In this document: piece after piece, positions 1 to 37,256 of the stretch | Layout of the letters: each line of letters starts with the position of its first letter | Numbering within the stretch: position 1 is the stretch's first letter | Origin: a virus | Lineage: Duplodnaviria > Heunggongvirae > Uroviricota > Caudoviricetes | IMG/VR virus record: IMGVR_UViG_2537561978_000007 | Length of the DNA: 37,256 bases | Direction: 5' to 3' (one strand) | Position numbers and translations under genes: made by a program | Notes under the pieces: generated by a model | Database searches by the model: none | The model's input: the letters and a program-made list of their open reading frames with translations, nothing else | Told to the model about the DNA's origin: nothing

Positions 1-258
1 ATGCAAACCGTTATTTTTGGTCGTCCGGGTTGCCCTTACTGTGTGCGTGCAAAAGATCTGGCTGAGAAATTGAGCAATGAACGCGATGATTTCCAGTATC
101 AGTATGTAGATATTCGTGCGGAAGGGATCACTAAAGAAGATCTACAACAAAAGGCAGGTAAACCCGTAGAAACCGTGCCGCAGATTTTTGTCGATCAGCA
201 ACATATCGGCGGCTATACCGATTTTGCTGCATGGGCGAAAGAGAATCTGGACGCCTGA
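1..258 (+). CDS. grxA: Glutaredoxin 1
   Basis: 85 aa with CPYC active site (GRPGCPYCVRAKDLAEKL); near-identical to my recollection of E. coli GrxA; followed by a hairpin terminator. Confidence 0.9.
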   Translation: MQTVIFGRPGCPYCVRAKDLAEKLSNERDDFQYQYVDIRAEGITKEDLQQKAGKPVETVPQIFVDQQHIGGYTDFAAWAKENLDA

Positions 259-267
259 TCGTCTGAC

Positions 268-300
268 AAGCCCTCGCGTTGAGGGCTTTATTGATTTTTT
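268..300. terminator. Rho-independent terminator between convergent grxA and ybjM
   Basis: Stem AAGCCCTC (268-275), loop gcgtt, stem GAGGGCTT (281-288), then TTATTGATTTTTT. Confidence 0.5.
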
Positions 301-665
301 CTGTGCTGTGGTTTAAACAAACTACTGATAAATAAGAAACACAATGCCCCCAGCGCACACCAGAACACCGCACTTAATAACCATGCCAGCTCTTGCCAGA
401 ATGAGCGCGTCGGTGAAAAAAACAGCCGCATAATGAGCATCGAACAGGGTGCCGCCAGCATTGCGCCAAACAGAGGTTTCAGGACTTCTCTACGATGTGA
501 AAAGAAGCTGGCAACTGCACCAGGAAGAATGAAAAATAGCAAACCGATTTCAGGATGCCCGGCAGCCCGAAAAGCGCCTTTCATGTGCGTCGCCAGAAAA
601 AGACACACCACAATGAAGAGGACAAAACAGCAGATTGCCCCCGCCCAACGTTGTTTATGTTTCAC
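288..665 (-). CDS. ybjM: Inner membrane protein YbjM
   Basis: 125 aa, strongly hydrophobic with multiple predicted TM helices; length and position between grxA and ybjL match the E. coli gene order. Confidence 0.75.
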   Translation of the reverse strand: MKHKQRWAGAICCFVLFIVVCLFLATHMKGAFRAAGHPEIGLLFFILPGAVASFFSHRREVLKPLFGAMLAAPCSMLIMRLFFSPTRSFWQELAWLLSAVFWCALGALCFLFISSLFKPQHRKNQ

Positions 666-934
666 TCGTTCCTCCTGACACTGCGTCTATCGAACACATT
701 TTTCGCCAGTGTGGCGTTCAGTAAGATAAAGCCGCTTCGCATTCCATGCTAATATAGGCCAACGCAATTCATATAGCCGTTGATACCTAATGTGATTACA
801 CTAGTAAAATATATTGTTACTTTACTATCTTTTAGGTGCGCTGAATGAATCTGCGCCCTGAATTCTGGTAAAAAACATTATCGTAAATTACCATTTCTTT
901 CAACAGCTTACTAGTAAACAAGAAGTTAGCCTCC

Positions 935-2620
935 GTGAATATAAACGTCGCCGAATTGTTAAATGGGAATTACATTCTGTTATTATTTGTGGTCCTCGCG
1001 CTTGGGCTATGTCTCGGGAAATTACGACTTGGTTCGATCCAACTGGGTAATTCCATTGGCGTTTTAGTCGTATCGCTGTTATTAGGCCAACAACATTTCA
1101 GCATTAACACCGACGCGCTTAATCTTGGCTTTATGCTGTTTATTTTCTGCGTCGGGGTCGAAGCCGGACCGAACTTTTTTTCCATTTTTTTTCGCGATGG
1201 GAAAAATTACCTAATGTTAGCACTGGTGATGGTTGGCAGTGCGCTGGTGATCGCCTTAGGGTTAGGTAAGCTGTTTGGCTGGGATATTGGCCTGACGGCC
1301 GGTATGTTAGCTGGCTCTATGACGTCGACACCGGTTCTGGTCGGTGCTGGCGATACACTGCGTCATTCCGGCATGGAAAGCAGGCAGCTCTCACTGGCAC
1401 TGGATAATCTGAGCCTCGGGTATGCCTTAACCTATTTAATCGGTCTGGTGAGTTTGATTGTTGGTGCGCGTTACTTGCCGAAATTGCAGCATCAGGACTT
1501 ACAGACCAGCGCCCAGCAAATCGCCCGCGAACGTGGCCTGGACACTGATGCCAACCGTAAGGTTTATTTACCGGTGATCCGCGCCTACCGCGTCGGCCCG
1601 GAGCTGGTGGCCTGGACCGACGGCAAAAATCTGCGTGAACTGGGTATTTATCGACAAACTGGCTGCTACATTGAACGTATTCGACGTAACGGGATTCTGG
1701 CGAATCCAGACGGTGATGCTGTGCTACAAATGGGCGATGAAATAGCGTTGGTAGGCTATCCCGACGCCCACGCACGACTCGATCCCAGCTTCCGTAACGG
1801 CAAAGAAGTTTTCGATCGTGACCTTCTCGACATGCGTATCGTCACTGAAGAAGTGGTCGTTAAAAACCATAACGCCGTGGGCAAACGTCTCGCACAACTG
1901 AAGTTGACCGATCACGGTTGCTTCCTTAACCGCGTCATTCGTAGCCAGATTGAGATGCCGATAGATGACAACGTCGTGCTTAACAAAGGTGACGTTTTAC
2001 AAGTCAGCGGCGATGCCCGTCGCGTAAAAACCATCGCCGATCGCATCGGCTTTATCTCGATTCACAGCCAGGTCACTGACTTGCTGGCATTCTGCGCCTT
2101 CTTTGTTATTGGGCTGATGATCGGGATGATCACCTTCCAGTTCAGCACATTCAGTTTCGGCATGGGGAACGCTGCCGGGTTGTTATTCGCCGGAATTATG
2201 CTGGGATTTATGCGCGCTAACCACCCGACCTTCGGTTACATTCCGCAGGGTGCATTAAGCATGGTGAAAGAGTTCGGCTTAATGGTGTTTATGGCAGGCG
2301 TTGGTCTGAGCGCCGGTAGCGGTATTAATAACGGCCTAGGCGCGATTGGCGGTCAGATGTTGATTGCCGGATTGATTGTCAGTCTTGTGCCAGTGGTTAT
2401 CTGTTTCTTGTTCGGTGCTTATGTATTGCGAATGAACCGCGCACTGTTGTTCGGCGCAATGATGGGCGCACGCACCTGCGCGCCGGCAATGGAGATCATC
2501 AGTGATACAGCTCGCAGTAACATCCCGGCGCTGGGCTATGCGGGCACCTATGCAATCGCCAACGTCCTGCTGACGCTGGCAGGGACAATCATCGTCATGG
2601 TATGGCCAGGATTAGGATAA
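935..2620 (+). CDS. ybjL: Putative transporter YbjL (AAE-family permease with central soluble domains)
   Basis: 561 aa; hydrophobic N- and C-terminal halves flanking a soluble middle; N-terminus [20 protein letters not shown] as I recall for YbjL. Confidence 0.85.
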
Positions 2621-2733
2621 AACTGAAGTTGCCCTGAAAATGAAATTTTTTTGCACAACCGCAGAACTTTTCCGCAGGGCATCAGTCTTAATTAGTGCCA
2701 CTGCTTTTCTTTGATGTCCCCATTTTGTGGAGC

Positions 2734-2779
2734 CCATCAACCCCGCCATTTCGGTTCAAGGTTGATGGGTTTTTTGTTG
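2734..2779. terminator. Hairpin plus T-tract in the host/prophage junction
   Basis: CCCATCAACC (2734-2743) ... GGTTGATGGG (2761-2770) followed by TTTTTTGTT; lies between ybjL stop and the prophage ogr gene. Confidence 0.4.
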
Positions 2780-2855
2780 CCTGAAATTTAAGATGTTTAA
2801 AATCATGATGTTAGAAGCACTGTTTTTTAACGATGGCGACAAAATGGCGGCAGCG

Positions 2856-3074
2856 TCAAAGAGAGAGCGCCACCTGTCCTGATTTCATTGGATGCGGCTG
2901 AACTGGATTAGACTCTTTTGGTGTTGCAATCGAACGAACAAAAGTTTCATGGGTAACAAAAGTATGGCTGCAGTTAATGTTCTGGCACTGGTTATAACGC
3001 TCTTTGGTCAATGAAGATACCTGAAAACTGCTGCGAGTATGGGCGGCACTTCCACACAGTGGGCAAATCATCAT
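2856..3074 (-). CDS. ogr: Late-gene transcriptional activator, Ogr/B zinc-finger family
   Basis: C4 zinc finger CPLCGSAAH...CQNINCSHTF and 72 aa from the internal Met, matching P2 Ogr / 186 B; the ORF-track N-terminal extension to 3107 is probably not translated. Confidence 0.85.
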   Translation of the reverse strand: MMICPLCGSAAHTRSSFQVSSLTKERYNQCQNINCSHTFVTHETFVRSIATPKESNPVQPHPMKSGQVALSL

Positions 3075-3164
3075 TTTTCGAGTTCTCCCCATTTTTGCTA
3101 AATTCACAACAATGATACCGTATTATTCCATTTTGCAAACTTAAAAGTTCTCCATTGCGAAGAA

Positions 3165-4265
3165 TCATTCCATTTCGAAATCATCAATCCTCACTTCAAG
3201 CTCCAGACTGGTCGTAAAACCGTTATCCGGGCTGACGGTATGTGTCAGAGTCGTAATGGTCCATTCCGCATCATCTATCGGCTGTTTAAAACCACTGACC
3301 TTCACAGGCATTTCCGTGTAGAGATCTGCCCGCCCTTCCGCCAGTTGTAGCGAGAATGACGCAACGCCACGTTGCAGGCGTTCCCACTGCATTTTCGCTG
3401 CCCGTTCGGCGTTACTCCGATTGGCATAGGTGCGATTGAGTACCAGCACGTTTTCATCCGTACCCACCAGGTAATCACCCTGCTTCACTTCCGGCTCTTT
3501 CTTCTGCTTCTTAGTTCTGCGCTTACGCTTCACCGTGGTGCTTTCTTTCTTCGCAGGTTCGCGGGTATGCAACCAGCTGGCAATGACGCCCGTGTAGGCT
3601 CCGCGATCTGCCAGGGTAAAGCGGTGACTGTCGCCGTCCTTGCGTGTGATAGTGATCACTGGCAGTGGTTTACCAGTGGCGCTTTTGCCCTGCCCCTGCC
3701 GGATGAATAACAGATTGCCATTTTTCACCGACGCGATGGCACCGTACTGTCGCGCCAGCCGCATCAGAAAACTGCCGTCACTCTCATTAGTCTGGTCTAT
3801 ATGCTCCACGGGCTTATCCGACAGGTCTTTACCCAGTGCCATCTTCAGCTTGTGACGCGCGGCTATTTCCTTAACCACTTCCCCGATGGTGGTGTTATGC
3901 CACGATTTTTCACGGCGGGTATTCAGGGTTTCCCGAAAATCAGCACTTCGCGCCCGGATAGTCAGGCGGTCCGGTGCGCCAGTGTGTTCAATCTCGTCCA
4001 CCGTGAATGCCCCTTTCGGGAAAAGCGGCTGCCCCTTCCAGCCCAGCGCCAGCGTAATGACCGCACCACGGCGCGGCAGCACGATTTTTCCGTCAGCGTC
4101 GTCCAGCTCCAGATCAAGCTGGTCCGCTTCAAAGCCCCGGTTATCCGTCAGCGTAAGCCCCATCAGGCGGTTGTCCAGCACAGTGGTGATATCCTTGCCT
4201 GCAATACTGATGCTGAATGCCGGAGTTTTGTTGCTTTTGTTAAGCAGTTCAGAGCTGAAATTCAC
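3165..4265 (-). CDS. D: Tail protein D (late control gene D)
   Basis: 366 aa; P2 gpD-like sequence and position between U and ogr. Confidence 0.9.
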   Translation of the reverse strand: MNFSSELLNKSNKTPAFSISIAGKDITTVLDNRLMGLTLTDNRGFEADQLDLELDDADGKIVLPRRGAVITLALGWKGQPLFPKGAFTVDEIEHTGAPDRLTIRARSADFRETLNTRREKSWHNTTIGEVVKEIAARHKLKMALGKDLSDKPVEHIDQTNESDGSFLMRLARQYGAIASVKNGNLLFIRQGQGKSATGKPLPVITITRKDGDSHRFTLADRGAYTGVIASWLHTREPAKKESTTVKRKRRTKKQKKEPEVKQGDYLVGTDENVLVLNRTYANRSNAERAAKMQWERLQRGVASFSLQLAEGRADLYTEMPVKVSGFKQPIDDAEWTITTLTHTVSPDNGFTTSLELEVRIDDFEME

Positions 4266-4747
4266 GACAGCAGCCCTCCAACCGTTTTACTGATATCGCT
4301 TAAAGCAGACGTTGCCGTGTCCTGCAGATTATTCAGTTGAGTACTGAGATCACCGAACATATCGGACAGGGATTCATCCACCCGTTTTAGCGACAGGGTG
4401 AACTCAATCCGGCGCGGCATACCGTCGCGGAAAAACTCCGTTTTAGTCTGATTCAGTCCCTCAATCACATACATGCCGTAAATCGTGCCGCTTCCTTCAA
4501 TCAGGGGCCATGCTTTCCCCTGTTCTGCCATCTGCTCCAGTGCCAGTAACGACAGCCTGCCGCCTGTTATCTCCGGCATAAGAACACCGGAAAGCGTCAG
4601 CATGTCGTTTTCCGGTCCCAGAAACTGCGTGGACGGACGACGGTTTACCCTGCTGTTTGCCGCATGTCGCCAGCTGCGTTGATACTGCAGCTCCTGATAC
4701 GGCACGGTGCGCAGCATAAACACGTACAATCCCAGCACCATCATCAT
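4262..4747 (-). CDS. U: Tail protein U
   Basis: 161 aa; 4-bp overlap with D start; P2 gpU-like. Confidence 0.85.
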   Translation of the reverse strand: MMMVLGLYVFMLRTVPYQELQYQRSWRHAANSRVNRRPSTQFLGPENDMLTLSGVLMPEITGGRLSLLALEQMAEQGKAWPLIEGSGTIYGMYVIEGLNQTKTEFFRDGMPRRIEFTLSLKRVDESLSDMFGDLSTQLNNLQDTATSALSDISKTVGGLLS

Positions 4748-7700
4748 GCGTCGTATCCCCCCTGATCGCTGTAGTTACTCCTGGCTTTTGCCTTCAGCCT
4801 GCGTTCACGTTCATCAAGCTGACGGGCCACCTCCCGCGCAATATCCTGCGCACTTTGTCCTGGCTGCGTCTGAATGATGATCTGCGTCGGTGCCTCAATC
4901 CGTTGAACGGGCGGCACAGTGGCTGCACGACTCACCATCGCTTCGCCGCCTTTCGCGGGAAGTGCCAAAGGATGTAACGGTGGAAGCTCTGCAGGCGCGG
5001 CAGCAACGCCCATCATTCCGGCAACAACAGCAGCCAGTGCAGCGGTATTTTTCCGGCTGGTCACATTTGCCGGGCCGTTAACAATTTCCGGCCCGTTTTC
5101 ACCGACGATGCCAAACTGCCCGCGCGGGATATAGCCGCCGCTGTCATACATCCCCGCAAAGCCATATCCCCATGACGGAAAACCACCCGATGGCATCATC
5201 ACTTTGCCGTCTGCATTCACCGTCGCAGGTTGCTGACGCGTCACGCGTTCCGGCAGTTTTGCCTTTGCGGCCTCTTTACTGACAATGCCGAGTTTTTCCA
5301 GCAACCAGGATACGCCGGATTTCAGGGAGTCCAGCGGATGCATGACCATATTCAGTCCTTCCGCCAGTGCCTCCCCGAATCGTTGCCCCATTGCCGCTGC
5401 GCTCTGCAGTTCAGCAGAGGTCGACTTAACGGGCGTCAGCAGATCAGTAAACCAGCCCCACAACGCCTGCACTTTGTCGCCAATCCACTGGAACACAGGC
5501 TTAAGTGGTTCGAATGCGGCACTGACGGGACCAGCCGCTGCTTTGAATCCTTCCACCACGCCACCGAGAAATGCGGTGATGGGTTGCCAGTATTTCCAGA
5601 CAACCAGTGCCACACCCGCCAGTGCTGTAACCACAAGACCTATTGGACTAAGCAGAGCACCTAACAGACCAGATACGGCATACAGGGCAACGCGCAACAT
5701 CGCCAGTGGACCAGATGCCAGTACTCGCAGCACCGCGCCTGCGGCGGTCAGTCCACCGCGTAGTGCTGCCAGTGGATTCATAAACATCACAGCAACCGCA
5801 CGTAAACCGGATAATCCAGACCGCAACAGTGCAACCGGCGCACCTGCTACAGTTTTCAGGACATTTCCCGTCAGTGATGCCGTGCGGCGCAAAGACGACA
5901 ACGGCGCAGTAAGTAAACCCGCGGCGTTGCCCGATGAAGCAAGCCCGCGTCGCAGCTGTGCCAGTGGTGCGCCAGCCAGCCAGGACAACGCGCTGCTGGT
6001 TCGAGTTACTGCTGCCGTAACGGAAGGTAACGTTTTGATACCCAGCACAGAGAATCCCAGACGGATCACTGCCAGCGGCCCCAGCACTGCAGCCAGCGCT
6101 ACCGCTAAGGTGCCGAGGCCTACGGTAACCGCAGCCACCACAGCGGCTACTTTCATCAGTGTGCCTGTCAGTCCCGGGTTAGCTTCCACCCAGCGGCGCA
6201 ACGCCCCCGTGATGCTTTTCACCGTGTACAGAATATCCATCAGCGGCTGGCGCAGCGTCTCGCCCAGGCTGCTGAAGGTGTTCTGCGCTCCGGTTTTGAT
6301 CAGCAACCACTGCGCAGAAAGTGAGTCCTTGTTAATGTCGGATTCTTTCTGCATGGAAGCGAGCGCATCATTGCCCGCTGTCAGTTTTAGCTGGCGCTGC
6401 AGTTCCGGAAGGTTGTTTGCCAGTTTCGCCGCGTCATCACCAAACTCTTTACCAAACAACATGGTCATGGCAGACAGACGCTTGTCCTGCGGCAGTGCGT
6501 TCACCTTCTCCAGCACACGCTGGATAGTTCCCATCGCATCCTTCGTCATCTGCTTTTCAATCACTTCAGGATTGAGTTTCAGCAGATTCATCCCTTCAAA
6601 GAAACTCTTGCTTTGCATGGTGGCAATGGACAATTCACGCACCATCGCGTTTGCTGCACTGGCTGCAACCTCCGGCGCAGCGCCCAGTGTCAGAAAGGTG
6701 GAACCCAGTGCCGCCGCTTTACGATAATCCAGACGGTCAGCCACACCGCCCAGACGTTGCATCACATCAATGATGTCCGCCCCTTTCGACATGGCGTTAT
6801 CATCCAGATAGTTCAGTGCATCGCCGAGCTGTTCAATATTGCGGGTAGGTATTTTGTAGAGCTGGGCGATTTTCCCCAGACTTTCTGACAGTTCATCCGC
6901 TGGCAGCTCAAAGGCTGTTGCCGCCTTTGCTGCCGTACTGGCGAAGGCCAGCAGGTCACGTTTCTGGTCTTCCCAGCTGTCGTCAGGGTTTGCGACGTTC
7001 ATGCGCGCACCACCTTCAACCAGTGCAGCGAAGTCCACCGCACCGTTTTCCATCGGCAACTGTTCGCTGGCAGCCTTGATGGCATCCTGCATTTCATAAA
7101 AACGTACAGTGCGGTTGCCATTATCGTCACGCAGACCATTGACCTGCTTTGCCACACCTTTCATGGCATCTTCCATGCTGGTATAGCTTTTTACTGCCGC
7201 CATCACTGGCGCACCCATTGCCAGCCCTGCAGCCGTGGTAGTGGCTCCGGCTCCTGCGATGCGATCGCGCACTTCAAGCCGTCTTGAGTATTGTTCTCTG
7301 GCAGCGTTCATCCGTGCCTGTTGTTCACCCAGACGTTTAAGTGCTTTTTGCTGACCCTCCAGTGCCTGCCTTGTTTCTTCAGCATTTTTCTTAAGTTCTC
7401 GCTGGGCACTACTGAGTTGTCTGGTATCAATCCCTGATTCTTTAAGTGCCTGACGTTGTCTTTGGACCGCCCCCAACAAGCCGTTATAGGTCTGCTGAAG
7501 TTCCTGTACTCGTGTTTTGGCCTGACTGAATAACTTTGCCTGCGCGGCGGTTGGCCTGTTAGTGGCAGCAAATTGTGTGGCGAGTTTTGCCGCCTCTTCG
7601 CGGGCTGCGTTCAGGTTGTTGGCTGTTATGGCTAGTTGCGAGCGCGTCTTGCGAAATTCATCAATTCTGCCAGCCTGCTTATTCAGTTCTTTGAGGCTGT

Positions 7701-7821
7701 TTCGGGTATTCTGAATTGCGCCAGCCAGCTCTTTCGAACTGGCCTGTGCAGCACGGAATGGGCGGGTGAGTTTGTCAACCGCATTAAGAATGACCTGCAG
7801 GCGCAGGTTATTATCACTCAT
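4744..7821 (-). CDS. T: Tail tape measure protein
   Basis: 1025 aa; coiled-coil N-terminal half, Ala/Gly-rich repeats (AAVLGPLAVIRLG...); position between E/E' and U. Confidence 0.9.
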   Translation of the reverse strand: MSDNNLRLQVILNAVDKLTRPFRAAQASSKELAGAIQNTRNSLKELNKQAGRIDEFRKTRSQLAITANNLNAAREEAAKLATQFAATNRPTAAQAKLFSQAKTRVQELQQTYNGLLGAVQRQRQALKESGIDTRQLSSAQRELKKNAEETRQALEGQQKALKRLGEQQARMNAAREQYSRRLEVRDRIAGAGATTTAAGLAMGAPVMAAVKSYTSMEDAMKGVAKQVNGLRDDNGNRTVRFYEMQDAIKAASEQLPMENGAVDFAALVEGGARMNVANPDDSWEDQKRDLLAFASTAAKAATAFELPADELSESLGKIAQLYKIPTRNIEQLGDALNYLDDNAMSKGADIIDVMQRLGGVADRLDYRKAAALGSTFLTLGAAPEVAASAANAMVRELSIATMQSKSFFEGMNLLKLNPEVIEKQMTKDAMGTIQRVLEKVNALPQDKRLSAMTMLFGKEFGDDAAKLANNLPELQRQLKLTAGNDALASMQKESDINKDSLSAQWLLIKTGAQNTFSSLGETLRQPLMDILYTVKSITGALRRWVEANPGLTGTLMKVAAVVAAVTVGLGTLAVALAAVLGPLAVIRLGFSVLGIKTLPSVTAAVTRTSSALSWLAGAPLAQLRRGLASSGNAAGLLTAPLSSLRRTASLTGNVLKTVAGAPVALLRSGLSGLRAVAVMFMNPLAALRGGLTAAGAVLRVLASGPLAMLRVALYAVSGLLGALLSPIGLVVTALAGVALVVWKYWQPITAFLGGVVEGFKAAAGPVSAAFEPLKPVFQWIGDKVQALWGWFTDLLTPVKSTSAELQSAAAMGQRFGEALAEGLNMVMHPLDSLKSGVSWLLEKLGIVSKEAAKAKLPERVTRQQPATVNADGKVMMPSGGFPSWGYGFAGMYDSGGYIPRGQFGIVGENGPEIVNGPANVTSRKNTAALAAVVAGMMGVAAAPAELPPLHPLALPAKGGEAMVSRAATVPPVQRIEAPTQIIIQTQPGQSAQDIAREVARQLDERERRLKAKARSNYSDQGGYDA

Positions 7822-8250
7822 CGTTGGCCCCGCTTCTCTGAATCGCTTTATACCGCCATTCCAGCACTTCGGTCAGCGCCATAACGTCAGTAACGGATGG
7901 CGGCCAGTGAAAGATGGTGGCGATATCAGCCACCAGATCGTCAACCGTCAGGCTGTCGGTAAACCGGCAAGCACCGACTTCTTCAACAAAAAAGTGACAA
8001 CCTCAACCGACATGGCAGTGAGATCTGCCGGGTCCATCTCTGCAATTTCCTGTGCAGTCAGTGCCGGACTGGAGATGCGGGGGATCACGGTCATCATCGC
8101 GTTCACATCCATATCCATAATGGCCTGCAGGCGTGTACCGCGCAGCGCACCGGACTGCGGTTTACGCAGCACAATTTCGGTAATTTCTGTTTTACCGCGC
8201 TTGATAGGGGTATCCAGTTGAATGGTCTTTTCAGTCTGCTTATCGCTCAT
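7814..8250 (-). CDS. Tail assembly chaperone E+E' (programmed -1 frameshift product)
   Basis: Slippery TTTTTTG at 7986-7992 (minus strand); the -1 frame continues ...VEEVGACRFTDSLTVDDLVADIATIFHWPPSVTDVMALTEVLEWRYKAIQRSGANDE and stops at 7814, overlapping the T start codon. Confidence 0.65.
7948..8250 (-). CDS. E: Tail assembly chaperone E
   Basis: 100 aa, P2 gpE-like; contains slippery heptamer T_TTT_TTG near its 3' end. Confidence 0.85.
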   Translation of the reverse strand: MSDKQTEKTIQLDTPIKRGKTEITEIVLRKPQSGALRGTRLQAIMDMDVNAMMTVIPRISSPALTAQEIAEMDPADLTAMSVEVVTFLLKKSVLAGLPTA

Positions 8251-8304
8251 TTTGTTGTCCTGTAAATTGGGTTCTGGCGCGGCATTCCGCGCCGTTCAGA
8301 TACA

Positions 8305-8820
8305 TCAGAGGCCGAGAGCGTTGCGGTGCGCTTCCATCAGGTCCACACCGTCCACAATTTCCACCATGTTGATAAGGTCCACTTCATAGAGCACCTCACC
8401 ATTGATGGTCAGCTTCGCGTAGCTGTTGGTACTGGTCACTTTGGTGGTGTTGCTTTCGCCCGTCTTCCACTCACCGGAATCCACTTCTTTGTGACGTCCA
8501 CGCACCACAAGCTCCACGGCCTGCACTTCCCCGGTATCGTCACGCTGGATAGAGCCGGTAAAGCGCAACTGGATGCCATCCACCGTGGCTTTGCCTATCT
8601 GCTTAAACAGCAGCAGTTCAGTACCACCAATGGAAAATTCTGTGTCCAGCGCACTGTCATCAAGCCCCAGATCCACATCCACTGCCCCCGGCATTCCGCC
8701 GCCGCGATACTTCTCATATTTGCGGGTGAATTTCGGCAGCGTCAGCGACTCAACGATCCCCTGCCAGTTGTTCCCGTCGTTAAACAGGTTCAGGTGTTTT
8801 AATTTGCGTGGTAAAGCCAT
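8305..8820 (-). CDS. FII: Major tail tube protein
   Basis: 171 aa; P2 gpFII-like (MALPRKLKHLNLFNDGNNWQG...). Confidence 0.9.
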   Translation of the reverse strand: MALPRKLKHLNLFNDGNNWQGIVESLTLPKFTRKYEKYRGGGMPGAVDVDLGLDDSALDTEFSIGGTELLLFKQIGKATVDGIQLRFTGSIQRDDTGEVQAVELVVRGRHKEVDSGEWKTGESNTTKVTSTNSYAKLTINGEVLYEVDLINMVEIVDGVDLMEAHRNALGL

Positions 8821-8829
8821 GTTGTCCCC

Positions 8830-10002
8830 TTACGCGCTGACCTGGCTGGCGAAATTCACCAGGTACTGATCGGTGATGCGCTGACGCAACATCAGGTTTT
8901 CAAGTGGCGGCACTGGCGTGTAGTCGTAGTCGATGGTGAGTTTTCCGGCTTTCAGAGTGTCTTTGTCGTTCACCGACTCATCCAGCCAGCAATCACCACC
9001 AATGAGATACCCCTGACTGACCAGGCTGCGCATTTTGGCGCGGATGCCCTCGATAATGTCGCGCGCCAGCGACGGGTTCAGCGGTTTGTCCACTGCCCAC
9101 ATGTGCGCTTCTGCCATTGTGTCCGTCAGCACCTGCGCCGTGCGGGTGTAGTTTTCGAAGGCAAAGAGCGGGTCATCACTCAGGCAGCGGGAACCCCAGA
9201 AGCGAAAACCGTCTTTGCGGATAAGGGTGGTGACGTCGTTCTGGTTCAGCAGTCCCGCATCGCTTGCCGGGTCCTGCAGATCCCAGAACACATCAGCAGA
9301 AATTCCGGTGACACCGTTAACGCCTACGTTGGACAGGCTTTTGTGCCATCCGGTCTGCTCGTCAATTTTGGCGCGCAGACCAAGCGCACGGGCGGTGGCA
9401 TAAGCCGTTGCTTCGGCATTCAGCACCGTGTCCCAGCCAGTAAAGTCGGGCCAGATCAGCATTCCTTCACGCTGACTGAAGTTTTCACGGTAAGTGATTG
9501 CTTCCTGCACCGTCTTGCAACCATACGCTGACAGGTAAGCAAATCCACGCAGGCTTTGCGCCACGCTCAGCAACTCAGTAGCTACCGCCTTCGTGTCGTG
9601 ACCTGGCACGCCGAGAATGCGCGGTTTAACGCCGAGCTGTGACTGGGCAGATAACAGGGCTTTCATGCCTGTTTTTTTACCTTCAGCAGTCACTGCGCCG
9701 ATGATATTGGTCGTGGTTTCTTCTTCCGTTTCACCCTGCGGCACACGCACAACAACGGTCACGGGTTTTGCCTGGTCAGCGATGGCATCCAGCGAACGGG
9801 CCAGCGTACCGGACTCGCCCGCTTTACCGCTGGCAGTCAGCACATCAGTGATCAGCACGGGTTTATTAAGAGGAAACATTTTTGCATCGGCATCATCGCC
9901 CGTGCAGACCATACCCACGATGGCGGTGCTCACCGTGGTAATGGATCGGGTGCCTTCGTTGACTTCAACAACGCGCACTCCGTGGTGGTAATCCTGAGCC
10001 AT
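8830..10002 (-). CDS. FI: Contractile tail sheath protein
   Basis: 390 aa; P2 gpFI-like ([19 protein letters not shown]...). Confidence 0.9.
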
Positions 10003-10144
10003 AGTGGCGAACCTCCTGATTGGATTAGGCTTCGCCCTATGTTGAAGTGATTGTGCCTGACAAACAGCTAAGCGCAGTTGTACCGTTATTCACACAAAAT
10101 GACGGTATTTGTCTGCTTTCAGGGATAATCAAAATAAAGCTGAT

Positions 10145-10717
10145 TCAGGGAGATTCATTGCTCTTATTTGCCGGAAATTTTCTATAAATGGTAGAAACGC
10201 CTACATCAAAAATCAGTGCAATACGCTGTCTTGATTCTCCGGCCTCGAGTAAACGCCCAATCTGTGCCCACTGTTCGGTAGTCAACTTAGGACGGCGTCC
10301 ACCTACTCTGCCTTTAGCACGAGCTGCAGCCAGCCCTGCCCTGGTACGTTCAACTATCAGTTCGCGTTCCATTTCAGCCAGGGCACCCATGACATGAAAA
10401 AAGAAACTGCCCATTGGGGTACTGGTATCAATACTGTCAGTCAGACTTCGGAAATTCACGCCGCGCTGGCGCAACTCTTCTATCAGCGTAACAAGATGCC
10501 GCATACTGCGCCCCAACCTGTCCAGCTTCCAGACAACCAGTGTGTCACCTGCCGATAGTGTCCTGAGCAGTTTTTTAAGCCCCGGTCTGTCGGACTTAGT
10601 GCCACTGATTTTGTCCTCAAAAATCCGCTCACATCCCGCGCAGTTCAGCGCACTACGTTGCAAATCGGTGTTCTGGTCATTTGTTGACACGCGTACATAG
10701 CCAATAAGCATGATCAT
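10145..10717 (-). CDS. Serine-recombinase DNA invertase (Pin/Gin/Hin/Cin family)
   Basis: 190 aa; resolvase catalytic region IGYVRVSTNDQNTDLQ and C-terminal HTH; very similar to my recollection of e14 Pin; sits at the P2 Z/fun position beside an invertible segment; true start may be the Met at 10711. Confidence 0.9.
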   Translation of the reverse strand: MIMLIGYVRVSTNDQNTDLQRSALNCAGCERIFEDKISGTKSDRPGLKKLLRTLSAGDTLVVWKLDRLGRSMRHLVTLIEELRQRGVNFRSLTDSIDTSTPMGSFFFHVMGALAEMERELIVERTRAGLAAARAKGRVGGRRPKLTTEQWAQIGRLLEAGESRQRIALIFDVGVSTIYRKFPANKSNESP

Positions 10718-10766
10718 CTCCTTGAATAAAAACCGGGGATGATGCCAGTTAGTCGTAATCGCTGCA

Positions 10767-10792
10767 TTTTCTTAAACGTTGGTTTAGGAGAA
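10767..10792. repeat. Invertase crossover site (left), hix/gix-like 26-bp site
   Basis: Minus-strand reading TTCTCCTAAACC-AA-CGTTTAAGAAAA; 15-bp perfect inverted repeat TTGGTTTAGGAGAAG (10779-10793) with the site inside gene H. Confidence 0.6.
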
Positions 10793-11137
10793 GCGGCGAA
10801 AAGGGATGTGGGCACAGGAGATAATCAGATACCGGATATGTCTTTCTGGTCTTCCGCATCGGGTGGCGTTAATTTCCCTAATGGATTCCAGATGCGATTC
10901 GGTGCTATCGCTGGTAATGGTGGAAAATTATTTTCTACGCCATTTACAAATCAGTGCTATGGCATTGTTTTCGGACAAACATATGGAGCCAACTACTGGA
11001 TGTTCAGCCCGATGTACAGAGCATCTGATCTGAGTAATACCAGTTTTGCATTCATTAACAAAGCCTGGTCTGGAATTCCGGGGACAGGTGCTCAGGACGC
11101 TGGTGAATCAGTTTTTTATATTGCAGTAGGGTATTAA
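10781..11137 (+). CDS. Alternative (currently unexpressed) tail-fibre C-terminal variable segment
   Basis: Frame continues from the crossover-site motif LGLGE shared with gene H (H: AYLGLGEG; here VGLGEAAK); no independent start expected, becomes H C-terminus after inversion. Confidence 0.55.
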   Translation, partial: GLGEAAKRDVGTGDNQIPDMSFWSSASGGVNFPNGFQMRFGAIAGNGGKLFSTPFTNQCYGIVFGQTYGANYWMFSPMYRASDLSNTSFAFINKAWSGIPGTGAQDAGESVFYIAVGY

Positions 11138-11138
11138 T

Positions 11139-11582
11139 ATGGAAATGGTTTATAGCGCCTCAAATAATAGTTTTTTCGCTAAAAATGATGTGGCGAAATA
11201 TGAACAGGCCGGATGGGAACTTGCTGATATTGTCGAAGTGACATATGACACTTACCTGGAATTTATTGAAGACAGAACGTTGCAAGGGAAAGTACGCATC
11301 GCGGGTGATGATGGCCTTCCCACCTGGGGGGAAATTCCACCGCCAACTCATGAGGAACAAATTGCCGCAGCCGAACTGGAAAAGCAGCAATTGATTAATC
11401 AGGTCAACGAATACATATACAGTAAGCAATGGCCTGGTAAAGCAGCGATTGGTCGCCTGAAAGGTGAGGAACTGGCGCAATATAATTTGTGGCTGGATTA
11501 TCTGGACGCACTGGAACTGGTTGATACCTCCAGTGCTCCAGATATTGAATGGCCTACGCCTCCGGCAGTTCAGGCCAGATGA
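11139..11582 (+). CDS. Alternative tail-fibre assembly chaperone (Tfa/U'-like)
   Basis: 147 aa; C-terminal tfa motif ...DYLDALELVDTSSAPDIEWPTPP paralleling the minus-strand tfa (...DYIDAVTATDTSTAPDVIWPELP); 3' ends of the two tfa genes overlap convergently. Confidence 0.7.
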   Translation: MEMVYSASNNSFFAKNDVAKYEQAGWELADIVEVTYDTYLEFIEDRTLQGKVRIAGDDGLPTWGEIPPPTHEEQIAAAELEKQQLINQVNEYIYSKQWPGKAAIGRLKGEELAQYNLWLDYLDALELVDTSSAPDIEWPTPPAVQAR

Positions 11583-12156
11583 CGTCCGGCGCTGTGCTGG
11601 TATCTGTTGCCGTCACCGCATCAATGTAATCCAGCACAGCGTTAAGTCGGGTGTTTTCTGTCTGCGTCAGCTTCCGCCCGGCCTGCAATTTCAGTTGAAT
11701 CAGACTAATGGAAGCCATTGCAGTATCAATCAGTGACTGACGCTGTGCTTCTGCCGCGTCTAGTGTGGCGCTATGCTGTGCCTCAGTATCTGTCACCCAT
11801 TTCTCACCATCCCATTCATCGTATGGCGTTAACGGGGCGATAGTGGTTGTATTTTCAGGGTAATCACCTGGTGCTGTGATTTCTTTTGATTCTCCTGTTT
11901 CGGTGCTAAAAACGATTTCACCGCGATGGTCTGGCACATATTCCCATGAGTTAAAATCTGCAGAACGGCAGATTGCATAACCAGCTTTACATGTAACTGG
12001 TGAATCTAAACAGGAATATGCAGGGATACCGACACCAATGGCAAGATATTCATTTGAAGTAGAAATATATTCCCGAGTTTTACCATCATAGTTATAGACG
12101 GTAATATTCCCCGCCTTCGTGGCAATAATCTCGCTATTTAATACGGCGTTATCCAT
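11554..12156 (-). CDS. G: Tail-fibre assembly chaperone (gpG/Tfa), active orientation
   Basis: 200 aa; immediately downstream of H; conserved tfa C-terminus. Confidence 0.8.
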   Translation of the reverse strand: MDNAVLNSEIIATKAGNITVYNYDGKTREYISTSNEYLAIGVGIPAYSCLDSPVTCKAGYAICRSADFNSWEYVPDHRGEIVFSTETGESKEITAPGDYPENTTTIAPLTPYDEWDGEKWVTDTEAQHSATLDAAEAQRQSLIDTAMASISLIQLKLQAGRKLTQTENTRLNAVLDYIDAVTATDTSTAPDVIWPELPEA

Positions 12157-13619
12157 TATGCAGCCCTTACGATATAGTTAAATGCAATATTTCGTGGACG
12201 GGTTTCGCTTCCGCCATATGATGATGTAAATCCCGAATATGCCCGGTGTCCCGCATCCGTCGTATTAGCCCAGGAAGGACCGCTAGAAGTATAGATGACC
12301 CCATTGTAATCATGGCCGTGTGCCTCAATGCTCCCGTCCTGAGCAGACAGGAGAGTCCGTCCTGAATCAATTCCTCTTCCATCATCCCACCCACGAATGA
12401 ATTCGCCGCGTAAATCTGGCAATTTATTTGTCGGATAAACTTTTGCCAGTTCCGGATACTCTTCGGCAGAAAAAGCTGCACCGTTGCATTTCAGCCAGCC
12501 TGTTGGCGGTGTGACTGAAGGCCACGGAACAGGCACACCTACGGGTAATGCAGAGCCTTCTCCTAAACCAAGGTATGCGAGAAGACCAGCAACATCCTTT
12601 CCACTCAAATTAGTCAGCGTATTGTCCAGCGGTTGTTTACCTGCTAGCGCATTAAGCATTGTCGTGGCAAAGTTCGGGTCATTCCCCAGCGCCGCCGCCA
12701 GTTCGTTCAATGTATCCAGTGCCGCAGGTGCAGACCCCACCATTGCTGCAATCGCCGATTTCACAAAAGCCGTAGTGGCAATCTGTGTATTGTTAACCGA
12801 CTGTGCGGCAGTAGGGGCTGTTGGCGTTCCGGTGAGTGCCGGACTCGACAGCGGCGCTTTCAGTGCCAGCGCATTGTTAATGGTGGTACTGAATTTCGGA
12901 TCATTGTTAATGGCTGCGGCTATTTCTTTTAGCGTGTCCAGCGTGGCTGGCGCACCATTAATAAGGGCCGTCAGTGCCGCCTGAACAAACGCGGTGGTCG
13001 CAAGTTGCGTGGTATTATTCCCCGCCGCTGGCGTCGGCGCTTTGGGGGTTCCGGTAAATATCGGGCTGGCTTTTGGCGCATACTGTGAATGTGGGTCCGC
13101 TGCGGCAAGGTGTTTTGCCATTTGGTCATCCACATACACCTTCAGCTCCAGTGCCTTATCATCCACATACTTGCGAGTTGCCAGTACTACAGCAGGGTCG
13201 ATTTTCAGGGTGATATTGTCCGTACTGCTGGTAATCAGCACCATGCGCACGGTCTGGGTACGCCCGCTGCCTTCAGCCAGTTGCGGCTTATAGCTTTCCG
13301 GGCAGTTTCCCACGGCAATCAATACCCCGGACTCATCAAACAGGCCCACTTCACGTATCCACCAACCACCCTCATTTTCAGGGATCACCTGTTCAGCAAT
13401 AATCTGGCTGCTGTTCTGCGGGTCGATATAGAGCATATTCAGCGCAGCCCGGCGTTTCTCATTTACCAATGCTGTCTGCTTGGCGTCCGGCGTTGGCAAT
13501 GTTCCGCCGCCATCGCCGACCGCCATATGGGTAATTTTTAAAGGCACACCGAGCGCGGCGGCGCTGGCGAGTTTCGCCGCGCCAATATCCGTCAGCAGGG
13601 TATAAAATTTTGTGCTCAT
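12156..13619 (-). CDS. H: Tail fibre protein H (constant N-terminus plus currently linked variable C-terminus)
   Basis: 487 aa; P2 gpH-like N-terminus (MSTKFYTLLTDIGAAKLASAAALG...); crossover site embedded at codons for LGLGE. Confidence 0.85.
   Translation of the reverse strand: MSTKFYTLLTDIGAAKLASAAALGVPLKITHMAVGDGGGTLPTPDAKQTALVNEKRRAALNMLYIDPQNSSQIIAEQVIPENEGGWWIREVGLFDESGVLIAVGNCPESYKPQLAEGSGRTQTVRMVLITSSTDNITLKIDPAVVLATRKYVDDKALELKVYVDDQMAKHLAAADPHSQYAPKASPIFTGTPKAPTPAAGNNTTQLATTAFVQAALTALINGAPATLDTLKEIAAAINNDPKFSTTINNALALKAPLSSPALTGTPTAPTAAQSVNNTQIATTAFVKSAIAAMVGSAPAALDTLNELAAALGNDPNFATTMLNALAGKQPLDNTLTNLSGKDVAGLLAYLGLGEGSALPVGVPVPWPSVTPPTGWLKCNGAAFSAEEYPELAKVYPTNKLPDLRGEFIRGWDDGRGIDSGRTLLSAQDGSIEAHGHDYNGVIYTSSGPSWANTTDAGHRAYSGFTSSYGGSETRPRNIAFNYIVRAA
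12558..12583. repeat. Invertase crossover site (right), hix/gix-like 26-bp site inside gene H
   Basis: TTCTCCTAAACC-AA-GGTATGCGAGAA; same architecture as hixL (12-bp half sites around a 2-bp core). Confidence 0.6.
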
Positions 13620-14221
13620 GGATTCACTCTCATTGTGTCAATAACATGGACCGCTCCGCCTTCATGCGCGGTGCCGCCGGAAATAATTGTTTCGTTGATA
13701 TACGGATAGATCGTGATTTCTTCGCCAAGATAGCTGGCAGCTCCCACCCAATGCGGGCCGCTGGTCTGCAGGTTGATGGACATGCCGATCATGTGACGGC
13801 TACATGGTTTGGCATCGCTTATCAGTCGCTCAAGTTCCAGATAGGTATCTTCAGTGATGCCCTGGTCCTGCACGCCGATATCCAGACGAAACGTGCCCGG
13901 AGTCTCTCCGGTCTGCCACCACTCAATAATGCGGATCAGAAAGCCGAACGGCTCCACCACCCGCCGCACGGCACTGGTGGTCCCTTTATGCTGATGAATA
14001 TAAAAAGCATCCTTCACCACCTGGCGCTTGACGCTTTCTGTCCAGCCCTCGTCCCAGCGATCCACAGAGAACGCCCAGGCGAGATAAGGCAGGAAACTGA
14101 CCGGACAGGTTGCCGGATTCCACAAGTCACGCAGCGGCACCTGCAGATCAGAAATCCCGCTACAGGTCTGCGCCAGTCGGCGCTCCAGTGAAGTTGAACC
14201 CAGTGGCAGCAGACTATTCAT
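13616..14221 (-). CDS. I: Baseplate/tail protein I
   Basis: 201 aa; P2 gpI-like; 4-bp overlap with H start. Confidence 0.85.
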   Translation of the reverse strand: MNSLLPLGSTSLERRLAQTCSGISDLQVPLRDLWNPATCPVSFLPYLAWAFSVDRWDEGWTESVKRQVVKDAFYIHQHKGTTSAVRRVVEPFGFLIRIIEWWQTGETPGTFRLDIGVQDQGITEDTYLELERLISDAKPCSRHMIGMSINLQTSGPHWVGAASYLGEEITIYPYINETIISGGTAHEGGAVHVIDTMRVNP

Positions 14222-15122
14222 CCGTTCCTCCGTTGGTTACGCTCCACTGCGTACATGATGCGGCCTGTGTTTTGTTCAGGACCACATCAGCCAGCGGTGA
14301 AGCCAGCTCCACACGTTGAACCCCCTCAACATGCAGCGCGGCAAAAATGGCACTACGGCGAATATCCCGACCAAGCCGCGTCTGACTGGCGATGTACTTC
14401 TGCAGGCTGGCTTTTGCCGCTGCCATTACCGGCTCCGCTTCCGGTCCCGGATAGAGAAAAATGGTGGCTTCCACACGGTACGGGATGATTTCTGCGCTGC
14501 GAACCGTCAGACGGTCAGCCACCGGGCGGACGTTCTCACTGTTCAGGGCTTTCTCCACCACATCCAGCAAGTCTTTTTCTGCTGTTCCGTCGCCTTCACG
14601 GCTCAGGACAGTAAGCACCACCTCTGCAGGAGCCGGACTGGTTGCACTGGCATCCGCCACCCGACCGTCGGCGCTTCGGGCATGAAATTCATAAGCTGCA
14701 GTTGGTCCCGCAACTGAAAGCCCCTCAAAGGCTGCAGGCACACGCAGGCGTAACGCTTCATCGCTTTCCATCACTGCTGCAACGGGCGGCACAGCGTCAT
14801 TATCAGCAGGTGTCACCGTCAGGCGTTTCACGTTGTAGTTGGCAGCGAGCTGGTCAAGATCGCCGCCCATCGCGTAAGCCACCATCACCGCCTGCGCGGC
14901 TTCGTTAATGCGTTGGCGCAGAAGCAACTCACGGTAAGTATTCTCCTGCAACAATTTGGTGACGGGTTCAGATTCCAGTTCCAGCGTGCGGATCACTGCT
15001 TCCTGCTCATCTTTCGGATGAAGCGCCACAAATTCTGCCTTGCGTTCGGTAAGCAGCGTCTCAAAGTCCGGCACATCCACAATCTGCGGCGCAGGCAACT
15101 GCGAAAGGTCAATCACTGCCAT
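14214..15122 (-). CDS. J: Baseplate assembly protein J
   Basis: P2 gpJ-like from MAVIDLSQLPAPQ...; start chosen at internal Met (ORF track extends to 15161). Confidence 0.85.
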   Translation of the reverse strand: MAVIDLSQLPAPQIVDVPDFETLLTERKAEFVALHPKDEQEAVIRTLELESEPVTKLLQENTYRELLLRQRINEAAQAVMVAYAMGGDLDQLAANYNVKRLTVTPADNDAVPPVAAVMESDEALRLRVPAAFEGLSVAGPTAAYEFHARSADGRVADASATSPAPAEVVLTVLSREGDGTAEKDLLDVVEKALNSENVRPVADRLTVRSAEIIPYRVEATIFLYPGPEAEPVMAAAKASLQKYIASQTRLGRDIRRSAIFAALHVEGVQRVELASPLADVVLNKTQAASCTQWSVTNGGTDE

Positions 15123-15468
15123 TCTCTGCTCCTGTCGATACGGAAAGGGACACAGGTACACCGTTATTCCGCCGCCCGGTCAGCTCCACCACCATAGAAC
15201 CGTCAAAGTTGCTGTTGATGGTGATGGAATCCAGCGTCAGCCGTGGCTCCCAGCGACTCAGCGCCACATACACTGCCGACATGACCTGCAGGCGTAACGC
15301 CGGATTTTGTGGCTGGTCTATCAGTGCCGACAGCAGGGAACCATATTCCCGGCGGGCAATGCGGCTACCCTGCGGTGTCAGCAGAATGTCCCGCACCGAC
15401 TGGCGCAGATGGTCAATATCAGTAATAGCTTTGCCGCTGGTATTGTTCATCCCGCTATAAAGCGTCAT
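15109..15468 (-). CDS. W: Baseplate assembly protein W
   Basis: 119 aa; P2 gpW-like (GpW/gp25 lysozyme-like baseplate wedge). Confidence 0.85.
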   Translation of the reverse strand: MTLYSGMNNTSGKAITDIDHLRQSVRDILLTPQGSRIARREYGSLLSALIDQPQNPALRLQVMSAVYVALSRWEPRLTLDSITINSNFDGSMVVELTGRRNNGVPVSLSVSTGAENGSD

Positions 15469-16043
15469 ACCGGGCCTCCGGTTGTGTCGCCGCCTTTCAG
15501 GACGCCAGTATGCTGATGTGCATCAACCACAATTCCGTTAGAACTCATTGCACCGCCGCCCTGGGTAACACCACCATTGATCACTACTTCGCTGTTAATA
15601 CGCGTGCGGTCAGCCTCCAGCACAAACTCTCTGGTTTTCAGGGTGATGTTGTCAGCAGCCTCAATGACCATGGATTTGATGCCCCTGACATACCAGCGCC
15701 CGGTGGCTGGTTCGTATTCAAACCAGCCACCGTCAGGATGTTCTGTCACGCAGGCTTCCGCCGACGTCGACGGTGGTGCGAACTGATTCGAATAGACAGC
15801 GGGCAGCGCAAAGGCGGTTTCCAGATTTCCTCCCAGACTCAGCAGCACCACCTGCTCACCTTCCGATGGTCGCCACCATGTGCGGGCATTACCCGCGCGC
15901 AGCGTCAGCCAGTTAATCCAGTTGGTTTCAAGGTCGCCCGTTTTCACCCGACAAAGCCAGTTTTCCTTGTCCACTTCAGTGACTACCCCTGTGCGGATCA
16001 GGTTGGTGATAAGGCGCATGATTTCTGTGAGTTGTGTATTCAT
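15465..16043 (-). CDS. V: Baseplate spike/assembly protein V
   Basis: P2 gpV-like from MNTQLTEIMRL...; start chosen at internal Met, the upstream 22 codons of the ORF are AT-rich intergenic sequence. Confidence 0.8.
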   Translation of the reverse strand: MNTQLTEIMRLITNLIRTGVVTEVDKENWLCRVKTGDLETNWINWLTLRAGNARTWWRPSEGEQVVLLSLGGNLETAFALPAVYSNQFAPPSTSAEACVTEHPDGGWFEYEPATGRWYVRGIKSMVIEAADNITLKTREFVLEADRTRINSEVVINGGVTQGGGAMSSNGIVVDAHQHTGVLKGGDTTGGPV

Positions 16044-16136
16044 AAGATTATTTTTCCATGCTTTACACAACCTCTTCAAACAGCTTATTTTGTATAAAAG
16101 AAGATACAATTTTCTTTGAAAAGAAATAAACCCTCT

Positions 16137-16191
16137 GGTTAGAGGTTAGAGGTTAGAGGTTAGAGGTTAGAGGTTAGAGGTTAGAGGTTAG
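16137..16191. repeat. Perfect heptanucleotide tandem repeat (GGTTAGA) x7 plus a partial copy
   Basis: Read directly: ggttagaggttagaggttagaggttagaggttagaggttagaggttag; intergenic between gene V and the OLD-like cargo gene. Confidence 0.95.
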
Positions 16192-16199
16192 TAGAATAT

Positions 16200-16217
16200 C
16201 GCAGGGTTTCCCCTGCG
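16200..16217 (-). terminator. Short hairpin just downstream of the cargo-gene stop
   Basis: CGCAGGG-tttc-CCCTGCG, 9 bp after the stop at 16226; no strong U-tract, so weak. Confidence 0.3.
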
Positions 16218-16225
16218 ACCATTTA

Positions 16226-18184
16226 TCAATTAAACTTTACAGGTTTATCACTTATAAAAAAATTTTCAATTTTGGCAATCCACTCTGGCCTTTTCCGCTC
16301 ATTTCGCTCACAGATTGAAATATATTCCTTTGAAAAATCAAACTTAATTCCTTCACGGTCAAAAAAAGCATCAAGCGTTTTTTTGTTCTTGGGTGACAAA
16401 TCCATCGCAGCAAACGATGAATGTCTTTCATCTATCATAACATTACTATTAGGCAGCAATGCCTGAAGCTCAGGAAAACGTGAAGAAAATGATGTTAAAG
16501 CCTCTATAAACGATACAGGATTAAGACAATCCTCTATTTCTGTTGCAGGAGAAACTGGATTGGAAGAAATATCAACCAACTTCACTGAATCACCTACACT
16601 AACAATTCGCTTACAAACAACATGCGGCATAACTGGGGTATCATATGACACCAACTCTGAATCTGTATCGGTTAGTAAGAACACTTTTCCTTTGAGGTCT
16701 TTTTTGAACTCTTCATAAGAAGCTTCTAAATGCTTAAATATTTTTTTAACTTCACTAGCTCCCCCTACAGGCACAATCCTTAGCCTTTTATTTTCTACCA
16801 AGTCCTTTAGATAATGCGAAAGATATATTTTTTCTGTAGTACCCTCACAAATCAACCAATTGTAAGGTTTCTCAGCCAAACAGCTAGATATTATGGATTG
16901 TATAAGGTCATTTACACTTTTTATTTTTATATCAAATGGCATACCCGGGGAAGAGGTTTTTACTTTCTTCCTGACTTCTTCTCTATAACTGGCAAGATCA
17001 TATAATTCAAAATGATGAGTTGAATCTGTTTTAAGGATAGTTGTGGTACATCCATTTTCGACGGTTGGAAGATAGCCATACCAATGTGAAGTAAATATTA
17101 ATTGTTCACATATACCACTAATAGAATAGAGCTTTTCAAATTGTTCAAAACATGCAGACATATGAAGAGAACATTCTGGCTCATCAATTCCAATAATCAG
17201 ATTATCGCCATTTTCTCTATGATTGGTAAGAAACCCATATGCAATATCCATTATTGCACGTTGCTTCTCCCCTGAACTTAGCGAGCTAATTTCAATCCAA
17301 CCTGAATTCTGCTTTTTATTTAATTTCCTAACTTTGAAGAATGCTTCGATAATCAAATTATAAACATCTTTCTTTTTTAATCGCGATTGTCTCTCGCCAG
17401 ATGTTCTATAACCATATTCTTCAAGCTCCTCTTCAACACCATCCAGAAATTTGGCAAGCCCTGTATTGATTTGACTTATGGTTCTATCAGATATTCTATC
17501 TTTAATTATCTGCTCTAAAGACTCACCCATCAACTTTTGTACTTCACTTGTTTCTAGCTTCGTAAACGATTCAGAGTCTATATCCTTTGGAATATATATA
17601 TATTCATACTTATGGCGGACATGATGTAATAAATACCCAAAGTGCTTACTAAGCAACTCGCTCGAAACTTTATTATCGGGATTATCAACCTCCAAAAGTC
17701 GACATAAACTCTTCCCATTAAGAATCGAAATACTTACATCACCATCTTTCTCGACACCCAGAGGGATCAAAAAATAATCTTGGAGATTTAAATTTCTTTT
17801 TAATTTGTTAATATGTTCAAAAAACGTATTAATTATATTTCGTGTTGTTGGCGTCAATGTAACATCAGCATTACTATTGCTATATTCTAATACTAATTGC
17901 GTTAAGATTTCAGCTTTAGCATGATGATCTTCATGTAATTCCTCTCGCTTTATAAGATATAAAGGAACAATATGTGGAGAAGGTCTGTCACTGGAGGTTC
18001 TTTTAAATGAAGAATTAATATTCCATGGTTTGTTATTAATAAACGAATCTAAAGCCTCAAGAACAGAACTTTTGCCAATTCCATTGTTACCAACAATTCC
18101 ACAAAACTGACTTCCAGAAGATAACGGTATGTAATGATTTCCGTTGTATGTTTTAAAATACCTTAAAAAAATCCCTACTATCAT
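16226..18184 (-). CDS. OLD-family ABC-ATPase/Toprim nuclease (class-1 OLD-like or fused PARIS-like); anti-phage defence candidate
   Basis: 652 aa; Walker A GIVGNNGIGKSSVLEAL; ABC signature-like LSSGEKQ; Walker B/D-loop LIIGIDEPECSLH; H-loop TSH; C-terminal Toprim motifs ICEGTTE and LLTDTDSE; aligns by eye to P2 Old (LVGYNNAGKS, FIDEPELYLHP, LLVEGKTE, ADCDF); strongly AT-rich relative to flanking phage genes. Confidence 0.75.
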   Translation of the reverse strand: MIVGIFLRYFKTYNGNHYIPLSSGSQFCGIVGNNGIGKSSVLEALDSFINNKPWNINSSFKRTSSDRPSPHIVPLYLIKREELHEDHHAKAEILTQLVLEYSNSNADVTLTPTTRNIINTFFEHINKLKRNLNLQDYFLIPLGVEKDGDVSISILNGKSLCRLLEVDNPDNKVSSELLSKHFGYLLHHVRHKYEYIYIPKDIDSESFTKLETSEVQKLMGESLEQIIKDRISDRTISQINTGLAKFLDGVEEELEEYGYRTSGERQSRLKKKDVYNLIIEAFFKVRKLNKKQNSGWIEISSLSSGEKQRAIMDIAYGFLTNHRENGDNLIIGIDEPECSLHMSACFEQFEKLYSISGICEQLIFTSHWYGYLPTVENGCTTTILKTDSTHHFELYDLASYREEVRKKVKTSSPGMPFDIKIKSVNDLIQSIISSCLAEKPYNWLICEGTTEKIYLSHYLKDLVENKRLRIVPVGGASEVKKIFKHLEASYEEFKKDLKGKVFLLTDTDSELVSYDTPVMPHVVCKRIVSVGDSVKLVDISSNPVSPATEIEDCLNPVSFIEALTSFSSRFPELQALLPNSNVMIDERHSSFAAMDLSPKNKKTLDAFFDREGIKFDFSKEYISICERNERKRPEWIAKIENFFISDKPVKFN

Positions 18185-18329
18185 AAAATTAGCTCCATTA
18201 GTGAGGTGAAGACATTAAAGTACAACAAGATTAATCTCAAAAAAAGAGCTTTATAGTATATTCAAGCAAGGTATCTTATGTAGAACGATAAAGTCTCCCT
18301 CCACTAATTCTCTTAACCCACTATTTACT

Positions 18330-18767
18330 TTAGCGTTTTAAGTAAACACCCAAGTTCAAGTTACTAATATCCTTAGTAAATCCTAAAAGCCTTCTCTCAG
18401 GGTACTGTACTTTTAAACCTCTTCGACTAACACGGTCACGCAGTCCATAGTGGTGTACACAGGCGATGCGCTGGACTTTTCCATCAAAATACACGCAGGC
18501 ATAATCCGCTGTGGCGGCAGTTTTCAGGTATTTATTAGTGCGCAATTTGGCGAACATCTGGCGTTTGATGCGCCCCTTCTTACTGCGGGCTGCTACCCGG
18601 CGCGGCTCAAAGCCGCTGCCATCAGGGTTAAGCTGCAGCCTGATATTCTTCTGCTGATTGCGGCGCAACTCCTGCGCCAGTTCCCGCATCATACGCTGGC
18701 GTGTGGCAGGCTCCAGATTCGCCAGCAAGGCCGCCAGCCACTCATCCACCTTCTGCAGTTCAGCCAC
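18330..18767 (-). CDS. S: Tail completion protein S
   Basis: 145 aa; P2 gpS-like; overlaps R by 8 bp. Confidence 0.8.
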   Translation of the reverse strand: MAELQKVDEWLAALLANLEPATRQRMMRELAQELRRNQQKNIRLQLNPDGSGFEPRRVAARSKKGRIKRQMFAKLRTNKYLKTAATADYACVYFDGKVQRIACVHHYGLRDRVSRRGLKVQYPERRLLGFTKDISNLNLGVYLKR

Positions 18768-19212
18768 GTTTCACCGTCCACATTTCTTCAGGTTCATCAG
18801 GTTCCGCTATAGCTTCAACGCTCGACACACTGCCGTCAGTGCTGACCAGCACACGCTCCGTCAGTTGCAGGTTAAGGCTGATATCACAGACATCGTTGCG
18901 CAGAATATCCACCTCAAAGGTGAATAACTTTTCCCGTAACGCCGGATTATTGATGGCATCGGGCTGGTTATCCCGCAGCCACAGCAAAACCGGGGCCATC
19001 AGCAGATTCTGGTCGCCGCTGAAATCCTCAATCACCACGTTCAGGGTGTAGCGGTACTCCCATGACATGGAGCTGGCCCCCGTGGCAACCAGCGAACCGT
19101 TATCCACAAACAGATGCAGTTTGTCCGGGTTATTGCGGACATAAGGCACCGCCTTATTGAGGGCGTGGCGCAGGGATTGTGGTTTGTTCACTGTTTCGCT
19201 CCTGACACGCAA
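18760..19212 (-). CDS. R: Tail completion protein R
   Basis: 150 aa; P2 gpR-like. Confidence 0.8.
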   Translation of the reverse strand: MRVRSETVNKPQSLRHALNKAVPYVRNNPDKLHLFVDNGSLVATGASSMSWEYRYTLNVVIEDFSGDQNLLMAPVLLWLRDNQPDAINNPALREKLFTFEVDILRNDVCDISLNLQLTERVLVSTDGSVSSVEAIAEPDEPEEMWTVKRG

Positions 19213-19444
19213 TAATCATGTCCACTTTGTCTGCACAGACCGCCCAGGCGGCCTCCGTTTCATCCAACAACGCGTTCAGATCACCGTTAATGCGCGGCGC
19301 TGCCTGATCCAGCCGACACGGCGTCACTCGCGGACAACCACTGACGGTAAGCTGCACCTCCGGTGAGCGTGGGGCGTTCCCGCAGCCGGATAATGTCAGC
19401 AGGCAAAGGAGTATCAGCCCAGCGGCGTAAATCCTCGTTCTCAC
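19154..19444 (-). CDS. lysC: Outer-membrane spanin lipoprotein LysC (Rz1-like)
   Basis: 96 aa with lipoprotein signal (LLTLSGC); gene begins inside lysB in another frame, as in P2. Confidence 0.65.
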   Translation of the reverse strand: MRTRIYAAGLILLCLLTLSGCGNAPRSPEVQLTVSGCPRVTPCRLDQAAPRINGDLNALLDETEAAWAVCADKVDMIIACQERNSEQTTIPAPRPQ

Positions 19445-19715
19445 GTTTCAGTTCCTCAATCCGGTGTTGTCGTTGTCTCAGCAGTGCGCTGGTCTGTTCT
19501 GCGTCGGCATAGAGCCGCGCCTGCTCCCGGTTGTTGGTTTCAGCCAGAATGGACAGGCTGATAAGCTGGCTGTTGCTCTTTGCCAGTGCCTGGCTTTTGC
19601 TCTGCAGCTCGTCTGCCTGCGTGCTAATGGTCTGGCTGGCATCAGCCAGCCGCCACGTCTGCCAGCCCAGCGCCGCCAGTAATAACGCCAGCACAACCAG
19701 CAGCAACCGGTTCAT
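19287..19715 (-). CDS. lysB: Inner-membrane spanin LysB (Rz-like)
   Basis: 142 aa; N-terminal TM then coiled coil; P2 LysB-like. Confidence 0.75.
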   Translation of the reverse strand: MNRLLLVVLALLLAALGWQTWRLADASQTISTQADELQSKSQALAKSNSQLISLSILAETNNREQARLYADAEQTSALLRQRQHRIEELKRENEDLRRWADTPLPADIIRLRERPTLTGGAAYRQWLSASDAVSAGSGSAAH

Positions 19716-20089
19716 GCTGCTACCTGTTGCGCCATCTGATTACGGGTGATCCAGAAGGCAATAACGGTCAGTAGATAAAACACCAGGGTAATAGCCCACC
19801 CCGTCCAGGCGAGACTTACAACAATCAGCAATCGCATCACCCAACTGGTAAATACGTTTTCTTTTCGGGTAATTGTCTTCAGCAAAGATGCCCTTAACTC
19901 CTGCCAGAGCGGTCCATTCTTAATTAACGCAGCCAGTGCTACCGGAATTACCGCCCATGTCAGCAAACAGGCTACCCAAACGCCGGACGCTGCCAGTACC
20001 GGAAAAATCCCCTGCGGATACACCATTGCTGCGATTAACAACGCCATCCATAACATCAGAAACAGCCCGCTGATTAATTTCTTTTTCAT
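19712..20089 (-). CDS. lysA: Lysis regulatory membrane protein LysA
   Basis: Multi-TM protein from MKKKLISGLFL...; start at internal Met adjacent to K stop. Confidence 0.7.
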   Translation of the reverse strand: MKKKLISGLFLMLWMALLIAAMVYPQGIFPVLAASGVWVACLLTWAVIPVALAALIKNGPLWQELRASLLKTITRKENVFTSWVMRLLIVVSLAWTGWAITLVFYLLTVIAFWITRNQMAQQVAA

Positions 20090-20090
20090 T

Positions 20091-20603
20091 TCAGTTTGCT
20101 CCCTGTAAACACCAGGCCATCTCCCGCGCACGGCGGTTATCCAGCCCCTGATTAAACACACCTTTCACATAAACCCAGCGCGGCAACTGTCGGCACGCAT
20201 CCGCCCAGCGCCGCTGATTGAGTAATTTCACCAGTGTTGAACTGCAGGCATTGTCCGTTCCCACGTTGAAGGCAAACGACACCGTAGCGTCATATACCTT
20301 CTGCGGCGGCTGTTGCTTCACACACCTTTCCAGCGCCCGCTCCACACGCAGCACGTTGGAGATCAGCCCTTTTGCTGCCTGTCGCTCCGTAATGGTTTTG
20401 CCGGGAATGACGCCCGACGTATTACCAATGCCGTCGGTCCAGACGCCCGCGCTGCACTGATACGGCTGCAGACGACAGCCTTCGTAATCGGCAATCAGTT
20501 TCAGCCCCTCTACGGAGGTGTGAAGCTGCTGAAAACCCGGCAGCGTGGCAGCAATAGCCAGCACGGCCCCGACAAGGCAGCGTTTAACGATTGATGGATT
20601 CAT
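20091..20603 (-). CDS. K: Endolysin (phage lysozyme, gpK-like)
   Basis: 170 aa; N-terminal hydrophobic segment, then lysozyme-like domain (YQCSAGVWTDGIGNT...). Confidence 0.85.
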   Translation of the reverse strand: MNPSIVKRCLVGAVLAIAATLPGFQQLHTSVEGLKLIADYEGCRLQPYQCSAGVWTDGIGNTSGVIPGKTITERQAAKGLISNVLRVERALERCVKQQPPQKVYDATVSFAFNVGTDNACSSTLVKLLNQRRWADACRQLPRWVYVKGVFNQGLDNRRAREMAWCLQGAN

Positions 20604-20799
20604 AGTCCTCCCGCGAGATCTGCCCGTCGCGCAGAAGCTGGTAGGCTTTGTGTTTGTAGTACCAGTTGATAGCCAGCATCAGCACACCAATCATCAGGCC
20701 GCCCAGCGTTGAGGCATCCTTGATGGACAAATCGCCCAGCCAGGCCAGCACAACGGCGATGCAGTACGTGATAAAGGCGCTGATTCGCTCAAGCGTCAT
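20584..20799 (-). CDS. Putative holin
   Basis: 71 aa with two TM segments, immediately upstream of the endolysin in the lysis cassette (P2 Y position). Confidence 0.6.
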   Translation of the reverse strand: MTLERISAFITYCIAVVLAWLGDLSIKDASTLGGLMIGVLMLAINWYYKHKAYQLLRDGQISREDYESINR

Positions 20800-20802
20800 A
20801 AT

Positions 20803-21006
20803 TCAGTCCCATAGCTGGACGGTCTGCACGGTGGTGGTAGTCGGAATGTCCGGCAGCTCCACCTGCAGCCCGTGAGGTAAAAAGGGGCCGTATTCGGCAA
20901 GCCCCGGATTTGCCTTCAGTACCTGCTCCGTGACACCCTGCGTGCGCCCGTAATGACGCCAGCAAAGCGCGTCCACCGTGTCATACTGATGCGCACGCAC
21001 TTTCAT
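20803..21006 (-). CDS. X: Tail protein X
   Basis: 67 aa; P2 gpX-like (LysM-like). Confidence 0.8.
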   Translation of the reverse strand: MKVRAHQYDTVDALCWRHYGRTQGVTEQVLKANPGLAEYGPFLPHGLQVELPDIPTTTTVQTVQLWD

Positions 21007-21470
21007 CAGATAAGCTCCACTGTGCAGTGCGGCGCGTCCTGTACCCGGCTGATGGCCCAGCGGGCGTCACGCCATAAATCACCGCTGGCTTCCGCCAGTT
21101 CCTCGCCTCGCTTCACACCAGACGCCGTGGCGTCATAGTCCTGGTATCGTTCGTTGAGCATGGCGCGGGCCCAGCAGTAAACCGCGTTGAAATAGTGCTG
21201 AATGCGCTCACTTTTCCCGTCCAGATGTTCTGCCGGAACCTCTGCCAGCGAGGCATATCCCAGCATCTGCTGGCGTCTGCGAAACTCATACAGCTCTGCG
21301 TTGACCTCCGAAATTGCCGACAGCGCAACCTGCTTTAAACGCGGCTGCGTCACCGTGCCGTCAGTGCGCATGACACTGCGAAACTCCGACAAGTCCACAT
21401 CAGGCCAGAACGGCGTATTCCTGATGATTTCCGCCTGTTCCGGTGCCTGTTCTGGCGCAACAAACTTCAT
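21006..21470 (-). CDS. L: Head completion/stabilisation protein L
   Basis: P2 gpL-like from MKFVAPEQ...; internal Met start. Confidence 0.8.
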   Translation of the reverse strand: MKFVAPEQAPEQAEIIRNTPFWPDVDLSEFRSVMRTDGTVTQPRLKQVALSAISEVNAELYEFRRRQQMLGYASLAEVPAEHLDGKSERIQHYFNAVYCWARAMLNERYQDYDATASGVKRGEELAEASGDLWRDARWAISRVQDAPHCTVELI

Positions 21471-21565
21471 GCTGCTTTCTCCTGAAATAGAGGGCGGTGG
21501 ACGGGGTTTTGATGTGGCGGTGCCTTTCGCCACCCCGTGCCGCCCGTGCGCGGGGGCACGTTCTG

Positions 21566-22216
21566 TCAGCGGCTGTCATTGCGCAGTCTGCGCTCCAGCT
21601 GCTGTTTGTCTTTTTTCACGCCACAGCGGGGATCGAGCTGTAACGCATGGTTGAGATGATTAAGGGCGGAAGCCGGATTGCTTTCACTCAGGACAGCGCC
21701 AATCGCTTTATGCAGACGCGCCCGTGACTGGTCCGGCATATCCAGACCGTCTGTCAGCTCCAGCGTCTGCAACAACAGATCGGCATCAAAGCCGGTGGCG
21801 GCAAGCATTGCGCTCTGCGCGGCGTCTGCCATTTCCTCTGCCAGCACGGTCTGCACGTTGCGGTTACCCAGCGGCATCACCCAGCCATGACGCAGGGCAT
21901 GACGCCCGATCTCCAGCGCTCCGGCATAATCTCCGGCATCAATGCGCCACAGCATCACGTACATCAGCACGTCATCCTGTTGAGCGCCTCCGGCAGCCAG
22001 GACACCCTCTGCCCAGGCGGCGTACTTCGGCAGCAGCTCCACCTTGATTTCCGCTTTTTTGACCGTGGACTGAACGCCCTTGAGACGGCGGCGGTCTTCC
22101 GCCAGTTGCAGCAGCATCAGGTCATGGCCCGATGCGTGGCGAACACTGCCGCCCTCGCGGGCGGCCTGTTCAGCCTGAACGCGCAGGCGATGCTGCCGTG
22201 CGGGACTCAGGTTCAT
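21566..22216 (-). CDS. M: Terminase endonuclease (small) subunit M
   Basis: 216 aa; P2 gpM-like. Confidence 0.85.
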   Translation of the reverse strand: MNLSPARQHRLRVQAEQAAREGGSVRHASGHDLMLLQLAEDRRRLKGVQSTVKKAEIKVELLPKYAAWAEGVLAAGGAQQDDVLMYVMLWRIDAGDYAGALEIGRHALRHGWVMPLGNRNVQTVLAEEMADAAQSAMLAATGFDADLLLQTLELTDGLDMPDQSRARLHKAIGAVLSESNPASALNHLNHALQLDPRCGVKKDKQQLERRLRNDSR

Positions 22217-22219
22217 GGA

Positions 22220-23278
22220 TTACGCTCCGGTTTCGGCTGCGGCGGCGCTGAAATCACCAATCTGGATGTTTTCCACCAGTGCGGCGCAGCGGTAGTCCTC
22301 AACCACATAGGCTTCGTTAACGGATTCAAAGTTTTCAATCCGGTCACGTTTCGGGTTGTCGATAACTGAACGGCGGCGGGTGTCTTCCTGCCAGTAGATG
22401 GACAGGTTATCCAGACGGGTGATCAGCAGCGCATTCGGCGGGAAGAACGGCGCACGCACGGCCTGCAGACCGCCCATGCGTTTCTGACTGATAATCATAT
22501 CGGCTGCCAATTTTTCACTGTTTTCCTGCTCTTTGTTGACCAGCGGGAAATACTTGTCAGACAGCAGTTCACGACCGCAAATCACCACCAGATCGTCATC
22601 GTCCTGGTAGACCACGTCGATAAGCTCATTGACCGCATCCATCACCACAGCGTCCAAGTTGGCATATTCGCCCCCTTTACCGACTTTCACCGCACCCGGT
22701 GTGGTTTCGCCGCCCGTGGTGGTGCTGCCCATGACGTGATCCGGTGCATCCTCACGGATTTTCTGCAGCCAGCCTTTGTTCACATCCTGCAGCAGCGGGT
22801 TTTCACTACGGTTGGAGGTTTTCGCACGCTTCACGCCGTTAAAGCCGATCATGATGCGGTCCAGTGCCTGACGTTTCACGATGGCGTCACGGATACGCAC
22901 CTGGAAATCCTGAAACTTCGCCCACAGGTCCAGCTTCGCGTAGGTCAGCACCGTGTCAAAGTTGGTCTGCTCGCATTTATATTCCACATCGACCATCAGC
23001 GTCGGATCGACAGGTTCACGCTCTTTTGCGGTGGTGTCAGTGGTTCCGGCAATGGTGCTGCCAACACCCAGCCCCAGCAGCTGACCGGACTGCTCAGTCA
23101 CTGGCGTGACGTTAATCAGTGTCAGGAAAGCGGCGGACTGCTGGATCTGGTCTTCCAGCGTCTGCTGCACAGACGGCTCCACGGTGAACTTGCTGGACAG
23201 TTCTTCAACTGCCACACCGTTCAGACGCGCCAGCTGCTGCAGGTAAGCGTTAAAAGCAAAGCGGGTATTCTTCTTCAT
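22220..23278 (-). CDS. N: Major capsid protein N
   Basis: 352 aa; P2 gpN-like. Confidence 0.9.
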   Translation of the reverse strand: MKKNTRFAFNAYLQQLARLNGVAVEELSSKFTVEPSVQQTLEDQIQQSAAFLTLINVTPVTEQSGQLLGLGVGSTIAGTTDTTAKEREPVDPTLMVDVEYKCEQTNFDTVLTYAKLDLWAKFQDFQVRIRDAIVKRQALDRIMIGFNGVKRAKTSNRSENPLLQDVNKGWLQKIREDAPDHVMGSTTTGGETTPGAVKVGKGGEYANLDAVVMDAVNELIDVVYQDDDDLVVICGRELLSDKYFPLVNKEQENSEKLAADMIISQKRMGGLQAVRAPFFPPNALLITRLDNLSIYWQEDTRRRSVIDNPKRDRIENFESVNEAYVVEDYRCAALVENIQIGDFSAAAAETGA

Positions 23279-23294
23279 CGGGTTTTGTGCTCCA

Positions 23295-24128
23295 TCAGCA
23301 ATTGGTCAGAGTGTCAGCGGGGGCGTTACCGCCTGTTGCACGCTGGCGGTAGTCCTGGCGACTGTCTTCATGACTCAGCTTGTCCACCAGTTCGTTAAAG
23401 ACGGTTTGCTGTGCCTGCAGGGCAGTCTCCAGCTCAGACAGGCGTTCTTCCTGCTCAGACAGGGATTTTTCGGTGCGTGCGCTCAGGTTCTGCTGCTCAG
23501 TGGCAACCAGCTCCACGGCCTTATGCACATCAGAGAACCGGGCGTCATCGGACTGCTCTTTTTTGGTAAACAGCGCCGTGACACGGGCAAACAGGGACGG
23601 TTTGTCGTCCTGGATTTCTTCCAGTTCGATCACCGTTTCCTCTGCAGCAGTAAAGAGATTGGCAGGATTCTGCTTGCGGTTTGCCAGCGGGTTATGGGCT
23701 GCACTGGCGCTGAATGTCAGCATTTCCGTACCCAGACTGGCAGGGTCATCAGTGGCAGCCAGGCCGACCAGGTAGGCTTTGCCCGTATCAGCGAACTTCG
23801 GGCTGACTTCCATAGAGGTGAATAATTTCTGGCCTTTTTTCACCAGTTCCACCAGGGACTCCGTTGGCTCAACGTCGGCATACAGCGCCATCTTGCCTGC
23901 CAGCGGACCTTCCGTGATTTCTTCAGCAAACAGCGCCGTCACCTTGCCGTAGCGGTTAAAGGTGCTGTCCGGTATATAAGACTTGATGTGCTCAAGGTTA
24001 ATCAGCGCGGTATACACCGCCGGGTTGTAGCTGGCTGCCATCTGTTCCAGCCATTCACGCTGGATTTCGCGTCCGTCGGTGGTGGCACCTTCCACCCCGA
24101 TGCGAAAACGCTTTGCTTTCACTGTCAT
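23295..24128 (-). CDS. O: Capsid scaffolding protein O
   Basis: 277 aa; P2 gpO-like; coiled-coil C-terminus. Confidence 0.85.
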   Translation of the reverse strand: MTVKAKRFRIGVEGATTDGREIQREWLEQMAASYNPAVYTALINLEHIKSYIPDSTFNRYGKVTALFAEEITEGPLAGKMALYADVEPTESLVELVKKGQKLFTSMEVSPKFADTGKAYLVGLAATDDPASLGTEMLTFSASAAHNPLANRKQNPANLFTAAEETVIELEEIQDDKPSLFARVTALFTKKEQSDDARFSDVHKAVELVATEQQNLSARTEKSLSEQEERLSELETALQAQQTVFNELVDKLSHEDSRQDYRQRATGGNAPADTLTNC

Positions 24129-24206
24129 GAGCCGTGCTCCGTTAGAAAAAACTTACTGGAGCCTTATGGTTGCGGTGATGGGGGCAGTGAAACAATGCGC
24201 GGTATT

Positions 24207-24224
24207 TGTACCGACAACCACACA
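24207..24224. promoter_or_regulatory. Candidate Ogr/B-dependent late promoter dyad (TGT-N12-ACA) in the O/P divergent region
   Basis: TGTaccgacaaccacACA between divergent O and P starts; P2 late promoters carry a TGT-N12-ACA element near -55. Confidence 0.3.
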
Positions 24225-24270
24225 AACCGCAGGCGGGGAAAGCCTTCATTCAAGGCTGTAGGTTTGTGCC

Positions 24271-26037
24271 ATGAACACCACACTGACACCCGCAGATCTC
24301 GATCCCCGTCGGCAGGCCATGCTGCTGTACTTTCAGGGATACCGCGTAGCCCGCATTGCTGAAATGCTGGGCGAGAAAGTTGCAACTGTTCACAGCTGGA
24401 AAAAACGCGACAAGTGGGGTGACTATGGGCCGCTGGATCAGATGCAGCTCACCACCGCCGCACGCTACTGCCAGCTCATTATGAAGGAGCACAAAGAAGG
24501 GAAAGATTTCAAAGAGATTGACCTGCTGGCGCGCCAGTCGGAGCGCCATGCGCGGATCGGCAAGTTTAACAATGGCGGCAACGAAGCCGACTTAAACCCT
24601 AACGTCGCCAACCGCAACAAAGGCCCGCGCCGTCAGCCGGAAAAGAACGTTTTCACCGATGAACAGATTGAGAAGCTGGAAGAAATCTTCCATTCCTCCA
24701 TGTTCAACTACCAGCGCCACTGGTGGGAAGCCGGAAAAAACAACCGCATCCGCAACCTGCTGAAGTCACGCCAGATCGGCGCAACCTTTTACTTTGCCCG
24801 TGAAGCCCTGATTGACGCTCTGCTTACCGGGCGTAACCAGATTTTCCTTTCCGCCAGTAAGGCACAGGCCCACGTCTTTAAGCAGTACATCATCGACTTC
24901 GCCAAAGAAGTGGAGGTGGAGCTGAAAGGCGATCCGATGGTGCTTCCTAACGGGGCCACGCTTTACTTCCTAGGCACCAATGCCCGCACGGCCCAGAGTT
25001 ATCACGGCAACCTGTATCTGGATGAATATTTCTGGATACCAAAATTTCAGGAGCTGCGCAAAGTGGCTTCCGGTATGGCTATTCACAAGAAATGGCGACA
25101 GACCTATTTTTCCACGCCATCCAGCCTGACCCACAGTGCTTATCCGTTCTGGTCCGGCGCGTTGTTCAACCGTGGGCGCAACAAAGCCGATAAGGTGGAC
25201 ATCGACCTGTCCCACAGCAATCTGGCCCCCGGCCTGCTGTGCGCAGACGGGCAATACCGCCAGATAGTCACCGTGGAAGATGCGGTACGCGGCGGCTGTA
25301 ACCTGTTCGACCTCGACCAGTTGCGCATGGAGTACAGCCCGGACGAATACCAGAACCTGCTGATGTGCGAGTTCGTTGACGATCTCGCATCTGTGTTCCC
25401 GCTCAGCGAATTGCAGGCGTGCATGGTGGACAGCTGGGAAGTCTGGACCGACTTTCATGCACTGGCGCTGCGCCCGTTTGGCTGGCGCGAAGTGTGGATC
25501 GGTTATGACCCGGCAAAAGGTACGCAGAACGGCGACAGTGCCGGATGCGTGGTGGTGGCTCCGCCAGCCGTGCCGGGCGGTAAGTTCCGTATTCTTGAGC
25601 GTCACCAGTGGCGCGGGATGGACTTCCGCGCCCAGGCGGACGCCATCAAAAAACTGACCGAACAGTACAACGTGACATATATCGGCATCGACTCGACAGG
25701 TGTCGGTCACGGGGTTTATGAGAACGTGAAAGCGTTCTTTCCTGCCGTCCGGGAGTTTGTCTACAACCCCAACGTTAAAAACGCCCTGGTACTCAAGGCC
25801 TACGACATTATCAGCCACCGCCGTCTGGAGTTTGACGCCGGACACACCGACATTGCGCAGTCATTCATGGCAATCCGTCGCGCAACCACCGCCAGCGGCA
25901 ACCGCCCGACCTATGAAGCCAGCCGCAGCGAAGAAGCCAGCCACGCCGATCTGGCCTGGGCAACAATGCACGCACTGTTTAACGAACCACTGCAGGGCGA
26001 GTCCGCCAATACCAGTAATATTGTGGAGATTTTTTGA
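24271..26037 (+). CDS. P: Terminase large (ATPase) subunit P
   Basis: 588 aa; P2 gpP-like. Confidence 0.9.
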   Translation: MNTTLTPADLDPRRQAMLLYFQGYRVARIAEMLGEKVATVHSWKKRDKWGDYGPLDQMQLTTAARYCQLIMKEHKEGKDFKEIDLLARQSERHARIGKFNNGGNEADLNPNVANRNKGPRRQPEKNVFTDEQIEKLEEIFHSSMFNYQRHWWEAGKNNRIRNLLKSRQIGATFYFAREALIDALLTGRNQIFLSASKAQAHVFKQYIIDFAKEVEVELKGDPMVLPNGATLYFLGTNARTAQSYHGNLYLDEYFWIPKFQELRKVASGMAIHKKWRQTYFSTPSSLTHSAYPFWSGALFNRGRNKADKVDIDLSHSNLAPGLLCADGQYRQIVTVEDAVRGGCNLFDLDQLRMEYSPDEYQNLLMCEFVDDLASVFPLSELQACMVDSWEVWTDFHALALRPFGWREVWIGYDPAKGTQNGDSAGCVVVAPPAVPGGKFRILERHQWRGMDFRAQADAIKKLTEQYNVTYIGIDSTGVGHGVYENVKAFFPAVREFVYNPNVKNALVLKAYDIISHRRLEFDAGHTDIAQSFMAIRRATTASGNRPTYEASRSEEASHADLAWATMHALFNEPLQGESANTSNIVEIF

Positions 26038-27062
26038 TGGGAAAGAGTAAGAAGAACCGCGCTGCGTCGACGAACCAGCTCCAGCATAAAAGCCAGACTT
26101 CAGCCGAAGCATTCAGCTTCGGTGATCCCGTTCCTGTTCTGGACCGCCGTGAACTGCTGGACTATGTGGAATGCGTACAGACAGATCGCTGGTATGAGCC
26201 GCCCGTCAGCTTTGACGGACTGGCGCGCACCTTCCGCGCCGCCGTGCATCACAGTTCTCCGATTGCAGTAAAGTGCAACATTCTGACCAGTACCTATATC
26301 CCTCATCCGCTGCTCAGCCAGCAGGCTTTTTCGCGTTTTGTGCAGGACTATCTGGTATTTGGTAACGCCTACCTGGAGAAACGCACGAACCGATTCGGTG
26401 AAGTTATCGCCCTTGATCCTGCGCTGGCAAAATACACCCGACGCGGGTTAGACCTGGATACCTACTGGTTTGTGCAATACGGTATGACAACCCAGCCGTA
26501 TCAGTTCACGAAAGGCAGCATTTTTCATCTGATGGAACCGGACATCAACCAGGAGATCTACGGCCTGCCCGGCTATCTTTCTGCCATTCCGTCAGCCCTG
26601 CTCAATAAGTCCGCCACGCTGTTCCGCCGCAAGTATTACATCAACGGCAGCCATGCAGGCTTCATCATGTATATGACCGATGCCGCGCAGAATCAGGAGG
26701 ATGTGAACAATCTCCGCAACGCGATGAAAAGTGCCAAAGGTCCTGGTAACTTCCGTAACCTGTTTATGTACTCGCCTAACGGTAAAAAGGACGGGCTTCA
26801 GATTATCCCGTTGTCAGAAGTGGCGGCGAAGGATGAGTTCCTGAATATCAAGAACGTGAGCCGGGACGACATGATGGCGGCGCATCGTGTGCCGCCACAA
26901 ATGATGGGGATAATGCCTAATAATGTTGGAGGGTTTGGGGATGTGGAGAAGGCGAGTAAGGTTTTTGTTAGAAATGAACTAATTCCACTCCAAAAAAGAA
27001 TAATGGAAGTTAATGAATGGTTAGGTGAGAAAACTATCCGATTTCAGCATTATGATTTATAA
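26034..27062 (+). CDS. Q: Portal protein Q
   Basis: 342 aa; P2 gpQ-like; 4-bp overlap with P. Confidence 0.9.
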   Translation: MMGKSKKNRAASTNQLQHKSQTSAEAFSFGDPVPVLDRRELLDYVECVQTDRWYEPPVSFDGLARTFRAAVHHSSPIAVKCNILTSTYIPHPLLSQQAFSRFVQDYLVFGNAYLEKRTNRFGEVIALDPALAKYTRRGLDLDTYWFVQYGMTTQPYQFTKGSIFHLMEPDINQEIYGLPGYLSAIPSALLNKSATLFRRKYYINGSHAGFIMYMTDAAQNQEDVNNLRNAMKSAKGPGNFRNLFMYSPNGKKDGLQIIPLSEVAAKDEFLNIKNVSRDDMMAAHRVPPQMMGIMPNNVGGFGDVEKASKVFVRNELIPLQKRIMEVNEWLGEKTIRFQHYDL

Positions 27063-27087
27063 AAAAACGCCCTAAAAGGGCGTTTTC
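27063..27087. terminator. Bidirectional rho-independent terminator between Q and the convergent cargo operon
   Basis: AAAAAAACGCCC-taaaa-GGGCGTTTT; A-tract and T-tract on either side. Confidence 0.6.
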
Positions 27088-27534
27088 CTAAGATTCTGTC
27101 GTTGTCTCTAATGAACACCAAGCATTAATTCCCATTTTTGAGACAGCTATCAACATAATTACTACAGCTGGAGCAATAAATGTTGCTGTTGCCCCCAAAG
27201 AACCCGCAATTGCCGAAGAGATCACCCCTACAAAGTATGTTTTAACATCACCAGTCAGTGCTCCTAAACATTCCCTCTCCTCTGCATATTTATCACCTCC
27301 ACATACAAAAGCCTTAAACTCTAATTTAAACTGCTCAACAAACGCTTTTCTTCCCGGCATTTTTGAATTATCACCGCCAAATTGAGCAACTGAACTTGGG
27401 CCAGATGCAGTTAGCCATAGCTCAAGAGCCTTTTCTTCATCGCCATTTTCGAGAAAATTCCTGACAGATGAAGATTGATACGTTTTTAAAGTGGACAACC
27501 AAGACTCAGCATCTTCATTTGGTATAGCAATCAT
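27088..27534 (-). CDS. Small tail-anchored membrane protein, unknown function (cargo gene 2 of the protease cassette)
   Basis: 148 aa; soluble acidic N-terminus, C-terminal about 40-residue hydrophobic Gly/Ala-rich hairpin (YFVGVISSAIAGSLGATATFIAPAVVIMLIAV); ATGA overlap with upstream protease gene; AT-rich. Confidence 0.6.
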   Translation of the reverse strand: MIAIPNEDAESWLSTLKTYQSSSVRNFLENGDEEKALELWLTASGPSSVAQFGGDNSKMPGRKAFVEQFKLEFKAFVCGGDKYAEERECLGALTGDVKTYFVGVISSAIAGSLGATATFIAPAVVIMLIAVSKMGINAWCSLETTTES

Positions 27535-28178
27535 AACATATCCTTAACATATTCTGCAGAAACCGCATAAGTTGTCTGATGTAGTTCAGCTGGATTAATA
27601 CCTCCAACCAAAACAGAACCTCCAGAATTATTTGCATAAGCGCCAACCAAGACGCCTATTACCGAGTCATTTTTTAAATTAAATACAATCGATCCCGATT
27701 GACCAGGTCTGGTTTGGATATTTATAACGGCATGTTTAGATTGAATATTACTGCTTGAAAGTAAAACTTTTGCACCTATTTTTGCCGTTTGAAATGTCAA
27801 TACTTTTCTATTTTCATTACAATGTGGGAAACCTAAAATACCCACATCTTCACCGACATTAACATCGTCAAGAGTAGCAATTTTTAGGCAAGGTTCATAA
27901 ACAGGTGCATTTTTAATTTTTAACACACATAAGTCTTTTATTGGATCTTCATCAATAACATCAACTCCAATACATTGAAATTTATCAACACTTGTATCCT
28001 GATAACTATTAAAGTTATTTATATTAGATGGAGAAATAACTAAGTTAGAAGAAAACCCATTAATAACATGGCGGGAAGTAATTATTTTATCCTTAGAAAT
28101 AAAAAAACCTGTTCCTAAAAAACTAACCAAACCTGCATTAAGCACGCCAACAACTACGACATATTCAGGACCAATCAT
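27531..28178 (-). CDS. Trypsin-like (S1/Trypsin_2-type) serine peptidase, cargo gene 1
   Basis: 215 aa from the Met at 28178, with GGAG 6 nt upstream; catalytic-triad contexts GTGFFISKDKIITSRHV (His), DPIKDLCVLKI (Asp), TRPGQSGSIVFN (Ser); AT-rich. Confidence 0.7.
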   Translation of the reverse strand: MIGPEYVVVVGVLNAGLVSFLGTGFFISKDKIITSRHVINGFSSNLVISPSNINNFNSYQDTSVDKFQCIGVDVIDEDPIKDLCVLKIKNAPVYEPCLKIATLDDVNVGEDVGILGFPHCNENRKVLTFQTAKIGAKVLLSSSNIQSKHAVINIQTRPGQSGSIVFNLKNDSVIGVLVGAYANNSGGSVLVGGINPAELHQTTYAVSAEYVKDML

Positions 28179-28261
28179 AACAACTCCATTCTGTAATATG
28201 TTATGGACTCTGACTAAGACAATACTTAACCAAACCGTGAATATCAAGGTGCAAGCGCGCG

Positions 28262-28280
28262 CTCGTATCCCCGCCACGCC
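28262..28280 (-). other. Candidate cos cohesive-end sequence
   Basis: Minus-strand GGCGTGGCGGGGATACGAG; the first 13 nt match the P2/186 cohesive-end start GGCG(A/T)GGCGGGGA as I recall it; GC-rich island between Q-side cargo and the early region. Confidence 0.45.
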
Positions 28281-28622
28281 TGCCCGCTTTATGTAGTGGT
28301 TTTCATGCAGGAGCATGATCTACGCAAAAGCCCGCCAGTTCTGGCGGGCCTTAGCAAAAACGATCCTCAAACGATCATGCAATCTCATGCAGCATAGACA
28401 TGCACAGACGAGTAAAGCGAATCGGACTTTACGCAAGGTGAACTCCTCAGCGGGCATAATCAGTATGTCGGAAGATCTCTAAAAATAAATAATTCGGTTA
28501 ACAGGTATGCTTACAAAAGCATATATTTGATTAAAAATCATGTAAGGGGGAGGATCTCAAACTGAATCGCCACGGGTTTTACAAATTTCGATAGTCTCTC
28601 TAACGTTTCGGCTGAGGTCAAA

Positions 28623-29048
28623 ATGAAAAGCTTTTACGTATTAATTTTAATTCTGGTTGCAAGCTTTGTTAGCGTCCCTGTTCAGGCGGTAACAGCTAAA
28701 AACTATGAGAAAGGAACTAAAGCTCAACAGAAATCAATATCTTACCTTTCATGTGCATTCTATGGCAGTAGCACACAATTAGATCCTAGCTACACGGAGC
28801 AAGTACCTACAGCCGATATCAAGATATTACAGAAAGCAGCTTACCACGCTTACAACGATGCGCTCTCATACTTTGGCTATGAGGAACCAGATCACGAACA
28901 ACGCATAATTGATTATGCTGAATTTGTGGCGTCGCAAGAAGCTGTGTTATGGGATAAGCCGGGAATGAATGGAAAGCAGGTAACACTAATTGCTCGTTCT
29001 CTCTACAATGAGAGTAACTGTAACTTGTTACTGGACTCAATTAAGTAG
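28623..29048 (+). CDS. Secreted protein of unknown function (moron)
   Basis: 141 aa; signal peptide MKSFYVLILILVASFVSVPVQA; GAGG RBS; candidate promoter TTTACA-N17-TAACGT upstream; AT-rich. Confidence 0.6.
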   Translation: MKSFYVLILILVASFVSVPVQAVTAKNYEKGTKAQQKSISYLSCAFYGSSTQLDPSYTEQVPTADIKILQKAAYHAYNDALSYFGYEEPDHEQRIIDYAEFVASQEAVLWDKPGMNGKQVTLIARSLYNESNCNLLLDSIK

Positions 29049-29207
29049 GAAAAAGATGGTATTTTGCCCGTAGTTTCAACCTTAATCTCCGAACCTATCG
29101 CAGAACGGGCGTTCACTCATCAAATAAACGCCACACCTAACGCCTCACTGTACTCGTTGTTCAACCTTGCTGACGCCAGAACCAAGTTCAGACGCCAGCA
29201 ACTTTTC

Positions 29208-29441
29208 TTAATGCAGCCAGCTGTCGTCTTCCCACACCTTCTGCATAATCTTCATCACTTGTTTTCTTTCTTCGTCCAGTTGCAGTCCGGTCAGTTCCAC
29301 ACCGTTAGAGCTACCTTTGCGGATGCGAATTACCGTTTTGGGATACAGGGGGCGCAGATTGCGGTAAAGCTCGGATTCAAGGGCGTCCAGGGTAGACTGG
29401 CTAATCTTCTGCTCTTTATCGATCATTATTTCAATGCGCAT
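29208..29441 (-). CDS. DinI-like protein (C-terminal-like part of a 186 Tum-type antirepressor module)
   Basis: 78 aa from MRIEIMIDKEQ...; aligns with E. coli DinI (MRIEVTIAK...ALAGELSRR...QETWE); GAGGTGA RBS. Confidence 0.7.
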   Translation of the reverse strand: MRIEIMIDKEQKISQSTLDALESELYRNLRPLYPKTVIRIRKGSSNGVELTGLQLDEERKQVMKIMQKVWEDDSWLH

Positions 29442-29451
29442 AAAGGTCACC

Positions 29452-29640
29452 TCAGCTGATGACATCCATTGAGCGGTTGTATTCGTGGGTTCTGATTTTT
29501 GCCATGAGTTCATCTGTCAGTTCAGAAACCCACTGCAAAGCCAGCCCCTTCTCTTCATCACTACACTCACTAGCCGCTACAAGCTTAAGAAAAAAATCAA
29601 TGCGCTGGAGCTTCAAAGACTCCAAAAAATAGTCCTGCAT
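29452..29640 (-). CDS. Small hypothetical protein upstream of the DinI-like gene
   Basis: 63 aa from MQDYFLESL...; start placed downstream of the LexA box; stop 10 nt before the DinI-like start. Confidence 0.4.
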   Translation of the reverse strand: MQDYFLESLKLQRIDFFLKLVAASECSDEEKGLALQWVSELTDELMAKIRTHEYNRSMDVIS

Positions 29641-29683
29641 CTTTCCTCCTATGACACCACAAGCAATACTGTATACATAACCA

Positions 29684-29699
29684 CTGTTTATATTTACAG
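29684..29699. promoter_or_regulatory. LexA (SOS) box CTGT-N8-ACAG
   Basis: CTGTttatatttACAG with an adjacent half-site TACTGTATAC; in AT-rich promoter region upstream of the minus-strand small-ORF/DinI-like operon. Confidence 0.55.
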
Positions 29700-29793
29700 T
29701 ATATAATAATCTTACTGATGTAAAACGTTTTTTTACGTTCATTAGCCTGATATGCCTGGTATTATTAAGAGCACGAATTGTTAACCCGCGTAA

Positions 29794-32208
29794 TTAATAC
29801 AGGTTTCGCCACTTATCATCTTCCTGCAAACGCTGGTTCCGATAGAAGATACGCAGGCCTGCTCCTGACGGAATACTGCCGCCGCGAAGGAGTAAATCGA
29901 CCTCTTTCTCGCTGCCATTAAATCCTCTGGACTTCAGTTCATAGACGAGCTGCTGTCGCTGATGGTCTATAATTCGCTGTTTGTAGTCTTTACGCCGTTT
30001 CGGTTTCACCAGGCGTAACCTTGCAGCCAGTTCCCGGCGCTCTTTTTTGCTCATACTGTGCAGGTAATCGTGCAACTCCTTGTCATCCATGCGGGTAATG
30101 TCCGTCCTGGTATCCCCATCAGCTGATTTGTCTTTCCCTTGTTGGTTCAAATTTTCAGCAAGGGGACAGTTATTGCCACGAGTCCAAGGGGCGCAAGCGC
30201 CCTGGTCGGCTGCCGCCTCCTGAACGTCAACGGCTTTACGAACCATTTTCCACTTCACTGCATGAGTGCAGATCTTGCCTTCTGCAATGGGTGACCAGAT
30301 GCCATAAATACGAATACCGTGATCGCCATAGGCGGTCGGCTCTTCATTGATTTCATAAGCGGTTCTGATCAAGTGATATTTGCGAGGAACCAGCACGCCG
30401 CCCTGCCTCATAATGTAGGTGGCAAAACAGCCAGCATCAGCAGCAGCCAGGATGGCATCAAGGCGCGGGTTATCCAGTACCGGCGCACCTGCTTTTTTGT
30501 CACCCTGCTGCCTTGCCGCCTGACCAGCCAACAACCGCAGTTCACGGTAAGCCTGACGCCCTGGAATACCAAAGAAGCGGAATTGCTGAACACGATGCAG
30601 AGACGCCCAGGCATTAACGTATTCAGCGTTATCACGCAGGGATTTACCCGTTTCCTTGCTGATCTCGCCAGCCAGACCACGCCCGTCAATGTTCTTACTG
30701 ATGTATTTCGCGATGTAGCTTGTCGGCGTTCCTTTGCGCGGGTTTATCAGCTCAGATTTAAAGCGTGGACCAGTGTTATTACCCAGTTCCTCGCGGTCTT
30801 CACGGATGGCAAACTTACGCAACAATGCAGTAATGGCGCGGCGGTCTTTTTTGCGCATAAAACACAACAGGTGCCAGTGAACTGTACCGTCATGATGCGG
30901 CTCAGCCACCCGCACGCCATACCAGCGCAACCCGGCTTTGTGCATCGCCTTACGAAATGCAGCAAACATGCCGACCAGATAATCGCTGCTTTGTCTTACC
31001 GTCGCATTTGTCCAGGTTGGGTTTGGTCTGCCGTTATTGAGCGTGGAATGGAAACGTGACGGACAGGTAATGGTGTAGAAAACGGCGCAGTCACCGCGCA
31101 TTTCCGCGATAAGCTCCAGACCTTTAACACAGGCCATCATCTCATTGCGGCGGTGCGCCGGGTTGCTGCTGCTGGCGTTTACCACGTCTTCCATATCCAG
31201 CGTGTCGCCCTCTTCGTTCACCAGTTCATGAGAACGGAAAAACTCCAGTGACTTGCGGCGCTGCTCACGTTTATGCATCACGGCTTCATAGCTGACATAG
31301 GGAGATGCTTTTTTGCTGACCAGGCAGACAGCACGCAACTGCTCTTCCCGCCATTCGCAACGCATTTTCCATAATTTCCGGTACCACCAGTCGGCGCACA
31401 ACATACGCGCCAGCGAACCCGGAATGAGTTCATAGGGCACGGGTTTACGGCGGTTTCTTTTCCGACGGAGTTGCTCAAACGCAGGCGGGATGACATCCAG
31501 ACGCAGGGTTTCCGCTGCCACCTTTTCCCATGTCTTGCGGATTTCTTCTGGCTTAACGTCATCGGTGGCATACAAATCACCACAAGCTGCATCAAGGCAC
31601 ATGCTCATATGCGCAGCGACAAGGGTAGACAGGCGTTTCACCTGATCCTGACTCATTTCAGGCAGAATCAGCAGGCCGTCCAGCCCTACATGGCTTGCCA
31701 TAAAACGAAAAGATGCAGATAGCTGGCTGTCGCGTACATGCTCCAGTCGTTCCAGACATGGCTTAATCGTCTCACGTAAATAGCGGGAATAAGCCTTTGG
31801 CCTGCCCAGGCTGCTGAAGTATTCAATACGTTGCATCAGCGGCTTGCTGATATGGGAAGGCTGGGCGTTGACGTCCGCCAGAATGACCATATCCGGATTA
31901 AAACGCTGCTGCTCATGCGCCAGCTTTGCCCGGCTAATGAGCTTATCCTGCTCCATTTCGTGCTGGACAGGATCACGTGATTCATTAAAAAAATAACGCT
32001 CCCAGACCTGATCACTCAGTGCCTCGCGGCGCAACTGTTCCTGCTCGTTATCGGCAGCGTACAGAGTGATCAGGTTTGAAAGCGCAGAAACCGGCGCAAC
32101 TTCCGCCGGGTCCAGATAAGGGTTAATGGCCTTTTTCGGGCTGTTCCATGAGAACGCTGCGGCAGCCTCGTTAAAGCCGCAGCAGTTGTTCATATCGGCA
32201 TGGCTCAT
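29794..32208 (-). CDS. A: Replication initiation protein A (rolling-circle nickase)
   Basis: 804 aa; P2/186 gpA-like; position upstream of the tum/cos region. Confidence 0.85.
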
Positions 32209-33062
32209 GCACGTACTCCGTACACGGCAGAACTATCCACGCCACGCGAATAATCAAATCCCACCCAGCAGCGCGGCCCGGAAACAGCAATGATTTCTGT
32301 TGCTGATTTACCCTCGCCAGCTGCCACACCGATGATGCGTTTTACCTTGATATAGTGGTGAGTAAAATTGCGATACAGCGAACGGATCAGGGATGTGTCA
32401 CTGTTAGAAACAATGACCGGATGTCCTTCTGATGACCGATGTTCAAGAACAGATGCCAGGTGATACTGGTCATCTTCAGTGAAGCCGTCAGTGTGATAGC
32501 CGGAAAACGTACCGTCATACGGTGGATCGCAATACACCACATCCCCCGCCTTCAACATCGCCAGCGTTTCATCAAAGCTGGCGCAGATAAACGTTGCTCG
32601 CTGGGCTTTTTCTGCAAATGCGCGAATTTCTTTTTCAGGGAAATACGGATTTTTATAATTGCCGTAGGGAATGTTGAAATGCCCGCTCTTGTTATAGCGA
32701 CATAAACCACGGTAACCGTGACGATTGAGATACAGGAAATATACCGCTTTCATGAAATCAGTAATTTCAGTTGAGTAATTAAACTCCTTCCTTATGTTGT
32801 AATAAGCCACCTCCCTGTTTGCGATCTCAAATAAAACTCTGGCGCGAGATATAAACGATTCACAATCAGCAGCAACCTTTTTATAGAGGTTGATTAAATC
32901 AGGATTAATATCCGCAACAAGATAGCTGGGGTACTCCGTCTCCATCATCACTGCACAGGAACCCGCGAAAGGTTCAACCAGTCGCGGGCCAGCAGGAAGA
33001 TGCTTTTTCAGTTCGGACATAATGGCGGTTTTATTTCCCGCCCATTTCAGGATGGTGCTCAT
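32205..33062 (-). CDS. dam: DNA adenine methyltransferase (Dam/D12-class)
   Basis: From [11 protein letters not shown]...; SAM-binding [10 protein letters not shown] and catalytic DPPY motif; overlaps A start by 4 bp. Confidence 0.85.
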
Positions 33063-33286
33063 ACAGCACCTCCGTTGTAATGTTTGCCTTTCAGCTCTGC
33101 GATTTCCTGACAGGTAATGCAAAGCTGCACACCTGGAATGGCACGGCGGCGTGCTGGCGGAATTGGCGCTTCACACTCAATGCAAAGCACGCGGGACACG
33201 CCCGGCGTTTTGGCACGGGCAGCACGGATATGACGCTGGCGTTCTTCTTCAACGCGCTGCTGTACGAGATCCATTGCATCAGCCAT
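33059..33286 (-). CDS. TraR/DksA-family C4 zinc-finger protein
   Basis: 75 aa; CIECEAPIPPARRRAIPGVQLCITCQE; common P2-family early-region gene. Confidence 0.75.
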   Translation of the reverse strand: MADAMDLVQQRVEEERQRHIRAARAKTPGVSRVLCIECEAPIPPARRRAIPGVQLCITCQEIAELKGKHYNGGAV

Positions 33287-33525
33287 TAGTGGATCTCCTG
33301 CGCTTCGTTCTGGATTGCTTCAGCAGTCACGCGCAGCAGTTCTGCCGCTTCGACGTGGTTTAGCTGGCGGGATGTGATATGGCACGCAAGGCTATCAAGG
33401 CGGGCAGCCATTGCCTCTGCTCTTGCCCGGCGTTCTTCCAGACGAGCCTCTGTCAGTAAAATATTAAGCCCTGCGTCATCCGGTCCGGTTTTGGTCGAGA
33501 GGGTTTCAATATTACGCATAATCAA
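33286..33525 (-). CDS. Hypothetical early protein
   Basis: 79 aa ORF in the early operon, tightly packed with neighbours. Confidence 0.5.
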   Translation of the reverse strand: MIMRNIETLSTKTGPDDAGLNILLTEARLEERRARAEAMAARLDSLACHITSRQLNHVEAAELLRVTAEAIQNEAQEIH

Positions 33526-33586
33526 TTCTCCTGAATTTAGATAAAGGGATGCCCGGCGGGTTTACGCCATTAATTTCATTAGTTGG

Positions 33587-33928
33587 TTAATTCGGCATGG
33601 TTAGCCGTCTGGGAAATAAGCTCACCACTGCACGAAAATGATTCATTGCTTTAATCAGCTCCCGCTTTTCGTCAGTGGTCAGCTCATTAATGCTGATGCT
33701 ATGACGTTCAGCTGGAATTTTTGCCATAAAGAATATGGCAGCCAGTGCCCGTTTATTTTGTTCATTATTGATATCCCGTGGATCACGCATATCTTTAATA
33801 AACTGCTCAAGCTCTGACTCAATATTCAGGCCAAAAACTTTCGCCCTTAACTCCGCAATGTGATTAAGTCCATTCAGGCGTTCACCGGGGCTTAATGGAA
33901 CAGTTGCTGCAGCGCCATTAATTGCCAT
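33587..33928 (-). CDS. Hypothetical early protein
   Basis: 113 aa ORF in the early operon. Confidence 0.5.
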   Translation of the reverse strand: MAINGAAATVPLSPGERLNGLNHIAELRAKVFGLNIESELEQFIKDMRDPRDINNEQNKRALAAIFFMAKIPAERHSISINELTTDEKRELIKAMNHFRAVVSLFPRRLTMPN

Positions 33929-33950
33929 ACTTCATATTCCCCAAACGCAG

Positions 33951-34175
33951 CTATCGTTCTTTGTTCTTACGGTAACGCTCAAGAGGAGATACATTTTTTC
34001 GTATCGTCTCTTTAACCTGCTCTCCCCGTAAAAACGTCCCATCCTTTAACGTGAAAAAGTAACTGCCATCTCCCGACAATGACGGATAGCAACAGAGCAA
34101 ATCATCTTCAGGTACTGAATAACTCTCCCCTCTGTAACGAAACTGATAAACCACTTCACTTTCTGCCGCATACAT
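33951..34175 (-). CDS. Hypothetical early protein
   Basis: 74 aa ORF; overlaps an alternative-frame ORF (34046..34342), so the gene model is uncertain. Confidence 0.35.
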   Translation of the reverse strand: MYAAESEVVYQFRYRGESYSVPEDDLLCCYPSLSGDGSYFFTLKDGTFLRGEQVKETIRKNVSPLERYRKNKER

Positions 34176-34349
34176 TTGGACTTTCTCCGTTTCCTCGTGG
34201 TCAATTCAGACAGCAATTCATCTTGTGAATGACATGGATGCCAGCGTTTTCCATCCTCACCCGTGATCCAGCCGTAACCGTAGTGCATTGCCGGGCTTTG
34301 TTTTACCAGCAGCGATGCAAATGATGGTTCTTTCGTCAGCATAAGCACC

Positions 34350-34865
34350 TCACAGCAAACCGAATGAAGCACCGAGGCCAGTCACGGTATCAACTGCACT
34401 CGCCATCGCAGGATTAGCCTGTAAACGGGCCTGCAATGAAACAGCAGCCAGCGCCATCAGTCGTGTTACAGAGTTAATGCTGCTGATAGCATCACGACGA
34501 CCGGCACAGGTTTTTACATCGCCAGACACCGCACCTGCAGCAACACGCCCGATCTCTGCGGTTGCACTCATGACGTAATGTGGCAGTTTCTCTTTTGCCA
34601 CCTCATTAATCGGTACACATGGCAGACAATGAATCTGTGCCAGAAAACCATCTACCAGCGTTGAATCTTCAGTCAGATCGGTAAGCAGCCAGATTTCTGG
34701 TGCGGTTAATAAATGAGGCTGAGCTGGGTTCAGCTTGTTCCGCAGAATCTGCACATTCATGCCTGCACGTTCTGCCAGTTGCACCAGATTGTGGCGCAGT
34801 GCAAATGCACGACAGGCTTCATCAAAATGTGGATGTTTGGAAACTTGGTAATCAAACATGGTCAA
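34350..34865 (-). CDS. cII: CII-like transcriptional activator (phage 186 type)
   Basis: 171 aa; near-collinear with 186 CII as I recall it (MFDFQVSKHPHYDEACRAF...[12 protein letters not shown]). Confidence 0.8.
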
Positions 34866-34891
34866 TGCCTCTGATGTATTTCAGAATCGAA

Positions 34892-35113
34892 CTAATTAAG
34901 GTTTAGATTGCATTCTGAAAGCGCATCAACGGTCATTGCTGCTATGTTGATCATCACTTTTTCGCGTTTTTTATCTTTGCGCAGACGGTGACGGATAAGG
35001 CGTCCATCAGCCAACATGTCATTGATGGTATCGATGGATAGCCCTGTCAGCTCGCTATAGCGTTCAATAGTCACATGAGGCGTGGTAAGAGTGATTGAAA
35101 TGTTAGGTCTCAT
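34892..35113 (-). CDS. apl: Apl/Cox-like excisionase and repressor of the lysogenic promoter
   Basis: 73 aa HTH protein, first gene of the lytic operon, divergent from cI. Confidence 0.7.
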
Positions 35114-35238
35114 GATGCAACATTCCTCGTTTAATGATGATTAATCAGGACGAATACGGATCGTTTGTATTTTGTGAACACCATAAACATACGATCGCAC
35201 GGCGAAATCGTCAAGATAAAAGTTCACTTGGAGTGACC

Positions 35239-35808
35239 ATGAATTTGGAGAAAGGCGGACGAGGCGCCATAGAGCGCATGGTAGAAGCTTATGGATTCAA
35301 GACTCGACAGGCGTTGTGCGATCATTTAGGAATCTCTAAAAGTACACTCGCCACACGCTACATGCGTGACTCATTCCCAGCAGAATGGGTAATCCAGTGC
35401 GCCCTTGAAACGGGCACCTCGCTTAATTGGCTCACAACCGGACATGGTTCAAAGCAAACTTCAGGTAATACAAATACTATGGAAGTTGCTAAATATGTAT
35501 TATCTGATGGTGCCTTGCGTGAAGACGGTTTTTATATTTTTGATAAGGGATTTCTACCCTCTACGTTTAAAAAACCTTTTGTCATCACAGATAACAATTC
35601 TGAATTTATTTGTGATAAAGAATTTGATGACATACGTGATGGTAAATGGGTAATAAGTATTGATGGCGAAGTAACGATCCGTGACATTACTCGTTTACCC
35701 GGTGGAAGAATCTTCGTCGAGGGTGGAAACAGAGCCTTCGAATGTAAGATAGAAGACATTGAAATAATTGGTAAAATTATAAGTTTAACAGTTAAATATG
35801 TTAGATAA
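35239..35808 (+). CDS. cI: CI immunity repressor (186 type)
   Basis: 189 aa from MNLEKGGRGAIERM...; N-terminal HTH (TRQALCDHLGISKSTLATRY); GGAG RBS; divergent from apl. Confidence 0.75.
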   Translation: MNLEKGGRGAIERMVEAYGFKTRQALCDHLGISKSTLATRYMRDSFPAEWVIQCALETGTSLNWLTTGHGSKQTSGNTNTMEVAKYVLSDGALREDGFYIFDKGFLPSTFKKPFVITDNNSEFICDKEFDDIRDGKWVISIDGEVTIRDITRLPGGRIFVEGGNRAFECKIEDIEIIGKIISLTVKYVR

Positions 35809-35823
35809 TACCGGGAGGAAACT

Positions 35824-36015
35824 ATGCTTGGTAAAGTATTTTTTGTGGTTTTATCATGCTCTTTGTTATTAAGCCCACTAACTACCTATGCTAAAAATTA
35901 TCCTTGTTCTGGGAAAAAGGGAGGTGTCTCTCACTGTACCTCCGATGGAAAATTTGTTTGCAATGATGGAACTATTAGTAAATCCAAAAAAATCTGTACT
36001 AAAAACTCACGATAA
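35824..36015 (+). CDS. Small secreted Cys-rich peptide (lysogenic-conversion candidate)
   Basis: 63 aa; signal peptide [23 protein letters not shown]; four Cys in the mature 40 residues; strong RBS GGGAGG; between cI and int. Confidence 0.55.
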
Positions 36016-36203
36016 CTTTTGCTTTTATATCTGCGTCTAAAATAAAAATGAGCCGCAGGTTAACCGCAAAAGTTACATGCTCACATAGCAAAAAGAATAG
36101 CCAACTTCATTATGGCTTCAGTGAGATGTATGGTCGTAGGATTTCATACATTGACACTGGTTATACATACAGTAAAAATGCTCTCTACTGGAGGGCATTT
36201 TTT

Positions 36204-37256
36204 ATGGCAGTACGAAAACTCACCACTGGGAAATGGCTTTGCGAATGTTACCCCGCCGGACGAAGTGGGCGTCGTGTGCGTAAACAATTCGCCACCAAAG
36301 GCGAAGCACTGGCTTTTGAGCGCCACACGATGGAAGAAACCGAAGCAAAGCCCTGGCTGGGTGAATCAGTGGATCGTCGAACACTGAAAGACGTGGTTGA
36401 GCTATGGTTCAAACTACATGGTAAATCTCTGACAGCTGGGCAGCATGTCTATGACAAATTGCTGTTGATGGTTGACGCTCTGGGCAATCCTCTTGCAACC
36501 GATCTCACCTCTAAAATGTTTGCCCATTATCGAGATAAACGCCTGACAGGCGAGATCTACTTCAGCGAGAAATGGAAGAAAGGAGCAAGCCCGGTCACCA
36601 TTAACCTGGAGCAAAGCTATCTAAGTAGTGTTTTTAGCGAACTATCCCGTCTGGGCGAATGGTCGTATCCGAACCCACTGGAGAACATGCGAAAATTCAC
36701 CATCGCAGAAAAAGAGATGGCATGGCTTACCCATGAGCAGATTGTTGAATTGCTGGCTGATTGCAAACGTCAGGACCCAATTCTGGCACTGGTAGTTAAG
36801 ATATGCTTAAGCACAGGCGCACGCTGGCGTGAAGCCGTAAATCTTACCCGCTCACAGGTGACCAAATACCGAATTACCTTTGTCAGAACGAAGGGGAAGA
36901 AAAACAGAAGCATCCCTATCAGTAAAGAGCTTTACGAAGAGATCATGGCGCTTGATGGGTTCAATTTCTTCACAGACTGCTATTTTCAATTTTTATCCGT
37001 GATGGAAAAAACGTCTATCGTGCTCCCTCGCGGTCAACTCACACACGTTCTGCGCCATACGTTTGCGGCGCACTTCATGATGTCGGGTGGAAACATTCTG
37101 GCCTTACAAAAAATTCTCGGACACCACGATATAAAAATGACTATGCGTTACGCACATCTGGCACCGGATCATCTGGAAACGGCGCTCCGTTTCAATCCTC
37201 TGGCAACGCTGCCAAGTGGCGACAAAGTGGCGGCAGCGGTTGGCATTACCCCGTAA
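36204..37256 (+). CDS. int: Tyrosine integrase
   Basis: From MAVRKLTTGKW...; C-terminal catalytic region with ...LRHTFAAHFMMSGGNILALQKILGHHDIKMTMRYAHL (R, H-x-x-R, Y) similar to P2 Int; stop coincides with the window end. Confidence 0.85.
   Translation: MAVRKLTTGKWLCECYPAGRSGRRVRKQFATKGEALAFERHTMEETEAKPWLGESVDRRTLKDVVELWFKLHGKSLTAGQHVYDKLLLMVDALGNPLATDLTSKMFAHYRDKRLTGEIYFSEKWKKGASPVTINLEQSYLSSVFSELSRLGEWSYPNPLENMRKFTIAEKEMAWLTHEQIVELLADCKRQDPILALVVKICLSTGARWREAVNLTRSQVTKYRITFVRTKGKKNRSIPISKELYEEIMALDGFNFFTDCYFQFLSVMEKTSIVLPRGQLTHVLRHTFAAHFMMSGGNILALQKILGHHDIKMTMRYAHLAPDHLETALRFNPLATLPSGDKVAAAVGITP

Follow-up and report, generated by a model that had tools for sequence, protein, structure and literature searches.

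The window analysed here, a stretch of 37,256 nt of viral DNA, belongs to a P2/Fels-2-like prophage whose tail-fibre operon very probably contains a site-specific inversion switch of the Din family (Gin/Cin/Pin/Hin/Fin type). The component parts and their geometry are in place, the fibre gene H is fused in frame to a distinct tip in either orientation, and both states are found in near-identical prophages.

The window derives from an E. coli prophage integrated next to ybjL, in a lineage that includes O1:K1:H7 APEC strains. Its gene order is of P2 type, namely ogr, D-U-T-E-FII-FI, H-I-J-W-V, S-R, the lysis genes, L-M-N-O, P-Q, A, cI and int, and the ORF map, PHROG hits, RefSeq annotation of the identical locus and synteny with Fels-2 and P2 all identify it as that of the Peduoviridae. 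As the initial annotation had proposed, the switch module occupies the position at which P2 carries fun(Z), between the fibre genes and the sheath gene FI. It comprises the following features:

10145..10711, minus strand: gene for a DNA invertase, a small serine recombinase belonging to the Din group (Gin/Cin/Pin/Hin); 188 aa, counted from the ATG at 10711
10622..10693, minus strand: putative Fis-dependent recombinational enhancer covering nt 19-90 of the invertase gene (5' end)
10767..10792, plus strand: crossover site L, invertase-proximal, TTTTCTTAAACG TT GGTTTAGGAGAA; core dinucleotide 10779-10780
10781..12569, no strand: invertible segment; 1,789 bp separate the core dinucleotides
10781..11137, plus strand: silent tip cassette B, GLGE plus 114 residues; fused to H residues 1-350 once inverted
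11139..11582, plus strand: tail-fibre assembly (chaperone) gene B, 147 aa; Caudo_TAP 3.5e-30
11554..12156, minus strand: tail-fibre assembly gene A, 200 aa, TfaE-like; Caudo_TAP 7e-32
12156..12569, minus strand: variable part A of H, GLGE (351-354, encoded by cassette B too) plus residues 355-487; tail-collar tip
12558..12583, minus strand: crossover site R, within H, reading TTCTCGCATACC TT GGTTTAGGAGAA on this strand; core 12570-12571
12572..13619, minus strand: constant part of H, not included in the segment; residues 1-349 plus base 1 of codon 350

The strongest inverted repeat within positions 8000-14000 is formed by 10767-10793 and 12557-12583, with 1763 nt between its arms, and contains both crossover sites. 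Pairwise comparison of these 26-bp sites revealed a 12+2+12 organization, an identical TT core like that of cix and pix, inverted orientation and 15 identical bases shared by the arms. A 19-nt core pattern searched with up to three mismatches matched only sites L and R in the 37 kb and found nothing in any of 100 shuffled sequences. Both sites align with the cix, pix, gix and Fels-2 sites, as expected of Din-family crossover sites, and the outer half of site L is one base off that of the invertase-proximal pix site of e14 (TTTTCATAAACG). Site R spans the H codons L350-G-L-G-E354, its core coinciding with positions 2-3 of codon L350, which agrees with the earlier proposal of inverted hix/gix-like sites, one of them embedded in H at the LGLGE codons. 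With two sites only in the window, at up to three mismatches, a multiple-inversion system such as Min of p15B or the three-site EPEC P2-like locus was rejected.

The gene beside the segment is indeed a Pin/Gin-type serine invertase. Its ORF extends over 10145-10717 on the minus strand, the RefSeq start being M3 at 10711, and the product has the size (~185-195 aa), N-terminal catalytic domain and C-terminal helix-turn-helix of the Din family (Pfam Resolvase, E=8e-53; HTH_7, E=1.5e-15). Residues 1-184 match the Gin crystal-structure chain 3UJ3 with E=3e-91, and amino-acid identity in alignments is 84% to PinE, 76% to Cin and 72% to Gin. The ORF is full length and the catalytic serine is retained together with the conserved Arg and Asp residues (R7, S9, D64, R65 and R68 in Gin numbering). 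A simple scan for a sigma-70-like promoter of the invertase gene returned none.

Two Fis-like 15-mers spaced 48 bp apart, with centres at 10682 and 10634, mark a candidate enhancer near the start of the invertase gene; each matches at seven of seven positions the motif KNNYRNNWNNYRNNM, which we take to be the Fis consensus. The proximal 15-mer lies ~98 bp from the centre of site L. Both occupy gene nt 23-37 and 71-85, as do their counterparts in gin, cin, pinE, fin and two Peduoviridae phage invertases, and the annotated P1 enhancer (cin nt 19-90) covers the matching gene positions; since the region is coding, this positional conservation is not independent evidence. Fis-like pairs with the same 48-bp spacing number four in the whole 37-kb window. 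Inversion may depend on Fis, HU and supercoiling, as it does in the Din family.

Gene H (12156-13619, minus strand) encodes 487 aa, with a Phage_tail_fib N-terminal domain (4e-65) in the constant part that is identical in H and in H', the product of the inverted arrangement. The two proteins (487 and 468 aa) have residues 1-354 in common. The constant portion lies outside the segment and the variable portions inside it, on opposite strands. Tip A contains a Pfam Collar domain (1.3e-13, residues 361-408), matches the T4 gp37 tip (2XGF, E=1e-15) as well as short tail fibres in sequence, and its coding DNA is ~90% identical to HK97 stf/tfa. Site L falls in a 132-codon ORF (10739-11137, plus strand) that reads through GLGE in the frame of H. 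In the window orientation cassette B has no start of its own, and the simple scan found no promoter for it. Its product belongs to tail-fibre families phrog_1396 (1.7e-24) and phrog_2557 (4.2e-23), PF21882 is found on more distant homologues, and the best matches of a structure model of tip B (pLDDT 67.5) are AP22 gp53 and the foot of the R-pyocin fibre. No close relative of tip B was recovered among 50,697 phage records, full-length identity being at most 32%. These models and matches suggest that the tips have unrelated folds, collar/gp37-like in A versus gp53/R-pyocin-foot-like in B.

Each alternative tip is tightly coupled to its own Caudo_TAP assembly gene, bearing out the earlier description of two fibre C-termini with convergent assembly genes. 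Assembly gene A starts within the stop codon of H (TAATG) and would therefore be expressed with H in the window orientation; it shares 88.8% DNA identity with e14 tfaE and its neighbours. Assembly gene B begins 1 nt past the stop of cassette B (junction TAATATG). The two genes converge, and their 3' ends overlap by 29 nt.

The initial annotation had likened the locus to the Mu G, P1 C and e14 P segments, here inside a P2/186 backbone; the likeness stands, while the implied novelty does not. The e14 P segment of the E. coli K-12 cryptic prophage, whose PinE is the closest invertase, spans 1,797 bp (PMC12529663), the same size as the segment in the window. It has near-identical sites with a TT core (TTTTCATAAACG TT GGTTTGGGAGAA and CTCTCGAAAACC TT GGTTTGGGAGAA), a convergent tfa pair with the same 29-nt overlap, and an invertase that reads away from the segment with its 5' end beside a site. 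The window module is part of a complete P2-type tail operon; e14, in contrast, is the remnant of a defective lambdoid prophage, and its fibre gene is truncated. Cassette B (the tip plus the N-terminal part of the chaperone) has no DNA match in e14. Mu G (Gin) and P1 C (Cin) share a constant Sc outside and Sv/Sv' with U/U' inside the segment, crossover sites of 26 bp (gix/cix) and an enhancer located toward the 5' end of the gene for the invertase; they differ in segment length (3 kb in Mu, 4.2 kb in P1) and phage backbone, and in P1 cin reads toward the segment, with cixL overlapping its 3' end. Gene order and strands identical to those of the window, namely sheath FI, invertase, silent H cassette, converging G-like genes and H-I-J-W-V, occur in the Fin module of Fels-2 (Salmonella LT2; Felsduovirus), Wadgaonvirus 500465-1, Peduovirus magyaro and Elveevirus Cartapus. 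Fels-2 has sites of the same 12+2+12 form and a Fin ~84% identical to the window invertase, but a TC core and longer cassettes (~2.7 kb between sites), and its inversion was observed between LT2 and LT7 (PMC7953296). P2-like prophages of EPEC E2348/69 carry hin-homologue invertases and undergo ~1.8-2.2 kb inversions (Goldberg et al. 2014, PMC4272514), both states coexisting in clonal cultures by deep sequencing and PCR (PMC4272514); as judged from the published description, they differ from the two-site window in that one of their loci combines three repeats with four variants. For both P2-like E. coli prophages and Fels-2, flipping has already been published (PMC4272514, PMC7953296, bioRxiv 10.1101/2024.10.15.618418), and the type of switch is well known, P2-like phages included. 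An R64-type shufflon (Rci tyrosine recombinase), which likewise swaps adhesin C-termini by inversion, was discarded, as the window has a serine invertase and two sites whereas the shufflon has many sites and a pilus adhesin.

An out-of-frame tip, or a single orientation in deep sequencing combined with inactivating substitutions in the invertase, had been named beforehand as signs against a switch, and neither applies here. In-silico inversion at the core yields an in-frame 468-aa H', and once positions 10779-12571 are reverse complemented, a 9,796-nt alignment of the window with E. coli APEC 16-1068 shows a single mismatch and no gaps. In complete E. coli genomes carrying the module at 100% identity (2,601 nt), seven have the window orientation and four the inverted one, and in near-identical prophages the inversion junction falls exactly at the core dinucleotide, as expected of a Din system. 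Among public contigs, exact H occurs on 375 and exact H' on 39, the longest of the latter being 5.2 Mb. The switch is thereby confirmed as real, with both states occurring in nature. Every SNP in the seven 42.6-kb loci compared is a singleton, and a single historical inversion could therefore account for the orientation data; the orientation-B loci in this comparison (from three of the four such genomes) are all Australian.

That the database orientations merely reflect assembly artefacts, or RecA-dependent recombination at short inverted repeats rather than site-specific exchange, appears extremely unlikely. Short-read misassembly is common in invertible regions and the arms do share 15 identical bases, but the evidence comes from 11 complete genomes and from exact H' on contigs of up to 5.2 Mb, and the inner breakpoints fall at the 2-bp core of sites that have the canonical 26-bp form and lie next to a dedicated invertase. 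Moreover, the 15 bases shared by the arms are a very short substrate for RecA to recombine efficiently. Deserving of more weight, although we still rate it as rather unlikely, is a real switch whose own invertase is crippled or attenuated, flips being rare and past or driven in trans from another prophage of the same genome that encodes a Pin-type invertase. The window invertase carries N20S and R102S, where Gin, Cin, PinE, Hin and Fin have N and R. Of 116 close homologues, 112 differ from it at these positions, R being the residue at 102 in 112 of them; a literature search found nothing on the effect of either substitution. Action in trans is documented for PinQ, PinR and PinE on the e14 P segment and for Fin on the Salmonella H segment (PMC12529663), and because Din invertases act in this way orientation polymorphism falls short of proving this copy active. 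Most genomes with any match have several related places (median two per genome), the census of 375 versus 39 is skewed, and repeated flips lack phylogenetic support in the seven 42.6-kb loci. Against this, the catalytic residues are all intact in a full-length ORF, and the exact allele, present on 673 contigs, is common to genomes of both orientations; at least one inversion therefore occurred with the S20/S102 allele present. Position 102, which is not catalytic, presumably aligns with a variable resolvase residue (gamma-delta K105, Tn3 Q105) where helix E, the oligomerisation helix, begins. The invertase is presumably active, but because N20S and R102S lie at near-invariant positions, that the adjacent enzyme catalyses inversion in cis rather than one acting in trans is something we infer.

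The inversion might also serve the host lysogen instead of, or besides, phage host range, with a chimeric fibre protein that blocks adsorption of other phages in the manner of StfE2 of e14. Such an adsorption block has been reported for the homologous e14 P segment (PMC12529663), the DNA of tip A and TfaA shows 87-89% identity to e14 stfE/tfaE, and the gp53-like fold modelled for tip B recalls the likening of StfE2 to AP22 gp53 (PMC12529663). We nevertheless regard this as very unlikely, as the prophage appears intact and H belongs to what looks like a complete P2-type late operon (V-W-J-I-H), where silence is expected in the repressed lysogen, and the silent cassette has neither promoter nor start of its own. 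A further idea, to which we give little credence, is that the S20/S102 allele is a natural regulatory variant, attenuated, biased or Fis-independent, which would set a slow, skewed switch (~9:1 in assemblies) or pass control to trans-acting prophage invertases, the choice between H and H' perhaps mattering to the lysogen, for instance through an adsorption block as for StfE2.

Under the Din-family switch that we favour, invertase dimers would bind both 26-bp sites and assemble an invertasome with Fis on the enhancer near the start of the invertase gene, and cleavage at the TT cores followed by strand exchange would flip 1.79 kb. Transcription of H would begin outside the segment and, in the window orientation, continue into the T4 gp37-like collar-domain tip A and then the TfaE-like 200-aa chaperone; in the other orientation it would lead into the gp53/R-pyocin-foot-like tip B and then the 147-aa chaperone. 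Because H would thus be read according to orientation, the particles released by a lysogen population would bear one or the other of two unrelated receptor-binding tips. The orientations are predicted to differ in host range, and the two tip states may hedge it.

For basic biology the locus carries little weight, adding a further well-formed case of a classic phage host-range switch to a family that already has annotated, flipping examples. It has practical consequences for annotation, since pipelines label the silent cassette a pseudogene or 'hypothetical protein' and the name given to H varies with orientation, and assemblies of this lineage will differ at the switch locus for trivial reasons. 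Tip B is rare among sequenced phages, and the locus supplies two natural receptor-binding tips, swappable on a P2-type tail and each accompanied by its chaperone, which could aid phage and tailocin engineering.

Every element that the initial annotation had read from this stretch (an invertase gene, paired 26-bp crossover sites, one of them at the LGLGE codons of the tail-fibre gene H, two alternative fibre tips and two convergent assembly genes) is present, which confirms that observation, and its interpretation as an invertible tail-fibre switch is supported. The locus lies in a P2/Fels-2-like prophage whose genes follow the order ogr, D, U, T, E, FII, FI through to A, cI and int. P2 carries fun(Z) in the interval that runs from G to pF, the promoter of FI; the corresponding interval here is filled by the second cassette pair together with the invertase gene, and the earlier placement at the Z/fun position was correct. 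The features concerned are as follows.

Features of the switch and of the adjoining host DNA
288-665, minus strand: host gene ybjM, beside the prophage
935-2620, plus strand: host gene ybjL (aspartate:alanine antiporter), beside the prophage
10145-10717, minus strand: invertase ORF (Resolvase catalytic domain, E=8e-53; HTH_7, E=1.5e-15); the identical RefSeq protein WP_000905071.1 starts at the ATG at 10711 and has 188 aa
10739-11137, plus strand: ORF with crossover site L, 132 codons, GLGE in the same frame
11139-11582, plus strand: assembly gene after tip B, Caudo_TAP, 147 aa
11554-12156, minus strand: assembly gene after tip A, Caudo_TAP, 200 aa
12156-13619, minus strand: tail-fibre gene H, 487 aa, N-terminal Phage_tail_fib (E=4e-65)

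Since ybjM and ybjL are host genes, the left end of the prophage lies between ~2620 and the ogr-like gene. The reading of 935-2620 as phage cargo, based on PHROG family phrog_4489, was rejected, this being the host permease gene ybjL; as phrog_4489 spans ybjL over its full length, the family probably originated from host DNA at prophage borders.

The strongest inverted repeat within 8-14 kb pairs 10767-10793 with 12557-12583. Written as 26-bp sites, site L reads TTTTCTTAAACG TT GGTTTAGGAGAA on the plus strand and site R reads TTCTCGCATACC TT GGTTTAGGAGAA on the minus strand. Their pairwise comparison, proposed as a check in the initial annotation, yielded a 12+2+12 arrangement in both, with two 12-bp half-sites flanking a common TT core and with identical inner halves. 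A 19-nt crossover pattern, allowing up to 3 mismatches, was found at 2 places only in 37 kb, namely sites L and R, and had 0 matches in shuffled sequences; a multi-site shufflon was ruled out, as the whole-window search gave only two crossover sites. Site R falls within H, where codon L350 takes its second and third bases from the core and G-L-G-E is read from the inner half-site. Core to core, the segment spans 1,789 bp; the two Caudo_TAP genes converge inside it with a 29-nt overlap, and each begins either on its tip's stop codon or 1 nt beyond.

The initial annotation had made its reading depend on the frame of the alternative C-terminus and on the occurrence of both orientations. When 10779-12571 was reverse-complemented in silico, H continued in frame into the other cassette, giving a 468-aa product, H' (...LAYLGLGEAAKRD...VGY). 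The window inverted in this way (6.1-16.6 kb) aligned without gaps, and with 1 mismatch in 9,796 nt, to the E. coli APEC 16-1068 chromosome; the native window matched that locus in three pieces only, the middle one on the opposite strand, and the inner breakpoints corresponded to the crossover core. Among 5,426 complete E. coli genomes, whose assemblies show just the majority state of a culture, both states occur: the native 2,601-nt region (orientation A) was found at 100% identity and 100% coverage in 7 and the inverted region (orientation B) at the same values in 4. One common invertase allele was present in all of these genomes (11/11). In a collection of 15 billion proteins, exact matches were counted on 375 contigs for H, 39 for the predicted H' and 673 for the invertase.

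Whether the segment has flipped repeatedly was addressed by aligning seven 42.6-kb loci (four in orientation A, three in B) after their orientation had been normalised. This alignment gave no support for repeated flipping and no resolution of it: repeated events are not demonstrable from these loci because all SNPs were singletons, each private to one strain, and the sole shared variation was the copy number of a 7-bp repeat. The B-orientation loci fetched, from 3 of the 4 such genomes, are all Australian, and one recent event would therefore be enough to account for them.

The C-terminus of H in the native state, tip A (residues 355-487), carries a tail-collar domain (E=1.3e-13) and matches the T4 gp37 tip (2XGF, E=1e-15) as well as short tail fibres; together with its 200-aa chaperone it shares 87-90% DNA identity with stfE/tfaE of e14 and stf/tfa of HK97. 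The silent alternative, tip B, comprises the 114 residues after GLGE and matches PHROG tail-fibre families. Its top full-length match among 50,697 phage records, the short fibres of SfII and SfV, reached 32% identity, and its 673 homologues are mainly short, cassette-like enterobacterial ORFs; PF21882 (gp53-like domain) is carried by those more distantly related. Sequence comparison with solved structures gave no match for tip B or either chaperone, and NCBIfam lacked a dedicated model for any of H, H' and the chaperones. An AlphaFold model of tip B built from 34 sequences was of moderate quality (pLDDT 67.5); the structures that matched it best were AP22 gp53 (E=2e-4, TM 0.48) and the fibre foot domains of the R1/R2 pyocins. 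Because tip A is gp37/collar-like and tip B is modelled as gp53/pyocin-foot-like, the switch exchanges two unrelated kinds of receptor-binding tip, an exchange that fits a putative host-range function. RefSeq calls for the silent tip cassette at 10739-10850 (4640-4751 in locus L002) are inconsistent, being a truncated pseudogene 'hypothetical protein' in SF-468 versus a full 'phage tail protein' in 10035004-3, and the product names for H and H' differ between orientations.

The invertase shares 84% identity with e14 PinE, 76% with Cin, 72% with Gin and ~65% with Hin. It matches the Gin crystal-structure chain 3UJ3 (E=3e-91) and retains R7, S9, D64, R65 and R68 (Gin numbering); NCBIfam matches were below threshold only. 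From the representative of its 98%-identity cluster it differs by N20S, R102S and I144T. Of 116 close homologues, 112 have R at residue 102, as do Gin, Cin, PinE, Hin and Fin; the same five enzymes have N at residue 20, where the window invertase has S. By our own alignment, position 102 corresponds to K105 of gamma-delta resolvase at the start of helix E, a region that controls activation and not a catalytic residue. No mention of Hin R103 or N21 was found in two papers on the mechanism of Hin. As both orientations carry the S20/S102 allele, at least one inversion occurred while this allele was present. Din invertases act in trans on one another's sites (PMC12529663), and we therefore infer, rather than observe, that the resident copy is active.

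In P1 the enhancer is annotated at nt 19-90 of cin. In the window invertase gene, gin, cin, pinE, fin and two Peduoviridae invertase genes, the 15-mers at nt 23-37 and 71-85 fit KNNYRNNWNNYRNNM, which we take to be the degenerate Fis consensus of Huebner and Arber 1989. The centres of these putative Fis sites are 48 bp apart, falling at 10682 and 10634 in the window, and ~98 bp separate the proximal one from the middle of site L. Such pairs number only four across the window; the picture was ambiguous when Fis sites were defined strictly as G-N13-C. A Fis-type enhancer in the 5' end of the invertase gene is rated likely, and no higher, because the region is coding DNA of a conserved protein.

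A simple sigma-70 scan upstream of the invertase found no promoter-like site. Between site L and the invertase ribosome-binding site, a weak terminator-like hairpin followed by TTTATT (10731-10750, minus strand; a consensus match only) might shield the invertase from transcription that exits the segment. A TGT-N12-ACA motif (TGTGTGAATAACGGTACA; 10079-10096, minus strand) lies past the invertase stop codon, 77-94 nt 5' of the FI start codon. TGT-N12-ACA is the form of the Ogr/B activator site in P2/186 late promoters; given the motif, the F operon probably retains a late promoter of its own, placed downstream of the invertase gene.

Other features were noted elsewhere in the prophage. The cargo slot that corresponds to orf30 of P2, flanked by the gpS-like and gpV-like genes, encodes a 652-aa protein (16226-18184, minus strand) that combines an AAA_15 ATPase domain with a TOPRIM domain of OLD-like type. 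Its top PADLOC matches are AriA (1e-21) and Old (2e-11), and it is probably an anti-phage nuclease of the OLD/PARIS type; its gene is cut in two by a 1-nt deletion in APEC 16-1068. Between this gene and the gpV-like gene lies a perfect tandem array of the 7-bp unit GGTTAGA (x 7.9, 16137-16191); its copy number, which varies in 7-bp steps (n to n+3) among prophages otherwise nearly identical, accounts for all variation in 42.6 kb that is not private to one strain. The candidate defence system PDC-M35 (27088-28316, minus strand), a pair of genes, occupies the old/tin hotspot, which is flanked by the portal gene and the replication region; the first gene encodes a 261-aa trypsin-like peptidase (PDC-M35A, 8e-94) and the second a 148-aa protein (PDC-M35B, 4e-58).

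The window locus agrees with Fels-2 in genes, order and strands, and it does so equally with Wadgaonvirus 500465-1, Peduovirus magyaro, Elveevirus Cartapus and the record of Klebsiella phage KP12; in all of them the crossover sites are likewise 12+2+12. Among characterised systems, the e14 P segment and its invertase PinE come closest. Both tail-fibre inversion states of EPEC P2-like prophages coexist in clonal cultures, as detected by deep sequencing and PCR (Goldberg et al., PMC4272514), an inversion adjoining fin distinguishes Fels-2 of LT2 and LT7 (Zaworski et al., PMC7953296), and the P2 Z/fun hotspot often carries a DNA invertase with inversion of adjacent genes (2024 preprint, bioRxiv 10.1101/2024.10.15.618418). 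The locus belongs to an already known kind of switch; what is particular to it is the rare tip B together with the S20/S102 invertase allele.

Follow-up and report, generated by a model that had tools for sequence, protein, structure and literature searches.

What is a perfect heptamer repeat doing between a cargo gene and the baseplate operon of a P2-like prophage, and does its length matter to either of them? The question is raised by a viral sequence of 37,256 nucleotides, referred to here as the window, in which a run of GGTTAGA units stands upstream of gene V. The original prediction, made from the letters of this sequence, offered three readings of the repeat: an insertion scar marking the boundary of the islet, an array of protein-binding sites, or a tract prone to slipped-strand events that alters the spacing and expression of the downstream operon. 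These readings are weighed below, together with one that involves transcription termination by Rho.

Identity and position of the array

The window is a P2/186-like prophage, and several E. coli chromosomes carry it in complete form. Around the array, the minus strand encodes the late genes. In the direction of transcription the order is S, cargo gene, hairpin 1, array, hairpin 2 with a U-rich tail, TGT-N12-ACA, and V:

18767 to 18330, minus strand: gene S, the 5' neighbour of the cargo gene
16226 to 18184, minus strand: cargo gene for a 652-residue OLD-family ABC-type ATPase with TOPRIM (Pfam AAA_15 and OLD-like_TOPRIM)
16198 to 16219, minus strand: hairpin 1, a 9-bp stem with a GAAA loop, 6 nt past the cargo stop codon and without a proper U tract
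16137 to 16191, minus strand: heptamer microsatellite, (GGTTAGA)x7 plus GGTTAG on the plus strand, (AACCTCT)x7 plus AACC on the sense (minus) strand
16118 to 16145, minus strand: weak hairpin 2, CCUCU-AACC-AGAGG, whose 5' arm is the last repeat unit, with a U-rich tail (GUUUAUUUCUUUUC)
16091 to 16108, minus strand: TGT-N12-ACA dyad, the Ogr/B-type activator box of P_V, centred 56.5 nt upstream of the V ATG
15465 to 16043, minus strand: gene V, baseplate spike (Phage_base_V and Apex), with its ATG at 16043, first gene of the late operon V-W-J-I-H-G
about 16060 to 18417: variable (cargo) module of the S-V slot, comprising the cargo promoter region, the cargo gene, the hairpin, the array and the P_V activator box

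Tandem Repeats Finder places the repeat at 16137-16191, as originally predicted, and describes it as a perfect (GGTTAGA)x7.86 array (period 7, 7.9 copies, 100% matches, no indels, score 110). No second array scoring above 40 was found in the 37-kb window. Given the base composition, the chance expectation for perfect period-7 arrays as long as this one is about 5e-25; a short unit repeated head-to-tail so far beyond chance is the first mark of a variable-number tandem repeat (VNTR). GGTTAGA occurs 8 times in the window, compared with 2.66 +/- 1.53 in shuffled sequences, and seven of the eight occurrences belong to the array, the other being an isolated copy elsewhere in the prophage. The short hairpin said to precede the array was also recovered, with its 9-bp stem and GAAA loop at 16219..16198, directly 5' of the repeat on the transcribed strand.

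No open reading frame of at least 40 codons crosses the array. The units on the plus strand resemble a Shine-Dalgarno sequence (GAGGT), and no start codon lies downstream of them. A known RNA family was considered and dropped: no Rfam family was found for the array region, the sole match, to rliE, being at chance level (21.7 bits against a gathering score of 90, E=0.26). A literature search for the repeat sequence matched only an unrelated zebrafish paper.

The heptamer is widespread as a sequence. Arrays of at least 4 GGTTAGA units are present in more than 120 genomes of unrelated phyla, and three consecutive units occur in 27 viral contigs, compared with 9, 15 and 56 for three composition-matched control heptamers. 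Only one other array-bearing locus (L143) has the P2/cargo context in common with the window. A special motif shared across phyla was rejected, as the controls are equally common; GGTTAGA arrays are generic microsatellites. Some are far longer than the one described here: a very long array occupies 4146-4313 and beyond in an IMG/VR contig (L147; 33 matches of 21 nt), and others are found in Mucilaginibacter (L031 6376-6599; 8 x 28 nt) and in an Acidobacteriaceae metagenome-assembled genome (L065 3040-3235; 7 x 28 nt).

Variation in copy number among near-identical prophages

Comparison of related prophages had been proposed as a check for length polymorphism, and such polymorphism was found. 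The 501 bp around the array were used as a megablast query against 5,426 complete E. coli genomes. The whole junction is present in 14 of them, with match lengths of 487, 494, 501, 508 or 515 bp. In 13 genomes, in which the units were counted directly, the array has 5, 6, 7, 8 or 9 full sense-strand units, all copies are perfect, and the 120-bp flanks on either side are identical to those of the window; in the fourteenth carrier, H50, the array is known from the match length only. Six further E. coli loci, reached through a second common variant of the cargo protein, contain 3, 5, 6, 6, 9 and 11 units, and a copy in IMG/VR contains 6. The two common protein variants are listed on 469 and 212 public contigs. 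The range across the 22 E. coli loci is therefore 3-11 units, in exact 7-bp steps and between identical flanks, which strongly supports the view of the repeat as a slipped-strand-prone tract.

The flanks provide a measure of how fast these changes occur. Ten prophages, the window included, have 0 SNPs over a flank of 8.5 kb (2.5 kb left and 6 kb right of the array) and carry four different alleles; an eleventh, with 1 SNP in the same 8.5 kb, carries a fifth. Five alleles are thus separated by 0-1 SNP per 8.5 kb, and differences of whole units among near-identical sequences are the second mark of a VNTR. In another lineage, about 100 SNPs from that of the window, two prophages (L006 and L012) are set apart by a single SNP and a single unit. 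Since four alleles coexist at zero flank SNPs, the slippage rate must lie far above the rate of point substitution. The copy numbers were taken from public assemblies, and those from nanopore-only assemblies are possibly off by one unit; the exact 7-bp steps and the zero changes in the flanks argue that the alleles are real. The array is an example, previously undescribed, of a prophage-borne VNTR.

Five Logan contigs (L243, L257, L259, L260 and L261), assembled from short reads, end within orthologous arrays once 4 units have been read, an effect to be expected when a repeat exceeds the k-mer of the assembler. The array is a recurrent break point of such assemblies, and copy numbers from them are unusable.

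As a highly polymorphic marker, the repeat distinguishes prophages of extra-intestinal and avian pathogenic E. coli that are identical in other respects. Its practical value is modest. The source records of the array-bearing isolates name blood, CSF and poultry.

Another variable segment was observed in the same prophages. At about 10145-12210 of the window (L002 246-2312 compared with L004 246-2257), adjoining a gene annotated as 'recombinase family protein', the tail-fibre C-terminus and assembly genes lie in opposite orientations among otherwise identical prophages. This inversion looks like a host-range switch of the Cin/Gin type.

The array as part of a cargo module

The cargo protein carries the RefSeq label 'AAA family ATPase', and its best PADLOC matches are the PARIS ATPase (AriA) and Old. 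Judged from these similarities it is an OLD-family ATPase-nuclease, placed at the family level only and not assignable to a single named system. The gene has a G+C content of 33.7%, compared with about 55% in the flanking phage genes. The module is proposed to be horizontally acquired, a defence-gene type of the OLD family inserted in the S-V slot.

The array and this gene occur together. The cargo gene is present in exactly 14 of the 5,426 E. coli genomes, each time with the array. About 960 genomes whose gene V is homologous but whose cargo differs have no array, their similarity to the window ending at 16051. Compared with K_EC180, which carries an FRG-domain cargo on the opposite strand, similarity extends on the V side to 16059 and begins again at 18418, within the 3'-terminal part of S. 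The V-side edge of the module is therefore placed at 16051-16059. The array had been assigned to the junction between cargo and backbone; it is near this junction but not at it, lying about 78-86 bp away and inside the module. The activator box of P_V also falls within the swapped segment. On the other side, the module edge lies within the last ~88 nt of gene S (18330-18417), and as similarity resumes only at 18418, an exchange of cargo replaces the C-terminus of the S protein as well. Cargo modules exchanged at the P2 S-V slot hence come with an activator box and a 3' tail of their own.

A search beside gene V in other P2-like phages, which the original prediction had also suggested, covered 76 P2-like loci from IMG/VR with 34 distinct V-upstream sequence types (L268-L347, 150 nt upstream). 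Within 400 bp upstream of V, the contig with this cargo was the only one to show a perfect tandem repeat. The repeat is tied to the cargo module and not to the S-V slot. Rather than being invariant and shared with phages that lack the cargo, the array is variable and occurs only with this cargo gene.

These results bear directly on the array as an insertion scar or recombination footprint at the islet boundary. Its distance of only ~80 bp from the V-side end of the variable segment agrees with such an origin. Against it, the array is internal to the module, the locus is kept in orthologous modules across genera, and other cargo types occupy the S-V slot without any array. No direct or inverted repeats were found flanking the module, and a search that tolerated 3 mismatches per 14 nt gave no second copy of the repeat, either at the S-side boundary or in any other place. 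The locus does not have the form of a scar or of a target-site duplication, and this reading is essentially refuted.

In one avian pathogenic isolate, APEC 16-1068, the cargo gene (L001 20327-22284, equivalent to 16226-18184 of the window) is annotated as two CDS next to an intact array. The match of 2103 nt instead of 2104 indicates a 1-nt frameshift, reflecting either pseudogenisation of the defence gene or an error in the sequencing.

Orthologous arrays in other genera

Modules with related cargo genes were compared across genera, cargo identities being those to the window:

Escherichia coli, 22 loci: cargo gene at least 99.7% identical in nucleotides in the 14 complete genomes; after the hairpin, (AACCTCT)x3-11
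Cronobacter, Enterobacter bugandensis and two IMG/VR contigs: cargo 91% identical in amino acids and about 85% in nucleotides; AACCTCT followed by (GCCTCT)x5-14, interrupted in one allele
Klebsiella variicola: cargo about 85% identical in nucleotides; (AGCCTCT)x16 followed by (AACCTCT)x4
L244 and L245: cargo 84% identical in amino acids; no array; a pyrimidine-rich 30-nt spacer before the activator box
L252: cargo 59% identical in amino acids; no array; a strong hairpin
Pantoea: cargo 73-75% identical in amino acids; chromosomal; downstream DNA unrelated

In the Cronobacter, Enterobacter and Klebsiella prophages the module occupies the same S-V slot. Flank identity among the three array types is 75-90%, which identifies the array sites as orthologous. 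The simplest history would be that of a single microsatellite locus turned over by point mutation and slippage, from AACCTCT through AGCCTCT to GCCTCT, and the observed series of units is the outcome expected from such turnover. It offers a natural series in which one microsatellite changes its unit and its period (7 to 6 bp) while fixed at one site. An array with a CCTCT core was found in every one of about 35 sampled loci of the clade, in four genera, over about 15% nucleotide divergence of the neighbouring gene and with 3-20 units. A tandem array is absent from the 84% relative, the 59% relative, P2 (orf30) and 33 other V-upstream sequence types. The persistence of the array appears to exceed that of a symmetric neutral slippage walk, which hints at an expansion bias or at selection on length or composition.

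The homologues in Pantoea agglomerans and P. stewartii (L246, L247) are single chromosomal genes, with no prophage around them. Their neighbours are housekeeping genes (the phn operon; ars genes), and no repeat lies downstream.

The same series speaks to the protein-binding reading, according to which the units would be tandem iteron-like sites for a DNA-binding protein of the phage or the host. Such arrangements are known: the omega repressor of pSM19035 binds heptad operators, and P2 has Cox boxes. The constancy of the CCTCT core across genera and the closeness of the array to a regulated promoter fit this idea. The unit nevertheless varies (AA, AG or G before CCTCT), the change of period from 7 to 6 bp shifts the helical phasing, and the copy number ranges from 3 to 20, so that neither unit, period nor number is conserved among orthologous modules, as would be expected of relatives sharing a binding protein. 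Moreover, the array is absent from 33 other P2-like V-upstream types despite shared regulators, and elsewhere in the prophage the heptamer is found as one isolated copy. A binding array is thus disfavoured and must be considered very improbable.

Geometry of the gene V promoter

An effect of the repeat on the baseplate operon would depend on its position relative to P_V. In the P2 reference record, the activator-binding site of P_V is annotated at 10239-10266, and transcription of the V operon starts at the first base of the V CDS. The dyad and the V ATG of the window align without gaps with these annotated positions. A TGT-N12-ACA dyad is centred 54.5-57.5 nt from the V ATG in 76 of the 76 P2-like loci (mode 55.5, window 56.5), and the spacing is kept in all 34 V-upstream types though the surrounding sequence is swapped with the cargo. 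This pattern matches the published consensus of the four P2 late promoters (PMC3931495). The element at 16091-16108 is thus a late-promoter box of the Ogr/B type, and the array, which spans about -94 to -148, lies outside it and wholly upstream of its centre at -56.5. Located beyond the activator box, the array cannot alter the spacing between box and promoter through its copy number, and the annotated start of the V mRNA at the first CDS base in P2 leaves no 5' UTR in which it could act. The claim that the repeat changes the spacing of the baseplate-operon promoter finds no support in this canonical arrangement. The constancy of the box position across the V-upstream types is consistent with conservation of a leaderless V mRNA, as annotated in P2.

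A three-codon mini-ORF, ATGGAAAAATAA, preceded by AAGAGG, occupies 16048-16059 (minus strand), in the interval that separates the activator box from the V ATG. The Enterobacter type retains it (ATGGGAAAATAA), and in the Klebsiella type it is without a stop codon; the missing stop codon suggests that the mini-ORF is probably fortuitous.

A regulatory role could take another form. As a contingency locus of the phase-variable or rheostat type, the array would tune gene V and the late operon, or the cargo gene, through its copy number. It is a hypermutable and perfectly pure simple sequence repeat (SSR), with many alleles among near-clonal prophages, and it is intergenic, upstream of an operon and long-persisting. 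The TAAA repeats upstream of nadA in Neisseria are a parallel among contingency SSRs. In Haemophilus influenzae, the 7-bp repeats of hmw1A and hmw2A confer SSR-dependent graded expression, and the graded effects of heptamers in a promoter region have been documented for hmw1A (PMC8262952, PMC12721329). The repeat of the window, however, lies in none of the positions typical of phase-variable SSRs: it is neither in an ORF, nor between the elements of a core promoter, nor in a 5' UTR, nor in the gap between activator and promoter. With a canonical activator box, the array beyond it at -94 to -148 and a P2 V mRNA starting at the ATG, nothing recognisable remains upstream of the array but the hairpin of the previous gene. 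Deletion analyses from the Christie laboratory reportedly showed that sequence beyond about -70 is dispensable for P2 late promoters. With respect to the cargo gene, the array is located 3' of both the stop codon and the hairpin. A contingency function appears improbable.

Hairpins and the question of termination

The array is predicted to be unpaired in both the minimum free energy (MFE) and the centroid structures, between hairpins 1 and 2. Hairpin 1, whose conserved stem recurs with other loops in the modules of Enterobacter, Cronobacter and Klebsiella, is probably a transcript-end or 3'-protective hairpin of the cargo gene. Hairpin 2, with 5 bp, was flagged as terminator-like by a pattern scan, and its folding energy is no better than that of shuffled sequences. 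As to intrinsic termination, hairpin 1 is stable and has no U tract, and hairpin 2 is weak and has a U-rich tail. A hairpin of the last unit forms in all three array types, in none of them with an energy better than shuffled sequence. A co-varying terminator hairpin, formed by the last unit and the sequence downstream, was not adopted in view of these energies and was left as weak evidence. Anti-Shine-Dalgarno pairing of CCUCU in the 3' UTR with the cargo ribosome-binding site was dropped as well, as at most 4-5 base pairs could form, judged from the sequence and not computed.

The composition of the sense strand points to a possible further role, in insulation. The (AACCUCU)n tract in the 3' tail of the cargo transcript could serve as a rut-like site on which Rho loads, and Rho would then stop read-through into the late V operon, with termination at weak hairpin 2 and the U-rich region downstream of the array. 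Slippage would build and resize the tract, and selection for termination would offset a contraction bias. We regard this as unlikely. Rut sites are described by an excess of C over G across ~78 nt, in unstructured and untranslated RNA with a downstream pause hairpin (PMC6407284). Several properties of the array agree with this description. The tract lies past the stop codon of the cargo gene and is predicted to be unpaired, flanked by a hairpin without a U tract and a weak one with a U-rich tail. C exceeds G over ~78 nt, the best such stretch having C=27 and G=4, a ratio of 6.8, and this ratio grows with the number of units. Only 0.08% of 74,358 stretches of 78 nt on both strands lie above a C/G of 5, which places the array in about the top 0.1%. 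Its G-free sense run of 64 nt is the longest run free of any single base in the window, and in the sense orientation each of the three unit variants has 3 C per unit and none has more than 1 G.

The arrangement of genes points in the same direction. A co-oriented gene that is expressed in the lysogen and lies upstream of the late operon has an obvious need for termination, and the cargo gene of the window is co-oriented in this way; P2 orf30 and the FRG cargo of K_EC180 lie on the opposite strand and thereby avoid read-through. In addition, the 59% relative has a strong hairpin in place of the array, and persistence of the array over ~15% divergence suggests selection.

Other observations weigh against Rho. 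The rut length usually quoted is 70-80 nt, and many alleles (3-6 units, with G-free runs of 36-57 nt) fall below it. A strict spacing of C every 11-13 nt is not present, as no chain of six C's was found in any allele with 0-11 units; a spacing of 14 nt, or two units, is present trivially. The C/G skew follows automatically from the unit, and the three unit variants share ancestry and hence are not independent. The 84% relative manages with a spacer of 30 nt. The hairpins downstream are weak, with energies no better than shuffles, and the cargo promoter is represented by a chance-level consensus match only. Criteria of the RhoTermPredict type are, furthermore, very unspecific, giving 23,930 predictions in K-12 (PMC6407284).

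A fuller version would make the array an 'evolvable terminator': a self-resizing Rho-entry tract that insulates a constitutive defence gene from the late tail operon and is selected across genera. Slippage would then continually produce alleles differing in read-through, and the tract would outlive the turnover of its units (AACCTCT, AGCCTCT, GCCTCT). This version is less likely still. If it were true, the locus would represent an SSR of the contingency type that works at a gene's 3' end, through transcription termination and not through a promoter or a reading frame; length-tunable Rho entry would then insulate a defence gene from phage late genes by unusual means.

High C/G ratios were also observed in the A-Q hotspot, at 26899-26976 (78 nt, C/G 9.7 on the minus-strand RNA) and at 27263-27340 (C/G 8.7 on the plus-strand RNA). 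Both stretches are free of repeats; they are located at the portal gene's 3' end and within the low-GC accessory gene next to it.

A probable tolerated, slippage-driven repeat

The reading that we prefer, with a probability of roughly 0.55, is that of a slippage-driven microsatellite in one of the prophage's least constrained places, where all lengths are tolerated. Replication slippage, the presumed mechanism, would create the array and keep its length in flux; heptamer loops are too large for mismatch repair. The array would occupy the non-coding tail of the cargo module, 3' of the cargo hairpin and 5' of every recognised element of P_V, and the gain or loss of units would resize only an unstructured, G-free and C-rich spacer, leaving promoter geometry and reading frames unaffected. 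Alleles of 3-11 units, and of up to 20 in Klebsiella, would all be tolerated because only the length of a spacer changes. The array is probably such a tolerated spacer rather than a switch, and we infer that its length has little or no effect on the expression of gene V or of the cargo gene.

Comparison with known systems

The locus and P2 have the S-V slot in common, as well as a TGT-N12-ACA box at a distance of ~55 nt from the V ATG, and the cargo of the window is of the defence type, as reported for the 'within the tail genes' hotspot (PMC13586616). Two papers on P2 hotspots make no mention of repeats, terminators or orf30/gpS/gpV at the S-V slot. P2 itself differs in having no tandem repeat, orf30 on the opposite strand and a terminator after S, whereas the cargo of the window is co-oriented with the late genes.

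With rut sites the array has in common a C-rich, G-poor and untranslated RNA, predicted to be unstructured, and a potential pause hairpin after it (PMC6407284). It differs from them as a hypervariable tandem repeat in which many alleles are shorter than 70-80 nt and the C spacing of 11-13 nt is missing.

The resemblance to the hmw1A/hmw2A repeats lies in a heptanucleotide SSR that is intergenic, upstream of an operon and represented by many natural alleles. The hmw repeats, however, are located in the promoter region or 5' UTR of the gene they control (PMC8262952, PMC12721329), whereas the array described here lies upstream of the activator box of an operon whose mRNA is annotated from the ATG.

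With bacterial loci of the VNTR/MLVA type, which are short intergenic repeats varying through slippage, the array shares a perfect head-to-tail unit, alleles differing by whole units, conserved flanks and breaks in short-read assemblies. In contrast to these, it is carried on a mobile defence-gene module in a prophage and not at a chromosomal core locus, and its orthologous copies in other genera have been turned over to another unit, even to one of period 6.

Follow-up and report, generated by a model that had tools for sequence, protein, structure and literature searches.

The OLD-type gene described here resides in a P2-like E. coli prophage, within a window of 37,256 nucleotides (the whole stretch of DNA that was analysed). 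It covers positions 16226..18184 on the minus strand, stop codon included, and is flanked by tail genes S (18330-18767) and V (15465-16043), whose identities come from PHROG matches and from the RefSeq annotation of an identical E. coli locus. A preliminary description of this DNA had called the gene strongly AT-rich and its product a 652-aa ATPase-Toprim protein. Re-translation confirmed a 652-aa open reading frame with an ATG start, in which we located every motif that had been quoted, and the GC content is indeed low: the CDS has 0.337 and the cassette that contains it (16045-18417) 0.338, where the late region around them has 0.558. The protein is identical in sequence to RefSeq WP_000635034.1, which is named merely 'AAA family ATPase' and is mentioned nowhere in the searchable literature.

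Homology to four P2-like phages ends at 16044-16050 and resumes at 18418-18424, marking off an AT-rich cassette (16045..18417, minus strand) that as a whole takes the place of the 68 bp between S and V in empty-site relatives. The second breakpoint falls inside tail gene S, the last ~30 codons of which (18330..18417, minus strand) are an AT-rich replacement that arrived with the cassette; here S ends in ...ERRLLGFTKDISNLNLGVYLKR, as opposed to ...ERRLLGVNDDVEAMTRDMILQWLAGG in the translated empty-site junction. The intergenic region upstream of the OLD-type gene (18185..18329, minus strand) holds a promoter-like TCTACA-N18-TATACT (18284-18255), picked out by a consensus scan only, a GGAG 8 nt upstream of the ATG, and a block, 'GATTAATCTTGTTGTACTTTAAT', that is kept in a Cronobacter cassette described below.

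On the other side, a 9-bp G+C-rich hairpin, GTCGCAGGG-GAAA-CCCTGCGAT (16198..16219, minus strand like the three elements that follow), lies directly 3' of the stop codon and has a weak T tract. Its stem is kept in the Cronobacter cassette, and RNA folding of 16090-16235 gave -28.1 kcal/mol (z = -3.4). Beyond it are a microsatellite of heptamers, (CTAACCT)7 followed by an incomplete unit (16137..16191), which is G-free and 43% C, and a small terminator-like stem, CCTCT-AACC-AGAGG, with a T-rich tail (16118..16145). The heptamer copy number ranges from 5 to 8 across other E. coli strains, and at the same position the Cronobacter cassette has (CCTCTG)15. The start codon of V is preceded, at a distance of 47 nt, by a TGT-N12-ACA dyad (16091..16108). 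Ogr-type activators bind TGT-N12-ACA, the P2 annotation places an activator-binding site just upstream of V, and dyads of the same form were found upstream of V in 8/8 other cassette types checked. We presume that through this dyad, in the cassette's own version, an Ogr-type activator acts on the late pV promoter.

An ABC-type ATPase fused to an OLD-like Toprim domain

The N-terminal part of the protein is an ABC-type ATPase (aa 1-395; 17000..18184, minus strand, as are all protein features given below) and is fused to a C-terminal nuclease region (aa 420-652; 16229..16927) in which a Toprim core is followed by a helical domain. Pfam families AAA_15 and OLD-like_TOPRIM both matched above their curated cut-offs, the latter with 31.4 bits against 23.2 over aa 443-508 (16661..16858). 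We assessed conservation in an alignment of 36 homologues with 47-91% identity. In the ATPase, invariant residues comprise G32, N34, G35, G37, K38 and S39 of the Walker A motif GNNGIGKS (aa 32-39; 18068..18091), 7/7 residues of the ABC signature LSSGEKQ (aa 302-308; 17261..17281), D334 and E335 of the Walker B motif LIIGIDEP (aa 329-336; 17177..17200), which is followed by ECSLH, and H367 in the H-loop region TSHWYG (17075..17092). The OLD-like_TOPRIM match contains E447, E451 and D506-T507-D508 within the motifs ICEGTTE (aa 445-451) and (L)TDTDS(E) (from aa 504); E447, T507 and D508 are invariant while E451 and D506 are kept in at least 90% of the homologues. OLD proteins carry a helical dimerisation domain within the ATPase; in the present protein the ATPase is interrupted by a mostly helical insertion of ~215 aa (aa ~85-300), modelled with low confidence (pLDDT <50 for aa 208-299).

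In BpOLD a second metal site and a lysine lie in the helical domain after the Toprim (E404, T506, E508 and K562; PMC6755086). In the protein studied here E451, T548/E549/E551 and K614 occur in the same order and with similar spacing, and it is by order and spacing only that we regard them as candidates for the equivalent residues. Thus TEIE (aa 548-551; 16532..16543), in which 4/4 residues are invariant, may supply the metal-B ligands, the part played by T506/E508 in BpOLD, and the invariant K614 (16343..16345), matched to BpOLD K562 from order alone, may be the catalytic lysine.

Comparison of the predicted fold with the PDB returned matches of which the first 133 all have E <= 0.001. The best full-length matches were GajA (5e-13) and the Retron-Eco8 OLD (1e-12), and when the nuclease domain was compared by itself, the C-terminal region of the B. 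pseudomallei OLD came first. PDB searches by sequence, run with the single sequence and with a family profile, yielded no OLD structure and only weak matches to SMC heads and AriA; TsOLD, GajA and BpOLD were not reached by the family profile. Because the sequence search of the PDB found no OLD structure, the OLD assignment rests on Pfam and on the fold comparison, and at the sequence level what the protein shares with any characterised OLD does not go beyond motifs. No NCBIfam model came near any cut-off, and the PHROGs matches of the 652-aa protein were to unknown-function families only.

Two counterparts for this architecture had been put forward in the preliminary description, a Class 1 OLD such as P2 Old and a PARIS-like fusion of AriA and AriB. 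With P2 Old, BLASTP aligned no more than 79 aa surrounding Walker B (30% identity, E 1e-4); this homology is remote and the phage slot differs, and we rejected the gene as a P2 Old orthologue. Profile alignment by hhalign extended the relationship to a single collinear stretch of 222 columns, from the ATPase C-lobe to the Toprim strand (probability 90%), whereas the AriA-like ATPase of phage 813R9 aligned over a 67-column signature-to-H-loop core only. The Toprim half alone did not discriminate between single Old and AriB-like sequences, both probabilities being <3%.

If the protein were a single-chain PARIS, its ATPase would sense an anti-restriction protein such as Ocr and activate the Toprim, which would then cleave host tRNA. 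PARIS (AriA plus AriB, sometimes counted as Class 4 OLD) likewise combines an ABC ATPase with a Toprim nuclease and is often phage- or satellite-borne, Rousset et al. reported a single-gene fusion of ariAB, and true two-gene PARIS-like pairs (AAA ATPase plus DUF4435) fill the S-V slot of other prophages. AriA was also the sole PDB sequence match outside SMC heads, and the best PADLOC match was to an AriA model (1e-22). However, this top-scoring model agrees in length and in match boundaries with the generic AAA_15 profile, and the fused AriAB model PDLC02981 (E 7e-9) found its best stretch in about 45 residues at aa 295-341. PF14491/DUF4435, the AriB family, gave no match with the whole protein at E<=1 or with the C-terminal half at E<=10, where OLD-like_TOPRIM passes instead, and AriB models were absent from the PADLOC matches of the C-terminal half. 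Where PARIS has two genes, the locus here has one, and it lacks the DUF4435 signature that defines AriB. Given no DUF4435 and an AriAB profile that is only partly matched, we rejected membership in fused PARIS and consider this reading very unlikely; of the two counterparts first put forward, the Class 1 OLD architecture holds, with a remote likeness to P2 Old.

A solitary gene with relatives in three phyla

No helicase or other candidate partner adjoins the OLD-type gene, there is no reverse transcriptase ORF near it, and a search of both intergenic flanks found only chance ORFs among those of at least 20 aa. An Rfam scan of 15900-18600 at E<=1 returned zero matches to a structured-RNA partner. 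Among 66 species-level loci of homologues from three phyla, no neighbour family within 3 kb recurred in more than 3 loci, and six contexts that we inspected one by one had nothing in common. Since no neighbour is conserved in the 66 loci, the gene is solitary and therefore a Class-1-type OLD by context, Class 1 being defined as a single gene with no conserved partner (PMC10568477).

These data agree with the earlier judgement that the locus is not a Gabija pair. With Gabija GajA (B. cereus) and BpOLD (PDB 6NK8), both Class 2 OLDs, the protein shares a similar overall length and has candidate counterparts of the full BpOLD catalytic set, but the GajB/UvrD-type helicase that defines this class is absent here, where the neighbours are S and V, and in all 66+ loci. 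A Retron-Eco8-type effector (Class 3) was also rejected, as there is no reverse transcriptase, no msr/msd ncRNA in the Rfam scan and no recurrent neighbour.

The solitary context and two-domain plan are shared with TsOLD of Thermus scotoductus (PDB 6P74), Vc OLD of Vibrio cholerae and YbjD/OldB of E. coli. In length the protein exceeds characterised Class 1 OLDs by 50-140 aa (the TsOLD chain has 512 and YbjD 552 aa), and at 652 aa it also lies above the 500-600 aa given for Class 1, a range that is an operational survey filter and thus a convention rather than a mechanistic criterion (PMC12392090). P2 Old, the founding Class 1 OLD (old/tin locus beside cos), is, as here, the product of a solitary, AT-rich and non-essential lysogenic-conversion cargo gene. 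It differs in having 586 aa and in occupying the A-Q slot instead of S-V, and the gene here is co-directional with late genes.

At 50% identity, the clade to which the protein belongs comprises about 470 representatives and spans three phyla. Most homologues are lone chromosomal genes outside phages. One homologue adjoins a SIR2 gene and an integrase. In 73 loci the GC content of the gene is below that of its flanks, with a mean difference of 0.12, as befits a horizontally transferred gene. In Cronobacter, a copy with 91% identity is found between S and V of a different P2-like prophage. In E. coli we found the gene in 14 of about 1,055 genomes having these flanks, and it occurs in 0/41 related phage records, where no conserved orthologue was seen; the gene is thus non-essential for the phage. 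The clade of about 650 aa is a discrete, uncharacterised branch of a known family and no new kind of system. That it should stand functionally apart from other solitary OLDs, with a trigger and substrate of its own such as a different RNA target, appears unlikely to us.

Horizontally acquired genes may also decay into non-functional remnants. H-NS often silences AT-rich DNA of foreign origin in E. coli, according to a preprint (bioRxiv 10.64898/2026.09.05.749240), a frameshift divides one of the 14 E. coli copies into two CDS, and truncated homologues exist (P0043-P0046). Yet the remaining 13 copies are intact and 99.7-100% identical, and 652 stop-free codons at such an AT-rich, stop-prone composition have a probability of ~1e-24. 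Furthermore, all catalytic motifs are conserved among the phyla, and most full-length homologues are about 620-700 aa long. We regard decay as highly improbable for the gene studied here.

The S-V slot and a proposed role in defence

The S-V slot corresponds to the P2 orf30 region, one of three regions of foreign-gene uptake in P2-like phages (PMC3091744; PMC6823313). The preliminary description was right in placing the gene as an insertion between S and V but wrong in taking the junction as otherwise conserved: comparison of related prophages shows a known variable slot, with cargo in about half of the sampled E. coli P2-like prophages. This cargo, varied and of defence type, includes PARIS-like, ATPase+HNH, GmrSD, SIR2, TIR and AIPR genes. 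P2 itself has in orf30 a small, opposite-strand ORF of unassigned function, in contrast to the 2-kb OLD-type gene on the late-gene strand found here, and the present cassette differs from the P2 slot in bringing its own S 3' end and its own version of the pV promoter. The A-Q slot of the same prophage carries PDC-M35-type genes. Among searchable papers on such hotspots, only the A-Q and Z/fun slots are covered in detail, and the S-V slot of E. coli P2-like prophages is a further place in which to seek new systems.

The orientation of the gene is that of S and V, and differs from that of P2 orf30 and many other slot cargos. No terminator-like site was found between the S stop codon and the gene start, and the late operons are co-directional, so that late read-through, and with it a role in the phage cycle, is conceivable. 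The product could then be a late nuclease that serves the phage by degrading host or competitor DNA, or the gene could be a selfish, addiction-type element. A role outside defence has a precedent in the OLD family in archaeal Cran1, which reportedly acts in cell-cycle progression. Against a phage-serving role, nearly all close phage relatives lack the gene, which argues that the lytic cycle does not need it, and most homologues are lone chromosomal genes in three phyla. Other co-directional cargos of the slot are, moreover, typical defence genes (SIR2, TIR). We consider these phage-serving or selfish roles quite unlikely.

Taken together, it appears that the gene encodes a solitary Class-1-type OLD, in which an ABC-type ATPase is joined to a presumed two-metal Toprim nuclease, and that it is carried as a non-essential 'moron' cassette in the orf30 slot, most likely defending the lysogen against other phages. 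Class 1 OLDs are known to act alone in defence, as with P2 Old (PMC12445682), Vc OLD (PMC12392090) and YbjD (PMC13261556). We propose that the gene would be expressed in the lysogen from a promoter of its own, and that the protein would stay inactive until an infecting phage supplies a trigger. It may form a homo-oligomer through the helical insertion of the ATPase head, a step that is weakly supported because the insertion was modelled with low confidence. Once the ABC head binds or hydrolyses ATP, the Toprim site (E447/E451, D506/D508, E549/E551, K614) would be free to cleave a nucleic acid, which may be either DNA, nicked or degraded as by Vc OLD, TsOLD and GajA, or tRNA, as for P2 Old and AriB. 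Such cutting would keep the phage from replicating and would probably be costly to the infected cell.

Within the family to which Gabija, PARIS and retron effectors also belong, Class 1 OLDs are the branch about which least is understood, and tests have been made on three of them only, P2 Old, Vc OLD and YbjD. These three diverge in behaviour: P2 Old has a RecBCD-linked trigger and cleaves the anticodon stem of tRNA (PMC12445682), Vc OLD nicks DNA (PMC12392090) and the Toprim of YbjD is dispensable (PMC13261556). Because known activities of Class 1 OLDs differ so widely (exonuclease, nickase, dispensable Toprim), the activity of the present protein cannot be read from them. Its ~650-aa clade has been overlooked, being named only 'AAA family ATPase' and longer than the survey length filter for Class 1. 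Conserved, single-gene and easily cloned, it offers a useful fourth test case for asking how an ATPase-Toprim enzyme that works alone detects infection and what it cuts.

A further observation concerns the microsatellite that separates the gene from pV. We rejected it as a general insulator for co-directional cargo, since the SIR2, TIR and Sll1717 cassettes have no microsatellite. For this cassette only, we speculate that the G-free, C-rich and hypervariable repeat, standing between the gene and pV, might serve as a tunable Rho-dependent insulator or else be phase-variable.

An ATPase-Toprim gene between tail genes S and V

The 652-aa open reading frame that we refer to as the OLD-type gene lies at 16226..18184 on the minus strand with an ATG start, exactly where the preliminary description had placed it, and is flanked by two P2-type genes, S for tail completion (18330-18767) and V for the baseplate (15465-16043). 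The chance of a 652-codon open frame is ~1e-24 when computed at the composition of the swapped segment that contains it (the cassette, 16045-18417), and the ORF is a genuine gene-length frame. All of the motifs earlier read from the protein were found, with GNNGIGKS at aa 32-39, LSSGEKQ at 302-308 and IGIDEPECSLH from 331 in the ATPase, and ICEGTTE at aa 445-451 and TDTDSE at aa 505-510 in the Toprim domain. The AT-richness claimed for the gene is equally clear, the GC content of the cassette being 0.34 vs ~0.56 in the late genes on either side. In RefSeq the protein is WP_000635034.1, named 'AAA family ATPase', and no mention of this accession was found in searchable papers.

Regarding family, the preliminary description had offered either an OLD nuclease or a fused AriA-AriB protein. 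Pfam AAA_15 matched aa 7-367 (64 bits, cut-off 32) and OLD-like_TOPRIM matched aa 443-508 above its cut-off of 23.2 (29 bits with the whole protein, 31 bits with the C-terminal half), which favors the former, whereas DUF4435 was absent from the Pfam results even at E<=10 and no AriB model was among the PADLOC matches of the C-terminal half, which speaks against the fusion. The top PADLOC match was an 'AriA' model that covers only the ATPase and is itself essentially as long as AAA_15, followed by 'Old' (2e-11), and the fused 'AriAB' model aligned over only ~45 residues. The C-terminal half alone gave weak PADLOC matches to the split-system Toprim partners PDC-M38B, AbiLii and HEC-01B and to the retron I-C Toprim. 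Profile-sequence comparison with P2 Old produced one collinear 222-column alignment running from the ATPase C-lobe to the Toprim glutamate strand (probability 90%), in contrast to the AriA-like ATPase of phage 813R9, also at an S-V junction, for which the alignment was limited to the 67-column signature-to-H-loop core. By BLASTP only 79 aa of P2 Old aligned (E 1e-4), and the family profile recovered no OLD structure from the PDB by sequence. The protein is an OLD-family ATPase-Toprim enzyme that is distant in sequence from all characterised OLD members.

In 36 homologues of 47-91% identity the ATPase residues G35, G37, K38 and S39 of Walker A, the whole LSSGEKQ signature, D334 and E335 of Walker B and the H-loop histidine H367 are invariant (36/36). 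The same is true in the nuclease half of Toprim E447, T507 and D508 of the DTD motif, TEIE (548-551) and K614, with E451 and D506 conserved in at least 90% of the set. In the active site of B. pseudomallei OLD, metal A is bound by E400, D455 and D457 and metal B by E404, T506 and E508, with K562 as the catalytic lysine (PMC6755086). The conserved residues here match that set in order and with similar spacing, including a Glu at +4, which makes a complete two-metal site plausible.

Genomic context and OLD class

Class 1 OLD proteins are defined by genomic context (PMC10568477), and by that definition the OLD-type gene is Class 1. We surveyed neighbours within 3 kb at 66 species-level loci from Gamma-, Beta- and Alphaproteobacteria, Bacteroidota and Cyanobacteria and found no neighbour family that recurs in more than 3 of the 66. 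Together with the tail genes S and V as neighbours here, this bears out the earlier view that no Gabija-type partner is present, and the lack of a recurrent neighbour rules out Class 2 (Gabija). Class 3 (retron) is excluded on the same 66 loci and by the cassette's two intergenic flanks, which hold no Rfam match and no plausible small ORF, and a two-gene PARIS system by the absence of a conserved partner gene. The settings of four divergent homologues are unrelated to one another: a SIR2/integrase island (Atlantibacter), a mobile island (Halopseudomonas), a site next to aconitase (Sulfurimonas) and one with the phn operon on one side and an MscS channel gene on the other (Pantoea). The GC content of homologues is below that of their surroundings by 0.12 on average (73 loci), in line with horizontal mobility.

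Searched exhaustively with HMMER, 1.84 billion representatives yielded only 471 proteins at E<=1e-3 and 250 at E<=1e-30, full-length matches being typically ~620-700 aa. The family thus delimited is a discrete clade, which a single-sequence search does not link to the much larger OLD/GajA families. Because a published Class 1 phylogeny retained only proteins of 500-600 aa (PMC12392090), this ~650-aa clade would have been left out. This kind of system, an OLD nuclease standing alone in a P2-type prophage, is the field's oldest example and will not surprise a specialist; what is new is an uncharacterised clade, well conserved across three phyla, that name and length filters have missed.

The S-V slot and its cassettes

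Insertion between S and V is confirmed, but the junction is a variable slot, recognised as such before, and not the otherwise conserved one that had been supposed. P2 itself holds the non-essential orf30 here on the opposite strand, and this position was listed in 2010 among three foreign-gene uptake regions of P2-like phages (PMC3091744; cf. PMC6823313). Modern hotspot papers detail the A-Q (old/tin) and Z/fun slots, and among the searchable ones (PMC9122126, PMC9519451, bioRxiv 2024.10.15.618418) we found no analysis of the S-V slot. S/V flanks were present in 1,055 of 5,426 complete E. coli genomes. In 58 informative rows spaced evenly down the match ranking the slot was empty in 29 (1.69-kb span) and held cargo in 29, an occupancy that is a lower bound since inserts larger than ~2.4 kb were not joined. 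Counted cargo comprised DUF6216 (6 rows), a PARIS-like AAA ATPase with DUF4435 (2), an AAA ATPase with HNH (2) and GmrSD (2); further types were SIR2, TIR, AIPR, FRG, DUF6602, a Sll1717-type ATPase, another AAA ATPase, several hypothetical proteins and the OLD-type gene itself, and cargo occurred in both orientations. A second new result, which comes from this survey, is that defence genes are richly represented at the orf30 slot, making it a hotspot.

The OLD-type cassette was found in 14 E. coli genomes, intact and 99.7-100% identical in 13. The remaining copy, in APEC 16-1068 (locus L004, 1607-3564), is annotated as two 'AAA family ATPase' CDS, either through a frameshift in otherwise identical sequence or through a sequencing error. 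A different P2-like prophage of Cronobacter sakazakii carries a 91%-identical gene in the same slot and orientation. In Enterobacter ludwigii (locus L056) a 38-aa S-like fragment at about 7250-7363 follows a 45%-identical homologue, with a V homologue (about 8193-8765) ~800 bp beyond, a layout that may have been left by a previous exchange of cassettes or may reflect a slot with more than one cargo.

Homology to four related phages ends at the V start codon (16044) and restarts at 18418-18424, ~30 codons short of where S ends, which places recombination breakpoints inside S. The diverged, AT-rich last ~30 codons of S (18330-18417, minus) end in ...GFTKDISNLNLGVYLKR in the window vs ...GVNDDVEAMTRDMILQWLAGG in empty-site phages, so that this essential tail gene tolerates an exchanged C-terminal tail. 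Then follow, in the direction of transcription on the minus strand, a 145-bp region 5' of the OLD-type gene in which TCTACA-N18-TATACT is promoter-like and GGAG forms a ribosome-binding site, the OLD-type gene itself, a strong hairpin directly 3' of its stop codon, a heptamer microsatellite (16137-16191) between this hairpin and the pV promoter, a small stem ending in a T-rich tail, and the cassette's own version of a TGT-N12-ACA dyad, presumed to be an Ogr-type activator site (16091-16108, 47 nt upstream of the V start). Empty-site relatives have a 68-bp S-V spacer with its own dyad. The sequence around the V promoter differs between cassette types, yet the dyad was found within 140 nt upstream of the V start in 8/8 others, indicating that the late promoter survives, rebuilt with every swap.

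The hypervariable microsatellite is a further new feature. It reads (CTAACCT)7 here, and in three further E. coli strains whose flanks are identical the copy number is 8, 6 and 5. At the same place the Cronobacter cassette has (CCTCTG)15, a different unit with the core CCTCT in common. The (CTAACCT)7 array is G-free and 43% C, is the only one with at least 4 copies in the window, and is essentially the most C-over-G-skewed 78-nt stretch of its minus strand. Such a composition would suit a Rho-utilisation site insulating V from the OLD-type gene, a reading that we offer as speculation since the other co-directional cassettes (SIR2, TIR, Sll1717) lack the array.

Predicted function and other cargo of the prophage

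The architecture, conservation and mobility of the OLD-type gene and the company it keeps in the slot make a role in defence quite likely. The main caveat is that the gene is co-directional with the late operons and that the interval from S to its start codon yielded no terminator-like site, so that it may be expressed by late read-through and serve the phage's own cycle. For the defence role, by analogy with OLD relatives, the ABC head with its helical insertion would probably mediate oligomerisation and nucleotide-dependent control, and, after a trigger from an infecting phage, two-metal catalysis at the Toprim site would cleave nucleic acid. Characterised relatives disagree on substrate and trigger. 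AriB cleaves tRNA. P2 Old is activated by RecBCD inhibition and amputates tRNA anticodon stems (PMC12445682), Vc OLD nicks DNA independently of RecBCD (PMC12392090), ATP strongly inhibits DNA cleavage by the nickase GajA (PMC10568477), and the YbjD phenotype does not require the Toprim domain (PMC13261556).

By gene content the window is a P2-like (Peduoviridae-type) E. coli prophage with D-U-T-FII-FI, I-J-W-V, S-R, P and Q, tail fibre, lysis and head genes, a DNA invertase, an integrase, a CI-type repressor and the replication gene A. The classic cos-proximal hotspot, which separates A from portal gene Q, contains a PDC-M35-type candidate defence pair (27088-28316, minus) consisting of PDC-M35B (148 aa, E 4e-58) and the trypsin-like protease PDC-M35A (261 aa, E 8e-94), which gives the prophage candidate defence cargo at at least two slots. 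Two small AT-rich ORFs in the same interval, 28623-29048 (plus, 141 aa) and 29064-29459 (plus, 131 aa), had no Pfam or PADLOC match. The Z/fun-equivalent region (10145-12156) encodes a serine DNA invertase (Resolvase + HTH_7, 190 aa) adjoining tail-fibre and tail-fibre-assembly ORFs of opposite orientation, which is the layout of an invertible host-range switch.

Follow-up and report, generated by a model that had tools for sequence, protein, structure and literature searches.

Between the portal gene Q and the cos site of a 186/P2-like E. coli prophage lies an AT-rich cassette of two minus-strand genes, one for a putative trypsin-like serine protease (A) and one for a predicted membrane protein (B), which probably serves in defence against phages. 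The window, i.e. the whole stretch of DNA that was analysed, is the 37,256-nucleotide IMG/VR record IMGVR_UViG_2537561978_000007. By its profile matches the cassette belongs to the candidate system catalogued as PDC-M35, and its two genes are strictly linked and co-evolving. The initial annotation had taken the pairing to be undescribed; this is not the case, as the pair is already public both in a defence-candidate catalogue (PDC-M35 in PADLOC) and in a published hotspot table (Table S5A of Rousset et al.). The pair is a good experimental target, and its value lies in testing rather than in discovery.

That annotation had also drawn two coupled minus-strand genes between Q and cos, far more AT-rich than the backbone, and the reading frames, their ATGA overlap, a cos match and the composition are all seen in the sequence (Table 1): GC is 0.29-0.41 in the cassette versus 0.52-0.61 in the P/Q backbone. 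The span proposed for the cassette, 27088-28260, does contain both genes, but A starts at 28178 and the remainder consists of a 5' UTR and a promoter-like site. On the Q side the similarity to related phages ends at about 27023, and the conserved backbone restarts at about 28242; 1274 E. coli genomes share the conserved flank 28242-28400, and only 13 of them have the cassette. The AT-rich island is cargo acquired horizontally in the slot between Q and cos.

Table 1. Coordinates of the cassette genes and of neighbouring features in the window.
Feature	Position	Strand	Length, composition or sequence	Remarks
Portal gene Q	26034-27062			stop codon at 27060-27062
AT-rich island	27000..28242		GC 0.29-0.41	cargo of the slot between Q and cos
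Terminator-like hairpin	27064..27086		AAAACGCCC-TTTTA-GGGCGTTTT	bidirectional, intrinsic type; read from the sequence
Gene B, PDC-M35B	27088..27534	-	148 aa	RefSeq WP_000560513.1
Gene A, PDC-M35A	27531..28178	-	215 aa	RefSeq WP_001350593.1
Promoter candidate	28219..28247	-	TTGATA-17-TATTGT	sigma-70-like; precedes gene A, at the border of the AT-rich island
cos core	28262..28280		GGCGTGGCGGGGATACGAG	19-nt cohesive-end sequence, given in minus-strand reading (28280-28262)
gpA	29794-32208			replication gene

The cohesive-end sequence GGCGTGGCGGGGATACGAG is a close match to the P2/P4 cos core GGCGAGGCGGGGAAAGCAC (Rousset Table S2, PMC9122126), and judged by this match the cos site beside the cassette is real. 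The cos-proximal region between gpA and gpQ has been established by experiment as a defence hotspot of P2, and the cassette shares with the cargo of that hotspot its location, its AT-richness and its variability between related phages (Rousset et al. 2022, PMC9122126). It lies between gpQ and gpA, adjoins cos and is on the Q side of it, both sides of cos being within one hotspot. The P2 genes old and tin, with whose cos-proximal variable region the locus had been compared, are found on the A (replication gene) side of cos on the P2 map, so that the comparison is right as to the hotspot and wrong as to the side. Not all cargo of the P2 hotspot is concerned with defence, since partitioning systems and a cytolethal distending toxin are also found there (Rousset 2022, PMC9122126).

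Two candidate signals flank the genes. A terminator-like hairpin fills the 25-bp gap between the stop codon of Q and that of B (27088-27090), with a T-run after its stem on the minus strand, and we infer a terminator function for it from the sequence. It is absent from the output of the consensus terminator scanner, probably because extension of the stem by A-T pairs uses up the T-tail. Upstream of A, the promoter candidate fits 9 of 12 positions, and such sites are no commoner in the region than in shuffles, which makes it weak evidence for a putative promoter.

The start of A is the ATG at 28178, with GGAG 5 nt upstream. We prefer it to the start of the longest reading frame (27531-28316, 261 aa) because the homologues are 213-217 aa long and conserved from Met1, because the PADLOC profile begins there and because RefSeq annotates 27531-28178. 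The 261-aa frame was rejected as the protease: its first 46 codons lie over cos and the conserved backbone, and the PHROG that they match is unrelated. At the other end of the gene, the stop codon of A overlaps the start of B (ATGA), and a Shine-Dalgarno sequence for B, AAGGA, lies within the 3' end of A.

The Pfam family Trypsin_2 (PF13365) matches A with 58.2 bits at a cut-off of 27.6 and over profile positions 1-144 of 144, and PF00089 Trypsin matches with 35.9 at a cut-off of 20.6. The motifs TSRHV, KDLCVLKI and GQSGS, in which the triad contexts of a Trypsin_2/S1 peptidase had been recognised from the start, hold His37, Asp82 and Ser161, and this triad is invariant in 25 diverse homologues. 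In alignments with solved S1 enzymes, the His and Ser fall on their catalytic counterparts in SplE, and the whole triad falls on the motifs HVV, SDLAIL and GNSGS of glutamyl endopeptidase. In its AF2 model (pLDDT 82, pTM 0.82) A is rich in beta-structure and has about 13 strands. The N-terminus is hydrophobic (KD 1.97 over residues 7-25), and we considered and rejected a signal peptide or transmembrane helix at this position: in the model this segment forms the first two beta-strands of the predicted barrel (7-14 and 17-26), the Trypsin_2 match begins at about residue 22, and the homologues are less hydrophobic there. This agrees with the earlier view of A as a protein without a signal peptide, and by its sequence A is best described as a predicted cytosolic serine protease of the S1/PA clan, Trypsin_2 type.

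Among the protease-fused models of PADLOC, A matches RT-Protease_XI (3.6e-17), LmuA (1e-12) and HamA1 (3e-6). By these scores, which are no better than that of generic Trypsin_2 (58 bits), no special kinship of A to the defence-fused proteases is shown. The likeness to retron type XI is confined to the protease part of RT-Protease_XI (positions 348-486 of 506), and no RVT Pfam match was obtained for either protein of the cassette.

For B, the AF2 model (all-helical, pLDDT 83, pTM 0.80) and hydropathy agree on the architecture first suggested for this 148-aa protein, namely an N-terminal part predicted to be helical and soluble, and towards the C-terminus a hydrophobic, Gly/Ala-rich helical hairpin at 98-134. 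The two helices of the hairpin span residues 98-113 and 117-134, and the KD maximum is 2.32 at 113-131. There is a single conserved loop of low confidence, at 43-59 (pLDDT <50 at 46-50 and 54-59), in which Gly53 is invariant and Phe52 at least 90% conserved. Profile searches gave no Pfam or NCBIfam match for B, and comparison of its fold with the PDB and BFVD returned nothing significant. The B profile nevertheless recovers 1115 cluster representatives (about 1100 clusters at 50% identity), and all of the representatives listed are standalone proteins of 114-197 aa, most of them of about 140-170 aa. As there are also 487 homologues of A, both genes are more than chance reading frames.

The proposal in the initial annotation was made to depend in part on whether the two genes co-occur elsewhere, and they do. 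Of 80 loci, about 75 have the two genes side by side, with the protease gene first and then a homologue of B (137-164 aa), and in both of the two loci that were looked up from B the protease is directly upstream. The spacing is mostly between -16 and +17 nt, with -1, -4 and -8 as common values. The 80 loci are spread over at least eight phyla, with Bacteroidota, Proteobacteria, Firmicutes, Planctomycetota, Chloroflexi, Actinobacteria, Cyanobacteria and Spirochaetes represented. The identity matrices of A and B are correlated with a Mantel r of 0.86, the maximum in 500 permutations being 0.11.

Membership in PDC-M35 rests on the profiles of both proteins and on their being encoded by adjacent genes on one strand. 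A matches PDC-M35A at 8e-94 (311 bits), its residues 5-215 covering profile positions 6-216 of 216; B matches the PDC-M35B model PDLC04594 at 4.3e-58 over residues 6-145 of 148, and two further M35B models at 2e-39 and 5e-19. There is no sequence-level difference between the cassette and PDC-M35, a family which is itself a computational prediction. It is one of 145 "phage defence candidates", described by their authors as untested, which were picked by their embedding in defence systems and curated against non-defence functions (Payne et al. 2024, bioRxiv 10.1101/2024.01.29.577857); other authors, too, term the PDCs unvalidated. WP_001350593 and WP_000560513 also stand in the P2-hotspot arrangement 'Trypsin_2 + hypothetical ... 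DinI' (Rousset 2022 Table S5A, PMC9122126), and the pair is not among the systems that were cloned in that study. In the searchable literature, from which subscription journals and the supplementary tables of other papers are excluded, no paper names PDC-M35 and we found no functional test of it or of the pair; the pair was not tested in the DefensePredictor, Domainator, cold-seep, native-host and domain-centric discovery papers. As to candidates of this kind in general, 4 of 8 that were tested were active in one study, while another published test saw no activity of PDC-M63 or PDC-S04.

By analogy with protease-activated effectors, we tentatively propose that the cassette is a PDC-M35 moron in which A would cut B, freeing a membrane-damaging fragment, with abortive infection as the outcome. 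The cassette would be transcribed independently from the slot between Q and cos of the gpA-gpQ hotspot and would in this way protect the lysogen from phage. A, the small cytosolic S1 protease, would upon infection cleave B, a latent membrane effector, in its exposed flexible loop at about 43-59, near Phe52-Gly53-Gly54; B would lose its N-terminal helices, and the C-terminal part with the hairpin might then form an oligomer that makes the inner membrane permeable or depolarises it. Where exactly A would cut is a guess. On balance we expect some physical interplay of A and B, while we regard activation of B through cleavage by A, taken by itself, as rather doubtful. The cassette has no recognisable sensor domain (ATPase, STAND or helicase) that would account for a trigger. 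It is unlikely, in our estimate, that a sensor-less two-gene module is at work in which the protease detects infection itself and cuts the loop of a latent helical protein of new fold to give a pore; such a module would correspond in bacteria to the logic of caspase/BID or protease/gasdermin, made from unrelated parts and present in at least eight phyla.

Known systems provide precedents for parts of this scheme. In the HamA, Avs1a, LmuA and DRT fusions, the trypsin-like domain switches on the effector encoded with it by cleaving disordered loops (Tuck et al., bioRxiv 10.1101/2025.07.28.667249), and in Hachiman (HamMAB), AVAST type 1, Lamassu and DRT a protease of the Trypsin_2 type is inherited together with the effector gene next to it and co-evolves with it, as in the cassette (Tuck et al., Science 2026). 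In these pairs, however, the protease is fused to a sensor enzyme and the partner is an MBL-fold nuclease, whereas A is a standalone protein and its partner, encoded downstream, is a small membrane protein without a nuclease domain; neither a helicase, STAND or SMC sensor nor a third gene is present in the cassette. The logic proposed here is that of the bacterial gasdermins, in which a neighbouring protease (trypsin-like in Lysobacter) cleaves a latent membrane-active protein and so turns it into a pore former that kills the infected cell (Johnson et al. 2022 and Wein et al. 2025, summarised in PMC13434031). B, in contrast, is not a gasdermin, being an all-helical protein of 148 aa without Pfam or fold match, and the cassette has no NLR or CARD partner.

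The roles of the two proteins could also be reversed, although we consider this improbable: the protease would be the effector and B its membrane tether, inhibitor or sensor, keeping it inactive at the inner membrane, and infection would free or activate A to cleave a conserved host or phage protein and so halt the infection, the trigger being for instance a membrane perturbation (DNA entry or a holin) or a phage protein, in a logic of the Lit/IetS type. The conservation of A is what one would expect if it had a universal substrate, since 39 of its 215 positions are invariant and its mean identity across phyla is about 50%, versus about 35% for B; this difference would be as compatible with a cellular target that is universal as with B as the only target. 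The conserved segment 181-200 of A (GGINPxELHQTT), which is modelled at low confidence, has the properties expected of a surface that becomes ordered only on binding a partner. There are also precedents on mobile elements. In IetAS, which consists of an S8 serine protease and an ATPase, the protease is the possible toxic part and is held in check by its partner, and Lit, a zinc protease encoded on a mobile element, may likewise be the executing component. Lit and IetAS belong to clans M and S8, however, unlike A, which belongs to S1/PA, and neither has a small membrane protein as partner. Moreover, in the HamA and Avs1a fusions that have been dissected the trypsin-like domain is the activator and not the killer, no candidate substrate is known for A, and small proteins with a hydrophobic hairpin in defence operons (CBASS, Thoeris, retron, Rst) are usually the effectors.

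The genomic contexts of the pair favour a defence role. The slot between Q and cos which holds the cassette here is occupied by Lamassu in the related Klebsiella phage Kp4845-2 (LmuA 1.7e-142, LmuB 2.3e-253) and by a homologous pair in Klebsiella P2-like prophages. In C. perfringens a homologous pair lies between HsdM/HsdS and HsdR of a type I R-M locus, next to SMODS+SLATT; in Pectobacterium it is found among P4-like genes with AbiEi and ParE, and in Aeromonas the tail module of a Mu-like prophage carries it as a moron. Homologous pairs are also found on plasmids, on satellites and beside transposases, and the list of genes closest to the pair in 35 diverse loci is headed by integrases, OLD/Septu-type ATPases, SLFN helicases and transposases. 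The Xanthomonas and Ancylomarina homologues are in contexts without a defence signal. None of 50,697 sequenced phage records gave a match to B, and neither a DNA search nor tblastn found a sequenced phage with the pair, which has been seen only in prophages, plasmids and chromosomes.

This distribution bears also on the explanation that the cassette has no anti-phage function and is a toxin-antitoxin-like addiction or stabilisation module, or other lysogenic-conversion cargo that aids the persistence of mobile elements. A small overlapping two-gene operon on prophages, plasmids and satellites and beside transposases is what such a module would look like, about half of the tested PDC candidates have shown no defence, and the P2 hotspot does carry other cargo. 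We nonetheless hold this explanation to be improbable as well, given the homologous pair inside the type I R-M locus beside SMODS+SLATT, the allelic replacement of Lamassu by the pair in the same slot and the way in which the PDC set was selected and curated. With type II toxin-antitoxin systems the cassette shares only the form of the operon, two small overlapping genes on mobile elements, and its proteins match no toxin-antitoxin family in Pfam or NCBIfam; toxin-antitoxin and abortive-infection functions can, besides, coexist.

Very unlikely, finally, is a non-abortive superinfection exclusion, in which B would bring A to the inner membrane, on its cytoplasmic face, ejection or pilot proteins would be degraded or the DNA-entry channel blocked, and the cell would survive: the prophage location and the tight coupling of protease and membrane protein agree with it, but Sie proteins are usually lineage-specific, whereas the pair is found in R-M islands of the chromosome and on plasmids, in Gram-positive as well as Gram-negative bacteria, whose very different envelopes and phages argue for a generic intracellular mechanism. 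Exclusion of relatives would in itself suit the hotspot, as systems in P2-like hotspots can act on related phages, e.g. AC1 (Rousset 2022, PMC9122126).

If validated, PDC-M35 would be a very compact (1.1 kb) and phylum-spanning addition to the known defence systems, and B would represent an effector family of about 1100 clusters that has neither a Pfam domain nor a structural relative. The principle of a protease that activates a co-evolving effector would be widened from nucleases to membrane effectors, and also to a stand-alone protease without a dedicated sensor.

The system 'Peptidase + TM' (pFR104) that Rousset et al. did clone, which was not reported as active (Rousset 2022, PMC9122126), was compared with the cassette and rejected as a relative. 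Its membrane protein is an unrelated one with a single transmembrane segment, and its peptidase, likewise unrelated, has 161 aa and an HEXXH motif (HELAHH), by which we read it as a metallopeptidase of the ImmA/M78 type.

The S1/Trypsin_2 protease gene A (product 215 aa) and its downstream partner B, which together form the cassette, are an obligate, co-inherited unit. Proteins of the A family (~215 aa) keep ~50% identity across phyla, and a locus scan with one genome per species gave 80 protease loci in at least eight phyla. At ~75 of these, an ORF of 137-164 aa bearing the motif ...ISAALGATLGFAATLLAPAVAIMLxxVGKMGINAWC directly follows the protease, commonly overlapping it by 1, 4 or 8 nt; at the rest, genes are truncated or frameshifted or the contig ends. 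A profile search with B retrieves 1115 representatives at 50% identity; among the matches listed, all are stand-alone and most of 140-170 aa. Both look-ups begun from B have the protease immediately upstream. The correlation between the pairwise-identity matrices of A and B is r = 0.86, and 500 label permutations reached 0.11 at most. It is from this locus linkage, the look-ups and the matrix correlation that the obligate unit follows, and the co-occurrence elsewhere that the initial annotation asked about is thus borne out.

The same annotation called the pairing undescribed, which it is not: A and B match PDC-M35A (8e-94) and PDC-M35B (4.3e-58) of PADLOC-DB v2, and both proteins (WP_001350593.1 and WP_000560513.1) stand in Table S5A of Rousset et al. 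(2022, PMC9122126), with flanking hypothetical and DinI genes. That study defined and partly validated the cos-proximal gpA-gpQ region as a P2 defence hotspot; the A/B arrangement is absent from the systems cloned there, and their “Peptidase + TM” is an unrelated pair with a HEXXH-motif peptidase. PDC-M35 belongs to 145 “phage defence candidates”, predicted from embedding in BREX, DISARM or type I R-M loci and called untested by their own authors (Payne et al. 2024, 10.1101/2024.01.29.577857) and unvalidated by others. No paper naming PDC-M35 or these accessions, or testing the pair, was found in the literature searched. The pair is therefore a catalogued candidate system.

The window is a 186/P2-like prophage in which CI, CII(CP76), integrase, gpA, Dam, terminase, portal and tail genes are present. 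A two-gene, AT-rich cassette with an ATGA overlap between Q and cos, as first described, is seen in the sequence: the ATGA is common to the stop of A and the start of B, an AAGGA lies upstream of the latter, and GC content is 0.29-0.41 in the cassette versus 0.52-0.61 in the backbone. The extent proposed for it (27088-28260) holds for the genes, but 28179-28260 is an untranslated leader with the candidate promoter and not coding. Translation of A begins at the ATG at 28178, which a GGAG precedes by 5 nt, and not at the longest-ORF start at 28316, because homologues are 213-217 aa long and conserved from Met1, the PADLOC profile starts at the same residue, and the RefSeq annotation corresponds exactly to 27531-28178. 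The GC drop begins already within the last ~300 bp of the portal gene (26750-27062) and nucleotide similarity to related phages ends at ~27023, ~40 bp ahead of the Q stop; the cargo thus appears to have been joined by recombination within the 3' end of Q, which leaves this phage with a variant portal C-terminus (...RFQHYDL).

Features of the cassette region, of other loci in the prophage and of two comparison sequences
Feature	Position	Strand	Remarks
Serine resolvase/invertase and adjacent tail-fibre assembly gene	10145-10717; 11554-12156	-; -	Resolvase + HTH_7, 8e-53
Second AT-rich island	16226-18184	-	GC 0.30-0.37; single 652-aa protein
Terminase P	24271-26037	+	
Portal Q	26034-27062	+	
GC-core hairpin	25-bp gap directly after Q stop, ahead of B		seen in sequence
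Gene B	27088-27534	-	148 aa; RefSeq WP_000560513.1, “hypothetical protein”
Gene A	27531-28178	-	RefSeq WP_001350593.1, “S1 family peptidase”; longest ORF 27531-28316
Promoter-like site, candidate	28247-28219	-	weak evidence
cos core	28280-28262	-	GGCGTGGCGGGGATACGAG; near match to P2/P4 cos in Rousset plasmid table
141-aa product, signal-peptide-like N-terminus	28623-29048	+	phrog_7437, 4e-99 (unknown function)
DinI-like gene	29208-29513		
Lamassu in Q/cos slot	~9.35-12.24 kb of OK490395.1 (L094, Klebsiella phage Kp4845-2)		LmuA 1.7e-142, LmuB 2.3e-253
SMODS nucleotidyltransferase + SLATT_4 membrane protein	9214-10651 of L084/L085 (C. perfringens)		directly downstream of A/B pair

Cassette DNA is found in 13 of 5426 complete E. 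coli genomes, adjoining the portal gene every time, and the cos flank next to it in 1274 of them; six plasmids carry the cassette, and DNA search and tblastn found it in none of the sequenced phage records. Klebsiella P2-like prophages hold a 75%-identical pair in the same Q/cos slot, one with a reverse-transcriptase gene alongside. In the closely related phage Kp4845-2, Lamassu fills this slot, bordered by a 93%-identical Q and by the cos flank seen here, which shows that defence cargo is exchanged at the Q side of cos itself. The C. perfringens pair lies between HsdM/HsdS and HsdR, and its nesting there together with SMODS/SLATT_4 places two small cargo modules in one type I R-M locus. Elsewhere the pair forms a moron on the opposite strand within the tail genes' module of a Mu-like prophage (Aeromonas), sits amid P4-like genes with AbiEi and ParE/Phd (Pectobacterium) or amid transposases and integrases (Alkalicella), or is carried on a Rep3 contig (Acinetobacter); the Xanthomonas and Ancylomarina loci inspected gave no defence signal. 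A qualitative survey of the 133 nearest large ORFs at 35 diverse loci, whose counts have no matched control, gave as the commonest Pfam families Phage_integrase 7, AAA_15 and AAA_21 5 each, SLFN-type helicase 4, SMC_N 4, rve 3 and ResIII 3, with PADLOC matches including PtuA (1.8e-104), Old (4e-96), MkoA/MkoC and type II methyltransferases.

Protein A is a genuine protease of the S1/PA clan. It matches Pfam Trypsin_2 over the entire model (58.2 bits, cut-off 27.6) and also exceeds the threshold for Trypsin (PF00089), and a profile of 25 diverse homologues matches SplE, V8-type glutamyl endopeptidases and HtrA/DegP in the PDB; the catalytic residues of SplE align at His and Ser, and those of glutamyl endopeptidase at all three of His, Asp and Ser. 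The triad contexts picked out earlier hold up in this alignment, His37, Asp82 and Ser161 being invariant together with 36 further positions. In the AF2 model (pLDDT 82), A is rich in beta-strands, the first pair of which forms the hydrophobic N-terminus; this stretch is not a signal peptide. Residues 181-200, NNSGGSVLVGGINPAELHQ (family GGINPxELHQTT), are among the best-conserved stretches of the family and the sole part with pLDDT <50; they may become ordered only once B or substrate is bound.

Protein B, with no match in Pfam or NCBIfam profile searches, represents a structurally novel family. Its AF2 model (65-sequence alignment; pLDDT 83, pTM 0.80) is all-helical, with short helices at 9-13, 18-30 and 33-42, a low-confidence loop at 43-59, with the acidic N-terminal helices on one side of it and the hairpin-bearing part on the other, and amphipathic helices at 60-77 and 81-91. 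Model and hydropathy both display the C-terminal Gly/Ala-rich hairpin already noted in this 148-aa protein, formed by hydrophobic, Gly/Ala/Ser-rich helices 98-113 and 117-134 (KD maximum 2.32) and followed by a short helix ending in the conserved NAWC. The best-conserved positions are Leu16, Tyr19-Gln20, Trp40, Phe52-Gly53, Glu72, Cys78, Tyr83, Gly114, Pro122 and Cys140.

We consider it probable that the pair has some anti-phage role, and the earlier guess of a protease-controlled effector is reasonable. Tuck et al. (10.1101/2025.07.28.667249) showed that the trypsin-like domains of Hachiman and AVAST cut disordered insertion loops in a partner with which they are co-inherited and co-evolve, and thereby activate it; bacterial gasdermins are released by trypsin-like proteases encoded nearby (PMC13434031). 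In Hachiman and AVAST the trypsin-like domain is fused, and the only PADLOC defence models matched by A besides PDC-M35A are of such fused proteins (RT-Protease_XI, LmuA, HamA1 and Avs1b). Together with the candidate loop in B, these precedents point, tentatively, to A cutting B: cleavage would fall in the conserved loop 43-59, around the invariant Phe52-Gly53, and the C-terminal fragment with its hairpin would damage the membrane, with abortive infection as the outcome. This is the reading that we favour; its specific direction is possible but rather doubtful. Its main rival makes A the executioner and B its membrane tether or inhibitor, which would suit the higher conservation of A and the seemingly partner-dependent segment 181-200. 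Against both readings stand the absence of a sensor domain and published tests in which only about half of the PDC-type candidates tested proved active. Because the effector family is structurally novel and the context strong, the pair is a worthwhile, if unsurprising, experimental target.

The 652-aa protein of the second AT-rich island, adjoining baseplate gene V in what we take to be the P2 orf30 slot, has AAA_15/AAA_21 ABC-ATPase and OLD-like TOPRIM domains; it matches AriA (1e-21) and Old (2.4e-11) in PADLOC, where none of the named systems is matched strongly, and is probably further defence cargo. The gene for the 141-aa product, which lies beyond cos towards gpA and ahead of the DinI-like gene, looks like accessory cargo by its GC content (~0.40-0.43); Pfam and PADLOC gave no match for it. 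Finally, the position of the invertase next to the tail-fibre assembly gene points to a Gin/Cin-type switch that would change host range by tail-fibre inversion.

Follow-up and report, generated by a model that had tools for sequence, protein, structure and literature searches.

In phage 186, the Tum protein inhibits the CI repressor once the p95 promoter is derepressed from LexA (PMC7708051), and Tum binds CI and stops it from binding its operators (Shearwin et al. 1998, as cited in PMC3121763 and PMC7708051). A split form of tum was described by Lemire et al. 2011: in Fels-2 and PSP3, tum is divided in two, with antirepressor activity attributed to the upstream gene of PSP3 as a personal communication (PMC3121763). 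In the PSP3 record, tumA carries the label 'similar to 5' end 186 tum; UV induction of prophage', and tumB is described as resembling dinI. The Fels-2 operon, STM2726-2728, showed 5- to 15-fold induction by the mutagen MX in a microarray analysis and was grouped with the LexA regulon (PMC2225428), and the title of Bunny et al. 2002 blames Fels-2 for the lethality of lexA-null mutations. A Salmonella SOS-regulon paper (PMC8072944) names neither STM272x nor tum and has Fels-2 in its reference list only, and a whole-word literature search for TumA and TumB returned unrelated papers only. LexA-controlled colicin operators, which are relevant to the promoter described below, are reported to be occupied by two LexA dimers and to drive expression that is both very tight and heterogeneous (PMC2994835).

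The window (the whole 37,256-nt stretch of DNA analyzed here) carries a locus that we regard with considerable confidence, from its sequence and gene order, as the operon for SOS induction of a prophage in the P2/186 family (Peduoviridae), organised in the split tumA-tumB form of Fels-2 and PSP3. Its features are as follows.

29794 to 32208, minus strand: replication gene A (gpA-like, 804 aa), from the ORF list, the synteny anchor
29719 to 29724, minus strand: putative -35 element TTTACA of a p95-like promoter, read from the sequence, 17 nt upstream of TACTGT
29696 to 29701, minus strand: putative -10 element TACTGT, within SOS box 1; the hexamer and its relation to the LexA box are as in annotated 186 p95
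29682 to 29701, no strand assigned: SOS (LexA) box 1, promoter-distal, TACTGTAAATATAAACAGTG on the coding strand, with the core CTGT-N8-ACAG at 29684-29699
29667 to 29686, no strand assigned: SOS box 2, promoter-proximal, CAGTGGTTATGTATACAGTA on the coding strand, overlapping box 1, with the core CTGT-N8-CCAC at 29669-29684
29645 to 29650, minus strand: Shine-Dalgarno sequence AGGAGG of ORF1, read from the sequence and kept in relatives
29452 to 29640, minus strand: ORF1, 62 aa, TumA-like, putative CI antirepressor by Fels-2 and profile homology
29448 to 29453, minus strand: Shine-Dalgarno sequence GAGGTG of ORF2, read from the sequence, overlapping the TGA stop of ORF1
29208 to 29441, minus strand: ORF2, 77 aa, DinI-family and TumB-like by its PF06183 match and its similarity to the Tum C-terminus
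29163 to 29205, minus strand: conserved hairpin just past the ORF2 stop, predicted by RNAalifold from 7 phages (18 pairs, 7 compensatory)

Gene A lies directly upstream of ORF1 on the same strand, and this order matches 186, Fels-2 and PSP3; in every matching record the gene is labelled replication endonuclease or gpA. Position and sequence together support homology of the locus to the p95-tum SOS module of 186. The preliminary description had proposed a tum-like locus at the position of 186 tum, and the gene A synteny, the p95-like promoter geometry and the similarity of both ORFs to Tum, detailed below, bear this out. The locus does not encode a single fused Tum polypeptide, as the ORFs are set apart by a TGA stop, a gap of 10 nt before the ORF2 ATG and a +1 shift of frame; it belongs to the split (tumA/tumB) class and not to fused 186 Tum sensu stricto. 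The same separation of 10 nt had been noted earlier, together with lengths of 63 and 78 aa; both ORFs are present at the coordinates given then, and their lengths are corrected here to 62 and 77 aa.

The identity of ORF2 is the clearer of the two, and its earlier assignment as a DinI homologue holds. It matches the Pfam DinI family PF06183 over profile positions 1-63 of 63 (E 6.6e-23; 81.3 bits against a cut-off of 24.2) and its whole length aligns with residues 1-77 of E. coli DinI (1GHH). Against the chromosomal DinI equivalog NF007893 it scores 42.7 bits, below the 111-bit cut-off. Judged by these profile scores, ORF2 is a phage paralogue of DinI and not an orthologue of host dinI. Its amino acid sequence is 100% identical to that of Fels-2 STM2726.1, a protein whose annotation notes a similarity to PSP3 TumB, and 41% identical to residues 71-145 of 186 Tum; the C-terminus of 186 Tum indeed resembles DinI, as the preliminary description had stated (PMC3121763). 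The overlap of GAGGTG with the ORF1 stop suggests translational coupling of the two cistrons. A 101-aa mechanical ORF in the same frame, starting at 29513, was considered and is not the gene. The hairpin past the ORF2 stop has no U-tract and was not flagged by the terminator scan; possible roles are those of a terminator, an RNA-stabilising element or a cos-adjacent element.

ORF1 is preceded by AGGAGG 4 nt 5' of its ATG and is 98.4% identical to Fels-2 STM2728. Its relationship to Tum emerges only at the profile level. The preliminary description had suggested aligning both products to 186 Tum. For ORF2 the pairwise alignment succeeds, whereas BLASTP yields none for ORF1 and 186 Tum, nor for ORF1 and PSP3 TumA or PSP3 TumA and 186 Tum, so that such a check fails for ORF1 unless profiles are used. 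ORF1 matches the family phrog_698 at E 3.6e-38, and residues 1-70 of 186 Tum match the same family at E 5.9e-6. An hhalign comparison of the ORF1 family with 186 Tum aligned residues 3-44 to residues 3-44 (probability 94.9%, E 4.5e-8). By this profile evidence, ORF1 is homologous to 186 Tum over residues 3-44, about 42 residues. The link to PSP3 TumA is weak (hhalign probability 8.6%; E 0.0022 for the PSP3-TumA family, phrog_1993). ORF1 had no match in Pfam, NCBIfam or PADLOC, is named 'hypothetical protein' in RefSeq, and its family profile retrieved nothing in a sequence search of the PDB. Its AlphaFold model is a two-helix hairpin (pLDDT 88), and a Foldseek search of the PDB with this model returned generic helical hairpins only, which is uninformative. 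Diverged homologues begin at the ORF1 start position, most with MxD, and not at the upstream ATG; a 96-aa mechanical ORF from 29742 was rejected as the gene since its start lies upstream of the promoter.

The promoter is sigma-70-like, with the arrangement TTTACA-17-TACTGT compared with TTCACA-18-TACTGT annotated for 186 p95, and a -35 element of TTTACA or TTCACA is kept in Fels-2, SopEphi, KpST437phi4.1 and ESSI2_ev040. It was not flagged by a generic promoter scan because that scan requires a TATAAT-like hexamer to have A as its second and T as its sixth base, with at least 9 of 12 matches. The LexA core CTGTTTATATTTACAG at 29684-29699, reported earlier as a CTGT-N8-ACAG box, is present. The bare pattern is not significant alone, with one match in the window for 0.47 expected and at least one match in 42 of 100 shuffles. 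The full 20-mer CACTGTTTATATTTACAGTA (29682-29701) has 17 of its 20 bases in common with the LexA consensus TACTGTATATATATACAGTA, a level reached in none of 100 shuffles, and is the sole site in the window within three mismatches of the consensus. The position of the LexA box is kept in 13 of 13 related phages examined, and box 1 in all Fels-2-type relatives.

What had been taken for an adjacent half-site is real and is in fact a second, overlapping SOS box, which agrees with the consensus at 15 of 20 positions. Counted from the ORF1 ATG, box 1 is at -61 and box 2 at -46, 15 bp apart, with cores that share one base. Six of the seven Fels-2-type promoters examined have a recognisable box 2, the exception being the decayed copy in 500465-1; the promoters examined from other TumA subfamilies all lack one. 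When compared directly with plasmid sequences, the window operator TACTGTAAATATAAACAGTGGTTATGTATACAGTATT aligned almost base for base with the operators of ColE1 cea, colicin N cna and cloacin: across some 42 nt, boxes 1 and 2 show 86-88% identity to the promoters of colicin N and cloacin (E ~2e-5 to 6e-5), and the region upstream of ColE1 cea contains the same double-box segment, nearly identical. By sequence, the operator thus appears to be of the colicin type, with two boxes about 15 bp apart, 16-bp cores sharing one base, and similarity over the whole segment.

The presumed target of ORF1 is encoded elsewhere in the window.

35239 to 35808, plus strand: 186-type CI repressor, the putative target, with a likely start at M36 of a 224-codon ORF from 35134

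This protein contains both PF07022 (E 8e-34) and PF16452 (E 8e-29) and is 32% identical to 186 CI. It scores 16.6 bits against Peptidase_S24, below the cut-off of 23.3, and has no convincing autocleavage domain; we infer that it is not RecA-cleavable. Identity in the CI N-terminal domain is 69-78% in phages that share the window's TumA, as against 42-48% in PSP3 and 186, and identity in the C-terminal domain is 29-42% across all phages compared. For instance, the CI of the Fels-2-like phage RE2010 is about 40% identical to the window CI overall, 69% in the N-terminal and 29% in the C-terminal domain. TumA type thus appears to track the N-terminal and not the C-terminal domain of CI, in a comparison of seven phages that is confounded by shared ancestry, and this tracking suggests that the N-terminal domain may hold the antirepressor binding site.

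The preliminary description left two readings of the divided module, a variant antirepressor arrangement or a decayed tum gene. Decay would mean that a nonsense mutation or frameshift disrupted a Tum that was ancestrally fused, leaving one or both halves as non-functional remnants. Such a history would fit the single 146-aa polypeptide of 186 that spans both halves, PSP3 and 613R3, in which both ORFs share one frame and are parted by a single TAG and 3 nt, and the related phage 500465-1, which carries frameshifted copies of both ORFs. Yet both ORFs are under strong purifying selection (dN/dS ~0.03-0.12 at dS ~0.2-1.9; ~0.09 for ORF1 in comparisons with the window and 0.03-0.10 for ORF2), each has its own Shine-Dalgarno sequence, and among relatives the frame of ORF2 relative to ORF1 is +1, +2 or 0 with both ORFs intact throughout. 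An exhaustive HMMER search found the ORF1 family to be mostly short (~35-100 aa), with a DinI-length extension past the matched region in none. The fused form was found only in close relatives of 186, where every full-length match sampled had an identity of 94% or more and the band of at least 90% contained 28 of 126 records; in 186 itself, the DinI part retains an internal AAGGAGG-GTG start of its own. The split module is widespread, being present in 1125 of 5426 complete E. coli genomes (about one in five). Decay is therefore very improbable, the variant arrangement stands, and it is the fusion, not the split, that looks like the derived state. A split tum locus is ordinary and, from Fels-2 and PSP3, already described. 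Still less probable is a recoding event close to the ORF1 end, whether by a +1 frameshift or by bypass of the stop, that would join the ORF2 frame and yield a fused Tum-like protein. The ORF2 frame is open for 24 codons 5' of its ATG, back to 29513, and 186 yields both fused and DinI-only products; an open stretch of this length, however, arises by chance in about 1/3 of cases, (61/64)^24, and ORF2 has its own ATG as well as its ribosome-binding site. By eye, no obvious slippery motif was noticed at the ORF1/ORF2 junction, and the variable frame relation in close relatives argues against any single conserved recoding mechanism.

The split module could also be a DinI cassette that does no more than modulate the SOS response, its small leader protein being unrelated and the prophage induced otherwise, by CI autocleavage or another antirepressor. 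ORF1 has neither a curated family nor pairwise similarity to Tum, its best Foldseek match to generic hairpins has an E of 0.49, and in other prophages a LexA-regulated dinI occurs with a different gene as antirepressor (PMC3121763). Against this stand the profile homology of ORF1 to the Tum N-terminus, in register from residue 3, and its tum position and promoter. In ESSI-2-type phages, moreover, TumA-like genes occur alone behind the same LexA box, without any DinI gene, which is consistent with ORF1 as a self-sufficient effector. The window CI has no S24 peptidase domain above threshold, and no other antirepressor candidate was seen beside a LexA box in the window, where a single site falls within three mismatches of the consensus. 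We consider this explanation improbable, and an antirepressor role for ORF1 the better account.

Under the split-tum reading, the operon would work as follows. In the undamaged cell, LexA dimers would occupy the two overlapping SOS boxes, covering the -10 element and the start region and keeping the operon silent. DNA damage would activate RecA, LexA would cleave itself, and the promoter would fire. The helical-hairpin protein encoded by ORF1 would bind the 186-type CI, probably at its N-terminal DNA-binding domain, and block its binding to DNA; the early lytic promoter would then be derepressed and the prophage induced. The co-transcribed TumB-like ORF2 would bind RecA filaments and modulate the SOS signal. 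LexA binding at the operator and a RecA-modulating role of ORF2 are presumed by analogy, as is SOS induction of the operon, for which the microarray response of the near-identical Fels-2 operon provides support. Antirepressor activity of ORF1 is likewise predicted from fused 186 Tum and from PSP3 TumA, the latter known from a personal communication and belonging to a different TumA subfamily.

Very probably, ORF1 acts as the switch tying induction of P2-like prophages to DNA damage, including that caused by SOS-triggering antibiotics. Some 1100 complete E. coli genomes and many Klebsiella and Salmonella prophages list it as a hypothetical protein, and a TumA-like label would improve predictions of prophage inducibility. 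More tentatively, we hypothesize that Fels-2-type tumA promoters carry a colicin-type double LexA operator, acquired by common descent or convergence, and that the TumA-like protein recognises the conserved N-terminal DNA-binding domain of CI; the two together are possible and go beyond what is stated in the literature we consulted. If true, Fels-2-type prophages would be induced in a colicin-like manner, with very tight repression and a late SOS response confined to a small share of the cells, unlike those with the single-box promoters of 186 and PSP3, and a difference in induction threshold between Fels-2-type and 186-type phages would be testable. One TumA allele could then inactivate CIs whose C-terminal oligomerisation domains are only ~30-40% identical, allowing cross-induction among co-resident P2-like prophages. 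The double operator and the CI-domain tracking leave the known picture of SOS-controlled antirepression unchanged.

Among known systems, Fels-2 of Salmonella LT2 is one of the closest: STM2728 and STM2726.1 (the latter corresponding to STM2727 in LT2 numbering) show the same 10-nt junction, +1 frame and post-gpA position, behind a promoter and double SOS box nearly identical to those of the window, with two bases that differ in the box 2 spacer. The two diverge downstream, where Fels-2 has a same-strand 243-aa ORF, STM2726, and where in the window the hairpin is followed by a convergent 141-aa ORF, whose N-terminus resembles a signal peptide, and then by the candidate defence pair PDC-M35. PSP3, like the window, has two cistrons after gene A behind a LexA box, and its tumB is a close homologue of ORF2. 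Its TumA, however, belongs to another subfamily (phrog_1993), its cistrons are in frame with TAG and 3 nt between them instead of a 10-nt gap and a +1 frame, and its SOS box is single, agreeing with the consensus at 19 of 20 positions.

Phage 186 shares with the window the LexA box over the TACTGT -10 element and the 186-type CI target. The N-terminal ~44 residues of its 146-aa Tum are homologous to ORF1 and the C-terminal 76 to ORF2, but 186 makes a fused polypeptide with nested shorter products, including a GTG-initiated DinI-only form, in place of two cistrons in different frames; it has one SOS box and not two, and its downstream orf97 is absent from the window. The Gifsy operons dinI-gfoA and dinI-gftA are, like the window operon, repressed by LexA and combine a DinI homologue with a small antirepressor acting on a non-cleavable repressor (PMC3121763), with the differences that dinI comes first, that the repressor is of another family and that the phages are lambdoid, not P2-like. 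The colicin operators share the double-box operator and serve toxins, whereas that of the window drives a predicted antirepressor operon; the flanking promoter and leader sequences are unrelated, and the core of box 1 is a perfect CTGT-N8-ACAG in the window and CTGT-N8-CCAG in ColE1.

The window covers most of a prophage of the P2/186 family (Peduoviridae), with its early genes on the minus strand and the following features around the tum-like operon.

36048-37256, plus strand: integrase ORF
about 35239-35808, plus strand: 186-type CI repressor
34350-34865, minus strand: CII-like regulator
34046-34372, minus strand: Fil-like protein
32205-33122, minus strand: Dam methylase, a D12-class N6-adenine DNA methyltransferase (PF02086, E 2.8e-75)
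29794-32208, minus strand: replication gene A
28623-29048, plus strand: 141-aa ORF (phrog_7437, function unknown, E 4e-99)
27531-28316, minus strand: 261-aa trypsin-like peptidase, PDC-M35A match (PADLOC, E 8e-94)
27088-27534, minus strand: 148-aa ORF, PDC-M35B match (PADLOC, E 4e-58)
26034-27062: portal gene (Q), with which the structural genes start
24271-26037: terminase gene, likewise at the start of the structural genes

The tum-like operon lies directly downstream of gene A, which is the place of the LexA-repressed p95-tum operon in phage 186. The methyltransferase gene is directly upstream of gene A and overlaps its start; 186 has the PAPS-reductase-like orf84 there instead. The co-oriented PDC-M35A and PDC-M35B ORFs, a PADLOC candidate defence system, lie in the variable stretch that separates the tum operon from gene Q. 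The 141-aa ORF, convergent with ORF2 (the second gene of the operon), has a signal-peptide-like N-terminus (MKSFYVLILILVASFVSVPVQA) and no Pfam match; the same place holds orf97 in 186 and STM2726 in Fels-2.

The operon comprises two small ORFs. The TumA-like ORF1 begins at an ATG 4 nt after AGGAGG and encodes 62 aa (29640-29452, minus strand). Its TGA stop codon is overlapped by GAGGTG, followed by the ATG of the DinI-family ORF2 (77 aa, 29441-29208, minus strand), which lies 10 nt away in the +1 frame relative to ORF1. The two ORFs and their 10-nt gap are as given in the preliminary description, with lengths of 62 and 77 aa rather than 63 and 78. The Shine-Dalgarno sequence over the ORF1 stop codon suggests that ORF2 is probably translationally coupled to ORF1. 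Mechanical ORFs of 96 and 101 aa were rejected as over-extensions of ORF1 and ORF2, respectively, the former because its start lies ahead of the promoter and diverged homologues consistently use the ORF1 start position. In public protein sets, ORF1 is often called with an upstream extension (29452-29742) that runs over the promoter and LexA boxes and lengthens the product to 87-101 aa; UniRef includes the name 'Levan regulatory protein' for it, which is unsupported by any family search run.

The minus strand reads TTTACA-17 nt-TACTGT, two overlapping LexA boxes, and AGGAGG-4 nt-ATG of ORF1.

29701-29682: box 1, the 20-mer TACTGTAAATATAAACAGTG, containing a CTGT-N8-ACAG core (29684-29699)
29686-29667: box 2, CAGTGGTTATGTATACAGTA

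A bare CTGT-N8-ACAG is not significant alone (0.47 matches expected; at least one in 42 of 100 shuffles). The 20-mer LexA consensus with up to three mismatches has box 1 as its single site in the window and matched in 0 of 100 shuffles, confirming the LexA box proposed earlier; the adjacent element, described then as a half-site, is real and is a second box. Box 1 is kept in all seven Fels-2-type (phrog_698) promoters examined, and in six of them a recognisable box 2 lies 15 bp downstream (box 1 16-17/20 and box 2 14-16/20 to consensus) despite diverged flanks, the sole exception being the decayed copy of phage 500465-1. A single, stronger box (17-19/20) is present in PSP3, 613R3, 186, ESSI-2, ESSI2_ev040 and a Yersinia phage.

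A 61-nt operator query found matches in 220 plasmid records; small mobilizable plasmids (~5-10 kb) make up many of those listed, and the two matches examined precede the genes for colicin N and cloacin. The ColE1 cea promoter contains the same operator sequence (CTGTATATAAAACCAGTGGTTAT...), and alignment with colicin-type promoters revealed a nearly invariant operator of ~40 nt between unrelated flanks. Colicin operators are reported to bind two LexA dimers, with undetectable basal expression and with expression in only a small subpopulation (PMC2994835). By analogy, we infer that the tumA promoter of the window would be repressed by two LexA dimers and behave like these operators.

ORF2 matches Pfam DinI (PF06183, E 6.6e-23), aligns end-to-end with E. 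coli DinI (1GHH) and is 41% identical to residues 71-145 of 186 Tum, in agreement with the earlier statement that the Tum C-terminus resembles DinI; Lemire et al. 2011 (PMC3121763) likewise describe the latter half of Tum as DinI-like. Since it scores under the NCBIfam equivalog cut-off for chromosomal DinI, ORF2 is a phage paralogue. For ORF1, searches of Pfam, NCBIfam and PADLOC returned no family, and pairwise BLAST found no similarity to 186 Tum or PSP3 TumA; profiles connect it to both. ORF1 matches phrog_698 (E 3.6e-38), phrog_8554 (E 2.4e-8) and phrog_1993 (E 0.0022); PSP3 TumA defines phrog_1993 (E 2.7e-32), and residues 1-70 of 186 Tum match the same three (phrog_1993, E 1.5e-23; phrog_8554, E 3.4e-12; phrog_698, E 5.9e-6). 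Queried with an alignment of 28 diverse ORF1 relatives, hhalign placed residues 3-44 onto residues 3-44 of 186 Tum (probability 94.9%, E 4.5e-8). The predicted fold of ORF1 is a two-helix hairpin (pLDDT 88), with no informative structural neighbours.

Fels-2 STM2728 is 98.4% identical to ORF1, and STM2726.1, annotated as similar to PSP3 TumB, is identical to ORF2 in amino acids. The PSP3 record describes tumA as 'similar to 5' end 186 tum; UV induction of prophage' and tumB as 'similar to dinI and 3' end of 186 tum'; Lemire et al. 2011 (PMC3121763) state that tum is divided into two genes in Fels-2 and PSP3, and a personal communication cited there assigns the antirepressor activity of PSP3 to the upstream gene. 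The mutagen MX induces the Fels-2 operon STM2726-STM2727-STM2728, with STM2727 up 5.5- to 14.8-fold and grouped with the LexA regulon (PMC2225428).

The preliminary description had left two readings, a variant arrangement of tum or a decayed tum gene. The location and the homology of both ORFs to Tum support a tum-like locus, and of the two readings the variant arrangement is the supported one. Decay was rejected because both ORFs are under purifying selection, remain intact across junction types and are widespread in split form. Against SopEphi, KpST437phi4.1, MLG42 and SEN8, dN/dS is ~0.09 for ORF1 and 0.05-0.09 for ORF2 at dS ~0.8-1.9 (0.02-0.12 over all pairs computed). Junction length and frame vary: the window and Fels-2 have 10 nt (+1 frame), SopEphi, KpST437 and SEN8 have 11 nt (+2 frame), and the in-frame junctions measure 12 nt in MLG42 and 3 nt in PSP3 and 613R3, with both ORFs intact in every case.

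Escherichia phage 500465-1 (1099-1731 of its locus, L014) has frameshift-like disruptions in both the TumA-like ORF ('...ERGWLCSGVSEL...') and the DinI-like ORF, whose C-terminus is altered and extended; its box 2 is also degraded. These disruptions are either genuine decay or sequencing errors; if genuine, they illustrate how a decayed module would look.

It is the fusion in 186 that looks derived. In the phage collection, the fused form was seen only in close relatives of 186, more diverged lineages being split; among the full-length matches sampled, identity was never below 94%, and the band of at least 90% identity holds 28 of the 126 records. An exhaustive HMMER search of the ORF1 family recovered mostly short proteins (~35-100 aa) and no DinI-fused members. 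186 keeps an internal AAGGAGG-GTG start for a DinI-only product. Near-identical TumA proteins accompany a Fels-2-type DinI in PSP3 (L004, 4135-4554) and a 186-type DinI in 613R3 (L017, 1156-1572), and thus the two cistrons reassort independently. In ESSI-2-type phages, a single LexA box precedes a TumA-like gene that has no DinI gene downstream of it.

1201-1368 of L007: TumA-like gene of Cronobacter phage ESSI-2
1153-1413 of L008: TumA-like gene of ESSI2_ev040

Directly beyond this gene, both phages have a convergent transcriptional regulator and then the portal gene; the ESSI-2 ORF carries no annotation in its record.

Directly after the ORF2 stop codon is a further conserved element.

29163-29205, minus strand: hairpin of 18 pairs, 7 with compensatory changes (seven phages)

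The hairpin has no U-tract; its candidate roles are terminator, RNA stabiliser and cos-adjacent element. A nearly invariant GGTTGAACAACGAG comes after it and, within ~5-10 nt in several relatives (SopEphi, KpST437, PSP3), a GGCGAGG motif that resembles the P2 cohesive end.

The putative target of the operon is CI. Window CI, whose start is probably M36 of a 224-codon ORF, contains the 186 CI helix-turn-helix domain (PF07022) and C-terminal domain (PF16452), with only a sub-threshold S24 peptidase score, and is 32% identical to 186 CI. Among phage records, CI identity to window CI never exceeds 56%, and many phages within this limit still carry ORF1 98-100% identical. In a small, phylogenetically confounded sample, phages with the same TumA have CI N-terminal domains 69-78% and C-terminal domains 29-42% identical to those of window CI, versus 42-48% and 29-31% in PSP3 and 186, whose TumA types differ; this pattern fits an antirepressor acting on the CI DNA-binding domain. 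The 186 annotation of Tum, 'inhibits CI DNA binding', agrees with such a target. The CI repressors of the window (35134-35808, plus strand) and of six related loci (L018-L023) are mosaics, with an N-terminal HTH conserved among same-TumA phages and a highly divergent C-terminus. Stop-to-stop frames over cI contain a tandem HTH duplication in PSP3 and Klebsiella phage Kp4860-7.

In 186, the mechanism is established: SOS relieves the LexA repression of p95, after which Tum inhibits CI (PMC7708051). In the window, LexA on the two overlapping boxes would keep the operon off until SOS-induced LexA cleavage permitted transcription; ORF1 would then sequester CI, derepressing the lytic promoter, and ORF2 may modulate RecA filament activity. 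For LexA binding, induction by SOS, antirepressor activity and what ORF2 does, these predictions draw on 186, PSP3, Fels-2 and E. coli DinI.

What was shown directly for the window is the anatomy of the operon, the homology of its products, the selection on them and the type of CI. Based on the Fels-2 identity, the PSP3 annotation and Lemire et al. 2011, its arrangement is the already described split form of tum. It is also very common: many E. coli strains carry chromosomal segments 100% identical to the 651-bp region, and the split module is present in 1125 of 5426 complete E. coli genomes. The remaining points of note are an ORF1 still unannotated in databases, a double, colicin-like operator, and a TumA type that tracks the CI N-terminal domain.

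Follow-up and report, generated by a model that had tools for sequence, protein, structure and literature searches.

The lysogenic operon of phage 186 is driven by pL and consists of cI and int, which abut with no gene between them. In the record of Vibrio phage K139, PL drives a longer series, cI-orf2-glo-int. Glo is expressed from the lysogenic promoter (PMC4870250), and the K139 record annotates its gene as "periplasmic protein; involved in phage exclusion". The interval between cI and int is a defence hotspot in K139-like phages (Rousset 2022, PMC9122126), and both cI-int and integrase-primase hotspots are documented in P2-related phages (PMC9122126, PMC13586616).

The present locus also bears comparison with Dis2 (Lpg0823), a subunit of the outer-membrane cap in the Dot/Icm type IVB secretion machine of Legionella. 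Dis2 consists of two lobes, is pinned by five disulfides, and resides in the periplasm (PMC8486379), where it contacts DotC, DotD, and DotK near the outer membrane (PMC8486379, PMC12716638). It is dispensable, its function is not known, and its loss has subtle effects only (PMC12716638). In the literature Dis2 is restricted to Legionellales, with no obvious homologues where type IV secretion systems are prototypical.

The DNA analyzed here (the window, 37,256 nucleotides) is a 186-like prophage whose right end adjoins rcdA and then ybjJ in host genomes. A 73-aa ORF on the minus strand (34892..35113), listed by RefSeq between CII and CI and labelled hypothetical, has the position of apl in phage 186 and is taken as an apl/cox-like small regulator gene, divergent from cI and on the early lytic side of the switch. 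The 186-type cI repressor gene (35239..35808, plus strand) is the first of the lysogenic operon. It is recognized by Pfam models Phage_CI_repr (2.7e-33) and Phage_CI_C (5.2e-29) and named "phage repressor protein CI" in RefSeq, and its product is 32% identical to 186 CI and 33% identical to HP2 CI. A tyrosine integrase gene (36204..37256, plus strand; Int_N 3.2e-32, Phage_integrase 7.2e-22; RefSeq "phage integrase") forms the prophage end adjoining rcdA. Whereas the two genes are contiguous in 186, the window has a 395-nt insert of 36% GC between them.

The insert holds an ORF of 63 codons plus a stop (35824-36015, plus strand). Its ATG at 35824 follows the cI stop codon (35806-35808) after 15 nt and is preceded, at a distance of 5 nt, by the Shine-Dalgarno GGGAGG (35813..35818). 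The sequence-only reading had described this ORF as a 63-aa coding sequence with a strong ribosome-binding site; the site is read in the sequence, and the ratio of non-synonymous to synonymous change and the family-model score, both given below, back a real gene. The region of low GC (34-38%) is not confined to the ORF and spans the 3′ half of cI as well.

The first 23 residues (35824..35892) form a predicted Sec signal peptide of the signal peptidase I type. The leader has the n/h/c layout, with an n-region MLGK, a 12-residue h-region of mean Kyte-Doolittle hydropathy 2.86, threonine at −3, and alanine at −1. This alanine, Ala23, is invariant in all 31 aligned homologues (alignment A1) while the remaining leader sequence is free to vary, and the earlier proposal of a signal peptide thus holds at the level of prediction. 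From this pattern we infer that the precursor is exported through Sec and cleaved after Ala23. The expected product (35893..36012) is a cationic domain of 40 residues, 4.26 kDa, with a pI of 9.6 and a net charge of +7, and its delimitation rests on conserved columns, charge, the AF2 model (core pLDDT 84-92), and Foldseek. The four cysteines previously noted in the mature peptide are residues 28, 38, 46, and 58, and they are conserved. Cys38 and Cys46 are invariant in A1 and Cys28 and Cys58 nearly so; subset A2, of 29 sequences, has all four without exception. Also invariant in A1 are Lys32, Gly33, Gly34, Phe44, Asp48, Gly49, Ser52, Ser54, and Lys55; Pro27 and Ser29, like Cys28 and Cys58, are nearly invariant there and invariant in subsets A2 and A3. 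The four conserved cysteines probably form two disulfides in the periplasm. A fifth cysteine, Cys12, lies within the signal peptide and is not conserved among homologues.

The ORF is very probably a translated gene of the YdcA family (PF27300), and confidence is equally high for identity and export taken together. The NCBIfam model NF007463 matches the full length of the protein with 115.3 bits against a curated cut-off of 93 (E 7.7e-34). PHROG 6000 matches with E 9.2e-34, residues 3-59 covering profile positions 1-56 of 56, and Pfam PF27300 "YdcA" is precomputed on a cluster representative of 95% identity. The exact protein is in RefSeq as WP_000900884.1, "YdcA family protein". With the family at large (PF27300; PRK10040 models NF007462-NF007464) it shares the Sec leader and a domain of ~35-40 residues with four cysteines and a motif beginning PCSG.KGG[IV], and the pattern F[VI]CNDG..S.SK..C is present as well. 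A GULLO2-like match in the local Pfam scan (E 0.07) was judged spurious.

The phage gene is distinct from the chromosomal type of E. coli. E. coli carries a chromosomal YdcA paralogue of 57 aa with the same motif, the K-12 type, which is 73% identical over residues 23-59 by tblastn in a K-12-like record (H75). On NF007462, the model of this chromosomal type, the window protein scores no more than 67.6 bits where the cut-off is 118, and it belongs instead to a distinct phage-borne subfamily (NF007463, phrog_6000). Compared with chromosomal YdcA it is more basic, has two additional basic residues at its C-terminus, and occupies a fixed place immediately after a phage repressor gene. Phage-borne YdcA is therefore already catalogued, in a named family without established function, and is not an orphan. 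A literature search on YdcA function and on phage-borne YdcA returned nothing beyond one paper on 3-hydroxypropionate and acid (PMC7642389), and a search for expression or experimental data on the phage ydcA gene found none.

The gene is common among E. coli. It is present in 630 of 5,426 complete genomes at ≥90% nucleotide identity, and this type of cI in 648. E. coli genomes such as those of SF-468 and APEC O1:K1:H7 strains contain this DNA with 100% identity. Carriers include gut, avian, and extra-intestinal isolates, E. coli ATCC 8739, and the B-lineage strain B95.deltaA, whose degraded prophage retains cI-ydcA-int; in one strain the gene is interrupted by an IS5-family insertion. At least 532 IMG/VR viral contigs carry the phage gene, though the scan returned only near-identical loci of the E. 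coli type and is uninformative on diversity. Among the compared E. coli alleles, which differ at ~23-26% of synonymous sites, there are 10-11 synonymous and 1-3 non-synonymous differences, and pN/pS is 0.03-0.11, which denotes strong purifying selection, on par with that on cI and int. Amino-acid differences are confined to the signal peptide and to K24R; no other position of the mature peptide varies. An exhaustive profile search gathers 463 clusters at 50% identity (E ≤ 0.001) for the wider family.

The sequence-only reading had suggested a search for homologues in other prophages, and this search returned the same gene pair in E. coli, Klebsiella, Yersinia, Hafnia, and Haemophilus phage HP2. 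The order cI-YdcA-int lies beside rcdA in each of the five sampled E. coli genomes with diverged alleles. Other diverged alleles keep the order with an added gene, as in cI-YdcA-KAP_NTPase-int of E. coli and Klebsiella, and prophages of Yersinia and Hafnia have it as well. In HP2 a homologue of 60 codons, unannotated in the GenBank records, overlaps the cI stop (TAATG), and its core motif is kept nearly residue for residue though HP2 CI is so distant. Two E. coli variants have identical CI N-terminal domains, while the CI C-terminal domain is 72% and YdcA 70% identical between them. The YdcA member is a conserved, constrained gene with a fixed position after cI.

YdcA shares the repressor-integrase interval with the accessory and defence cargo of P2-like prophages, such as PD-Lambda-1 and the KAP NTPase, but differs from it in staying attached to cI while variable cargo is inserted downstream. 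The homology of the window to related prophages falls into two blocks, cI and ydcA ending at 36007 and int starting at 36115-36146. The cargo sits between these blocks: E. coli and Klebsiella have the KAP NTPase there, Hafnia has a protein of 347 aa, and HP2, at the same point, has an OB-fold protein with a signal peptide. Where sister phages have no ydcA, all of the cI-int interval is occupied by PD-Lambda-1 (PADLOC 3e-120) or a 349-aa protein, and the E. coli phage with PD-Lambda-1 uses the same rcdA att site. Since cargo always lies between YdcA and int and ydcA diverges together with cI, YdcA is a fixed companion of cI rather than variable cargo. Moraxella and Acinetobacter phages have the gene among structural or uncharacterized genes, away from the repressor. 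HP2, Mcat15, pGFJ6, and pA40P1 were also compared for a conserved partner gene behind ydcA; they have none in common. The strict pairing of cI and YdcA across Peduoviridae of Enterobacterales and Haemophilus, and the unannotated gene of HP2/S2, are new with respect to the literature searched.

The pairing bears on expression. The earlier claim that the ORF belongs to a lysogenic cI-int transcript stands as far as the position is concerned, which is that of the 186 and K139 lysogenic operons, and a scan between cI and the ORF finds no terminator-like site; the extension to int needs a caveat on account of a hairpin. By analogy with those operons, ydcA is probably co-transcribed with cI from pL and made in lysogens. 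With its own Shine-Dalgarno only 15 nt past the cI stop and no terminator in between, constitutive production in lysogens would be expected. The caveat concerns an A-run/stem/U-run hairpin, terminator-like, at 36174..36202 on the plus strand (−15.9 kcal/mol, z = −6.1), which stops a single nucleotide short of the int ATG and whose 3′ arm holds the int Shine-Dalgarno GGAGGG (36190-36195). We infer that this hairpin damps int expression from the lysogenic transcript. Because the int Shine-Dalgarno is buried in it, efficient expression from the pL transcript may extend no further than YdcA.

Beyond the family itself, the closest protein of known structure is Dis2 (7MUD chain AN), the top PDB match both by profile and by Foldseek. 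The profile match (E 1.3e-5) owes much to the signal peptide, and the mature domain alone gives a non-significant E of 0.12, so the link was rebuilt on Foldseek, pairwise alignments, and the PF27300 label of a Dis2 orthologue. In Foldseek, the AF2 model matches Dis2 with a probability of 0.97 and 38% identity across 39 columns. The mature peptide can be aligned with either lobe of Dis2 (pairwise E 3e-5 and 2e-4; hhalign E 1.7e-4), and each lobe carries the pattern C..GG[IV]..C...G..VCN[DN]G..S, as the window protein does. The window protein is predicted to share the disulfide-pinned, periplasmic character of Dis2, but corresponds to one lobe only, with four cysteines in the mature form. On these alignments and models, YdcA and the Dis2 lobes are probably related, and Dis2 would be the only solved relative of YdcA. 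Foldseek against viral models (BFVD) returned nothing meaningful.

Elsewhere in the family the domain occurs next to, or fused to, proteins of two kinds. A scan of 20 long members shows six in which the leader is followed at once by the YdcA domain and then by a nuclease, of three unrelated folds: Endonuclease_NS (three), SNase (two), and PLD-type (one). At two loci, L123 (Brucella oryzae) and L185 (an uncultured bacterium), a separate secreted SNase gene directly follows the YdcA gene, and two further Brucella loci, L131 and L135, have SNase-like matches a short way downstream. The other kind points to type VI secretion. A VasL domain is fused to one member, 7 of 80 loci taken one per species lie within 3 kb of a gene for a VasL-domain protein, and in a Kluyvera type VI cluster a 134-aa YdcA-domain protein is encoded between the TssE and ImpA_N/VasL genes. 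Positive charge of the core is shared by 62 of 64 other species-level relatives. At no more than 9 of the 80 loci does cI or int occur in the vicinity, which indicates that the family is mainly chromosomal, that its primary role is not phage-specific, and that one branch was captured by phages and plasmids. The nuclease and type VI associations, like the probable kinship with Dis2 lobes, are new relative to the searched literature.

The explanation that accounts best for these observations is one of exclusion at the cell envelope. The precursor would be exported through Sec and cut after Ala23, and the strongly basic 40-residue product would fold in the periplasm around two disulfides. As half of a conserved two-gene block with a 186-type cI, it would be synthesized constitutively in lysogens from pL, with the hairpin before int limiting read-through and int translation. 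In relatives, the domain would anchor proteins to machines that span the envelope, examples being Dis2 in the type IVB cap and the type VI clusters, and would equip secreted nucleases. The free phage copy would then provide an exclusion that complements repressor immunity, as Glo does in K139. The probability of this explanation as a whole is put at roughly 0.4. Its functional core, that the protein is a small periplasmic binding module acting on the passage of foreign DNA at the envelope and so serves superinfection exclusion, is a tentative proposal drawn from the comparative analysis. A more specific form is rather unlikely: the YdcA domain may be a periplasmic module that recognizes DNA or DNA-translocating envelope machines, with the phage copy representing a new kind of minimal (~4 kDa) superinfection-exclusion factor. 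Such a module would explain the fusions to three nuclease folds, the tandem use in Dis2, and the presence in type VI clusters.

The comparison with Glo is one of setting and not of descent. Both proteins come from Peduoviridae, both have their genes in the cI-int stretch of the lysogenic operon, and both have a Sec leader. Exclusion has been documented as a phenotype of Glo alone, however, and Glo has 137 aa and few cysteines. Homology between the two was tried by hhalign and rejected (probability ~0.1, E 0.43). PADLOC-DB 2.0 contains no defence model that matches YdcA at E ≤ 1, with PD-Lambda-1 of the sister phage (3e-120) serving as positive control.

If the specific proposal is true, the entry of foreign DNA, whether phage, conjugative, or transforming, would be blocked in ~12% of sequenced E. 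coli. An exclusion or envelope function would bring a periplasmic protein of very small size into the set of prophage-encoded defences and would give a first functional handle on the YdcA family and, by extension, on Dis2. Were the protein merely a stress-tolerance paralogue, it would be an ordinary lysogenic-conversion gene. In either case the gene is common and presumably expressed together with the immunity repressor.

The stress-tolerance reading is rather unlikely. It regards the gene as a host-fitness factor of lysogenic conversion for envelope or acid stress, acting as an extra dose or a variant of chromosomal YdcA, by which a lysogen would survive better in an acidic gut rich in organic acids rather than block phages. 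The presence of the chromosomal paralogue in E. coli agrees with it, and deletion of ydcA makes E. coli W sensitive to 300 mM 3-hydroxypropionate (PMC7642389). Induction at pH 5 under YdcI is credited in that paper to earlier work, and this induction together with the sensitivity argues for stress tolerance rather than exclusion. The scarcity of cI and int among the 80 species-level loci and the gut, avian, and extra-intestinal origin of carriers fit as well. The acid link comes from a single paper and has no mechanism, however, and the reading leaves unexplained both the strict placement after cI in phages of Enterobacterales and Pasteurellaceae and the associations with nucleases and secretion machines. 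Those associations are the starting point of another reading, which is quite unlikely, that the protein modulates an envelope-spanning secretion or conjugation machine. As a single lobe it would dock on outer-membrane complexes in the manner of Dis2, at type IV or VI secretion systems or pili, and would alter conjugation, type VI activity, or receptor availability in the lysogen. In its favor are the relationship to Dis2, the Kluyvera placement with the VasL neighbors and fusion, copies on mobilizable plasmids beside TraD or MobA genes, and a UniRef cluster named "Conjugal transfer protein", although that name is automatic and untraceable. Against it, the prophage genes from the replication endonuclease to int include none for secretion, many E. 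coli hosts are without a partner system, and loss of Dis2 itself is only subtle in effect (PMC12716638).

The remaining readings have far less to recommend them than exclusion. A toxin-like role had been suggested earlier, and a secreted cationic, bacteriocin-like peptide directed at competitors would suit a small product of charge +7, predicted to be rich in disulfides, with copies on small plasmids of 4-5 kb. It is nevertheless very improbable: a plain Sec leader reaches the periplasm only, the neighbors are cI and int with no export, processing, or immunity gene adjacent, the same species conserves a chromosomal paralogue, most of the 80 species loci have no phage neighbors, and the domain also occurs as an N-terminal module fused to enzymes. 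An outer-membrane exclusion lipoprotein of the Cor/Llp type, masking a phage receptor, is suggested by the loosely lipobox-like VVLSC ending in Cys12 and by the UniRef label "Lipoprotein" on one relative. Yet Cys12 is only 12 residues from the N-terminus with more of the hydrophobic leader after it, and the invariant feature of the leader is the alanine at −1 of the signal peptidase I site. Cys12 is also missing in most homologues, including an allele group of 70% identity and HP2, and because of this lack of conservation the lipoprotein reading was rejected as hardly credible. The idea that the ORF is a functionless hitch-hiker on the cI C-terminal segment is likewise disfavored and has very little probability. 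The low-GC block common to the ORF and the 3′ half of cI, their joint divergence, and the one copy disrupted by an insertion sequence are what one would expect of a passenger. A passenger would not, however, be expected to show the low pN/pS and invariant mature core seen across such diverged synonymous sites, to keep its core motif from E. coli to Haemophilus while the neighboring CI falls to 33% identity, or to persist in a degraded prophage.

The spacer that separates ydcA from int has structure of its own. The 108-138 nt between the two blocks of homology are unique to the window variant and coincide with the point at which other prophages carry cargo. A long hairpin lies within this stretch directly after the ORF (36010..36075, plus strand), and the fold of 36010-36215 has −64.1 kcal/mol (z = −5.4). 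An Rfam scan of the spacer matched no RNA family. A candidate promoter-like site, TTGACA-17-AAAAAT (36151..36179, plus strand), has 10 of 12 consensus matches, while the number of such sites in the region is not above shuffle expectation. Transcripts started from it would lack the 5′ arm of the hairpin at 36174-36202. That hairpin is part of the int module, which Klebsiella phage 4LV2017 shares at 95% identity.

The YdcA domain (PF27300), to which the window peptide, the product of the ORF at 35824-36015 (+), belongs, is linked to secreted nucleases in relatives. Three unrelated secreted nuclease folds carry the domain fused at the N-terminus: Endonuclease_NS (proteins P0172, P0170, and P0199), SNase (P0120 and P0217), and PLDc_2 (P0183). 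The association extends to neighboring genes, as a separate SNase gene lies directly 3' of YdcA in both loci that were read, from Brucella oryzae (L123, 2986-3670) and an uncultured bacterium (L185, 3001-3917), and SNase-like matches are found downstream of the YdcA gene in loci L131 and L135. A further locus entered under the YdcA-nuclease association is L151.

The domain also occurs within type VI secretion clusters. In Kluyvera sp. (L145, 92-6155), a 134-aa YdcA-domain protein is encoded in such a cluster, with the gene order TssB-TssC-TssE-x-YdcA-T5orf172-ImpA_N/VasL. A VasL-domain gene is located no more than 3 kb away in six more Enterobacterales loci (L129, L141, L147, L164, L178, and L187), and a single relative, P0115, is a YdcA-VasL fusion.

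Dis2 (Lpg0823), an outer-membrane-cap subunit of the Legionella Dot/Icm type IVB secretion system, is described in the literature as confined to the order Legionellales, without obvious homologues where T4SSs are prototypical and with no structural neighbors. Dis2 (P0227/P0228; PDB 7MUC/7MUD, chain AN) looks like two YdcA-like domains in tandem. PF27300 is present on a Dis2 orthologue, and the window peptide can be aligned to each of the two Dis2 lobes.

Outside Peduoviridae, homologues are found among the tail genes of Moraxella phage Mcat15 (L003, 3438-3617), among unnamed hypothetical genes of Acinetobacter phage Ab11510-phi (L004, ~3430-3605), and on the 4-5-kb plasmids pGFJ6, which is mobilizable, and pA40P1, which is typed non-mobilizable (plasmid loci L007, 640-816, and L008, 2267-2440). 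Given these settings, the YdcA homologue outside Peduoviridae is mobile cargo in several contexts. Among related prophages, the cI-int interval behaves as an accessory and defense slot whose cargo varies: PD-Lambda-1 (DUF4041 and T5orf172) in Escherichia phage vB_EcoM-813R9 (L006, 822-2498), a KAP-family NTPase (L018/L025, 4198-5529), and uncharacterized proteins of 347 aa (L029, 3247-4290) and 349 aa (L005, 813-1862). The cI gene is mosaic between two E. coli prophage variants, the window (35239-35808) and L018 (3414-3977), with residues 1-62 identical and the C-terminal domain far more diverged. A low-GC tract runs from mid-cI through ydcA to ~36150.

The int leader (window 36151-36206) has a promoter-like site and a terminator-like hairpin. 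The hairpin (36174-36202) buries the int Shine-Dalgarno sequence and adjoins the int ATG, and the promoter-like site, TTGACA-17-AAAAAT, is positioned 5' of it. RNA started at this putative promoter would be without the 5' arm of the hairpin. This layout suggests that int expression differs between read-through and local transcripts.

The ydcA-like gene is present in two E. coli backgrounds of laboratory type, ATCC 8739 (L012) and the B-lineage strain B95.deltaA (L193). In B95.deltaA the prophage is degraded, with cII and the replication endonuclease truncated and cI-ydcA-int intact. In E. coli MB50 (L017, 417-1596), the IS5-like element ISKpn13 separates cI from the 3' half of its ydcA-like neighbor; the insertion reduces the gene to a pseudogene, which is one natural knock-out. 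A 3-kb contig labeled 'MAG: Bacillota bacterium' (L113, JAEWTL010000113.1) holds this E. coli prophage segment, with cII, cI, ydcA, and int, with proteins 95-99% identical to their E. coli prophage counterparts, and is most likely binning contamination.
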